Shown here one piece after another: positions 1 to 32,000 of a stretch of 32,000 bases of DNA. Both the position numbers and the translations under genes were made by a program. Positions within the stretch are counted from its first letter, which is position 1, and each line of letters opens with the position of its first letter. The stretch covers positions 1,440,001-1,472,000 of the forward strand of contig NZ_CP019384.1 in the NCBI RefSeq assembly GCF_004102945.1. The letters are read 5' to 3'. The notes below the pieces were generated by a model. The model searched no databases, was not told where the DNA came from, and saw only the letters and a list, made by a program, of their open reading frames with translations. Origin of the DNA: Candidatus Velamenicoccus archaeovorus. GTDB taxonomy: Bacteria > Omnitrophota > Gorgyraeia > Velamenicoccales > Velamenicoccaceae.

Positions 1-50
1 GAAAACAACGAAACCAAAACGAACAAATCCCTCAAACGGCCCTTATCCAT

Positions 51-974
51 TTAATCTGCGCTCCTCCGGCTCCAGATTTCAGCCAGGATGGCGGCCGTCA
101 CAATGCACCACGTCGCAAACAACGCATTGGGCAAAGCGGCCTGGTCGGAAAAATGTTTAAGGGCCAAGACAGCTCCCAGCCCCGCATTTTGCATGCCGAC
201 CTCCAAAGACAAGGTACGGCGTCTCTTGGTGTCGAACCGATAAAGAACAGCCGCCCCGTATCCCAACGACAACCCCAGGGCGTTATGCAGGAAAACAGCG
301 GCAAAAATGATTGCGCTGACGCCGGCCAGATAATCCTTGTTGAGGGCGACGACCAAGCCGCAGATAAATGCAATAAACAACGTCGAGAGCGCAGGAAAAA
401 CGGCGATGAAATTGCCGATCTTATCGCGCAGCATATGCTTCAACCCCATCCCCGCCGCCAAAGGCACGATGACCATCTTGAAAATACTCAAAAACATCGG
501 CCAGAATGGGACATGGAAATACGTCCCCGCATAAAGATACGTCAAAAGCGGCGTCAGGACCGGAGCCAGAAAGGTGGACATCGACGTCAGGGCGATGGAA
601 TACGCCACATCTGCGCGCGCCAGATACGATATGACGTTTGAGGCCATGGCCCCTGGAACGGCCCCGGTGAGGATGACGCCGAGCGCCAGCGCCGGAGGCA
701 AATGCAACAGACGCGCCACCGCAAATCCGGCCGCGGGCATGATGGCGAACTGCGCCAGCGTCCCCAAAAGCACAAGATGCGGCTGGATGAAGATGGGCTT
801 GAAATCCCTGGCATCCAGGATCATACCGATACCCAGCATCGTCAACGTGAAAAACCACTCCATCCCGAAACGGCAGACGATAAAGGCGCACGGAAAAAAA
901 TAAGCGATGACACCCGCCAACACCACCCAAACCGCCAAAAGCCGCGTAAATTTTTCACAGATGCGTTGGAACAC
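51..974 (-). CDS. Bile acid:sodium symporter (BASS/SBF) family transporter
   Basis: ORF 51..1139 encodes a multi-TM protein with BASS-type motifs (LTGAVPGAMASNVISYLA; EVGMQNAGLGAVLA). The first 55 aa of the ORF are R-rich and non-membrane. An in-frame GTG at 972-974 preceded by AAGGAGGAAAG is the more plausible start. Confidence 0.85.
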   Translation of the reverse strand: MFQRICEKFTRLLAVWVVLAGVIAYFFPCAFIVCRFGMEWFFTLTMLGIGMILDARDFKPIFIQPHLVLLGTLAQFAIMPAAGFAVARLLHLPPALALGVILTGAVPGAMASNVISYLARADVAYSIALTSMSTFLAPVLTPLLTYLYAGTYFHVPFWPMFLSIFKMVIVPLAAGMGLKHMLRDKIGNFIAVFPALSTLFIAFICGLVVALNKDYLAGVSAIIFAAVFLHNALGLSLGYGAAVLYRFDTKRRRTLSLEVGMQNAGLGAVLALKHFSDQAALPNALFATWCIVTAAILAEIWSRRSAD

Positions 975-1929
975 CTTTCCTCCTTTTGCGTATCTTTCCG
1001 GCCAGGCTGCCGTAAGCTTCGCAACCAAAACAAGGCACGGCCGGCGAAAGGCGCCTCTTCCCGACGATAACATCCTGCCATGCCCGGTAAGACGGATCAG
1101 CCATGCAATCGCGCAAACCCGAATGGAAAACGTTTCCAAAAGCCGTCCGCTGATTCATGCAACAACCAAGAAGCTTCCCATCCCAATTGATTTGGGGCGA
1201 ATTCCAGACCTGAAGACAAGGCGCAAAATACGACTTCCCGTAAGTCTCGAGGAATTCCTTTCTCGAGGCAACGCCCAGGCCGGATTCCCTGACAACATCC
1301 TGACGGTTCCTGACAGGAGAATAATCGGCGCCCCAGGACAAACGCGTCAAAAAACCCATCTTTAGCCCAAAGGCCATGACCCTGGCGCGGGCGATCTGGT
1401 GCTCGTTATGACCGAAGATCACAAACTGCCACGTCAGGGCCGGAGTGTCTGAGCGGCAAGATTCCTTAAAATGATTGATGAGGCGGATATTCTTAATAAC
1501 ACGCAGAAGATTGCCCCCGCGCCGATATCTCTCATATGTGCGCTGGTCCGCTCCGTCAATGGCCACCGTAAGCCGGCTGAACCCCGAACGCACCAGGCAT
1601 TCGGCCATCGACGGACTGAGCGTATTGAGGTTGGAGATGCCGCTCAGTTCTACTCCTTTATCCGAGGCGTACGCCACGATCTTCCTCAGCTCCGGATTCA
1701 AAAATAGTTCACCGTGGGTAGAAAACCCGATATGTCCGATCTGCGGATGCCCGTCGAGAAAACGGCGAAAATGGGCCAATGTCAAATGCCCCCATCCGAT
1801 GATCCCCGGCCTTCTTTTCCGGCCGGGCGTATCGCATAAAGGACAGCGAAGCTGACACCTGCTTGACGCTTCAAGAAAAACACTTTGCGGCATATCCTTG
1901 CGTCCGATCATGTCCTTGTGCCGAAACAC
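955..1929 (-). CDS. Radical SAM protein with C-terminal SPASM/twitch-like Cys cluster
   Basis: CX3CX2C motif (SSRCQLRCPLC) near the N-terminus. C-terminal pattern WNSPQINWDGKLLGCC...GN...CFGC is typical of SPASM-type auxiliary cluster domains. Start is uncertain (GTG 1929, ATG 1911 or ATG 1893). The 3' end overlaps the BASS start by about 20 nt. Confidence 0.8.
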   Translation of the reverse strand: MFRHKDMIGRKDMPQSVFLEASSRCQLRCPLCDTPGRKRRPGIIGWGHLTLAHFRRFLDGHPQIGHIGFSTHGELFLNPELRKIVAYASDKGVELSGISNLNTLSPSMAECLVRSGFSRLTVAIDGADQRTYERYRRGGNLLRVIKNIRLINHFKESCRSDTPALTWQFVIFGHNEHQIARARVMAFGLKMGFLTRLSWGADYSPVRNRQDVVRESGLGVASRKEFLETYGKSYFAPCLQVWNSPQINWDGKLLGCCMNQRTAFGNVFHSGLRDCMADPSYRAWQDVIVGKRRLSPAVPCFGCEAYGSLAGKIRKRRKGVPTHL

Positions 1930-1930
1930 C

Positions 1931-3268
1931 TTACATGGCCTTCAGATAAATGAACCTCAGGATAAAAAGCACGGCCAGGAAATAAACCAGCCAGGAGACT
2001 TCTCTGCCGCGCCCCGTCAAGAGCTTCAACGCCGCGTAGGCGATGAAACCGAACGCGATCCCCGTCGCGATGCTGAACGTAAAGGGCATGATCACAATGA
2101 CGAGAAAGGCGGCAATGCTCTCGGTATAATCCTTCCATTCGATCCGCGATACAGAACGCAGCATCATGCTGCCGACGATGATCAGGGCCGGAGCCGTTAC
2201 GGGATGCAGGACAGCGCCTGCGGCCGTCGTGTACCCGCCTCCGATCATCTTGATCAAGGGAGAAAAAAACAGGGCAGCCAGGAACGCAGCGGCCGTCACG
2301 ACGCTGGCCAGGCCCGTGCGCGCGCCGGAAGCGATCCCCGATGCGCTTTCGATATAGCTTGTCACCGTGGGGGTCCCGCACATGGCGCCCACGCACGTCC
2401 CGACGGCATCGCTCATCATGGCGCGGCCTGCGCGCGGGAGCTTGCCCCCTTTCATGAATCCGCCGATCTCGCTGACGCCTGCCAATGTGCCGACCGTATC
2501 GAAGATATCCATGAACAAAAAAATAAAAACAATGGAAAACAAGCCGAGCCGCAAAGCGCCTGCAACGTCCATCTTCATGAATGTCGGCGCCATCGAAGGC
2601 GGCCAGGAAACAAGCCCTTGGTATTTGACAAGCCCCATGAGGACGCCGAGCGCCGTCGTGAGCAGAATTCCCCACAACATCGCCCCGCGGATTTCCTTGA
2701 CCAGCATGACACCTGTCACGATGAGACCAAAAACCGAGAGAACCGTCGCAGGATTCACAACATCGCCGAGGGAAACGATCGTCGAGGGATGCGCGACGAC
2801 GATACCGGCATCGATCAGGCCTATGAAAGCGATCAGGAACCCGATGCCGCAGGCTGTGCCATACCTGAGAGAGACCGGAATCGCATCGATGAGCCGCTGG
2901 CGCAGACGCGTCACGGTCAATATCATGAAGATAAGCCCTTCGATAAAGACGCAGCCCAAAGCGACGGGCCAGGAGATCCCCATGGTCAGGCAGACGGTAT
3001 ACGTGAAAAAAGCATTCTCCCCCATGCCGGGCGCCTGGGCGATCGGATAATTGGCATAGAGCCCCATGATCAGCGTCGCCACCGCCGCCGCAATGCACGT
3101 CGCCATCATGGCCGAGCCGAAGTCTATTCCCGTTTGGGAGATCATGGCGGGATTGACAAAAATGATGTACGCCATAGTCATAAAGGTCGTCAGGCCCCCG
3201 ATGACCTCTGTGCGGACGGTGGTATTCGATTCCCGAAGATGGAAGAATTTTTCGAGAAATGATCGCAT
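1931..3268 (-). CDS. NCS2 family nucleobase permease (AzgA/PbuG-like adenine/guanine/hypoxanthine permease)
   Basis: 445-aa polytopic protein. The N-terminus (FFHLRESNTTVRTEVIGGLTTFMTMAYIIFVNP) and GMGENAFF are characteristic of the AzgA subfamily. Its stop at 1931 lies 1 nt from the radical SAM ORF. Confidence 0.9.
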   Translation of the reverse strand: MRSFLEKFFHLRESNTTVRTEVIGGLTTFMTMAYIIFVNPAMISQTGIDFGSAMMATCIAAAVATLIMGLYANYPIAQAPGMGENAFFTYTVCLTMGISWPVALGCVFIEGLIFMILTVTRLRQRLIDAIPVSLRYGTACGIGFLIAFIGLIDAGIVVAHPSTIVSLGDVVNPATVLSVFGLIVTGVMLVKEIRGAMLWGILLTTALGVLMGLVKYQGLVSWPPSMAPTFMKMDVAGALRLGLFSIVFIFLFMDIFDTVGTLAGVSEIGGFMKGGKLPRAGRAMMSDAVGTCVGAMCGTPTVTSYIESASGIASGARTGLASVVTAAAFLAALFFSPLIKMIGGGYTTAAGAVLHPVTAPALIIVGSMMLRSVSRIEWKDYTESIAAFLVIVIMPFTFSIATGIAFGFIAYAALKLLTGRGREVSWLVYFLAVLFILRFIYLKAM

Positions 3269-3340
3269 AGGAATTAGAAACGTGCGGATTTAAATACCCG
3301 CTGTGCCGAAGCCAGTGGGTCCGATATCCTCTAACGCTTT

Positions 3341-3428
3341 GGTGCGGACACCTGTTCTCGCTGTGGCGCTCTGCTGCGCCACGGTCGCTCGCTCAAGTGT
3401 CCGTAAAATTTTCCTTTATCAGGAAAAT
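3341..3428 (-). repeat. Structured repeat A1: 63-nt GGACAC...GTGTCC element (3341-3403) plus AT-rich hairpin (3408-3428)
   Basis: 3341-3403 is 62/63 identical to 6098-6160. CGGACAC/GTGTCCG closes a helix around a GTGGCGC-loop-GCGCCAC hairpin. An adjacent hairpin is ATTTTCC-TTTATCA-GGAAAAT. The reverse complement has the same architecture as 4406-4506. Confidence 0.75.
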
Positions 3429-3497
3429 ACACCAAGGAGCGGCGTCTGAGCCAGAGACTCCGGTAATACCCTCTTCATTCCGCACTATTCAAGCCGG

Positions 3498-3842
3498 CTA
3501 CATATTTATCAACCCGGATAGCATTTTTGAAATATCTTCGATGCCCTTCTTGAGTGACTCATTCAACTCTTCGGTGATCAGCTTCTTTCGCTTACATATC
3601 TCCAAAATAGGAACACATTAAAACGCCGAGCCTCTTGCTATTCGAAAAAAATTTATACGATCTGGCTTGTGATATCTGCCGTTGCCTTCGGCTATGTTTG
3701 CCGATATCGATAAAGAAGCTCGATTAAGTTGATCTGCCAGATAATAGTTGCCCTTCGTAAAACCTTCCGTTAATCCGCAAATCTTATCTGCAAAATCAAC
3801 TGCTTTCTTGTAAACATCTAGTTTTTCGAATAAGAATGCCAT
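3498..3842 (-). pseudogene. Four-helix-bundle protein (23S rRNA intervening-sequence protein family) interrupted by an in-frame TAA
   Basis: MAFLFEKLDVYKKAVDFADKI...NRASLSISANIAEGNGRYHKPDRINFFRIARGSAF, then TAA (3618-3620). The same frame continues CVPILEICKRKKLITEELNESLKKGIEDISKMLSGLINM to TAG at 3498-3500. The stop sits where family members usually have Glu (GAA). Confidence 0.75.
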
Positions 3843-3925
3843 AGCTTTTGAAAATCGATAATCGAAAATAGACCGAATGAAAATCTTCCACAATCAAATC
3901 TCAAATTTCGATTTTCGATTCTCTG

Positions 3926-3961
3926 CCATTTTTGCCAGAGTTTTGCTTGGGGCAAAAATGG
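3926..3961 (-). other. 3' trailer hairpin that pairs with the encoded CCA of tRNA-Ser(CGA)
   Basis: CCATTTTTGCC (3926-3936) is perfectly complementary to GGCAAAAATGG (3951-3961). The latter includes the complement of the tRNA CCA end. No U-tract follows on the minus strand. Confidence 0.45.
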
Positions 3962-4048
3962 CGGAGAGTGAAGGATTCGAACCTTCGTACCCCTTGCGGA
4001 GTAACGCGCTTTCGAGGCGCGCGCTTTCAACCACTCAGCCAACTCTCC
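3959..4048 (-). tRNA. tRNA-Ser (anticodon CGA), CCA encoded
   Basis: The reverse complement GGAGAGTTGGCTGAGTGGTTGAAAGCGCGCGCCTCGAAAGCGCGTTACTCCGCAAGGGGTACGAAGGTTCGAATCCTTCACTCTCCGCCA folds as a class II cloverleaf. It has a 7-bp acceptor, anticodon loop CTCGAAA, a long variable arm and a GGTTCGAATCC T-arm. Confidence 0.95.
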
Positions 4049-4087
4049 AAATTTGTTTTTCCGCCGGAGGCGGACCCGCCTTCGGCG

Positions 4088-4173
4088 GGCGAGACCGCCC
4101 TATTTTGAACACCTAGATGTTTTATCCAGTGAAATCCCGTTTCTTTACGGGACAACCGCTCCGGCAACTCTCC
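4088..4173 (-). pseudogene. Degenerate tRNA-Ser-like unit U1 (uninterrupted)
   Basis: On the minus strand it reads GGAGAGTTGCCGGAGCGGTTG, a hairpin (CCCGT AAAGAA ACGGG), then AGGTGTTCAAAA (a decayed T-loop). Its length of 86 nt is similar to tRNA-Ser. It has no 7-nt anticodon loop and no matching 3' acceptor strand. Confidence 0.45.
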
Positions 4174-4227
4174 AAATAAATGACGCGCTTTTCCCACTAC
4201 GCGGGACTCCGCTCATTTCATTCGCTT

Positions 4228-4409
4228 CGCGAGACGCGCTTTTTGAATACCTAAATTTACTATTTTAGCGAAATCCCGCAAAGCGGGACAACCGCCCGCC
4301 ACCACTGCTTCGGCGGGCGGCCTCCAGTAATACGTCGGCGGCCGTGCTCCGATGCTTCAGTGGAGCATGTCCGCCGACGTTCCAGTGGCGGACGCTCCGG
4401 CAACTCTCC
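4228..4409 (-). pseudogene. Degenerate tRNA-Ser-like unit U2, interrupted by a 97-nt palindromic insertion
   Basis: It has the same 17-nt 5' end as U1 (GGAGAGTTGCCGGAGCG). The insertion follows, then GTTGTCCCGC-TTT-GCGGGA and AGGTATTCAAAAA. It is colinear with U1 apart from the insert. Confidence 0.45.
4296..4392. repeat. Small palindromic insertion element, long version, inside unit U2
   Basis: Termini are CCGCCACCACT...CCAGTGGCGGA. It is flanked by CGC (4293-4295) and CGC (4393-4395), whereas the uninterrupted unit U1 has a single CGC (4157-4159). The interior has nested palindromes (ACGTCGGCGG 4332-4341 / CCGCCGACGT 4371-4380; TGCTCC / GGAGCA). Confidence 0.5.
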
Positions 4410-4506
4410 GAGAAATTTTCTGACAAAGAAAATTTCGAGGACACTAAAGCGAGTGTAGGCGCATAAGCGCCACGACCCGACAAGGGTCGTAACGAACATA
4501 GTGTCT
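4406..4506 (+). repeat. Structured repeat A3 (101 nt): AT-rich hairpin plus three-way-junction GACACTA...TAGTGTC element
   Basis: 98/101 identical to 6414-6514. Components are GAAATTTTC-TGACAAA-GAAAATTTC, then GACACTA...[GGCGC ATAA GCGCC][CGACCC GACAA GGGTCG]...TAGTGTC. Confidence 0.75.
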
Positions 4507-4542
4507 ATTGAGCAAACTTATCCTTCGGATACCCCGACAAAC

Positions 4543-5913
4543 CTAAACATGGATATTCTTCATGATCTCGGCCTTCGTGAGATCGATGGATTTCAAGGCC
4601 TCGTCGGCATCCTTATTGTAAAGCCGGAAGAAACGACAGGCATCCTCCATATCCGAAACGTCCTTATTGTCGAGGATCTTGAGGACCTCGCTGCGCACTT
4701 TCAATTCCTTGATGACGTCCAGGGCATTCATGCCGCTGGCGCGCGCCACCTTATCCCGGAAGACGGACGACGGAGAATCTTCGATAAAAGTGCGCGACTC
4801 GTAGTCATACCTCCAGACCGCAGACAAAAGCACCTTCTTCTGTTCCATCCCGGCCGTCTCGGCGATCTCGGAGACAACGCGAAACACCTCGTCCTTGACA
4901 TGGAACTTGACCAAGGTGATGAAAACATCCACCAGATTCACCAGGGTCTCCGGGATATTCATGGGTTCGTTCTGGAGACGGATGATGGCTTCGCGCGCAG
5001 CGGCCGCATGGATCGTCCCCATGCAATACTTGCCGATGTTCATGGCCGTCATCAGATCCTGGGCTTCCTCACCTCTCACCTCGCCGACCACGATACGCTC
5101 CGGCCGCATACGTAGGGAATTCTTCACGAGATCCGCCAGCGTCACTTCTTCATCGCTTTCCATGCGCGACCAGCTGTCTTCGCGCAGCGTATTCAACTCA
5201 AGCGTGTCTTCGATAATGACCAAGCGCTCCTTACTCGGCACAAAACTCAGCAGGGCGTTCAAAAGCGTCGTCTTACCCGCCCCCGGCGCACCCAAAATAA
5301 GGATATTTGCGGGACGGATGGACATCCCTTCCATATAAAGCCAGAACAGCGCCGCGATATCATAGTTCAGGGCCCCCTTTCGGATCAGATCGATGACGCT
5401 CAATGGATTTTCTTTGATCTTGGTGATCGTGATCTGCGGCCCGAACGGGGACATGGCGATATTCACCCGGCCCTGGACATTGGCCAGCTCCAGATTATTC
5501 AGTTTCTTTAACGACGTCCTGCCGGAAAAAACAACCAGTTTCTTGATAAAAACGTCCAGTTCCTTGGGAGTCGTGAAACGTTTGTCCGTCTGCGTCAGCC
5601 CTTTATAGGTGTGATGGATGTAAATAGGCCTCAAAGAATTAATGACAATGTCTTCCACGTCGGGATCTCTCAACAAATCCTCAATGATCCCGTAACTGAA
5701 AAACTTATCGATAAAATTTTCTCTTTCTGCGTCGTTGGAGAGCTCGCTCAACGTCTGGCTCTGCAGGAAAGTATCTTCCTTTGTCGCGCCGTAGAGCTCG
5801 GAAATGACGTCGCTGACGATATTCTTCTTTTCCGAATCATTCTGCAAAAGATTGATGCGGCCAAGGATCTTGTCCAAAATCTTGGCTTCGATATCGACCT
5901 TGCGCTTTTCCAT
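4543..5913 (-). CDS. Type II/IV secretion system ATPase family protein (GspE/VirB11/TadA-FlaI-like)
   Basis: Walker A GAPGAGKTTLLNAL, Walker B-like RLVIIEDTLEL, RMRPERIVVGEVRGEEA and His-box GTIHA. The ORF extends to a TTG at 5940. ATG at 5911-5913 preceded by GGAAAGGTGAGG is preferred. Confidence 0.85.
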   Translation of the reverse strand: MEKRKVDIEAKILDKILGRINLLQNDSEKKNIVSDVISELYGATKEDTFLQSQTLSELSNDAERENFIDKFFSYGIIEDLLRDPDVEDIVINSLRPIYIHHTYKGLTQTDKRFTTPKELDVFIKKLVVFSGRTSLKKLNNLELANVQGRVNIAMSPFGPQITITKIKENPLSVIDLIRKGALNYDIAALFWLYMEGMSIRPANILILGAPGAGKTTLLNALLSFVPSKERLVIIEDTLELNTLREDSWSRMESDEEVTLADLVKNSLRMRPERIVVGEVRGEEAQDLMTAMNIGKYCMGTIHAAAAREAIIRLQNEPMNIPETLVNLVDVFITLVKFHVKDEVFRVVSEIAETAGMEQKKVLLSAVWRYDYESRTFIEDSPSSVFRDKVARASGMNALDVIKELKVRSEVLKILDNKDVSDMEDACRFFRLYNKDADEALKSIDLTKAEIMKNIHV

Positions 5914-6097
5914 AAGCCTCACCTTTCCATGAGCGCACAACTTATGGAGCCGTCACAAAACAGCGAGACGACATAAGTCGTTTGCGCGAATGGATCCCGA
6001 GCCGCCCGCAACTCATTAAAACGGCGAGGGATCTTTTATCATGCGTTGACTTAACCGATGCTAAAAATTTTTCCCTATAAAGAAAAGCGTAAATTAA

Positions 6098-6189
6098 GGT
6101 GCGGACACCTGTTCTCGCTGTGGCGCTCTGCCGCGCCACGGTCGCTCGCTCAAGTGTCCGCCAAATTTTTCGTTATCCGAAAAATTTGG
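6098..6189 (-). repeat. Structured repeat B1: 63-nt element (6098-6160) plus AT-rich hairpin (6161-6189) that overlaps the tRNA CCA end
   Basis: 6098-6160 matches 3341-3403 at 62/63. The hairpin is CCAAATTTTTCG-TTATC-CGAAAAATTTGG, and its last three bases are the complement of the tRNA-Ser(UGA) CCA. Confidence 0.75.
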
Positions 6190-6276
6190 CGGAGGCGGAA
6201 GGATTCGAACCCTCGGTGGACTTGCGCCCACAACGGTTTTCAAGACCGCCGCATTCAACCGCTCTGCCACGCCTCC
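6187..6276 (-). tRNA. tRNA-Ser (anticodon UGA), CCA encoded
   Basis: Reverse complement GGAGGCGTGGCAGAGCGGTTGAATGCGGCGGTCTTGAAAACCGTTGTGGGCGCAAGTCCACCGAGGGTTCGAATCCTTCCGCCTCCGCCA. It has anticodon loop CTTGAAA, a long variable arm and a canonical T-arm. Confidence 0.95.
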
Positions 6277-6417
6277 AAAATTCCAACTCGGTGCATTTTG
6301 AGCACCTTGATGTCATCATCCAGTGAAAGCCCGTTTCTTTACGGGGCAACCACCCGCCACCACTAAGTCGGCGTGCGTCCGCCGAAGCTCCGGTGGCGGA
6401 CGCTCTGCCACGCCTCC
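6277..6417 (-). pseudogene. Degenerate tRNA-Ser-like unit with a 47-nt palindromic insertion (6354-6400)
   Basis: It starts GGAGGCGTGGCAGAGCG, 17/17 identical to the 5' end of the adjacent functional tRNA. The insertion CCGCCACCACT...CCGGTGGCGGA (plus-strand reading) follows. It then continues GGTTG, a hairpin (CCCGT AAAGAA ACGGG), AAGGTGCTCAAAATGCACCGAG. Confidence 0.45.
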
Positions 6418-6514
6418 GAGAAATTTTCTGACAAAGAAAATTTCGAGGACACTAAAGCGAGTGTAGGCGCATAAGCGCCACGACCTGACAAGGGTCGTAA
6501 CGAGCGTAGTGTCT
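6414..6514 (+). repeat. Structured repeat B3 (101 nt), paralog of 4406-4506
   Basis: It differs from A3 at 3 positions. One of these (C to T in CGACCC) keeps pairing as a G-U wobble only if the plus strand is the RNA. A degenerate extra copy of the AT hairpin lies at 6561-6582. Confidence 0.75.
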
Positions 6515-6588
6515 TTTTTGCTATTTTATAGCGTCCCGACGCACATCAAGGCGACTTTTAGAAAAATTTTCCGACAAAGAAACTGCGG

Positions 6589-7206
6589 CTATCGGACGGC
6601 CCGCACCTCAAACAGCTGCTTGAACGACGCCGTATAGATCGCCCCGGCCTTCTGTCCCGCAGACTTCATGAAATCCGTGAAATAAAAATCGGCCGTCAAC
6701 AGATTGAAGGCGGCGCCGACGATCATGATGTTGATGATGTAAATGGCGAATATCGCAAAAAAATAATTCTCCTTGAGCCAGCCGGCCTGTTTGCCTTTGA
6801 GGGCATTGGCCGTCATGACCAAGTGCATCGTCAGCGCAAAAGCGGCGACAAAGACGAAGCACCCGAAATATTCTTCGAGCTGCGGCCAAACCTTGCGCGC
6901 CGTCATATAGATGACGAAAGTCAGGATGGTGAAGATCGGGATACAGAAACCCGCCACTTTGAAAAAAGGCGCCACAAAGCCGATGGCCGTCTCCGCCATT
7001 TTCTTTCCCGTATCGAAAACCTGGGCCGGCTGATAGAGAAGAATGTGCAAGACGAGATACATGACGACGCCCCATCCAAATGTCGACGGGATGGGCGCCG
7101 GCGTCAGGCTCAAGGCGTTCCAGAAAGCGGCCGTGATGCCGATCACGAAAGGCAGCAACAAAATCGCCAAGAGCAATTTTAAGACAGCTAATATTTTTTC
7201 TTTCAT
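6589..7206 (-). CDS. Hypothetical integral membrane protein (about 5-6 TM segments)
   Basis: ORF 6589..7233 has hydrophobic segments throughout. ATG at 7204-7206 (MKEKILAVL) is preceded by AAAGGAAAG. I recognise no family. Confidence 0.6.
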   Translation of the reverse strand: MKEKILAVLKLLLAILLLPFVIGITAAFWNALSLTPAPIPSTFGWGVVMYLVLHILLYQPAQVFDTGKKMAETAIGFVAPFFKVAGFCIPIFTILTFVIYMTARKVWPQLEEYFGCFVFVAAFALTMHLVMTANALKGKQAGWLKENYFFAIFAIYIINIMIVGAAFNLLTADFYFTDFMKSAGQKAGAIYTASFKQLFEVRAVR

Positions 7207-7387
7207 TTTCTTTCCTTTATCATGCTGTGGCAACGTTTCTGGGTAACGGTCACGTAGCCCGCTTGCTTACCGCCAGGCAGATTCCATTGTTCGGCGACGT
7301 CTTCCGTTTTAAACCATAACCGAACGACCTTGCCTTAACGGGCAACCTTGCCGTAGCCGTTGCCGAAATCACGGCTGCTAAAGCCGG

Positions 7388-8659
7388 CTATCGTTCAATC
7401 CTCTCCAGGCCTCCCATATACGGACGCAACGCGTCGGGAATCACGATGCTGCCGTCCTTCTGCTGGTGGTTTTCAATGATCGCGATGACGGTCCTGGCCA
7501 TGGCCACGCCGGAACCATTAAGCGTATGGAGATACTCAAGCTTCTTGGTCTCTTTGTTCCTGAAACGGATATTGGCGCGCCGGGCCTGAAAGTCGCAGAA
7601 ATTCGAACAGCTCGACACCTCCAGCCACTTGTCCAGGCCGGGGGCATAGGCCTCCAGGTCATAGCACTTGGTCGCGGCAAAGCTGATGTCGCCCGACGCC
7701 AGCAAAACGACGCGATACGGCAGCCCCAGCGCCTGCAGGACGGTCTCGGCATTGCCGACGAGCTTTTCCAGCTCGTCGAAAGAATCCTGCGGCCTGACGA
7801 ATTTCACCAGTTCGACCTTGTCGAACTGGTGCACGCGCACGAGGCCTTTTGTATCCTTGCCGTAGGAACCCGCCTCCCTGCGGAAACATGGCGTATAGGC
7901 GGTGTAATACACGGGCAGAGCACTCTCCTCGAGGACCTCGTCACGGTGAATGTTGGTGACGGGGACTTCAGCCGTCGGGATAAGAAAAAGATCGTCATCC
8001 TTAAGGCGGTACATGTCCTCCTCAAGCTTGGGCAGCTGCCCCGTCCCCGTCATGCTGGCGCGGTTGACCAGCGCCGGCGGCCACATCTCCCTGTAGCCGT
8101 GTTTCGACGTATGCAGGTCAAGCATAAAATTGATCAGCGCCCTCTCCAGCTTCGCCCCCAACCCCTTAAAAAGGACGAAGTTCGACCCCGAAAGTTTGGC
8201 TCCCCGGGCAAAATCCACAATATCCAGATACTCGCAGAGCTCCGTATGAGAGCGCGGTTTAAAATCAAAGGTCTTCGGCTGACCCCATTGCCGGACGATC
8301 TGGTTGTGCGAAGGATCACCTGCAGGGACCGATGTATGGACGATATTGGGGATGACCAAAAGCAGTTTCTCCAGGGACTCTTCCGTCTGACGCAGGCCCG
8401 CCTCGCAGGCATCGATACGGCCGGCAACGTCTTTCATCGTGGCGATCGTCGGTTTAGGGTCCTTCCTTTCCTTGAGGAGCCTGGTGATGGCGTCGTTGGC
8501 TTCATTCTTCTGGCGACGCAGGTCGTCGAGCTCGGTCAGGATGCGGCGACGCTCTTCATCGAGCTTCAAAAGTTCGTCCAAGCTCAATTTCGAGCCGCGC
8601 TTTTCCAGCGATGCCCTGACAAGGTCCGCGTTATCCCGGATAAAACGGATATCTAACAT
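7388..8659 (-). CDS. serS: Seryl-tRNA synthetase
   Basis: 423 aa. It has an N-terminal coiled-coil arm (MLDIRFIRDN...), class II motifs (FRREAGS..GKDTKGLVRVHQFDKVE; GSGVAMARTVIAIIENHQ) and the RBS AGGAGAA. Confidence 0.97.
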   Translation of the reverse strand: MLDIRFIRDNADLVRASLEKRGSKLSLDELLKLDEERRRILTELDDLRRQKNEANDAITRLLKERKDPKPTIATMKDVAGRIDACEAGLRQTEESLEKLLLVIPNIVHTSVPAGDPSHNQIVRQWGQPKTFDFKPRSHTELCEYLDIVDFARGAKLSGSNFVLFKGLGAKLERALINFMLDLHTSKHGYREMWPPALVNRASMTGTGQLPKLEEDMYRLKDDDLFLIPTAEVPVTNIHRDEVLEESALPVYYTAYTPCFRREAGSYGKDTKGLVRVHQFDKVELVKFVRPQDSFDELEKLVGNAETVLQALGLPYRVVLLASGDISFAATKCYDLEAYAPGLDKWLEVSSCSNFCDFQARRANIRFRNKETKKLEYLHTLNGSGVAMARTVIAIIENHQQKDGSIVIPDALRPYMGGLERIER

Positions 8660-9220
8660 TTATTCTCCTGTGGCTTTGAACTTCTTCAAGGCGTCCTGGA
8701 TGATGGAGGCCGGCTTGTCGGCATCGAGGAGACCGCAGAAGACGATTTCGGCTTTCTCGAAGCCCGGGACACCCACACTCCCGGTGCCCGGCGTAAAAAC
8801 CTTCAGGCTCCAGATCCCCAGCCCCTGTTCGATGATGTTCTGATTGACCTCAACATCCGTGATCTTATGAAACGGCACGCTGCGGCGCCGGCGCACAAAG
8901 ATCCCGCCCTCAAAAACGCACCGCTGATTCGTCACGGTGTAATGGAACGTCTCAAGAAGATGACGGTAATAAAACAAAGCACAGGCCAAAACGACCGGCG
9001 CCGAGAAAATGAGGAGAGACGGAACAAGGATAAAGACCGGCTCTTTCATGTGGTGCGCAGCGGCATAGATCACGCAGGCGATGACGGACAGATAAGCCAA
9101 GATGCCGCAGATAACCAAAGACATAAGGATCACCCGCGTCAGGAGCCACATCACATAGATCCTTTTCTCGGGCCTCCCTTCCCATAAAACTTGTTCGCCT
9201 TCCTGCAGCGCAAAAGCCAT
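8660..9220 (-). CDS. Membrane protein with bacterial PH domain (bPH_2 / YdbS-YdbT-like)
   Basis: Two N-terminal TM helices are followed by HYTVTNQRCVFEGGIFVRRRRSVPFHKITDVEV, typical of bPH_2. RBS is AAGGAGGAG. Its stop abuts the serS start codon. Confidence 0.7.
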   Translation of the reverse strand: MAFALQEGEQVLWEGRPEKRIYVMWLLTRVILMSLVICGILAYLSVIACVIYAAAHHMKEPVFILVPSLLIFSAPVVLACALFYYRHLLETFHYTVTNQRCVFEGGIFVRRRRSVPFHKITDVEVNQNIIEQGLGIWSLKVFTPGTGSVGVPGFEKAEIVFCGLLDADKPASIIQDALKKFKATGE

Positions 9221-9280
9221 GTCTCCTCCTTACCCCTTAACAACCCCCAAAGGCCGCCCTTCGCTACGCTCAGGACTCCC

Positions 9281-10741
9281 CTAACCTTTAACAACTCCCA
9301 ATGGTCGCATCCGGCAGACGCGCCTGGCAATGCCGGCGTTGTGCACAACGCCGACGACGTCATTGACATCTTTGTACGCACTAGGGGCCTCTTCCACGAC
9401 CGTCCCGTGCCCCGACGCCATGACCACGATACCCTTGGCCTCAAGTTCCTTCATCAATGCGTGAAAATCCACAACCCTCTTGGCCTCGTGTCTGGACCTG
9501 AGGCGGCCGGCACCATGGCAGGTCGAGCCGAACGTCTCGTCCATCGCGGCCTGTGTCCCGACGAGCAAATAAGAATTGCGCCCCATGTCGCCGGGGATGA
9601 TCACCGGCTGGCCGATTCGCTTGTATCTCTCGGGGACAGCCGGATGTCCTGGCCCGAAGGCGCGGGTCGCTCCTTTACGGTGCACGCACAGCGTGCGTTC
9701 CTCGCCCTTGACGCGGTGCGTCTCGATCTTGGCGATGTTGTGCGCCACGTCATAGACGAGGCGCATCCCAAGCTTCTGCCACGATGAAACAAAAACCTTC
9801 TCAAAAACCTGACGCGCCAGATGCATCAGGCATTGGCGGTTGTTCCAGGCATAATTCGCCGCCGCGCGCATCGCCGCCAGGTAATCCTTCCCCTCGGGCG
9901 ACTCCACGGGCGCGCACGCCAACTGCCTGTCGGGCACATGAATATGGTACTTCTCCAGACAGGTGTTCATCGTTTTCAAAGAATCATCGCAGACCTGATA
10001 TCCCAACCCCCGGGAACCGGAGTGGATCATCACCATGACCTGGCCTTCAACCAGGCCCAAGGCATCCGCTGCATCCCTGTCGTAAAGCTGGTCGATGGCC
10101 TGGACTTCCAAAAAATGGTTGCCCGAACCCAGGGTGCCTGATTGCTGCTTGCCGCGCGCATACGCCCGGTCGGAGACCTTCTCGGGGTCCGCGCCGGCCA
10201 TCGCTCCGCGCTCTTCGGTGGCCTCCAAGTCGTCTTCGGTGCCGTAACCCTTGGCGACAGCCCATCCTGCGCCCTTGACAAGGATCTCTTTTTCTTCCCT
10301 GGCGGTCACGCGGATATCTCCTTCGGACCCGACGCCTGAAGGCACCGCATGGAACAGACCGGCGACCAATTCCTTGAGATGCGGCCTGACGTCTTTCTCA
10401 AAAAGATCAGTCCTTACCAACCGCACCCCGCAGTTGATATCATAGCCGACGCCGCCCGGGGACACCACGCCCCCTTTTTCGATATCCATGGCCGCGACGC
10501 CGCCGATGGCAAACCCGTAACCCCAATGGATGTCCGGCATCCCGAAAGACGCCTTGACGATCCCGGGCAAAAAGGAAACATTCGCCACCTGCTCGGCGGC
10601 CTTGTCGTGGCGGATGTCCTTCAACAGTTTCTCATCCGCATAGATGATGCCGTCGACGCGCATGCCGGCTTTATAGGTCCTGGGGATCCGCCAGCGGTAA
10701 TCGTCAATCTTCTCTAAAGGGCCGTCCCAGATTTGAGACAT
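9281..10741 (-). CDS. rtcB: RNA 3'-phosphate/2',3'-cyclic phosphate ligase RtcB
   Basis: 486 aa with RtcB hallmarks: GYDINCGVR, GSGNHFLEVQ, IHSGSRGLG, CHGAGR, and HRPLGVVKG-like C-terminal sequence. Confidence 0.95.
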   Translation of the reverse strand: MSQIWDGPLEKIDDYRWRIPRTYKAGMRVDGIIYADEKLLKDIRHDKAAEQVANVSFLPGIVKASFGMPDIHWGYGFAIGGVAAMDIEKGGVVSPGGVGYDINCGVRLVRTDLFEKDVRPHLKELVAGLFHAVPSGVGSEGDIRVTAREEKEILVKGAGWAVAKGYGTEDDLEATEERGAMAGADPEKVSDRAYARGKQQSGTLGSGNHFLEVQAIDQLYDRDAADALGLVEGQVMVMIHSGSRGLGYQVCDDSLKTMNTCLEKYHIHVPDRQLACAPVESPEGKDYLAAMRAAANYAWNNRQCLMHLARQVFEKVFVSSWQKLGMRLVYDVAHNIAKIETHRVKGEERTLCVHRKGATRAFGPGHPAVPERYKRIGQPVIIPGDMGRNSYLLVGTQAAMDETFGSTCHGAGRLRSRHEAKRVVDFHALMKELEAKGIVVMASGHGTVVEEAPSAYKDVNDVVGVVHNAGIARRVCRMRPLGVVKG

Positions 10742-10755
10742 AAAACAGGGCTCCG

Positions 10756-11181
10756 TTACACGTCGAAGATCACATGGGCCTGCCAGCGGTTCCGCACCTT
10801 CTTGATTTCCAGCTCATGGTAGGTGACGGCCTTGATCTCGTCTTTGACGGTATAATGTTCCCTGTCAAAAGCGTCGAACAAGACAAAGGCCTTCATCTCC
10901 CTGTCGCCCAGCTCAATAGACTTGATACGGACCAGGACCAGATGCTCGACGCTATAGCAGAAAAGGAGCTCGTCCATCCAGGCCTTCAGCAGGTCCTCGG
11001 GCGCCTCCCCGCAGACGGAGATCTCTTTTTCCGTCAATGCCGCCCCCGGCCTGTTTTTGGTCTTCTCCAGAAGAACCGCAAACATCGCCCAGGCCGCCGA
11101 TTCAAAAAGGTCTTTCAAAGACCGGCCGAAAAGACGTACGGCAACATCTGCCGTATGCTTTAAAAATTCATATCTTTTCAT
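10756..11181 (-). CDS. Archease (RtcB activator)
   Basis: 141 aa. The N-terminal YEFLKHTADVAVRLFG and C-terminal KAVTYHELEIKK motifs are typical of archease. It lies 14 nt upstream of rtcB. Confidence 0.9.
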   Translation of the reverse strand: MKRYEFLKHTADVAVRLFGRSLKDLFESAAWAMFAVLLEKTKNRPGAALTEKEISVCGEAPEDLLKAWMDELLFCYSVEHLVLVRIKSIELGDREMKAFVLFDAFDREHYTVKDEIKAVTYHELEIKKVRNRWQAHVIFDV

Positions 11182-11523
11182 AGGAATGCGATCGCACAGA
11201 TTTGAAACAAGATTACACAGACAAAAAACAAAACTTAATCAATGATAAAAACCTTAAACTTCTTTTTCGAAGGCATTGCAGTATCTACTCTTGCATGAAT
11301 CTATGTGATCTCTCGATTTTTAATCTGTGCTATCGGAGACTGTCACAAAAGCGACGGTTTCATCTTATCAATAAAACAAAGAGGCGTCAATCCCGTTAGA
11401 GACAAAACGCGGGGAATTTATCTTCAAAGCCGCAGCCAAAAGATACGATATCGTTTTGTGCCGTGATTGACGGAAACGCTTTTTATTGAGAGCGCTCGCG
11501 AGTATCTCCCGGCCCTAACGGGA

Positions 11524-12192
11524 TCAATCCTCTCCGTCGGCCTCGAAATCAAGGTGCCTGCGTAAATCGCGATAGGACGAAAAGATGAAATCCGCGTCCT
11601 TGAGATAGGCGCGGGAAAGGGAAGTCTCGAGTGCAATGCACGCCAGGCGGGCTTTCTTTGCGGAACGGATGCCGAACGGTGCGTTCTCGATGACGATCGC
11701 ATCTTGAGGCCGGATGTTCAATTTCTTGAGGGCCCGCAAATAGGGTTCTGGGTGCGGCTTGCCATGCCTCACTTCATCCCCCGTCACGGAAACGGCAAAC
11801 CTTTTCAAAAAATTCTTCGGGAGGATCTCTTCGGCTTCGTGCCGCGCCGTCCCTGTCACGAGGGCGGCGGCGACACCCCGGTGATGCAGATGGCGCAGGA
11901 AATCTTTCACGCCGCGGATAAAACGTTTATGGACGATCTTTTTGAAAAGCCTCTCTTTCTCGGAAAGGATCCGCCTCGCCTTGGCCTCATCAAAAGGGAT
12001 CCCGCGCTCACCGAGGATTTCCTTGATCGTCCTGTATCCAGGCTGCCCTTCCCGCCGGTATATCTCTTCCCGGCTCACCTTAAACCCCTGCGCCGCATAG
12101 ATCCTGCGCCAGGCGCGGAAGTGATAAAGCATGGTATCCGTAATAACGCCATCCATATCGAAGATGACTGTTTTAACTTTAATCGTTTTCAT
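11524..12192 (-). CDS. HAD-IA family hydrolase (beta-phosphoglucomutase/phosphatase-like)
   Basis: Motif I VIFDMDGVITDT, motif II LVTGT, and C-terminal IVIENAPFGIRSAKKA. Confidence 0.85.
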   Translation of the reverse strand: MKTIKVKTVIFDMDGVITDTMLYHFRAWRRIYAAQGFKVSREEIYRREGQPGYRTIKEILGERGIPFDEAKARRILSEKERLFKKIVHKRFIRGVKDFLRHLHHRGVAAALVTGTARHEAEEILPKNFLKRFAVSVTGDEVRHGKPHPEPYLRALKKLNIRPQDAIVIENAPFGIRSAKKARLACIALETSLSRAYLKDADFIFSSYRDLRRHLDFEADGED

Positions 12193-12239
12193 GGGGCGAG
12201 ACGGCTGATGCGCGTTTTTCCGGCGAGGGCCCGGGACGC

Positions 12240-12878
12240 TTAATGCCTGGGGCGCTTGCTTTTTTCCTGCCTTTGCGGTTTCTTGGGAACCGGTGCGATA
12301 TCGGCAAGGGTCATCGTTCCGGCGCCGGCGGCCAGCATCTGGCGGACCGCCTCCACCGAATCCCGAGGCTTCAGATTCACTCCTTTCGTCGCATCCAGAA
12401 GGACATAAACCTTATAACCGTATTTCAAGGCATCCAGCACGGAATACTTGACGCAATAATCCGTTGCCAGGCCGCCGATATAAAGCTCTGTCACGCCGAA
12501 TATCTGCAAGAGATGATGCAATCCCTTATGGTTATTGTCGTAAGCATGGAATGCGGAGTAGCTGTCTTCCTCCGGACCCATCCCCTTCGAGAGGACGATC
12601 GCCTCCTTCGGCAGTCTCAACTTGGGATGAAAAGCGGCGCCTTTTGTATCATGGACACAGTGCCGGGGCCAGACGCCGCCGTATGCCTTGAAATGTTTTG
12701 TTCTTCGCGGATGCCAGTCGCGCGTGATAAAGACGGGCAGCTGACGCTGCGCAAAACGCCTGACATAGGCATTGACGGCAGGGATGATCTTGTCTCCGTC
12801 CTTGATCCCCAGGGCCCCGCCGGGGCAAAAGTCGATCTGCGGATCCGCGATCAAAAGGGCCTTTTTAAGCTTTAACAT
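12240..12878 (-). CDS. pncA: Nicotinamidase/pyrazinamidase (isochorismatase family)
   Basis: ALLIADPQIDFCPGGALG, TRDWHP and WPRHCV, plus a catalytic Cys context (GLATDYCV). It has a basic C-terminal tail. ATG 12876-12878 preceded by AAGGAAGAG is preferred over GTG 12884. Confidence 0.85.
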   Translation of the reverse strand: MLKLKKALLIADPQIDFCPGGALGIKDGDKIIPAVNAYVRRFAQRQLPVFITRDWHPRRTKHFKAYGGVWPRHCVHDTKGAAFHPKLRLPKEAIVLSKGMGPEEDSYSAFHAYDNNHKGLHHLLQIFGVTELYIGGLATDYCVKYSVLDALKYGYKVYVLLDATKGVNLKPRDSVEAVRQMLAAGAGTMTLADIAPVPKKPQRQEKSKRPRH

Positions 12879-13389
12879 TCTCACTCTTCCTTGCCAAGAG
12901 ATACAGAAAATCTGAAAGCCTGTTGAGATAAGCCAGGACGTCCTTGTTGGCGATCTGTCTCTTTCTCAAAAGACTGACGGCCCGGCGTTCCGCGCGGCGC
13001 GCGATCGTGCGCGCCACATCCAGACAGCTGGAGACAAGGCAGGAGCCCGGAATGGAAAAACAGAAATTTTTCCTTTTGGAGCGCGACTCCAGGGTCGCGA
13101 TCTGACGCTCAAGCCGGCCGACATCTTCCTTCTGCACGCGTTTTTTGAGTCTGACAAGGAAACCCGGGGCTGTCGCCGCCTCTGCGGCTATCGTCACGAG
13201 GTCTTTCTGCACGCCCTCGATCCAGGCACGGCCCTGCTTGTCCCTTAACAAGCTTTTGGCGAAGCCCAGAAACGAAGAGAGCTCATCGAGGGCCCCGCAG
13301 AGCTCAACACGCGGGTGGTCTTTGGAGACCATGCCTCCGAAATACAGGGATGTTTTTCCTTTGTCGCCTTTTTTTGTGACGATTCCCAT
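12865..13389 (-). CDS. ATP:cob(I)alamin adenosyltransferase, PduO/MMAB type
   Basis: TKKGDKGKTSL...RVELCGALDELSSFLG and DFLYLLAR motifs. The start is chosen at ATG 13387-13389 (AAGGA 8 nt upstream), and the ORF extends to 13413. It overlaps pncA by 14 nt. Confidence 0.85.
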   Translation of the reverse strand: MGIVTKKGDKGKTSLYFGGMVSKDHPRVELCGALDELSSFLGFAKSLLRDKQGRAWIEGVQKDLVTIAAEAATAPGFLVRLKKRVQKEDVGRLERQIATLESRSKRKNFCFSIPGSCLVSSCLDVARTIARRAERRAVSLLRKRQIANKDVLAYLNRLSDFLYLLARKSENVKA

Positions 13390-13465
13390 AGGCATCATCC
13401 TTACATCTTGCAAATAAATAAGTTAAGCTTCATGCGTAGTGATATTATACACGAAACCCCTCCCC

Positions 13466-13494
13466 TTGAAAACGCTTTCTTTTTATGTTAAATT
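13466..13494 (+). promoter_or_regulatory. Candidate sigma70-type promoter for the PilZ gene
   Basis: TTGAAA (13466-13471), a 17-nt spacer ending in TGT, then TAAATT (13489-13494), about 50 nt upstream of the GTG start. This rests on sequence pattern only. Confidence 0.35.
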
Positions 13495-13546
13495 TTGGGT
13501 AGCCACGGGCCTCTGACACATGCAAGGCGCAAAAAAGGAGGTTATC

Positions 13547-13936
13547 GTGGCTGATTTATTTAACAGAGTCGCAGACATGGAAAATGCCTGGGAGGAACGG
13601 CGCAGATTCCGCAGGCTGAAGGTCAACTGCCCTGTCGAATATAGGTTTTTTAACGGCAATCGCTACAGCCAAAGCATCACCTGCGATATCAGCGAAGGGG
13701 GTGTCAGCTTCCTTGTGGACGGCCCTATCGATATCGGCAGCCACATCTACTTCCACGCAAGGCTCAAAAACAAACCTCAGGAACTCTACGGAATTGCGCG
13801 GGTTCAGTGGTCAGCCCAGGAACCTTATTCGGAAAAATACAAGGTAGGATTGGAATTCGTAGAGACCGGAAGCATCCTGAGGCCGGACATCTCCTCATTT
13901 ATCCAGGAAAACAAACTCCCCTGCTACAGTTCATAG
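13547..13936 (+). CDS. PilZ domain protein (putative c-di-GMP receptor)
   Basis: RRFRRLKV...DISEGGVSF matches the RxxxR / D-x-S-x-x-G PilZ signature. GTG 13547 preceded by AAGGAGG is the likely start, and the ORF track begins at 13520. It is the only plus-strand gene. Confidence 0.8.
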   Translation: MADLFNRVADMENAWEERRRFRRLKVNCPVEYRFFNGNRYSQSITCDISEGGVSFLVDGPIDIGSHIYFHARLKNKPQELYGIARVQWSAQEPYSEKYKVGLEFVETGSILRPDISSFIQENKLPCYSS

Positions 13937-14019
13937 CGGTTCACGGGTAAACGCGTGCATGAGTTAAAAACAGAAATCTTCGGCGTTTTTGGATTTCTCT
14001 TTATTGACTCACCAACCCG

Positions 14020-14058
14020 TTTATCCCGTTAGAGAATAAAATTCTCTAACGGGATAAA
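14020..14058. terminator. 18-bp perfect palindrome between convergent PilZ and gltD genes (conserved palindrome family member 1)
   Basis: TTTATCCCGTTAGAGAAT-AAA-ATTCTCTAACGGGATAAA. The A/T-rich outer stem could provide U-tracts in both directions. Confidence 0.6.
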
Positions 14059-14072
14059 CTCGTCAACTGTTT

Positions 14073-15485
14073 TTATGGAAGATTCGTTTCGCCCATGAGG
14101 AAACGGTCGATCTCCCGGGCCGCGGCCCGGCCTTCATAAATTGCCCAGACAACAAGCGAAGCGCCGCGGCCGACATCGCCGGCGGCATAGATTCCCGGAA
14201 GGGACGTCGCATAATTCTTGTCGACGGAAACATTGCCTCTGGGACTGAGCTGGAGCCCCAAGCCCTTGACCAGGCCCTCGTGCACGGGATGCACAAAGCC
14301 CATGGCCAAGATCACAAGATCCGCCTTCAACTCGAATTCCGAACCCGGGATCTCTTTAAGCGCCCCATCGACTTTCACACACAAAATCTCCTTGATACGA
14401 CCGGCCTCCCCGATAAACTTCTTTGTCGCGACGCTCCAAAACCTCCTGGCGCCCTCTTCGTGAGAGGTGGACGTCTTGAGGATCTTCGGATAGACCGGCC
14501 ACGGCATGTCCTGGGTACGGCACTCCGGCGGTTGAGGCAAAAGCTCGAGCTGTGTCACCGACAAAGCACCCTGTCTGTTGGCCGTCCCCACGCAATCCGC
14601 GCCCGTATCGCCGCCGCCGATCACGATAACATCCTTGCCCTTGGCTGTGATCATCACATCCGCCGAGACCTTAACCCCGGCATTGATTCTGTTCATCTGG
14701 GCCAGATAATCCATGGCTTGATGGATACCGGTCAGCTCCCGGCCCTCTGCCGTCAAATCCCTGGCCTGCCGCGCCCCCAGGGCCAGGCATGCGGCATCAA
14801 AATCTTTCGACAACCGGCTGGCCGGCAAATCCCTCCCCACGCAGACACCGGTTTTGATTTTTAATCCTTCGGCCGCCATCTGCCCGAGCCTTCGGTCGAT
14901 GACCGATTTTTCCAGTTTAAAGTCAGGAATGCCATAACGCAGGATGCCTCCGCATTTTTCGTCGGCCTCAAAGAGCGTCACCTCGTGCCCTGCGCGCGTC
15001 AACTGCTGGGCACAGGCCATGCCCGCCGGACCCGACCCGACCACGGCCACACGCCTGCCAGTCTCATGCTTCGGGATGAAAGGCCTGATGGCGCCCGTCT
15101 CAAACCCCCACTCGACGAGAGAAATCTCATTCTGCCGGATGGTCACGGGATCGTCGTTAATACCCAGCGTGCAGGCATATTCGCACAACGCCGGACAGAC
15201 GCGGCCCGTGAATTCGGGGAAGTTATTCGTAGAATGCAGGACGTCCAGGGCCTCCTTCCAGCGTCCGCGGAAGACCATATCGTTCCAATCCGGGATGACG
15301 TTGCCCATCGGACAGGCATGATGGCAGAACGGCACCCCGCAATCCATGCAACGCGATCCCTGCTCCTGGACCGCTTCCTGGGACAGCCTCTGTTCCACTT
15401 CCTTGAAATCGCGCAGCCGCTCCGCTACAGGTCTGTAGCCGGCCATCCTGCGCTTAACTTTTAAGAATCCTTTTGCATCGCCCAT
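14073..15485 (-). CDS. gltD: Glutamate synthase (NADPH) small subunit
   Basis: 470 aa. It has N-terminal Cys clusters (CMDCGVPFCHHACP), an FAD/NAD(P) fold VAVVGSGPAGMACA and a second GGGDTGADC motif. Confidence 0.93.
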   Translation of the reverse strand: MGDAKGFLKVKRRMAGYRPVAERLRDFKEVEQRLSQEAVQEQGSRCMDCGVPFCHHACPMGNVIPDWNDMVFRGRWKEALDVLHSTNNFPEFTGRVCPALCEYACTLGINDDPVTIRQNEISLVEWGFETGAIRPFIPKHETGRRVAVVGSGPAGMACAQQLTRAGHEVTLFEADEKCGGILRYGIPDFKLEKSVIDRRLGQMAAEGLKIKTGVCVGRDLPASRLSKDFDAACLALGARQARDLTAEGRELTGIHQAMDYLAQMNRINAGVKVSADVMITAKGKDVIVIGGGDTGADCVGTANRQGALSVTQLELLPQPPECRTQDMPWPVYPKILKTSTSHEEGARRFWSVATKKFIGEAGRIKEILCVKVDGALKEIPGSEFELKADLVILAMGFVHPVHEGLVKGLGLQLSPRGNVSVDKNYATSLPGIYAAGDVGRGASLVVWAIYEGRAAAREIDRFLMGETNLP

Positions 15486-15647
15486 GAAATTTTCCCTCTA
15501 CGCACTATCTTAAAATTTCACCCCGAGCTTCCCTCTTGTGTTTGCTGAAGCGAGGGGTCTTTCTTGATTGATCTTTTCCGATATATTCGCGAAAATTCGC
15601 GTTTGTATCCTTGTCTTGAATAACAGGATTTGCGGCCATTCGCGTCT

Positions 15648-18600
15648 TTATCCGTCCGAGACTTCCGCCTCCTCTGCCTTGAGACGCTCTGCTTCGACCT
15701 TCTCCATCACAAGCTTATACTCCAGCGGCATGACCCTGACGAATTTCTTAAGCTCCTGGGCCCAGTTATCGAGGATCCCGAGGGCGGCGGCGCTCTCCGT
15801 GTACTGGACATGTTTCTCGAGAAGACCCCGGATCGTCGCCACATCCTCCTTGCGGACGATAGGCTCTAAATCCACCATGCCGAGGTTGCAGTGTTTTTTG
15901 AAATCGCCGTCCTTGTCGTACACATAAGCGATGCCTCCGCTCATGCCGGCGGCAAAGTTCCGCCCTGCGCGGCCGATGACGACAACGCGGCCGCCGGTCA
16001 TATATTCGCATCCGTGGTCGCCGACACCTTCGACAACAGCATGCGCCCCGGAATTGCGGACACCGAAACGTTCGCCGGCAACGCCACGGATGAACACTTC
16101 GCCTCCCGTCGCGCCATACAAAAGCGTATTGCCCACAATAATATTCTCTTCCGGTTTAAAAGTCGCATTGCGCGGCGGCACGACCACAATCCTGGCCCCC
16201 GACAAGCCTTTGCCGAGATAATCGTTGGCGTCGCCTTCGAGATGAAAGCTCACGCCGGGGGCGCCGAACGCGCCGAAACTTTGTCCAGCCGAACCCTTGA
16301 AAAAAACCTGGATCGTATCGGCCGGAAGCCCTTTTTCGCCATAGCGCCTGGAGATCTCGCCGGAAAGCATCGCGCCTACGGTGCGGTTCGTATTCCTGAT
16401 CTCCGTCTCGATGCGGACGTGTTTCCGTTCTTCGAGCGCCGGCCGGGCGAGATCGATCAATTTCAAATCCATAGCTTTGTCCAAACCGTAATCCTGCGGC
16501 TGCACGCAACGCACCGCCCTTCCCCCATCCACCGGCGGTTTAAAAAGAATATTAGAAAAATCAACTCCCCGGGATTTCCAGTGGCGGATGGCGTCGTTGG
16601 TCTCAAGCAGGTCCACCCGGCCGATCAGATCATCCATCTTCCTGAAACCGAGTTCGGCAAGGATCTCCCGCACTTCCTGGGCCAGAAACGTAAAATACGC
16701 GATCAGATGCTCCGGCGTCCCGCGGAAGCGGCAGCGCAAGGCCGGGTCCTGTGTGGCCACACCCACAGAACAAGTGTTCATGTGACAATGTCTCAGCATG
16801 ACACAGCCGAGCACGACCAGGGCGCACGTCGCAAAACCGAACTCCTCGGCGCCCAGCATCGCGGCCACCACGACGTCTTTTCCCGTGCGCATCTGGCCGT
16901 CGGTCTGGAGGCGCACGCGGCCGCGTAAATTATTCATGACCAGGACCTGGTGCGTCTCCGATAATCCCAATTCCCAAGGAAGCCCTGCATGCTTGATAGA
17001 CGACAAGGGAGAAGCGCCGGTGCCGCCGTCATAACCGGAGATCAGGATCATCTCGGCGTGCCCCTTGGCCACGCCGGCAGCGATCGTTCCTACACCGACC
17101 TCGGAGACGAGCTTGACGCTGATACGCGCACGCGGATTGGCGTTTTTCAAATCAAAAATAAGCTGTGCCAGGTCTTCGATCGAATAGATATCGTGATGCG
17201 GAGGCGGTGAAATGAGCGTCACGCCCGGCGTCGAATGACGGATCTTGGCGACGATCACGTCCACCTTATGGCCAGGCAGCTGGCCCCCTTCACCGGGCTT
17301 GGCCCCTTGCGCCATTTTGATCTGAAGCTCATCGGCATTCAACAGATAATGGTTCGTCACGCCGAAACGTCCGGAAGCAACCTGTTTGACCCGGCTGCGC
17401 CGGGAATCCCCGTTCGACAGCGGCACGTAACGTTCCGGGTCTTCCCCGCCCTCGCCGGAGTTGGACATCGCCCCCAGCCTGTTCATGGCGATGGCCATGG
17501 CCTCGTGCGCCTCTTTGGAGATGGAACCGAACGACATGGCGCCCGTCGCAAAACGCTTGACGATGGCGCTGACCGGCTCGACCTCATCCAGAGGGACGGG
17601 CGTCCCGGACTTCCTGAATTTCAAAAGACTGCGCAGAGTCGTCAGGTGGCCTGCCTGATCATTGATCATCCCCGTAAACTCCTTGAATTTTTTGTAATCC
17701 CTGTTACGCACGGCTTGCTGAAGCGCGGAAATCGTATCCGGATTCCAGAGATGATACTCTCCATCCTTGCGATACTGATACCATCCGCCGGCAGGCAAAA
17801 GGGGCGGTTGGGTCTCGCGCTTGGGATATGCCCGCTGGTGCACCAAAAGCACTTCTTTCTGCAGGATCTCTAAGTCGACACCGCCGATGCGCGACACCGT
17901 TCCGGTGAAAAATTTATCGATGACCGAATGGGACAAACCGAGGGCTTCAAAGATCTGCGCGCCGCAATAACTTTGCAAGGTCGAAATGCCCATCTTGGAA
18001 AATATCTTCAACAGCCCCTTATCGACAGCCTTGACGTAATGCTTGAGGACCTCCCCGTCTTCTAAACCGATCAGCGCCGACTCCCCCTGACGCTTGCAGT
18101 CCAAAAGGACCTCATACGCCAGATAGGGATTGACGGCATTGGCGCCGTATCCCAACAGGAGCGCAAAATGCATGATTTCCCGCGCATCTGCCGTCTCGAC
18201 GATCAGGCTTGCCTGCATGCGCGTCGTCTGGCGGACCAGGTGATGATGGACGGCCGCGACGGCCAACAGCGACGGAATGGCCGCCATATGCTCATTCGTC
18301 CCCTTATCGCTCAAGATGATCAGGTTCACGCCCTCTTCGATGCACGCCGAGGCCTCCCGGCAGAGACGTTCCAACGCCCCGGCAAGAGACCCCGAGGAAA
18401 CCTCGAACAAAAGAGACAGCGTTTTGGCGCGAAAACCTTCTTTGCGGATATAGCGCAATCTTTCAAGCTCGCCGTTGCTCAACACGGGCTGATAATACTT
18501 AATGAGACTGCAGTGCTCCGGCGTCTCAGTCAACAGATTGCGCTGGCGGCCGAGGAAACCCTCCAGGCTCATGACGATCTTTTCCCGGATAGAATCGATC

Positions 18601-20195
18601 GGAGGATTGGTGACCTGGGCAAAAAGCTGTTTGAAATAGGTATAGAGCGGCTGCGGCCGGTTGGACAGGACCGCCAGCGGCATATCCGACCCCATGGACC
18701 CCGTCGGTTCCTGACCGGTCTCCGCCATAGGCACCAGAAGGACCTTTATGTCTTCTTTTGTATAGCCGAATGCCAGCTCCTGACGAAGAAGATCGTCAAC
18801 AGGCACGGCCCTGTGCTCCGGCGCCTCGGGCAGATCCGAAAGATGCACAAGGTTCTCATCGACCCATGCGCCGTAAGGACGGGCCGAGCAGACCTTCCGC
18901 TTGATCTCGTCGTCGTCGAGGATGCGGCCCTTGGCCGTATCGACCAGAAACATCTTGCCCGGCTGCAGGCGACCCTTGGAGACAATTTCATCCTGGGGGA
19001 TATCCAGGACGCCGACCTCCGACGCCATGACGACCAGATCATCGGCTGTCACCCAATAACGCGCCGGACGCAGCCCGTTTCTGTCCAAGATCGCGCCGAT
19101 GGCCGTCCCGTCGGTGAAAGCGACGGCTGCCGGACCGTCCCAGGGTTCCATCAATGCCGCATGATACTCGTAGAATTTCCTCCTGTCGCCTTCCAGGAAC
19201 TTATTGTTTTCCCATGCCTCCGGGATCAACATCATCATGACGTGTTCGAGGCTGCGGCCGCTCAAGAGCAGAAATTCAACGACATTATCCAGGGCCGCGG
19301 AATCCGAACCGCCGGGGACGATAACGGGAAAAATCTTCTTCATATCCTCGCCGAATAACTCCGACGCCAGCGATGTCCGCCGCGCCGTCATCCAATTGAT
19401 GTTGCCGCGCAAAGTGTTGATCTCGCCGTTATGGGCCAGATACCTGAACGGCTGGCTCAAATCCCACGTCGGGAACGTATTCGTCGAATAGCGGGAATGG
19501 ACAAGCGCAAGGGCCGAGACAAACCTGCCGTCATTGAGGTCGGAATAAAAATCCCTGAGCTGTCCGGACATGAGCAAGCCCTTGTAGACGATGGTGCGGG
19601 ACGAAAAACTCAGGAAGTAAAACGACTTCTTGTCGGGAAGGTCCGAATCCGCGACCGCCTTTTCCATGAGGCGGCGCGCGACATAAAGTTTTCTCTCGAA
19701 GGCAAAGTGATCTGAGACCCCTTCAGGGCGCCCGACGAACACCTGTTTCACCAACGGCTCAACCTCTCTGGCGGACCCGCCGATATGCGCGTCGTTGACA
19801 GGGACATCCCGCCACGCCAGGATCGGCAAGCCGCATTCCCTGGCGATCCTTTCAAAAACAGATACGCAAAAAAGACAGGACTCTTCTCTGCGCGGGATAA
19901 ACAGCATGGCCGCAGCATAAGAACCGCTTGCCGGCAGCATCACTTTTTTCTCTCCTAGCACCGCCTCGAAAAATGCATGAGGCATCTGGATAAGGATGCC
20001 GGCGCCGTCCCCGGTTTTCGGATCGGCCCCCTGGGCGCCGCGATGGCTGAGGTGGTCGAGGACCGTCAACCCCTGCACAACGATATCGTGGGATTTCTTG
20101 CCCTTGACATGGACGACAAAACCCACCCCGCAGCTATCGTGTTCGAAAGCCGGATCGTAAAGACCTTGTTTGTCCGGATATCCTGGTTTTTTCAT
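15648..20195 (-). CDS. gltB: Glutamate synthase large subunit
   Basis: 1515 aa. It has an N-terminal Ntn amidotransferase Cys (HDSCGVGFV), central and FMN domains, and a C-terminal GXGXG beta-helix ([29 protein letters not shown]). Confidence 0.97.
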
Positions 20196-20269
20196 TTGTC
20201 CTTGTACCCCAACAGCTTAGGTTTCTATCTTACTGTTCTCCATCGGCCTATCGGGCCTATATAAAACAA

Positions 20270-20300
20270 AAAGACGTCCATCACACTACTGGACGTCTTT
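20270..20300 (-). terminator. Intrinsic terminator-like hairpin (minus-strand orientation)
   Basis: AAAGACGTCCA / TGGACGTCTTT form an 11-bp perfect stem with a 9-nt loop. On the minus strand it is followed by TTGTTTTAT. It lies about 175 nt downstream of the PRTase gene and about 75 nt upstream of gltB. Confidence 0.55.
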
Positions 20301-20372
20301 ATCCCTAGGTTCTCTTTTTTGAGAGCGCTGCTTCTAACTATTTTTCACTACAAGATCAGCGCGCTATTCTTG

Positions 20373-20400
20373 CCCTCAACGATGAGGGACTTTCTTTTTT
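20373..20400 (+). terminator. Orphan intrinsic terminator-like hairpin in plus orientation
   Basis: CCCTCA-ACGA-TGAGGG is followed on the plus strand by ACTTTCTTTTTT. No plus-strand gene lies upstream. Confidence 0.4.
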
Positions 20401-20474
20401 GCTAACAAAAAATATACCACAAGCAAGCGGCCGTGTCAATATAAAGCCCGAAAAACAGTATGCCCCAAAAAAAA

Positions 20475-21101
20475 TTAAAGCCCGGCTTTTTTAAGGAATG
20501 TGGCGGCCTCTTCGTCCGAAACGTCATACCAACGGCCATAGACTTGGGCCACAGCCTTGAAAAAAGGAGGCGTCTCCAGAATAACGGCCTCATCGGCAAG
20601 GCGGGACATTTCACGGACCATCTCCCTGCCGCTGACAGGGACGGCTACGATGACCCTGGCGGCCTGCTTGTGACGGCACAGCTTGATCGAAACCCGCATG
20701 GTCGAGCCCATGGCAATGCCGTCATCGACCAGGATAACGGTCTTACCATTCAAAGAAGGCAAGGGTCTGCCTGCGCGAAAAACCTCGACCCTGCGCCTAG
20801 CCTCCGCAATCTGCTGCCGTTTGATCTTGCCGATATCCTCTTGCGTCAGCCACCTCACAGCGTCCTCAAAAATGAACGTGCTGCCGTCCTCGGCAACAGC
20901 CCCGAATCCTGCCTCGGGATTGTCGGGGTAGGGAAGCTTGCGCGCCACGACGACGGACAAAGGCAGCTCCAGTTCCTGTGCCACATAAAAACCAACCTCC
21001 ACCCCTCCCTTCGGGATAGCCAAAACAAGGGCTTTCTCGCCCCTGAATCTCTGGAGGGCAGCGGCCAGCTTCAACCCCGCGTCTTTGCGATCGGCAAACA
21101 T
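20475..21101 (-). CDS. Phosphoribosyltransferase family protein
   Basis: 208 aa with the PRTase PRPP-binding loop TVILVDDGIAMGSTM. RBS is GAAGGGA. Confidence 0.8.
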   Translation of the reverse strand: MFADRKDAGLKLAAALQRFRGEKALVLAIPKGGVEVGFYVAQELELPLSVVVARKLPYPDNPEAGFGAVAEDGSTFIFEDAVRWLTQEDIGKIKRQQIAEARRRVEVFRAGRPLPSLNGKTVILVDDGIAMGSTMRVSIKLCRHKQAARVIVAVPVSGREMVREMSRLADEAVILETPPFFKAVAQVYGRWYDVSDEEAATFLKKAGL

Positions 21102-21128
21102 CGTATCCCTTCTGACACGCCGATATGC

Positions 21129-22772
21129 CTAAAAGGAAGCATCGTCGAAAAAATGCTCTTTATTTTCGTAGATGTACTGCAGGATCTCGAGTTCGTGGCT
21201 GTCAAACCAGATGCCTTCGCAATAAACGCAGCGGTCGATCTCGACAGGATAGGAATAGACAAAGAACTGCCGCCGCATCTTGCGGCCGCATTGAGGACAA
21301 TCCAGGACCCAGGCATTGACCGGCTTCTGTTTGTAGAAACCATCGATGCGCTTATCTCTCTCTCGGATGGCCACCTCCGCCAGCCGGACGACTTCGGCAT
21401 CAAAGGTCTTGTCTCTGCGGATCAGGACGCGGGAAATCTTGCGGCTGGGGGCAAAGACCCCTTCGCAATGGGGGCACTTTTGGACCGGGACCCCTTCGTA
21501 ATACAACTCTCCGAGGGCCGTGCGGCAATGAGGACACGCAAATTCTTCTTTCGTCTTTTTTTCTGCCGGATGTGGAGAGAGCACCGGCATGAGCGCCTCA
21601 TCCTCGTAGGCGTGCGCGATCTTCCCGGAATCCTCCGGTTTCACCCATGTCTCCGGCGTCAGCAAGCCGGATTTCTGAAGCTCCTCTAAGCCGAACGGCC
21701 CCTTCCACTCCTGATCTACGAAAACCCGCCATGCAACCGGCGCTTCGCTCTTCGTCTCCGTAAACTCCGCTTTCGCCACCGGAGAAACCCACACATCTTT
21801 TTTTAAATGTTCCTCCAGGGTTTTTGCGTCCGCATGGGCCATGTCCGTCAATATCCGGATACGCTCGGCAATGGGCGGATGCGTAGAAAAAGCATCCGAG
21901 AAAAACCCCTGTTTTTCGTCGAGGCGGCTAAAATTGGGATTGACGATAAAAATGGATTCCAGCCGCTCGCCCATGGCGCCTCCTCCACGCCAGTTCGTCG
22001 ATATCAAAGAAAGCGCTTCCGCCAGGCTCAAAGGGTTGCGTGTCAGGCGTACGCTCACGGCATCAGCCCTGTATTCCTTCTGGCGGGAAATGAAATAACG
22101 CAGGAGCGTGCTCAAAAAACGCATGAAAAATATAATAAGAAGCAACACAAGGACCAAGAGGGCACCGCGCCCCCGAGACCTCTGCATGCCGGCCTTCAGC
22201 CGAGAGAACAGCTCATCGTATAATTCAGCCAGGGCGCACGTCACGGTCGTAGCCAGGCAATCGCCGCTGACGATATGGCCCGCTTCGTGGCCGACGACAG
22301 CCTCCAGCTGCGCCCTGTTGAGACGCGTCAGAAGACCTTCCGTCACGCCGATCACCGCCTGACCCTGAAAATCCTCGAGGGCAAATGCATTCAGGCTCAC
22401 CGAAGGAATGACCATGCCCGTGATGCGCCGGCCGCCGATGGCCACGCTCACCTCGTCAATGATATTCTGGAGGCCCTTGTGATAAAAATCCTTTGTATCG
22501 AGCTCCGCGGCCCCGATGGACAAAGATAATTTTTCAATCAGATGCGACGTCGACGTAGCCCAGTGCAGAAGCGCTACCAGCAAGGCGACCCCGAACGCTG
22601 CCAGGACGGATGAGCCGCTCGGCCAGAAAAAGCCCTCTCTCGACGCAAAGGCATTGCGCAGGATCACAAGCAGGAGATACGCGGTGAGGAAATAAAAAAG
22701 GATGACGAAAAAGAAAAGAAAACCCAGCAGGCGCGTCTTTTTTTCTTCGATATCGATGAATGAAAAAGGCAT
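21129..22772 (-). CDS. M48 family zinc metallopeptidase fused to GYF-like and two zinc-ribbon modules
   Basis: N-terminal TM helices are followed by the HExxH site (VVGHEAGHIVSGD) and a GYF_2-like segment (WRVFVDQEWKGPFGLEELQ). Two CxxC...CxxC ribbons follow (CPHCRT...CPHCEG; CPQCGR...CVYCEG). Confidence 0.85.
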   Translation of the reverse strand: MPFSFIDIEEKKTRLLGFLFFFVILFYFLTAYLLLVILRNAFASREGFFWPSGSSVLAAFGVALLVALLHWATSTSHLIEKLSLSIGAAELDTKDFYHKGLQNIIDEVSVAIGGRRITGMVIPSVSLNAFALEDFQGQAVIGVTEGLLTRLNRAQLEAVVGHEAGHIVSGDCLATTVTCALAELYDELFSRLKAGMQRSRGRGALLVLVLLLIIFFMRFLSTLLRYFISRQKEYRADAVSVRLTRNPLSLAEALSLISTNWRGGGAMGERLESIFIVNPNFSRLDEKQGFFSDAFSTHPPIAERIRILTDMAHADAKTLEEHLKKDVWVSPVAKAEFTETKSEAPVAWRVFVDQEWKGPFGLEELQKSGLLTPETWVKPEDSGKIAHAYEDEALMPVLSPHPAEKKTKEEFACPHCRTALGELYYEGVPVQKCPHCEGVFAPSRKISRVLIRRDKTFDAEVVRLAEVAIRERDKRIDGFYKQKPVNAWVLDCPQCGRKMRRQFFVYSYPVEIDRCVYCEGIWFDSHELEILQYIYENKEHFFDDASF

Positions 22773-22842
22773 CGTTTTAAGTTAACGCACGCGGCCCGGC
22801 GCTTGCATGATCTAAAATTTCTCAGCCGCCAACCCACGCTTA

Positions 22843-22872
22843 CCCTGTTAGAGAACGAGCTCTCTAACAGGG
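22843..22872. terminator. Conserved palindrome family member 2, downstream of lemA
   Basis: CCCTGTTAGAGA-ACGAGC-TCTCTAACAGGG, a 12-bp perfect stem, 27 nt downstream of the LemA stop. Confidence 0.55.
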
Positions 22873-22898
22873 CTTGGCCGGCAACCCGATGACTTGTC

Positions 22899-23456
22899 CT
22901 AAAGCTTGACCTTCGGCGCTTCTCTCTCCGTCTTATCTTCGATCTCGAAGAAGTCGCGCTTGGCAAACCCTGCGGCGCTTGCCACGATGTTTGTCGGAAC
23001 AACCTCGATCAGGGTGTTATACCGGCCGACCTCATCGTTATAATACTGGCGGGCAAACGAAATCTTGTTCTCCGTCGAGGTCAATTCTCCCTGAAGGGAC
23101 AGCACGTTCTGATTGGCTTTTAAGTCCGGATAGCGTTCGACGACGGCGAACAGGGAGCGCAAGGTCTGAGTCAGGAGATTCTCCGCCTGGGCCTTATCCT
23201 TGATGCCGGCGGCATCGATTGCCTGTGTCCTGGCCTTGATGACGCGTTCCAAGGTGTCTTTTTCATATGCCATATACCCCTTGACCGACTCCACGAGATT
23301 GGGGATCAGGTCATGCCGGCGCTTGAGCTGAACGTCGATTTGCGACCAGGCGTTGTCCACGCGAATCTTGAGGCGGACGAGCGAATTATAGGCGAAGAAG
23401 AACCACCCCAACAACAGAATAATGAGGGCCAACAATACCAACAGCATCACAACCAT
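22899..23456 (-). CDS. lemA: LemA family protein
   Basis: 185 aa. It has an N-terminal TM helix, then YNSLVRLKIRVDNAWSQIDVQLKRRHDLIPNLV and ERYPDLKAN motifs. RBS is AAAGGAGGAAAG. Confidence 0.9.
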   Translation of the reverse strand: MVVMLLVLLALIILLLGWFFFAYNSLVRLKIRVDNAWSQIDVQLKRRHDLIPNLVESVKGYMAYEKDTLERVIKARTQAIDAAGIKDKAQAENLLTQTLRSLFAVVERYPDLKANQNVLSLQGELTSTENKISFARQYYNDEVGRYNTLIEVVPTNIVASAAGFAKRDFFEIEDKTEREAPKVKL

Positions 23457-23478
23457 GCTTTCCTCCTTTAATGAGCAG

Positions 23479-23714
23479 ACAATTTACGCGAACGAATGCA
23501 TGGGCGAGCGTAAATTGTAGTCCCGTTCTACGGGACGTCTGCGAATTAAACCCAGCACAAATTTTACTGACATCTCCTCTTAATTCAAGGCAGCTTGCGT
23601 TTAAACACAGACCCATTATCTTAAAATTTGTGCTGGGTGAGTTCGGGCCTATAAGTTATGTTCGCCTTGTCGTTTCGTTTGCCGCAGAACGGCAAGGCTC
23701 CATAACTTATGCCC
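23479..23714. other. Cluster of four long hairpins in the glgC-lemA intergenic region
   Basis: H1 23479-23518 has an 11-bp perfect stem. H2 23520-23536 has 6 bp. H3 23550-23638 has a 17-bp perfect stem, ACCCAGCACAAATTTTA / TAAAATTTGTGCTGGGT, around 55 nt. H4 23645-23714 pairs ATAAGTTATG / CATAACTTAT around an inner GC hairpin. Confidence 0.6.
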
Positions 23715-23718
23715 TCAC

Positions 23719-24972
23719 TCAAATCACCGTCCCGTCCGGGATCGTCGCGTTCTTATACACAATGACAATGCCGTCGCGGATCATATACTGCGGAGTGGCG
23801 TGCTCCTGGACGCCGGCTTCATTGGCGATCCGGACATGGCGGCCGACACGGGCATTCTTATCCAGGATCGCATGGCGCACGACGCTGTCTTCCCCGATGC
23901 CGATCGGGATCGTCCCCCTTCTTTGCTGACGGATCTCCTCGGCAGTCTCATAGTAATCCGCGCCCATAATGATGGAATCTTCGATGACGGCGTTTTTGCC
24001 GATCCTGGAACGCAGGCCGATGATGGAATTCCTGACCGCCGCCTCGCCCACGATCGAACCGTCGGCAACGATGCTGTTCTCGATCTGCGCGGCCGCGTAT
24101 TTGGCCGGCGGCAGGGACCGCGAACGCGTATAAAGCTGCCATTCCTCATCAAACAAATCCAACGGCGCATCCTCCCGGGTCAACAGCAGGTTCTCGGTGT
24201 AGAAAGATTTGATCGTCCCGATATCCCTCCAATATCCGTCGAACTCATAGGCATAGACGGCCTTATCGGTGATCGCCTCGGGGATGATCTCTTTGCCGAA
24301 ATCGGCCTTGTTGCTGCGCGACAAAAGCTCATGCAATGCCTCTTTGTCGAAAAAATAGATCCCCATCGAACAAAGGTATTTCGGCCGGCCGCCGCGCATC
24401 ACGCGCAGATGCCTGACAAGGTCCTCCTGGGATGGCTTTTCCACAAACTCTCCGACCTTTGATGCCTCATCCGTACCCATGATCCCATAAGAAGAAATTT
24501 CTCCGGGGTCGATCAGGTTGCAGGCGACGGACACCTGCGCCTCCCTTTGGACGTGAAAATCATAGAAGGCGCGCAGGTCCATCTTATAGAGCTGGTCGCC
24601 GGAAAGGATGCAGACATACTTGATCTTGGGATTATTGAAATGCTTCAACGTCTTGCGCACGGCATCCGCCGGCCCTTCAAACCAGTCCGTCCGGTCCATG
24701 GTCTGATCGGCGGCGATGACTTCGATAAAACCATGAGAAAAAGCCTCGAACTTGTAGGTGCGCGAGATATGCTTGTTCAGTGATTCGGAATTGAACTGCG
24801 TCAGGATCTTGATCTTGTTGAGGCCTGAATTAAGACAATTGCTGATGGGGATATCGATGAGGCGGTATTTGCCGAAGAGGGGAACGGCGGGCTTGGCCCT
24901 GTCTTTGGTCAAAGGGTAGAGGCGTGTGCCCCTGCCTCCGCCGAGGATGACACACAGGACATCATTGACCAT
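23719..24972 (-). CDS. glgC: Glucose-1-phosphate adenylyltransferase
   Basis: 417 aa. It has N-terminal ILGGGRGTRLYPLTKDRAKPAVP and a C-terminal left-handed beta-helix region. RBS is GGGAGG. Confidence 0.93.
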   Translation of the reverse strand: MVNDVLCVILGGGRGTRLYPLTKDRAKPAVPLFGKYRLIDIPISNCLNSGLNKIKILTQFNSESLNKHISRTYKFEAFSHGFIEVIAADQTMDRTDWFEGPADAVRKTLKHFNNPKIKYVCILSGDQLYKMDLRAFYDFHVQREAQVSVACNLIDPGEISSYGIMGTDEASKVGEFVEKPSQEDLVRHLRVMRGGRPKYLCSMGIYFFDKEALHELLSRSNKADFGKEIIPEAITDKAVYAYEFDGYWRDIGTIKSFYTENLLLTREDAPLDLFDEEWQLYTRSRSLPPAKYAAAQIENSIVADGSIVGEAAVRNSIIGLRSRIGKNAVIEDSIIMGADYYETAEEIRQQRRGTIPIGIGEDSVVRHAILDKNARVGRHVRIANEAGVQEHATPQYMIRDGIVIVYKNATIPDGTVI

Positions 24973-24995
24973 ACTGAGCCTCCCTGCCGTCTCGG

Positions 24996-26468
24996 TTACA
25001 AAATAAACCTGACGTCGCTCTTCACAGGATGCTTCTCGATTTCCTGCGCGATCTTTTCCGGGATATCGGGCTTGCGAAGCTTATAATACATGTAATTCTT
25101 GTAACTTTCTACGCCGGGCTGATCGAAGGCATTGACGTTTAAAAGTTCGCCTTCAAAGGCAGTCGCCATCTCAAAAAAATAGAGAAGCCCACCCCATGTC
25201 CAGGGGGACAATTGCGAAAGCGTGATCGTGCAATTCGGCCGCTTGGCCGATGTCAGGGCCCATGCCGTCGCTTCCTGTGCCAGCGCCAGGAGTTCCGAAA
25301 ATCTTTTCTGCGAAAGAAAGCCCTTGTCGGCCGGAACGGTCACGTCGTCGGCAAAAGAAGCGATACGGATCATCGTGACCGCCTTGTCATTCGGACCTTC
25401 CACATTGTTCTGTTGGATGGAATGAAGGTCCGTCGTTCCCCGGGTGGCCACGGGCGTCCGTCCGGCATGCACCGGCCGGCGGGTATCCGCCTCCCAGGCC
25501 TCGCCTGAGTCTCCAAGCGCCTTGATCCGCCGCGGATATTTCTTTCCGATGCTCTCGGCCAAAAGCTGGCAATACCAGTCAGCCGTAGACTTCAGGCCTT
25601 CCGAAAAAGGCATCATGATGGCGATCGATTTGCCTTTCCTGAGATGCGCCAAATGATGAAGGCTTGCATACATATAGGCCGGGTTCTTAAAAATATCCTC
25701 CAAGGAACATCGTCGCGCCATGGCCTGTGCGCCGCTAAAGACCTCTGCGATATCAACGCCCACGATCGCCAAATGCAGGAGCCCCATATTGAATTCGGAG
25801 AATCGCCCTCCCACACCCGGCAATAAAGGCAGGCTGCGGAAGTTCGACGGGTCCTTAGCTTGCTCCTCCAGGACTTTCTTGCGCAGCGTGCCCGACTTGG
25901 GGTCTGTGATCGCGATGATCTGGCGGCCGTAGTGCGCGCCGACGCCGGCCTTCAACCACTCCTCGACGACATCGAAAACCGCCTTGGTCTCCGTCGTCTC
26001 GCCGGACTTGGAGATCACCGTCACGAATGTTTTTTTGGGATCGAGCTGGCGCAAAAGGACGGCCAACGGCGTCGGGTCGAGGTTGTTGCCTTCGAAATAG
26101 ATGCGGCTGCGCTTCTGGCGCAGCTGAAGGAACTCATTATAATACGGGGCGCACAACGCTTCCTGGGCCGACTTGAGGCCCAGATAGGAACCGCCAATCC
26201 CCAGAGACAGGACATTCTCATACTGGCGGCCGATCTCATCCCCAAGCCTTTGGATCTCTTCGACTGTCTTTTTGTCCTGAAACGGCAGCATCAGCCACTC
26301 CAGGCTCAGGCGCACGCGACTGGCCGGATTTTCCGAAAGGCGGCGGAAATGCCTATGGCACTTGTTCACACGCGGCATCAAACGCCTCAAATCGTATTCC
26401 GTTACGCCGTCGCGGCCACCGACGTTGAAACTCATCATGTTGTTGAAATCAAACTTAATGTCGTTCAT
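24996..26468 (-). CDS. pgi: Glucose-6-phosphate isomerase
   Basis: SIS-domain motifs LGIGGSYLG and VISKSGETTET. ATG 26466-26468 (MNDIKFDF) is chosen, and the ORF extends to 26549. Confidence 0.9.
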   Translation of the reverse strand: MNDIKFDFNNMMSFNVGGRDGVTEYDLRRLMPRVNKCHRHFRRLSENPASRVRLSLEWLMLPFQDKKTVEEIQRLGDEIGRQYENVLSLGIGGSYLGLKSAQEALCAPYYNEFLQLRQKRSRIYFEGNNLDPTPLAVLLRQLDPKKTFVTVISKSGETTETKAVFDVVEEWLKAGVGAHYGRQIIAITDPKSGTLRKKVLEEQAKDPSNFRSLPLLPGVGGRFSEFNMGLLHLAIVGVDIAEVFSGAQAMARRCSLEDIFKNPAYMYASLHHLAHLRKGKSIAIMMPFSEGLKSTADWYCQLLAESIGKKYPRRIKALGDSGEAWEADTRRPVHAGRTPVATRGTTDLHSIQQNNVEGPNDKAVTMIRIASFADDVTVPADKGFLSQKRFSELLALAQEATAWALTSAKRPNCTITLSQLSPWTWGGLLYFFEMATAFEGELLNVNAFDQPGVESYKNYMYYKLRKPDIPEKIAQEIEKHPVKSDVRFIL

Positions 26469-26585
26469 TCCTTTGCCTCGTTCGCATGTTTTCTCACTTG
26501 AATTAACATCGTGCGCACGACGTGAAACGCAAAGATCCCTCATCTTCATCCGCCACTAAAGCGTCGGCGGATCAAATTCGGCCAT

Positions 26586-26608
26586 CAAACTTGCATTCTG
26601 CAAGTTTG
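26586..26608 (-). terminator. Hairpin immediately downstream of glnN
   Basis: CAAACTTGC-ATTCT-GCAAGTTTG, a 9-bp perfect stem, 4 nt after the glnN stop. It has no clear U-tract, so its terminator function is uncertain. Confidence 0.4.
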
Positions 26609-26612
26609 GGCC

Positions 26613-28808
26613 TCATTTGACGAAAAGCATGTCCCTGTACTTCGGCAGGTCCCAATGCTCGTCGGAAATAACACCTTCAAGAAGATCGGCATGCTTACGG
26701 ATATGCTCCATGATGGGCTTGAGATCCGTAAAATACCTGTGGGCCTTCTCGTCTTCCTCAAGACCCTTGGTCTCTTCCAAAAACTGCATCATGGCCTTGG
26801 CGTTCTTGCGGACATAATAGATCATCTCCGTCACTTCGGAAAGATGCACTTTCATGTCGACCACGGACTCCTCGAGGAATTTCAGGCCGGCCGTACTCTC
26901 CAGATGGACGATATGTTCCAGGTTTTGCGAAAGCAGACCCTGATAATCGAAGGCATTGGGCACGATGCAGGAATTAACCATCTCATTCAAGGTCTTGGCC
27001 TCGATCTCCAGGAGCTTGATATACATCTCCAGCCATATCTTGTAACGCGCCTTCAGTTCCTCGCGGTTAAAGACCTTGTACTTCTCAAAAAGGGCGACAT
27101 TTTCTTCCTTTACAAGCGCCTTGAGGGCCTCGGAGGTCGACGGCTCGTTCGGCAACCCTCTCTTGGCCGCCTCTTTCTTCCACTCCTCGGAATAATTATT
27201 CCCTTCAAAACGGATCTTTTTGGTCTCGCGGATCACCTCGGCCAAAACGGCAAGCACGGCCGTATTGAAATCCTTGGATTTCTGCGCCGCTTCGATCTTG
27301 GTACGCACATAATCCATGGAATCCGCAACGATCGTATTGATGACCGTAATGGCGGTCGAGATATTCTGCGACGAACCCACGGCGCGGAACTCGAACTTAT
27401 TGCCGGTGAAGGCAAAAGGCGACGTGCGGTTCCTGTCGGTCATGTCCTTATTGACCAAGGGCAGACGGGCGACACCCAGGTCCATGATGTCCTGGCGGCT
27501 GATCTGGGTCTTCTTGCCCTTCTCAACGGTGTCGAGGATCTGTGTCAACTGGTCGCCCAGAAAGACGGAGATGATCGCCGGCGGCGCTTCATTGGCGCCC
27601 AGACGGTGTTCGTTGCCTGCGGAGGCCACGCTGGCGCGCAGGAGGTCCGCGTGCGTATCGACGGCGCGCAGGACGGCGACCAGGATCGCCAAAAACTGAA
27701 GGCTGTCCTCGGGCGTCTTGCCGGGATTCAACAGGTTATTGCCCTTATCGTCGGACATGGACCAGTTGAGATGTTTCCCCGAGCCGTTGATGCCGGCAAA
27801 GGGCTTCTCATGAAGCAGGCAGACCATATCATGGCGCAGGGCCATCTTTTTCATGATCTCCATCAGGAGCTGGTTGTGGTCCGCCGCCAAGTTCGATTCC
27901 TCGAAGATCGGCGCAAACTCATACTGGTGAGGCGCGACTTCGTTATGGCGCGTCATGACCGGGATGCCCAGCTTATAGGCCTCCTCGCCGACCTCGTACA
28001 TGTAATTCACGACCCTCTCCTTGATCGAGCCGAAGTACTGATCTTCCATCTGCTGGTCTTTGGGCGAAGGGGCGCCGACAAGAGTCCGTCCGGTCAACAA
28101 CAGGTCCTGACGCAGCCTGTAGAAGTTCTTGTCGATCAGGAAGTATTCCTGCTCGGGGCCGCACGTGGAAAAAACCTTCCTGACATTCTTGCTGCCGAAG
28201 AGCTTGAGGAAGCGAACGGCGGATGCGCTCAGGGCCTCGATGGAACGCAGATGAGGCAGTTTCTTATCCAACGCATAGCCGTGATAGGCGACGAAAATCG
28301 TCGGGATACACAATGTCTTGCCCAGCTTGCTTTCGATGATGAACGCCGGGCTCGTCGGGTCCCACGCGGTATAACCGCGCGCCTCAAAAGTCGTGCGGAT
28401 GCCGCCCGAAGGGAAACTCGAGGCGTCGGGCTCGCCCTTGATGAGCTTGCTTCCGGAAAACGTCTCAATCACCTTGCCCGGCGAAGAAGCAAAAGAGATG
28501 AAACTGTCGTGCTTCTCGGCCGTCATGCCCGTCATGGGCTGAAACCAGTGCGTGTAATAGGTGGCCCCCCGCTCGACCGCCCATCTCTTCATGGCATCGG
28601 CGATCTCATTGGCCTGGACGAGCGATATCTGCTTACCCTCTTCCATCCACGCCTCGAAGGCCTCGAAGGTCTTCTTGGATATATGCTTTTTCATCGTCGG
28701 GACGCTAAAGGTGTTTTCGCCGAAGTAGCTGGAGACCTTCTTGAATTTCTTGACCTCGGGAAAAGGCTTCGTCTCGATCGACTTAAGTATTTCTTGTCTG
28801 ATATTCAT
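26613..28808 (-). CDS. glnN: Glutamine synthetase type III
   Basis: 731 aa, a length and N-terminal region (GATYYTHWFQPMTG) typical of GSIII. Catalytic-domain motifs include HNEVAPHQYE and NGSGKHLNWS. Confidence 0.95.
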   Translation of the reverse strand: MNIRQEILKSIETKPFPEVKKFKKVSSYFGENTFSVPTMKKHISKKTFEAFEAWMEEGKQISLVQANEIADAMKRWAVERGATYYTHWFQPMTGMTAEKHDSFISFASSPGKVIETFSGSKLIKGEPDASSFPSGGIRTTFEARGYTAWDPTSPAFIIESKLGKTLCIPTIFVAYHGYALDKKLPHLRSIEALSASAVRFLKLFGSKNVRKVFSTCGPEQEYFLIDKNFYRLRQDLLLTGRTLVGAPSPKDQQMEDQYFGSIKERVVNYMYEVGEEAYKLGIPVMTRHNEVAPHQYEFAPIFEESNLAADHNQLLMEIMKKMALRHDMVCLLHEKPFAGINGSGKHLNWSMSDDKGNNLLNPGKTPEDSLQFLAILVAVLRAVDTHADLLRASVASAGNEHRLGANEAPPAIISVFLGDQLTQILDTVEKGKKTQISRQDIMDLGVARLPLVNKDMTDRNRTSPFAFTGNKFEFRAVGSSQNISTAITVINTIVADSMDYVRTKIEAAQKSKDFNTAVLAVLAEVIRETKKIRFEGNNYSEEWKKEAAKRGLPNEPSTSEALKALVKEENVALFEKYKVFNREELKARYKIWLEMYIKLLEIEAKTLNEMVNSCIVPNAFDYQGLLSQNLEHIVHLESTAGLKFLEESVVDMKVHLSEVTEMIYYVRKNAKAMMQFLEETKGLEEDEKAHRYFTDLKPIMEHIRKHADLLEGVISDEHWDLPKYRDMLFVK

Positions 28809-29081
28809 GACTGATTCTCCTTAATTCCGCCTCTGGCGGAATTAGGCCCTCCGCTATGTGGAATGCGGAGGCCTACCCTTTCTGGGTTAACTCCGAGTGC
28901 AGCTGAAAAATTTCTGGTTGCCCGTCTGAGCTCTGCGAAGGCTGGGTGCAGACAGAAATTTTCAGGCCCTCCGCTTATTCGGTATTGCGGAGGCCTACCC
29001 CTTGTGGGTTAGCTGTTTACACGAGGAGTAACGTTTCTTTCCTTAATCCTTCCGCCTCTGGCGGGGTCTTTCTTTACTTCC
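28809..29081 (-). promoter_or_regulatory. Structured 273-nt leader of glnN with a duplicated two-hairpin motif
   Basis: Two copies lie at plus-strand coordinates 28844-28891 and 28964-29013. Each reads AGGCCCTCCGC-loop-GCGGAGGCCTACCC-loop-GGGTTA. A central 13-bp helix pairs 28903-28916 with 28953-28965. A hairpin AATTCCGCC-TCT-GGCGGAATT (28823-28843) abuts the SD (28817-22), and a related hairpin lies at 29052-29064. Confidence 0.55.
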
Positions 29082-30242
29082 TCACAACCCCTTCATATAC
29101 TCTTCCATGCGGTCCATGGCTTCTCTCAATTTATCAAAGCCCGTCGCGAAAGAAATGCGGATATGGCCGTCGTATTCAGGACCAAAGGCCGTACCCGGGA
29201 CAACAGCGACCTTCTTCTCTTTCAGGAGCTTCGAAGCGAAATCCATGCCGTTCATTTTCGACTTCTTGACCGAAGGGAACACATAAAAAGTCCCCTGGGG
29301 CTTGTGGCAGGAAAGTCCCATGTCGTTGAGGCGGCCCACGACAAACTCGCGCCGTCTCATGTATTCCTGCCTCATGTCTTCAACAGGCTTGCGTGTACCC
29401 ACAACCGCCTCGCAGGCGGCCATCTGAGACATGATCGGCACGCACATGATCGTGTACTGGTGGATCTTGGTCATGGCGGCGATGATGTCTTTCGGGCCGC
29501 AGGCATAGCCGACGCGCCAGCCGGTCATGGCGTAGGCCTTGGAAAAGCCGTTGAGATACACCGTGCGCTCCTTTGCGCCCGGCAATGCGGCAAAAGGCGT
29601 ATGGGTAAAATCATAAGTCAGCTCGTCATAAACCTCGTCGGAGACGACCAGGACCCCATGCCTCTCCAAAACACGATTGATGGCAGACAACTCTGTCTTC
29701 GTATAGGAAACACCCGTCGGATTACACGGGTAATTGAAAATGATCGCTTTTGTGCCCGGCTCGATCGCTTTTTTAAGGTCGTCGGGCGTCAGCTTGAATC
29801 CGTTGCCGGACCTCAGGACGATCCGGGTGACCTCTGCCCCCGCCAGCTCGGCAACCGGGGCATAAGAGACGTAGCTGGGCGAGCAGACGATGACCTTATC
29901 GCCGGGATTGATCAGGGCTCGCAAGACCAAATCAACGGCCTCGCTGACACCGACCGTAATCAAAATCTCGTCTTCCACGCCGTAATGAAGGCCGAACCGC
30001 CTTTTCAAATCCTGGGAGACATACGTCCGCAACTTGACCAATCCCTTATTGGACGTATAAGACGTATATCCTTCTTCTATGGAATAAATAGCGCTCTCGC
30101 GGATATGCCAAGGCGTGACAAAATCCGGCTCGCCCACCCCCAGGGAAATAACATCCTTCATGCCGAGAACCAGGTCAAAAAAGACCCGGATCCCCGACGG
30201 AGGCATCACCTGCACTTTATGGGAAACCATTGTTTTTTTCAT
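29082..30242 (-). CDS. Pyridoxal-phosphate-dependent aminotransferase, class I (aspartate/aromatic aminotransferase-like)
   Basis: PPSGIR near the N-terminus, NPCNPTG and SFSKAYAMTGWRVGY (PLP lysine). The start is uncertain: ATG 30242, ATG 30230 or TTG 30278. Confidence 0.9.
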   Translation of the reverse strand: MKKTMVSHKVQVMPPSGIRVFFDLVLGMKDVISLGVGEPDFVTPWHIRESAIYSIEEGYTSYTSNKGLVKLRTYVSQDLKRRFGLHYGVEDEILITVGVSEAVDLVLRALINPGDKVIVCSPSYVSYAPVAELAGAEVTRIVLRSGNGFKLTPDDLKKAIEPGTKAIIFNYPCNPTGVSYTKTELSAINRVLERHGVLVVSDEVYDELTYDFTHTPFAALPGAKERTVYLNGFSKAYAMTGWRVGYACGPKDIIAAMTKIHQYTIMCVPIMSQMAACEAVVGTRKPVEDMRQEYMRRREFVVGRLNDMGLSCHKPQGTFYVFPSVKKSKMNGMDFASKLLKEKKVAVVPGTAFGPEYDGHIRISFATGFDKLREAMDRMEEYMKGL

Positions 30243-30405
30243 GCTTTTTTGAGAAGTTTTAAATTCATCATAGTTCAATCACCAATACCCAATATCCAAT
30301 CATCAAACAAAAAACATTGTTTGGTTATTGGCTTTTGGTGATTGGTCATTGCCTGGTTATTGTATCTTGGTGTTTGGTTATTTCTTGAACAAAAGCCAGT
30401 ACCTT

Positions 30406-30464
30406 CCCTGGCCTTGTCCTCGGCCTGTGCCCTTCGGGCAAGGCCAGGGGCAGGCCGAGGACAA
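30406..30464 (-). promoter_or_regulatory. Interleaved complementary segments (A-B-A'-B') downstream of the Lrp gene
   Basis: A is 30406-30416, CCCTGGCCTTG, pairing with A' 30439-30449, CAAGGCCAGGG (11 bp). B is 30414-30427, TTGTCCTCGGCCTG, pairing with B' 30451-30464, CAGGCCGAGGACAA (14 bp). A small TGCCC-TTC-GGGCA hairpin lies between them. It may be a terminator with an alternative fold. Confidence 0.5.
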
Positions 30465-30482
30465 AGACAGACATCTTGGCGC

Positions 30483-30968
30483 TTAATACGAGATGGCCAA
30501 GCGTCTGTCTTCTTCGGCGCATTTCAAAATGATCCCGTCTTCTTTGTATTTTTTCAGCAGAAAATGAGTCACCGTGCCCCGCACGTTCTCCATAGGCGAA
30601 AGCTTTTCGGAGACGAACCTCGAGACGGTCTTTAAGTCCCTTCCTTCCACCACCAAAAGAAGATCGTAACTGCCCGAGAGAAGATAACAGCTCTTGACCT
30701 CCGGGAAACTGTAGATGCGCTCGGCAACCTTATCGAATCCCAGGTCTTTCTGCGGCGCCACCTTGACCTCGATGAGCGCGCGGACCTCGCTCTCTTTGTC
30801 CTTGACCAGCTCTTTATTGACGACGGCGCGATATCCCAGAAGGATGCCCTCCTTCTCGTATCTCTTGATGCGCTTTCTGACCTCATCAACCTTGATCCTG
30901 GCCAATTTTGATATTTCTTGAGGCGTGATCCTGGCGTCTTTCTGCAACAATTCAAGGATTACATCCAT
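30483..30968 (-). CDS. Lrp/AsnC family transcriptional regulator
   Basis: 161 aa. It has an N-terminal HTH (ILELLQKDARITPQEISKLARIKVDEVRKRIKRYEKEGIL) and a C-terminal RAM/ACT-like domain. RBS is AAGGGGGA. Confidence 0.9.
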   Translation of the reverse strand: MDVILELLQKDARITPQEISKLARIKVDEVRKRIKRYEKEGILLGYRAVVNKELVKDKESEVRALIEVKVAPQKDLGFDKVAERIYSFPEVKSCYLLSGSYDLLLVVEGRDLKTVSRFVSEKLSPMENVRGTVTHFLLKKYKEDGIILKCAEEDRRLAISY

Positions 30969-31061
30969 ACGATCCCCCTTGGCTCATCAACATGCAACAA
31001 ATACATTATCTGGAGCCCTCGCCCGCCGCTTACGGTGGGCAGGGGCAACGTCCCCCTCCAC

Positions 31062-31102
31062 CATAGTTGTGTCTGCGGCTAAAACCAGCAGACACAACTA
31101 TG
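31062..31102. other. 15-bp perfect hairpin in the Lrp upstream region
   Basis: CATAGTTGTGTCTGC-GGCTAAAACCA-GCAGACACAACTATG. It is flanked by GC-rich hairpins at 31021-31057. Confidence 0.6.
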
Positions 31103-31152
31103 ATAAATGGGATTAAGCCTCAAAAGCGCGTTAATCCTTCCTTGCGGGCGCA

Positions 31153-31180
31153 CCCATCAGAGAACACGTTCTCTGACGGG
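31153..31180. terminator. Conserved palindrome family member 3, downstream of the amidotransferase gene
   Basis: CCCATCAGAGAAC-AC-GTTCTCTGACGGG has one mismatch. It lies about 90 nt downstream of the stop at 31269. Confidence 0.5.
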
Positions 31181-31268
31181 GCTTCCAAATTTTAACACCT
31201 GCTCTTAAGCCTTACAAGCGATTTTTGGAAGACGAAAATACGGCATAGCTCCCCACCTTTTTCGGGCA

Positions 31269-31964
31269 TCAAAGGCTTCTCATGCAGCGGACAAACCCCT
31301 CGTAGATATCCTTCGCCTGGGCGTCAAAAGCAACCTTTAAATGTTCGTAAGTCTCCCTTATCCCCGGTCGGCTCTCCGGCCGATCATCCCGGAACCACGA
31401 AGAAAGCATGGACCCGTCCACTTCCACATGAAACTGGAACCCCCATGCCGCATCCTGAAATGAAAATGCCTGATGAATACCGTTACCTTGAGCCAGTAAG
31501 ACGCCACCCGCAGGCAATTCAAATGTATCTTCATGCCACTGAAAGACTTTCGTCCTGACATCGAAGTTTTTCATCAATGGGTCGTCTTTGGCAGCGCCGG
31601 TCAAATCCAAGCCATACCAACCTATTTCCCTGGCCGGAGATTTTTTGACGCGGCCTCCAAGACTGACGGCGACAAGCTGTGCGCCGAGACAAATCCCTAA
31701 CACCGGGATTTTTTGCATCACGAGCTCCCGGATAAGATATCTCTCCACGGTCAGGAAAGGATATTTCTCTTCCTCGTAGACATTCATGAGGCCCCCCATG
31801 ATGACGACGCCCCCTATATCCGAAAGATCCAGCGGGCACAAGCCGGCTCCGTTGTCTTTCCAGACATCCACCACATCATATCCGATTTTGTTCTCGGAAA
31901 GGTAAGTCCCCAGCGTGCCCGGGCCTTCGTTGTCGATGTGCTTGATGATGAGAATTTTTTTCAT
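31269..31964 (-). CDS. Class I glutamine amidotransferase-like protein
   Basis: The nucleophile elbow GICLGAQL and a later H-E pair context (FQFHVEV) are present. ATG 31962-31964 preceded by GGGGAGG is chosen, and the ORF extends to 31988. Confidence 0.85.
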   Translation of the reverse strand: MKKILIIKHIDNEGPGTLGTYLSENKIGYDVVDVWKDNGAGLCPLDLSDIGGVVIMGGLMNVYEEEKYPFLTVERYLIRELVMQKIPVLGICLGAQLVAVSLGGRVKKSPAREIGWYGLDLTGAAKDDPLMKNFDVRTKVFQWHEDTFELPAGGVLLAQGNGIHQAFSFQDAAWGFQFHVEVDGSMLSSWFRDDRPESRPGIRETYEHLKVAFDAQAKDIYEGFVRCMRSL

Positions 31965-32000
31965 AAAACCTCCCCTGCGAAACACCAAAAAACCTGTTAC

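Follow-up and report, generated by a model that had tools for sequence, protein, structure and literature searches.

The window analysed here, a stretch of 32,000 nucleotides of the genome of Candidatus Velamenicoccus archaeovorus, contains two functional tRNA-Ser genes on the minus strand, tRNA-Ser(CGA) at 3959-4048 and tRNA-Ser(UGA) at 6187-6276, which ARAGORN and Rfam place identically and which the first-pass annotation had located correctly. It had also described repeats around them, and these we found as reported: a 63-nt element on the 3' side (3341-3403 versus 6098-6160) is identical at 62 of 63 positions and a 101-nt element on the 5' side (4406-4506 versus 6414-6514) at 98 of 101, with similarity extending further to 81/88 and 136/153, respectively. 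A degenerate pattern common to both element types matched the window four times, exactly at the four elements, with no match expected from 100 shuffles. All the hairpins named earlier were present, the folds of the elements beat shuffled controls (z = -4.1 to -7.0), and the two types are indeed inverted versions of one architecture. The view that each functional tRNA lies between two elements is true only loosely, as the 5' elements abut pseudo-5' fragments and not functional tRNA genes. What the elements touch there is in each case a 17-nt copy of the tRNA 5' end, GGAGAGTTGCCGGAGCG at 4409-4393 and GGAGGCGTGGCAGAGCG at 6417-6401, with the real genes 360 and 124 nt further downstream.

The CGA cassette is the more elaborate. 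Its 3' module (beta type, 3341-3429, minus strand, 43.1 bits with our covariance model) sits 530 nt away from the tRNA and consists of a core at 3341-3403 (GGACAC..AGCGAG..GTGGCGC hairpin..AGCGAG..GTGTCC) and an AT hairpin at 3404-3429 whose left arm is partly decayed. The 555 nt between the tRNA and the 63-nt element hold a 23S_rRNA_IVP pseudogene (four-helix-bundle, Avd-like; 3497-3893, minus strand) with an in-frame TAA, matching PF05635 with E = 1.1e-29 when the stop is read through; this gene is cargo inserted between tRNA-Ser(CGA) and its displaced 3' module. The gene end itself carries a newer palindrome (3920-3967, minus strand; TCTCCGCCATTTTTGCC / GGCAAAAATGGCAGAGA with a 14-nt loop). 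Upstream of the tRNA follow two pseudo-5' units on the minus strand, A2 (4049-4173), a copy of tRNA positions 1-21 with a 50-nt insert at GGTTG/AA and the anticodon-loop mimic CTCG-insert-AAAA, and A1 (4174-4409), which joins its 17-nt 5' copy to a TCCGCCAC... hairpin insert, a D-loop insert and an anticodon-loop mimic in which CGAAGCGAATGAAATGAGCGGAG is identical in the distant locus L031. The 5' module (alpha type, 4410-4512, plus strand, 75.5 bits) consists, read on the plus strand, of an AT hairpin whose loop is TGACAAA and a following GGACAC..GTGTC stem, which encloses an AGCGAG box and two hairpins, GGCGC and CGACCC-GACAA-GGGTCG.

In the UGA cassette the 3' module (beta type, 6090-6193, minus strand, 48.9 bits, core 6098-6160) lies directly at the gene end, where a perfect palindrome of 16 bp (6157-6172 / 6178-6193) takes in the tRNA nucleotides TCCGCCA. 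The pseudo-5' unit B1 (6277-6417, minus strand) combines the 17-nt copy with a hairpin insert, a D-loop insert and tRNA positions 22-30, and is followed by the 5' module (alpha type, 6418-6520, plus strand, 75.6 bits) and the remnant of a further AT hairpin, its left arm and GACAA loop (6550-6582, plus strand). Beyond a membrane protein gene (6589-7233), which comes after SerRS, lies a cluster conserved by synteny (7388-11181, minus strand), namely archease (10756-11181), RtcB (9281-10741), a bPH_2 protein (8660-9220) and SerRS (7388-8659), all on the minus strand. The order archease-RtcB-SerRS-membrane protein-tRNA-Ser is kept in 8/9 Omnitrophota loci, where SerRS identity is between 71% and 100% and the outer neighbours differ. 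The region's genes all share one strand, and tRNA-Ser and tmRNA genes lie inside long same-strand gene strings.

Are these repeats peculiar to the two cassettes? Two collection scans, an nhmmer map and a covariance model search of 334 kb yielded about 40 copies, and they are an undescribed family of hairpin-forming DNA modules of about 95 bases in Omnitrophota. Every copy lies at a tRNA-Ser gene (UGA, CGA, GGA, GCU), at the 3' end of tmRNA (L028, L045) or at a decayed remnant of one of these, which excludes the generic dispersed REP/BIME-type repeat that the first-pass annotation had considered. The first-pass annotation had not recognised this structured element as a named RNA family, and none of the Rfam families or ribozymes searched matched the modules. 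Each module has two parts, an AT-rich perfect palindrome starting within the last 3-8 nt of the gene and a GGACAC...GTGTCC stem, inside which lie a GC hairpin looped by GAYAA and two boxes of AGCGAG(CG). At the 5' side the 3' module recurs in reverse orientation, with its sequence on the opposite strand. Gene-end palindromes were present at 21/47 tRNA-Ser and tmRNA genes versus 0/14 other tRNAs. The modules stand exactly at mature ends, in genes that encode CCA and in those that do not. All 5' copies have a G after CTCTCC (C at tRNA position -1), which is absent from the module-free genes read.

The distribution of the copies is uneven. Some loci have only a 3' copy (L016-UGA, L030, L031, L036, L023, L040 and tmRNA), others only a 5' copy (L017, L029, L042), and five have module-free genes (L052, L053, L055, L056, L058); the site in L052, unoccupied at first sight, looks like a decayed copy. 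Copies occur in tandem (L005, L040, L047, L049) or half-deleted and decayed (L016:2774, L035:1928 and the L006 5' copy with 6 A·C), and they turn over between close relatives: the 3' module at CGA in the window is missing from L047, whose ATPase is 99.6% identical. Where cargo or tRNA fragments have come between module and tRNA (the window CGA cassette, L039, L001/L044), the module is still intact. Partial tRNA-Ser genes form piles, either of 3' halves from the anticodon loop (L001/L044) or of 5' fragments (the window, L047, L016, L023, L055, L057). In tRNA-Ser fragments, conserved inserts occupy fixed D-loop and anticodon-loop positions.

The helices of the modules contain many compensatory changes. 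With the covariance model 92.7% of cells were paired, 25/29 pairs showed compensatory change, and none of 500 shuffles reached the observed values; the covariation was strong in all four helices. The foot of the AT hairpin covaries with the end of the target gene (CCGCCA/TGGCGG, CCACCA/TGGTGG on tmRNA, CCGT/ACGG). Between species the core is 92-95% identical where 4-fold sites are 59-70% identical, at apparently orthologous positions, and the AT hairpin of the 5' copies is 100% conserved. The first-pass annotation had inferred recent copying, gene conversion or strong selection from flanks better conserved than the isoacceptors between them. This argument has little weight because different isoacceptors should differ anyway (66/92 identity). 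Its conclusions fared better: the elements are conserved far above neutral sites, and the two window loci have probably undergone concerted evolution or copying, as both 3' copies have CAGGTGTCC where other genomes have CAAGTGCCC. The near-identity of the two cassettes probably reflects recent copying or gene conversion.

The element-sense strand, which is the transcribed strand of the 3' copies, has tandem sheared-type G·A motifs (CGAG/GAGC) and GAYAA pentaloops typical of RNA. However, a strand-specific RNA such as the three-way junction proposed earlier is disfavoured, because the equally conserved 5' copy is this DNA module in reverse orientation, because 18 distinct gene-end hairpins comprise 279 Watson-Crick pairs and 1 A·C but no G·U, because G·U and A·C are about equally frequent in the remaining helices (36 versus 27), and because many loci are one-sided. 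Overall, the modules resemble a mobile or recombination module with a specific target more than they resemble a strand-specific structured RNA.

We tentatively favour the explanation that the repeats are copies of a palindromic DNA module, non-autonomous and about 95 bp long, which is specific to Omnitrophota and to its target. It occupies a single precise site, the boundary of the acceptor-stem CTC(T)CC and the discriminator base in tRNA-Ser and a similar end in tmRNA. The acceptor stem is an inverted repeat and thus repeats this target where the gene begins, on the other strand, which would explain why the 5' copy is turned round. The foot of the AT hairpin is complementary to the final nucleotides of the gene, so that the module pairs with its target, and the beta subtype even supplies CCA. 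A module inserted at either boundary should do no harm, since RNase P and the enzymes of 3' processing trim leader and trailer off the precursor. Perhaps copies arise by a hairpin-dependent transposition or recombination of DNA, a step that might resemble the reading of targets by base pairing in IS200/IS605-derived PATE/REP elements or the work of a site-specific recombinase. This explanation is favoured by the restriction to tRNA-Ser and tmRNA, the mirror symmetry without preference for either strand, the covariation of foot and target, the integrity of displaced modules, and the tandem, decayed and variably present copies of a selfish repeat's life cycle. It is also favoured by tRNA-Ser(UGA) orthologues lacking a beta module (L053, L058), which encode no CCA, and by L017, where a sigma-70 promoter (10/12) ends 5 nt upstream of the 5' module and promoter and tRNA would be back at their usual distance if the module were removed. 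Against it stand the RNA-type motifs and the leader transcription in L017, whose modules are certainly transcribed. None of the copies has a detected transposase, integrase or HUH gene nearby, neither a clean empty site nor a target-site duplication was seen among the loci, and purifying selection for a host function fits the conservation of the core above 4-fold sites at least as well as recent spread.

Could the modules instead serve the host as RNA? As the main rival reading, it is possible but somewhat less likely that they are cis-acting leader and trailer structures transcribed with tRNA-Ser and tmRNA and acting in processing, insulation or as 3'-end structures. In that case the tRNA 3' end would be defined or masked by the gene-end hairpin. 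Once RNase P and 3' cleavage had acted, the second stem would shield the ends of the flanking transcripts, and a turned-round copy, which still folds, could serve the 5' side. The exact position at mature ends irrespective of CCA, the compensatory change of the foot on tmRNA, the covarying helices and conserved core, the L017 promoter, the single strand of the region's genes, and the G·A tandems and GNRNA-like loops on the transcribed strand of the 3' copies all suit such a role. However, the 5' copies would yield the complementary RNA, with C·U mismatches and UUGUC loops, yet their AT hairpin is invariant; the 280 gene-end pairs include no G·U and G·U elsewhere is about as common as A·C; the specificity for tRNA-Ser and tmRNA is left without a reason; the modules lack a U-tract terminator signature; and many genes have no module or a decayed one.

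tRNA-Ser and tmRNA are reportedly classic targets of integration (Williams 2002, Nucleic Acids Research). It is unlikely that the modules are remnant arms, attL-proximal ends, of integrase-type islands, with the AGCGAGCG boxes as putative arm-type binding sites: serial integration typically leaves such piles of partial tRNA-Ser copies, and cargo ORFs lie between tRNA and displaced module (the window, L039, L057), but no integrase was detected at any locus, the modules are distal to the cargo and against the oldest tRNA fragment, integrases do not usually give mirror copies at 5' ends, and internal-helix covariation indicates hairpins rather than duplex binding sites. We consider it improbable that the 5' and 3' modules pair around the tRNA as a long-range stem at which the precursor is cut. 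When the entire UGA cassette is folded, the minimum-free-energy structure does pair both modules (-200.8 kcal/mol, z = -8.6), the diverged L016-CGA cassette keeps 15/17 inner-helix positions paired, and the window CGA cassette contains an IVS-type four-helix-bundle gene as 23S rRNA intervening sequences do; but such a fold is expected from any pair of inverted repeats, modules at most loci are one-sided, 5' alpha and 3' beta modules of the same cassettes oppose U·U and U·G without co-evolution of the partners, and no bulge-helix-bulge motif was seen. Most improbable is that the modules signal cutting and joining of tRNA-Ser and tmRNA precursors, in which the ends passed to the RtcB-archease pair encoded beside serS, 2',3'-cyclic phosphate and 5'-OH, would be made by a putative endonuclease or self-cleaving fold, with tRNA excision and flank re-ligation, circularisation or splicing of insert-bearing fragments as outcomes; the conserved gene order, the fixed-position inserts (one with 23 nt identical between distant lineages) and the clustering of enzyme and substrate in the same genomes, where TadA adjoins tRNA-Arg(ACG), fit this, but we found neither an endonuclease nor an Rfam ribozyme match, the inserts fold no better than shuffles and have no bulge-helix-bulge, L053 lacks RtcB, and splicing is unneeded because every isoacceptor has a complete intron-less tRNA-Ser gene.

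Among known systems, the rRNA-operon processing stems (cut by RNase III in bacteria, or at a bulge-helix-bulge and joined by RtcB in archaea) likewise flank a stable RNA with inverted repeats, and the likeness extends to the IVS-type protein gene in one cassette and the RtcB gene nearby, but the modules are often one-sided, their partners do not co-evolve and the bulge-helix-bulge motif was not found. The HDV-like 'theta' ribozymes of gut phages also stand directly after tRNA 3' ends, but the modules have neither an Rfam ribozyme match nor a double-pseudoknot architecture and occur inverted at 5' ends as well. With the tRNA and tmRNA attachment sites of integrative elements the modules share their target genes and the adjacent partial tRNA duplications and cargo; unlike these, they come without a detected integrase, measure about 95 bp, are themselves hairpins and lie outside the cargo. 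Correia (CREE), ERIC and Rickettsia palindromic elements, MITE-like imperfect palindromes of about 100-150 bp, are comparable to the modules: they are co-transcribed with their neighbours, fold as RNA and can alter transcript processing, and their copies are born and decay. They are dispersed, however, and have terminal inverted repeats and target duplications (TA for Correia), whereas the modules have one defined target and no detectable duplication of it. REP/BIME, REPIN (mobilised by RAYT) and the IS200/IS605-derived PATEs are likewise short non-coding hairpin DNA modules that occur as single, tandem or inverted-pair copies. In IS200/IS605 elements a sequence at the hairpin foot recognises the target by base pairing, and the elements insert in a specific orientation without target duplication. 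The modules differ from REP, REPIN and PATEs in lacking a GTAG head and a detected Y1 transposase, in being longer and composed of two domains, and in having few copies per locus instead of hundreds, strictly at the ends of tRNA-Ser and tmRNA genes.

In this analysis we have followed the repeats that flank the two tRNA-Ser genes of the window, tRNA-Ser(CGA) at 3959-4048 and tRNA-Ser(UGA) at 6187-6276, both on the minus strand. They are real, conserved and hairpin-forming, and they constitute an undescribed family specific to tRNA-Ser and tmRNA gene ends in Omnitrophota. The identities reported in the first-pass annotation were reproduced: the 3' repeats (3341-3403 and 6098-6160) agree at 62 of 63 positions within a longer similarity of 81/88, and the 5' repeats (4406-4506 and 6414-6514) at 98 of 101 within one of 136/153. 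Its view that the two types share a single architecture in inverted form also holds, since the joint pattern GGACACT..AGCGAG..GGCGC..GCGCCAC matches exactly these four places in the window, two on each strand, and none in 100 shuffles; every repeat, moreover, folds far better than shuffled controls. That each tRNA sits between two such elements is correct in so far as repeats flank both genes, but the 5' elements abut 17-nt copies of the tRNA 5' end (4409-4393 and 6417-6401, minus strand, read in the tRNA direction) and not the tRNAs themselves, and structured sequence of 360 nt (CGA) or 124 nt (UGA) leads from these copies to the real genes. On the other side of tRNA-Ser(CGA), a 23S_rRNA_IVP (four-helix-bundle) gene with an in-frame TAA separates the tRNA from its 3' element. 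This Avd-like gene (3497-3893, minus strand), in which the TAA stands where an acidic residue is expected, is a probable pseudogene.

How widely does the module occur? A degenerate pattern scan over one genome per GTDB species returned 25 loci, and six of these hold eight matches that share the architecture, all adjoining tRNA-Ser (UGA, CGA or GCU). The six are four Omnitrophota MAGs and two bins labelled Planctomycetia (L005 and L023, in our numbering of comparison loci); because the ATPase of L023 shares 95% identity with that of the window and both bins carry beta modules near-identical to those of the window, we treat L023, and provisionally L005, as Omnitrophota-like. A metagenome scan added about 20 loci, and a covariance model, following an nhmmer profile, gave 43 matches in 334 kb, each lying right after tRNA-Ser (four isoacceptors), right before it on the opposite strand, right after tmRNA (L028 and L045, tmRNA by Rfam) or beside a decayed tRNA end. 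The scattered copies that would have made this a generic REP/BIME-type repeat were not encountered, every true match being at tRNA-Ser or tmRNA ends or their remnants. Twenty-two viral-contig matches to GGACACTNNAGCGAGCG were set aside as chance matches. In a phage-like lineage (L081-L084, IMG/VR UViG 3300045988; e.g. L082 3140-3320) we observed a related intergenic GCGAGGC-GATAA-GCCGAGC hairpin with two AGCGAGCG boxes and without a tRNA, and in the Omnitrophota locus L053 (12082-12270) a different hairpin repeat occupies the same site, a unit of about 62 nt (tcttgctgcctctggcagcaagaggcggatgccgaagcctctggctttggcgccgttaccttaa) present three times in tandem after tRNA-Ser(CGA). The first-pass annotation did not recognise the element as any named RNA, and the modules match no Rfam family: Rfam 15, which includes the HDV-like, hammerhead, twister, hatchet and pistol families, was searched at gathering and permissive thresholds with the window and three other loci, and only tRNA and tmRNA reached threshold; no other family matched over the modules, with E allowed up to 10 in the window and up to 0.1 in L030, L031 and L054. 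Weak sX4 and plastid-UTR matches merely overlap tRNAs. Literature searches found no description of these tRNA-Ser/tmRNA end modules.

The module consists of two domains. The first is an AT-rich hairpin, for example TCCGCCAAATTTTTCG-GATAA-CGAAAAATTTGGCGGA, whose foot takes in the last 3-8 nt of the gene; other examples are CCACCA...TGGTGG on tmRNA and CCGT...ACGG on CCA-less genes. The second is closed by the stem GGACACU/AGUGUCC and contains two AGCGAG(CG) boxes, which can pair antiparallel with tandem G·A and which flank a GC hairpin with a loop that is usually GACAA or GAUAA. Most lineages and all 5' copies have the alpha subtype, the 3' copies of the window clade are beta, and in the gamma subtype (L054, L057) the closing stems are entirely different yet complementary, e.g. 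GGAUACUUAACAAAUG/CAUUUGUUAAGUAUC. Five loci are syntenic for the ATPase gene that lies between the cassettes, and the identity of this gene to the window at 4-fold sites is 0.92 (L047), 0.70 (L016), 0.69 (L023) and 0.59 (L044); in the same comparisons the 3' module core is 92-95% identical. The compensatory change that the first-pass annotation had left to a covariance model was found: among 40 distinct copies, 25 of 29 pairs had changed on both sides and 92.7% of cells were paired, figures somewhat inflated by the fitting of this alignment to the structure model. None of 500 shuffles attained any of the five measures, and sliding the partner by 1-3 columns left pairing at only 38-47%. Such pairing and compensatory change, set against the controls, indicate that the hairpins are maintained. 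RNAalifold, run on a plain MAFFT alignment in which the hairpins did not line up, had for that reason recovered only 8 pairs, and was superseded by a hand-given structure with covariance-model realignment.

Are these hairpins maintained as DNA or as RNA? We tentatively favour a palindromic DNA module that is non-autonomous and target-specific, with the two cassettes of the window evolving in concert. A cis-acting RNA structure in the leader and trailer is a possible though less probable reading. It would account for modules placed exactly at mature ends, for the compensatory change in the foot on tmRNA and for the G·A tandems and GNRNA-like loops that 3' copies carry on their transcribed strand; in L017, a locus with a 5' module, a sigma-70 promoter (10/12) ends 5 nt ahead of that module, which is therefore certainly within the leader. 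This promoter is the only clear one, no convincing site being seen for the window cassettes. Against a strand-specific RNA, however, the 5' copies have the same DNA sequence on the other strand, so that a transcript in the tRNA direction would have UUGUC loops and C·U mismatches, and yet the window, L047, L006, L017 and L029 do not differ at all in the AT hairpin and the first 20 nt of these copies. Gene-end hairpins occur at 21 of 47 tRNA-Ser/tmRNA genes and at none of 14 other tRNAs, and they are perfect DNA palindromes despite widely differing sequences: in 18 distinct sequences the 280 pairs comprise 279 Watson-Crick, one A·C and no G·U. The remaining helices contain 36 G·U and 27 A·C, roughly equal numbers, which gives no clear strand signal for the inner helices and is not the pattern of a strand-specific structured RNA, in which G·U is tolerated and A·C avoided. 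The 5' junction also speaks against such an RNA. Every 5' copy joins its tRNA through a C at -1, which in the element sense is a G, the counterpart of discriminator G73 of the 3' copies, whereas A, T or G stands at that position in the module-free tRNA-Ser genes that we read; this points to a 3'-type unit, discriminator included, as the source of the 5' copies. Lastly, the copies turn over by birth and decay, with tandem duplicates and half-deleted and decayed copies (decayed or partial in L016, L035, L006 and L049). The tRNA-Ser(CGA) alleles of the window (3959-4048) and L047 (2230-2320) and their 3' flanks are completely different although the ATPase is 99.6% identical, and so the tRNA gene must have been replaced very recently.

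The interval between module and functional tRNA holds partial tRNA-Ser copies. Those in the window, L047, L016, L023, L055 and L057 are 5' fragments, each matching the tRNA downstream of it over the first 17-21 nt, exact at the window UGA gene, L055 and L057-UGA, and diverged at the window CGA gene and L057-CGA. Their inserts are conserved and at fixed positions, one with 23 nt identical between the window and the distant L031. Such self-5'-end copies precede tRNA-Ser at window 4049-4409 and 6277-6417 (minus), L031 about 2120-2293, L055 11925-12020 and 13730-13815, and L057 11875-12037 and 17585-17723; conserved hairpins (TCCGCCAC..GGCGGA) come after them, often together with 50 nt inserted at GGTTG|AA and with a mimic of the anticodon loop that shares its first two anticodon bases with the downstream tRNA. 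Folding gave no support for a bulge-helix-bulge or intron fold of the anticodon-loop inserts. L001 (75-356, minus) and L044 (1458-1790, plus) instead have 3' halves that start in the anticodon loop, two from different tRNA-Ser(UGA) alleles stacked behind the functional gene, each after GGTCTTG and a 60-nt insert holding a GCGA..GAGC tandem G·A hairpin. Cargo genes (IVS protein, GIY-YIG, FRG, ankyrin/SIR2/PLD) also lie between module and tRNA. Small GIY-YIG nuclease genes stand by tRNA-Ser at L017 about 3760-3900, L040 740-1000 and L058 12092-12334, small conserved membrane-protein genes (about 95-110 aa) among tRNA-Ser genes at L030 2000-2550 and L031 2400-2700 and 3110-3400, and defence-type genes (SIR2_2, PLDc_2, HamA with a helicase) at the cluster edge at L057 18090-20961 and L054 20452-21275. 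Could the modules be remnant arms of integrase-type islands? We consider this reading unlikely. The arrangement of the self-5'-end copies looks like a miniature integrated element bounded by direct repeats, or like a conserved tRNA-like leader. Less likely than the island reading is a long-range processing stem of the rRNA leader-trailer type, in which the 5' module would pair with the 3' module. Folded to its minimum free energy, the whole UGA cassette does pair them, but any inverted repeat pair gives such a fold; most loci are one-sided and so lack one of the two partners, and in the window clade alpha 5' copies stand opposite beta 3' partners, without the compensating changes of co-evolving partners. 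We therefore rank this stem low.

Upstream, the order archease-RtcB-(bPH_2)-SerRS-unknown membrane protein-tRNA-Ser is kept in eight of nine Omnitrophota loci (window 7388-11181, minus; L051, L052, L054-L058), with SerRS identity ranging from 100% down to 71%; SerRS shows 100% identity to a protein named Ca. Velamenicoccus archaeovorus, and L053 keeps archease beside SerRS without RtcB. Since this order persists while the outer neighbours change, it suggests that RtcB may act on tRNA-Ser. Our literature searches found nothing on an RtcB-SerRS linkage. In three loci (L039 8768-9420, L054 15334-15921, L055 16352-16957) the gene for a TadA-type deaminase, an enzyme editing tRNA-Arg(ACG), comes immediately after that tRNA and is followed by tRNA-Ser(GCU). 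Perhaps there is a dedicated Omnitrophota system for tRNA-Ser and tmRNA, in which end-modules would mark the boundaries of precursors or genes for a putative hairpin-specific nuclease, archease-RtcB would re-join or repair the products, and rapid tRNA-Ser allele replacement would reflect an arms race over this tRNA; we hold this to be very improbable. It could take the form of RNA-level excision and ligation, or of splicing of insert-bearing tRNA-Ser fragments, and if true would mean protein-dependent tRNA cutting and joining in a bacterium. Plain RtcB-coupled RNA processing is just as improbable, no endonuclease, ribozyme match or bulge-helix-bulge motif having been found.

If the DNA module that we favour is a selfish, target-specific element, it would represent a new safe-haven strategy, by which the element inserts precisely where the mature ends of a stable RNA gene lie and recognizes its target by the acceptor-stem palindrome. 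Should it instead serve the host as a signal, tRNA-Ser and tmRNA would mature through a step peculiar to this phylum. In both cases the module delimits a locus that evolves very fast, where close relatives exchange whole tRNA-Ser alleles and small cargo genes, beside a conserved RtcB-archease-SerRS cluster, which makes the role of bacterial RtcB directly testable in Omnitrophota.

Which known elements does the module resemble? An integron attC site can be rejected, since the R''/R' cores (RYYYAAC ... GTTRRRY) are absent from the ends, which are GGACAC/GTGTCC, and there is a single internal GTTAAAC. An intrinsic terminator is rejected because the GC hairpin has no U-tract; terminator prediction called none of the four modules in the window, and the sequences 3' of the module stems vary. 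A generic intergenic repeat of the REP/BIME type is ruled out by the lack of dispersed copies in the genome and metagenome scans and among the covariance-model matches; the density in the window is 4 copies per 32 kb, each at tRNA-Ser, and no RAYT (Y1 transposase) gene lies within the loci examined. Compared with a MITE, with its terminal inverted repeats and target-site duplication, the module is an internal palindrome for which no clean duplication was found; its 3' end resembles the tRNA end (e.g. GTCTCCGCCA in L039), a likeness for which the shared pairing partner can account. The presence/absence polymorphism looked for in MITEs was seen, the CGA 3' side differing between the window and L047. 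In the PATEs derived from IS200/IS605 the target is adjoined by a hairpin and base-paired with the element, and insertion is orientation-specific. Two features seen here may, but need not, reflect such transposition: the AT hairpin is complementary at its foot to the gene end and covaries with it, and the module keeps a constant orientation relative to its CTCTCC-G target.

Follow-up and report, generated by a model that had tools for sequence, protein, structure and literature searches.

Truncated tRNA copies lying beside tRNA genes are left behind by duplication or by integrative elements with tRNA genes as their target. Other tRNA-like sequences in bacteria act in cis: the operator of thrS mimics the anticodon arm of tRNA-Thr, and T-box leaders read tRNA. 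In archaea, tRNA genes may carry multiple noncanonical introns or occur in split and tri-split forms, as in Thermoproteales, Nanoarchaeum, and Caldivirga (PMC4090602).

The 32-kb stretch of Omnitrophota DNA analyzed here (the window) carries, on its minus strand, three tRNA-Ser-like units (U1 to U3) (Table 1) upstream of two functional tRNA-Ser genes, as the initial annotation had proposed. Every unit corresponds to the 5' portion of a tRNA-Ser, with a ~50-nt insert (X) in its D loop and, where the anticodon loop survives, a hairpin related to X (Y) between anticodon positions 35 and 36. Like truncated tRNA copies, the units are partial collinear copies with exact short direct repeats, arranged as fragment arrays at a locus that attracts mobile DNA. 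However, they are 5' parts stacked upstream, whereas the known copies are 3' parts downstream; they have no cargo or integrase between the repeats; and they share a hairpin module at fixed positions that is under purifying selection. With the thrS operator and T-box leaders they have in common a structured, tRNA-related leader near a cognate synthetase gene, but they stand 5' of the tRNA gene itself rather than of an mRNA, mimic the acceptor 5' strand and D arm rather than the anticodon arm or elbow contacts, and match no T-box or other Rfam model.

The likeness to archaeal introns and split tRNAs lies in the inserts in the D and anticodon loops and in the nearby genes for RtcB and Archease. 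Here, however, the host is a bacterium, inspection shows no bulge-helix-bulge, the exons are incomplete, intact genes with the same anticodons are adjacent, and the RtcB synteny is independent of the units. The GC-rich imperfect palindromes with variable loops also recall REP, BIME, and MITE sequences, and hairpins like Z, a palindrome in two of the units, occur elsewhere in the window; unlike such dispersed elements, every copy of X or Y was found inside tRNA-Ser-derived sequence at the same position. A literature search on Omnitrophota tRNA introns, RtcB/Archease with tRNA-Ser, and bacterial pseudo-tRNA or split tRNA found no description of such units.

Table 1. Features of the tRNA-Ser loci in the window
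Feature	Position	Strand	Remarks
tRNA-Ser(CGA), functional, encoded CCA	3959..4048	-	ARAGORN; Rfam tRNA model 61.5 bits
Unit U1	4049..4173	-	tRNA-Ser-derived 5' part
U1 spacer	4049-4059	-	
U1 two small hairpins replacing Y	4060-4089	-	
U1 D-stem 3' strand, anticodon 5' strand, and CTCG	4090-4105	-	
U1 insert X	4106-4157	-	shared GGTTG included
U1 tRNA positions 1-21	4153-4173	-	
Unit U2	4174..4409	-	tRNA-Ser-derived 5' part
U2 AAA, anticodon 3' strand, and spacer	4174-4191	-	
U2 insert Y	4192-4229	-	
U2 D-stem 3' strand, anticodon 5' strand, and CTCG	4230-4243	-	
U2 GGTTG and X	4244-4293	-	
U2 palindrome Z	4294-4392	-	99 nt
U2 17-mer	4393-4409	-	GGAGAGTTGCCGGAGCG
96-nt repeat copy A, 5' of U2	4410..4505	-	97% identity to copy B
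tRNA-Ser(UGA), functional, encoded CCA	6187..6276	-	ARAGORN; Rfam tRNA model 57.6 bits
Unit U3	6277..6417	-	tRNA-Ser-derived 5' part; without anticodon arm
U3 D-stem 3' strand fused to variable-arm end and T-loop remnant	6277-6298	-	AAATGCACCGAGTTGGAATTTT
U3 GGTTG and insert X	6299-6351	-	
U3 palindrome Z	6352-6400	-	49 nt
U3 17-mer	6401-6417	-	GGAGGCGTGGCAGAGCG
96-nt repeat copy B, 5' of U3	6418..6513	-	97% identity to 4410-4505

The units follow a common plan. They start with tRNA positions 1 to 20, whose 3' end is GAGCGGTTG, followed by X; next come the D-stem 3' strand and the anticodon 5' strand as far as YUYG, then Y, whose hairpin is preceded by CGGAGCGAA..GAGCGGAG, and then AAA and the anticodon 3' strand. 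Where a unit is cut at its 3' end varies but always precedes the T-stem 3' strand; an A/T-rich spacer then leads to the next GGAG. All 13 units lack both the T-stem 3' strand and the acceptor 3' strand, as reported initially for the acceptor strand of the unit at 4088-4173, and U3 and the units of the relatives L006 and L045 also lack the anticodon arm. In both U2 and U3, Z sits between GAGCG and GTTG. The insert borders show no target duplication, and the exact 17-nt direct repeats enclose 124 to 219 nt without cargo.

Several details of the initial annotation were reproduced. The 17-mer GGAGAGTTGCCGGAGCG is 100% identical at 4173-4157 and 4409-4393, and GGAGGCGTGGCAGAGCG at 6417-6401 equals the 5' end of tRNA-Ser(UGA) at 6276-6260 (17/17); the match of the U1/U2 17-mer to the 5' end of tRNA-Ser(CGA) is 14/17 rather than the 13/17 given. 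The hairpin CCCGT/ACGGG versus CCCGC/GCGGG and the block GGTRYTCAAAA do occur in all three units. The placement of two elements within the tRNA had to be revised: the hairpin, taken for a substitute of the anticodon arm, is the start of X, directly after GGTTG, and AGGTGTTCAAAA, read as a decayed T loop, is the 3' end of X, leading into the D-stem 3' strand. The true remnant of the anticodon arm in U1 is GGGCGGTCTCG (4090-4105). The uninterrupted unit drawn at 4088-4173 covers the 5' part of U1 but omits its spacer and the hairpins at the Y site (4060-4089, mostly outside it).

U2 and U3 are each preceded by a copy of the 96-nt repeat. Copy B is made up of two parts, the imperfect palindrome GACACTA...TAGTGTC and an A/T-rich hairpin with a 3' arm that extends into the GGA of U3. 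The window sequence is confirmed by an independent Logan assembly (L075), but only up to the repeat upstream of U2, as the L075 contig stops inside copy A. The same unit architecture appears in independent NCBI, JGI, and ENA assemblies with identical sequences among them, so the units are real DNA. Genes for Archease and RtcB are adjacent in the window, and their synteny with SerRS, ORF214, and the tRNA-Ser genes is conserved in all relatives examined. We found no integrase, transposase, or recombinase in the 32-kb window, and no transposase or endonuclease gene there is linked to the units. Small TCCGCC..GGCGGA hairpins, as in Z and U1, are present in other intergenic regions of the window.

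The units are paralogs of tRNA-Ser. Their positions 1 to 21 match tRNA-Ser alleles at up to 21/21 nucleotides, and the D-stem 3' strand plus anticodon 5' strand at up to 15/15. They are also mosaics: with Z skipped, the 5' segment of U3 matches the window's own tRNA-Ser(UGA) allele at 21/21, whereas the segment after X matches a different UGA allele, found in L006 and L055. U2 combines a 5' segment of the CGA beta-allele type with an anticodon stem of the alpha type, which the window's functional gene has. The two sides of X and of Y often trace to different tRNA-Ser alleles, which implies recombination. The insertion points themselves are constant across differing allele backgrounds, both UGA and CGA. 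In 7 of 11 units, the first 7 nt are identical to the acceptor 5' strand of a functional tRNA-Ser that lies downstream in the array; this match is equally expected from recent duplication alone.

Pattern scans together with fetched loci gave 12 copies of X in six nonredundant Omnitrophota genomes. All 12 are at tRNA-Ser(UGA/CGA) loci, in sense orientation, and directly 5' of an intact gene. The conserved block and the hairpin are both present in five other genomes, and where the units lie no relative has a tandem array of intact tRNA-Ser genes; their absence elsewhere and such tandem genes were the findings that the initial annotation had named as counting against it. Scans of one genome per GTDB species, JGI metagenome contigs, and viral contigs turned up no X outside tRNA-Ser loci, although these scans used exact patterns, which diverged copies could escape; 41 of the 44 matches in the genome scan were chance matches in unrelated DNA, as was one metagenome match (L046). 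In viral contigs, X gave chance matches only, and the Y 14-mer gave at least 120 matches, as chance predicts, none of them with Y context. As a dispersed repeat, then, X fails: in the window, the fetched loci, and the genome and metagenome scans, it occurs only at tRNA-Ser loci.

Unit copy number ranges from 0 to 4. Intact, intron-free tRNA-Ser(UGA) and tRNA-Ser(CGA) genes are always present, and neither X nor Y was seen inside an intact tRNA-Ser gene. The relatives L048, L050, and L051 (ORF214 protein 96% identical) have an unrelated 90-nt region 5' of the same tRNA-Ser(UGA), and L055, L057, L069, L080, and L082 have no units. Because units are absent from close relatives, the module is either dispensable or replaceable by another leader type. 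These loci hold other features as well. L006 and L047 have stacked 3' halves downstream of tRNA-Ser that are visibly decaying; small GIY-YIG genes adjoin tRNA-Ser in L057 and L070; a large serine recombinase with ~150-bp inverted repeats lies directly after the CCA end of tRNA-Ser(CGA) in L078; and RES/HEPN and nucleotidyltransferase genes are found at the locus in L080 and L082.

Between the orthologous units of L045 and L078 there are 0 substitutions in the 65 nt of X, and ~18 nt 5' of X are identical as well. Third codon positions in the same pair differ by 20% in SerRS and by 36% in ORF214, and at this flanking neutral rate 13 to 23 substitutions would be expected in X. The surroundings did change: the upstream spacer differs, the downstream tRNA differs at 3/92 positions, and Y is largely deleted in L045. 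For U3 and L006, X has diverged by 13% versus 40 to 46% at third positions. In the comparison of L007 with L045, the unit core is 83% identical, the tRNAs 80 to 88%, and coding genes 67 to 73%, and other intergenic DNA is unalignable. Across lineages with saturated third codon positions X is 86% identical, and the identity of X and Y between deeply separated lineages is ~85 to 90%. Inside a single unit, X is well conserved and its immediate surroundings are poorly so, and Y and the parts 3' of it are decayed or gone in several units (U3, L006, L045). Judged by these alignments, X is under purifying constraint and does not evolve as a neutral pseudogene or relic would.

X consists, in order, of P1 (YCCCGY/RCGGGR, with a loop of 3 to 9 nt), UUUCRCU, a short hairpin P2, and AGGUGYUC. 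P1 is paired in 98.5% of cells and shows double-sided changes at two pairs (CG in 7 copies versus UA in 4, and UA in 8 versus CG in 2); the length and sequence of its loop vary freely. The closing helix of X is compatible in nearly all copies, and the deviations are mostly G.U pairs, which work only in sense-strand RNA. An alternative closing helix, GAGCG:UGCUC, carries an invariant G.U. With about a dozen copies, covariation statistics are weak beyond P1, and two or three closing helices fit equally well. Extra palindromes are found only at fold junctions (Z in U2, U3, and L006, and an 86-nt palindrome in L078) and, by analogy, resemble the expansions of structured RNAs. When the opposite strand is read, Y comes after CGGTTTT and opens with the hairpin that also opens X, which in turn comes after CGGTTG. 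In the predicted fold of U3 with its tRNA, the leader's copy of the acceptor 5' strand pairs with the tRNA 3' strand.

Comparison with known RNAs and signals yielded no match for the units. With gathering and permissive thresholds (E up to 10 for the window and up to 5 for L007, L036, and L078), Rfam matched only intact tRNAs in these sequences, apart from subthreshold or chance-level hits; the subthreshold hits sX4 and Plastid-psbl-rps4 overlap intact tRNAs. There was no Rfam match to a T-box, tmRNA, ribozyme, intron, or Y-RNA in these four sequences, nor to hammerhead, twister, pistol, hatchet, or HDV-like ribozymes at the same permissive cutoffs; a new class of self-cleaving ribozyme may still be conceivable. 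ARAGORN calls no unit as a tRNA or tmRNA in the window or the relatives, and the ARAGORN and Rfam tRNA-model checks return the window's two intact genes only. A group I intron was rejected, with Y measuring 30 to 70 nt against a core of ~200 nt or more and no intron-family match. No 4-bp helix with 3-nt bulges could be drawn at the borders of X or Y by inspection and from folds, and no EndA-like gene is present in the loci examined.

A promoter inside X (TTGTCC, N18, TAAAAT) was flagged once, in U2, and rejected because the P1 loop shifts the spacing from 18 to 24 nt and the 86-nt insertion in L078 splits the hexamers. Likewise, a small open reading frame (AAGGTG then ATG, seen in some units on inspection) was rejected because the ATG is missing in U1, U2, and the AT-rich lineage. 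Similarity to box C/D, boxA, or tmRNA amounts to short words in some copies, unconserved. Integron attC sites and IS200/IS605 ends were discarded too: matching core sequences, an integrase, and TnpA are all lacking, and the copies show no dispersal.

We tentatively propose, giving it somewhat less than an even chance, that the units are a tRNA-Ser-derived, cis-acting leader RNA multiplied by unequal crossing-over. A conserved precursor leader was among the three explanations offered initially, and it is the best supported of them, by conservation, compensatory changes, and a fixed site 5' of tRNA-Ser(UGA/CGA). The truncated paralogs would serve as a scaffold for a selected hairpin module in the 5' leader of both tRNAs. 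The tRNA origin, the constraint on X, the pairing of P1, the lineage distribution, and the mosaicism are observed, whereas transcription of the units, action as RNA, and the role of the module are what we infer: the units would be cotranscribed with the tRNA that follows them, sharing the strand of the SerRS-ORF214 operon, and X would form a closed domain within the pseudo-D loop, acting in cis on the precursor. Candidate roles for X are those of a processing, insulating, or terminating element; alternatively, the leader's copy of the acceptor 5' strand may compete for the acceptor 3' strand of the tRNA. Unequal crossing-over or slippage at the shared 17- to 21-nt 5' segment could account for the exact 5' duplications and the varying copy number, and recombination inside X and Y, the longest stretches common to the units, for the mosaics. 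A bolder version, which we regard as improbable, is a new kind of riboregulator of tRNA maturation, in which X as sensor or effector and the acceptor 5' strand copy would together gate RNase P on tRNA-Ser(UGA/CGA), possibly coupled to SerRS and RtcB-Archease; damage to or shortage of tRNA-Ser, for example, might be the trigger.

Alternatively, X and Y could be selfish small mobile hairpins or mini-intron relics that home into the tRNA-Ser D loop (after CGGTTG) and anticodon loop (35/36), an explanation we consider unlikely. Copies that are hit would die and persist only beside an intact copy, and conservation would reflect recent spread rather than host function. Homing would fit the constant insertion points in several UGA and CGA allele backgrounds, the borders free of target duplication, the common start of X and of Y on the opposite strand, the patchy occurrence among close relatives, the similarity of X and Y between deeply separated lineages, and the small GIY-YIG genes beside tRNA-Ser. 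However, same-locus copies of X remain identical while adjacent synonymous sites diverge by 20 to 36%, unlike a dead insertion. Nor does homing sit well with X being confined to tRNA-Ser loci (in exact-pattern scans, which diverged copies could escape), with the window's units being linked to no transposase or endonuclease gene, or with no intact tRNA-Ser carrying X or Y having been seen.

The units might also be plain, nonfunctional relics of tandem duplication and recombination of tRNA-Ser paralogs, with palindromic insertions of a kind common in these genomes, their conservation being due to shared recent ancestry. The 13 to 23 substitutions expected and 0 seen between L045 and L078 contradict this for X, and the compensatory changes in P1, the identity of X where third codon positions are saturated, and the contrast between X and its immediate flanks also argue against it. 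We hold it to be unlikely, even with the variable truncation, the missing T arm and acceptor 3' strand, the failure of the units to score with ARAGORN or the Rfam tRNA model, the decaying 3' halves downstream of tRNA-Ser in two relatives, the TCCGCC..GGCGGA hairpins elsewhere in the window, and the gain and loss of units between close relatives all in its favor. The decayed tandem duplicates of the initial annotation thus describe the origin of the units, which are collinear with tRNA-Ser alleles, but not the behavior of X, which changes far more slowly than neutral sites.

Repeated integration, the remaining explanation offered initially, finds no support in the window, where there is no integrase or transposase and no cargo, and X and Y were not found in viral contigs. 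As scars, the units would be attL-type hybrids at the 5' 17 to 21 nt of tRNA-Ser, with X, Z, and Y as recombinase arm sites and the element bodies since deleted. This is quite unlikely, although the segments of 124 to 219 nt do lie between exact 17-nt direct repeats, the 96-nt repeat, core, and Z look attP-like (near-identical arms and a core matching the local tRNA), the alleles are mosaic at X and Y, and L078, L080, and L082 have mobile DNA at the locus. But the window has no recombinase, the L045 unit exists without one, and that of L078 is at the tRNA 3' end and not at the units; a P1 loop of 3 to 9 nt on a compensatory stem indicates a folded strand rather than fixed double-stranded sites; constraint on X is unexpected for scars; and no viral contig holds X or extended Y. 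The locus is a mobile-DNA hot spot in relatives, which leaves the integration reading some room.

Very improbable, finally, is the excision of X and Y as introns by a nuclease or ribozyme, with RtcB-Archease joining the exons and the downstream tRNA possibly sharing its 3' half: the fixed D-loop and anticodon-loop positions, the frequent match of the unit acceptor 5' strand to the downstream tRNA's 3' strand, and the Archease-RtcB synteny with SerRS, ORF214, and the tRNA-Ser genes fit it, but no complete tRNA can be assembled because the T-stem 3' and acceptor 3' strands are missing and U3, L006, and L045 lack the anticodon arm, intact intron-free genes for both anticodons are always present, a bulge-helix-bulge is not drawable on inspection, no group I intron or known self-cleaving ribozyme matches, and the synteny is equally present in unit-free genomes.

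These findings call for caution in annotation, as arrays of "tRNA pseudogenes" may conceal selected elements. Should X and Y prove selfish, they would count as mobile sequences of unusually small size that strictly target tRNA-Ser. If X is instead a functional leader RNA, as we tentatively favor, then the tRNA-Ser loci of Omnitrophota, a phylum that has no cultured model organism, would harbor a specific, previously undescribed structured RNA motif. X is short (~65 nt) and combines a defined hairpin with single-stranded blocks that do not vary; it could offer a handle on how pre-tRNA folding and processing are controlled, and it would make these loci a rare case of a bacterial tRNA gene whose own leader carries a regulatory or processing module derived from tRNA.

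The window lies within contig JBEEQD010000364.1 of the MAG GCA_041890195.1, and the only genuine relatives found place it in Candidatus Omnitrophota. The elements of the locus all lie on one strand, in the order Archease, RtcB, bPH, SerRS, ORF214 (a 205-aa membrane protein), U3, tRNA-Ser(UGA), a T2SSE-type ATPase, U2, U1, tRNA-Ser(CGA), a 23S-rRNA-intervening-sequence-protein family gene, and a permease. U1, U2, and U3 are truncated tRNA-Ser-like units. The 17-nt 5' duplications reported in the initial annotation are present: the 17-mers of U1 and U2 are identical, and that of U3 matches the tRNA-Ser(UGA) 5' end at 17/17. The match of U1 and U2 to tRNA-Ser(CGA) is 14/17, rather than the 13/17 given there. 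As tRNAs the units go undetected, none scoring with ARAGORN or the Rfam tRNA model. A 96-nt repeat (two copies, 97% identical) precedes both U2 and U3, and in each of these units a long palindrome, Z, separates GAGCG from GTTG. Genes for an integrase, transposase, or reverse transcriptase are absent from the 32-kb window. The PF05635 gene directly after tRNA-Ser(CGA) has an open frame of 91 aa covering only profile positions 1-69 of 106, compared with 135 aa in the public record, and may be frameshifted; it is missing from the corresponding position in the related loci L047/L052.

Coordinates of the tRNA-Ser genes, units, and associated elements (positions in the window unless a related locus is named)
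Feature	Position	Strand	Description
tRNA-Ser(CGA)	3959-4048	minus	intact gene
U1	4049-4173	minus	starts like tRNA-Ser, upstream of tRNA-Ser(CGA)
U1, Y site	4060-4089		two small hairpins
U1, anticodon arm	4090-4105		true remnant
U2	4174-4409	minus	starts like tRNA-Ser, upstream of U1
tRNA-Ser(UGA)	6187-6276	minus	intact gene
U3	6277-6417	minus	starts like tRNA-Ser, upstream of tRNA-Ser(UGA)
PF05635 gene	3618-3893	minus	region 3497-3904
Archease to tRNA-Ser gene order	7388-11181	minus	
~57-nt imperfect palindrome	6103-6159; 3346-3402	minus	GGACACTTGAGCGAGCG..GTGGCGC..GCGCCAC..GTGTCC
Related palindromes	inside 6418-6513; 4410-4505		
Diverged palindrome, L045	12960-13025		matching place
Terminator-like hairpins	6157-6193; 3920-3967	minus	TCCGCCAAATTTTTCG/CGAAAAATTTGGCGGA
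Glutamine synthetase type III gene	26613-28808		
Glutamine synthetase leader	28830-29064	minus	two tandem ~55-nt motif copies
tRNA-Ser 3' halves, L006	1-450	minus	equals L047 1368-1760
Repeat region, L070	9400-9720		
Serine recombinase gene, L078	4129-6050		

Read against relatives (L036, L006/L047, L007, L045, and L078), each unit is a collinear partial copy of tRNA-Ser broken up by inserts. It begins with tRNA positions 1-20, ending ...GAGCGGTTG, and continues with module X in the D loop, consisting of hairpin P1, UUUCRCU, short hairpin P2, and AGGUGYUC. The D-stem 3' strand and anticodon 5' strand follow, through YTYG, and then module Y, a related insert between anticodon positions 35 and 36 (CGGAGCGAA..GAGCGGAG, then the hairpin TCCCGCC...GGCGGGA), and finally AAA with the anticodon 3' strand. 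The tRNA copy ends within the variable arm or T loop; beyond it come a spacer rich in A/T and then the next GGAG. Given this layout, the hairpin previously taken to replace the anticodon arm is P1, and what was read as a decayed T loop is where X ends on its 3' side; both belong to the D-loop insert. U3 has no anticodon arm, its D-stem 3' strand being joined to ACCGAGTTGGAAT, which is left over from the end of the variable arm and the T loop.

We scanned for the X pattern in one representative genome for each of 185,579 species and in JGI metagenome contigs, and gathered additional loci via ORF214 homologues. Genuine matches in the two scans came from Omnitrophota loci only. A profile search of all fetched Omnitrophota loci gave 12 X copies in six nonredundant genomes (three in the window, four in L036, two in the L078 group, and one each in the L006 group, L007, and L045), all in sense orientation and immediately 5' of tRNA-Ser(UGA) or (CGA). 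In L078, both tRNA-Ser genes are preceded by their own unit(s). Unit sequences are identical across independent NCBI, JGI, and ENA assemblies and are thus not assembly artifacts. Units were not found in L048/L050/L051, L055, L057, L069, L071-73, L080, or L082; in L048, the nearest relative found (ORF214 protein 96% identical), an unrelated ~90-nt region precedes tRNA-Ser(UGA). The more distant L070 has three copies of a different ~35-nt repeat (TTCGGGGCCAAAATTCCGGGATATTAAGYGG) upstream of tRNA-Ser(UGA), with a tRNA-Ser-like start, GGAGAGGTGGC, and a P1-like hairpin, GGTTGTCCCG..CGGGA; this looks like a decayed or diverged unit array.

Sequence conservation within X was pronounced. Between the orthologous units of L045 and L078, X shows no substitutions in 65 nt, while third codon positions differ by 20% (SerRS) and 36% (ORF214); X does have one T-run indel and an 86-nt palindrome inserted in L078. 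Around it, the upstream spacer differs, ~5 of the 35 nt that follow X are changed, Y is largely deleted in L045, and the downstream tRNA is changed at 3/92 positions. X thus stays free of substitutions amid diverging neighbors and third positions, and its plain neutral decay is rejected. Window U3 and L006 differ by 13% in X and by 40 to 46% at third positions. The X/unit core of window U2 is 86% identical to that of L078_B (reference third positions, from window versus L045 SerRS, ~67% different). For L007 and L045, identity is 83% in the unit core, 80 to 88% in the tRNAs, and 67 to 73% in coding genes, and other intergenic DNA is not alignable.

Pairing in the X hairpins is also maintained. 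In P1 it holds in 98.5% of cells, and two of its pairs show two-sided changes (CG, n = 7, versus UA, n = 4; UA, n = 8, versus CG, n = 2). Its loop is 3 to 9 nt long, with sequences unrelated between copies. P2, of 3 to 4 bp, keeps its pairing with differing sequences (GAUG/CAUC, AAUG/CAUU, AAAU/AUUU, and AAUU/AAUU). A closing helix can form between the D-loop GAGCG and either UGCUC at the end of X, with an invariant G·U and several G·U variants, or the CGCU immediately after P1. As G·U pairs would become A·C mismatches on the opposite strand, this pattern favors an RNA with the same sense as the tRNA. The additional palindromes (Z in U2 and U3, with a remnant in L006, and the 86-nt insertion of L078) are located at junctions or internal loops of the fold. 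Long-range X-Y pairing in minimum-energy folds is explained by the core hairpin common to X and Y, together with the D-loop-like GAGCGGAG preceding Y.

The tRNA-derived pieces on either side of X or Y follow different tRNA-Ser alleles. U3 carries the window UGA allele 5' of X and the L006/L055 UGA allele 3' of it; in U2 a beta-type CGA 5' segment is combined with an alpha-type anticodon stem; allele type changes at Y in L036 units b and c; and a 3' fragment from L006 is a hybrid across Y. Flanks of U2 and U3 are 90 to 97% identical, and their 17-mers differ at 5 positions, each fitting its local context; U1 clusters with U3 by X sequence and with U2 by 17-mer. From these comparisons, ordinary recombination would be the simplest account of the arrays and mosaics. 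Units would be gained or lost, and the tRNA's own 5' end duplicated, by unequal crossing-over or slippage at the common 17- to 21-nt 5' segment, and exchange within X and Y, the longest common stretches, would produce the mosaics.

The tRNA-Ser locus is a rearrangement hot spot. Downstream of tRNA-Ser(UGA) in L006/L047 are stacked two partial, decaying 3' halves, each beginning GGTCTTG, with a Y-type insert at the same 35/36 site, and running to the 3' end; one equals the window tRNA-Ser(UGA) 3' half exactly, the other is a hybrid of two alleles, and decay affects the second copy in L047. The order of the two tRNA-Ser genes around the ATPase gene is swapped between lineages (L055 and L057 versus window, L047, and L069), and in L045 they are direct neighbors, separated by 5 nt and lacking the intervening ATPase gene. 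Small GIY-YIG genes adjoin tRNA-Ser in L057 and L070, as do RES/HEPN and nucleotidyltransferase genes in L080 and L082. A 559-aa large serine recombinase (Resolvase, Recombinase, and Zn-ribbon domains; ~150-bp inverted repeats on both sides) is inserted in L078 immediately past the tRNA-Ser(CGA) CCA end, its called frame running antisense through the tRNA; it is missing from the close relative L045.

Other features were also noted. The order Archease, RtcB, (bPH), SerRS, ORF214, tRNA-Ser is common to divergent Omnitrophota (window, L048, L053-L057, L069, L070, and L076-L084) and is a tight link of an RNA ligase operon with serine tRNA/synthetase genes; ORF214 has no Pfam match and overlaps the serS end in many Omnitrophota. 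The ~57-nt palindrome, past the tRNA-Ser(UGA) terminator and before the permease gene (copies 96% identical over 72 nt), has a diverged counterpart at the matching place in the distant relative L045 and may be a separate conserved structured element. The glutamine synthetase leader motif (AACCCA.AA.GGGTAGGCCTCCGC..GCGGAGGGCCT, between CCGCCAGAGGCGG hairpins) had no Rfam match at E values up to 10 and could be an uncharacterized cis-regulatory RNA.

The best explanation of the units is that they are truncated tRNA-Ser paralogues with a selectively maintained folded module, located in the tRNA-Ser(UGA/CGA) leader. A putative cis-acting RNA role on the tRNA-Ser precursor is the favored reading, quite possible if short of probable. 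The leader's acceptor 5' strand copy, which in 7/11 units equals that of a functional downstream tRNA-Ser of the same array, could compete for the tRNA acceptor 3' strand, and the two are paired in the fold of U3 with its tRNA. Sequence identity alone predicts such pairing, which is therefore not evidence of function. Each tRNA-Ser 3' end, with its encoded CCA, also supplies the 5' side of a long terminator-like hairpin rich in A/T, giving that strand a third possible partner in the precursor. The main weakness of the cis-acting reading includes the presence/absence polymorphism of units among close relatives.

Selfish site-specific inserts are an unlikely source of this pattern. It is likewise unlikely that the units are functionless relics, given the conservation of X; constraint on Y and the 3' parts is weaker or absent. 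Integration scars are improbable, and scans of viral contigs gave no sign of a viral attP bearing X or Y. Introns or a split tRNA processed with RtcB are highly improbable: the Archease-RtcB-SerRS-ORF214-tRNA-Ser synteny is kept both with and without units, and BHB intron, group I intron, and split tRNA were each rejected on an incomplete exon set, no BHB motif, no intron or ribozyme family match, and intact tRNA-Ser genes with the same anticodons in every case. We also rejected a dispersed MITE or REP, since both modules are confined to tRNA-Ser-derived sequence (small TCCGCC..GGCGGA hairpins, unlike X and Y, are general in this genome), and a promoter, the spacing varying from 18 to 24 nt across copies and being split by 86 nt in L078.

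Arrays of tRNA fragments are already familiar. Nothing comparable to these units was found in Rfam or the searchable literature. What is new is a conserved, structure-constrained insert module that rides on tRNA fragments and is specific to the tRNA-Ser of one phylum.
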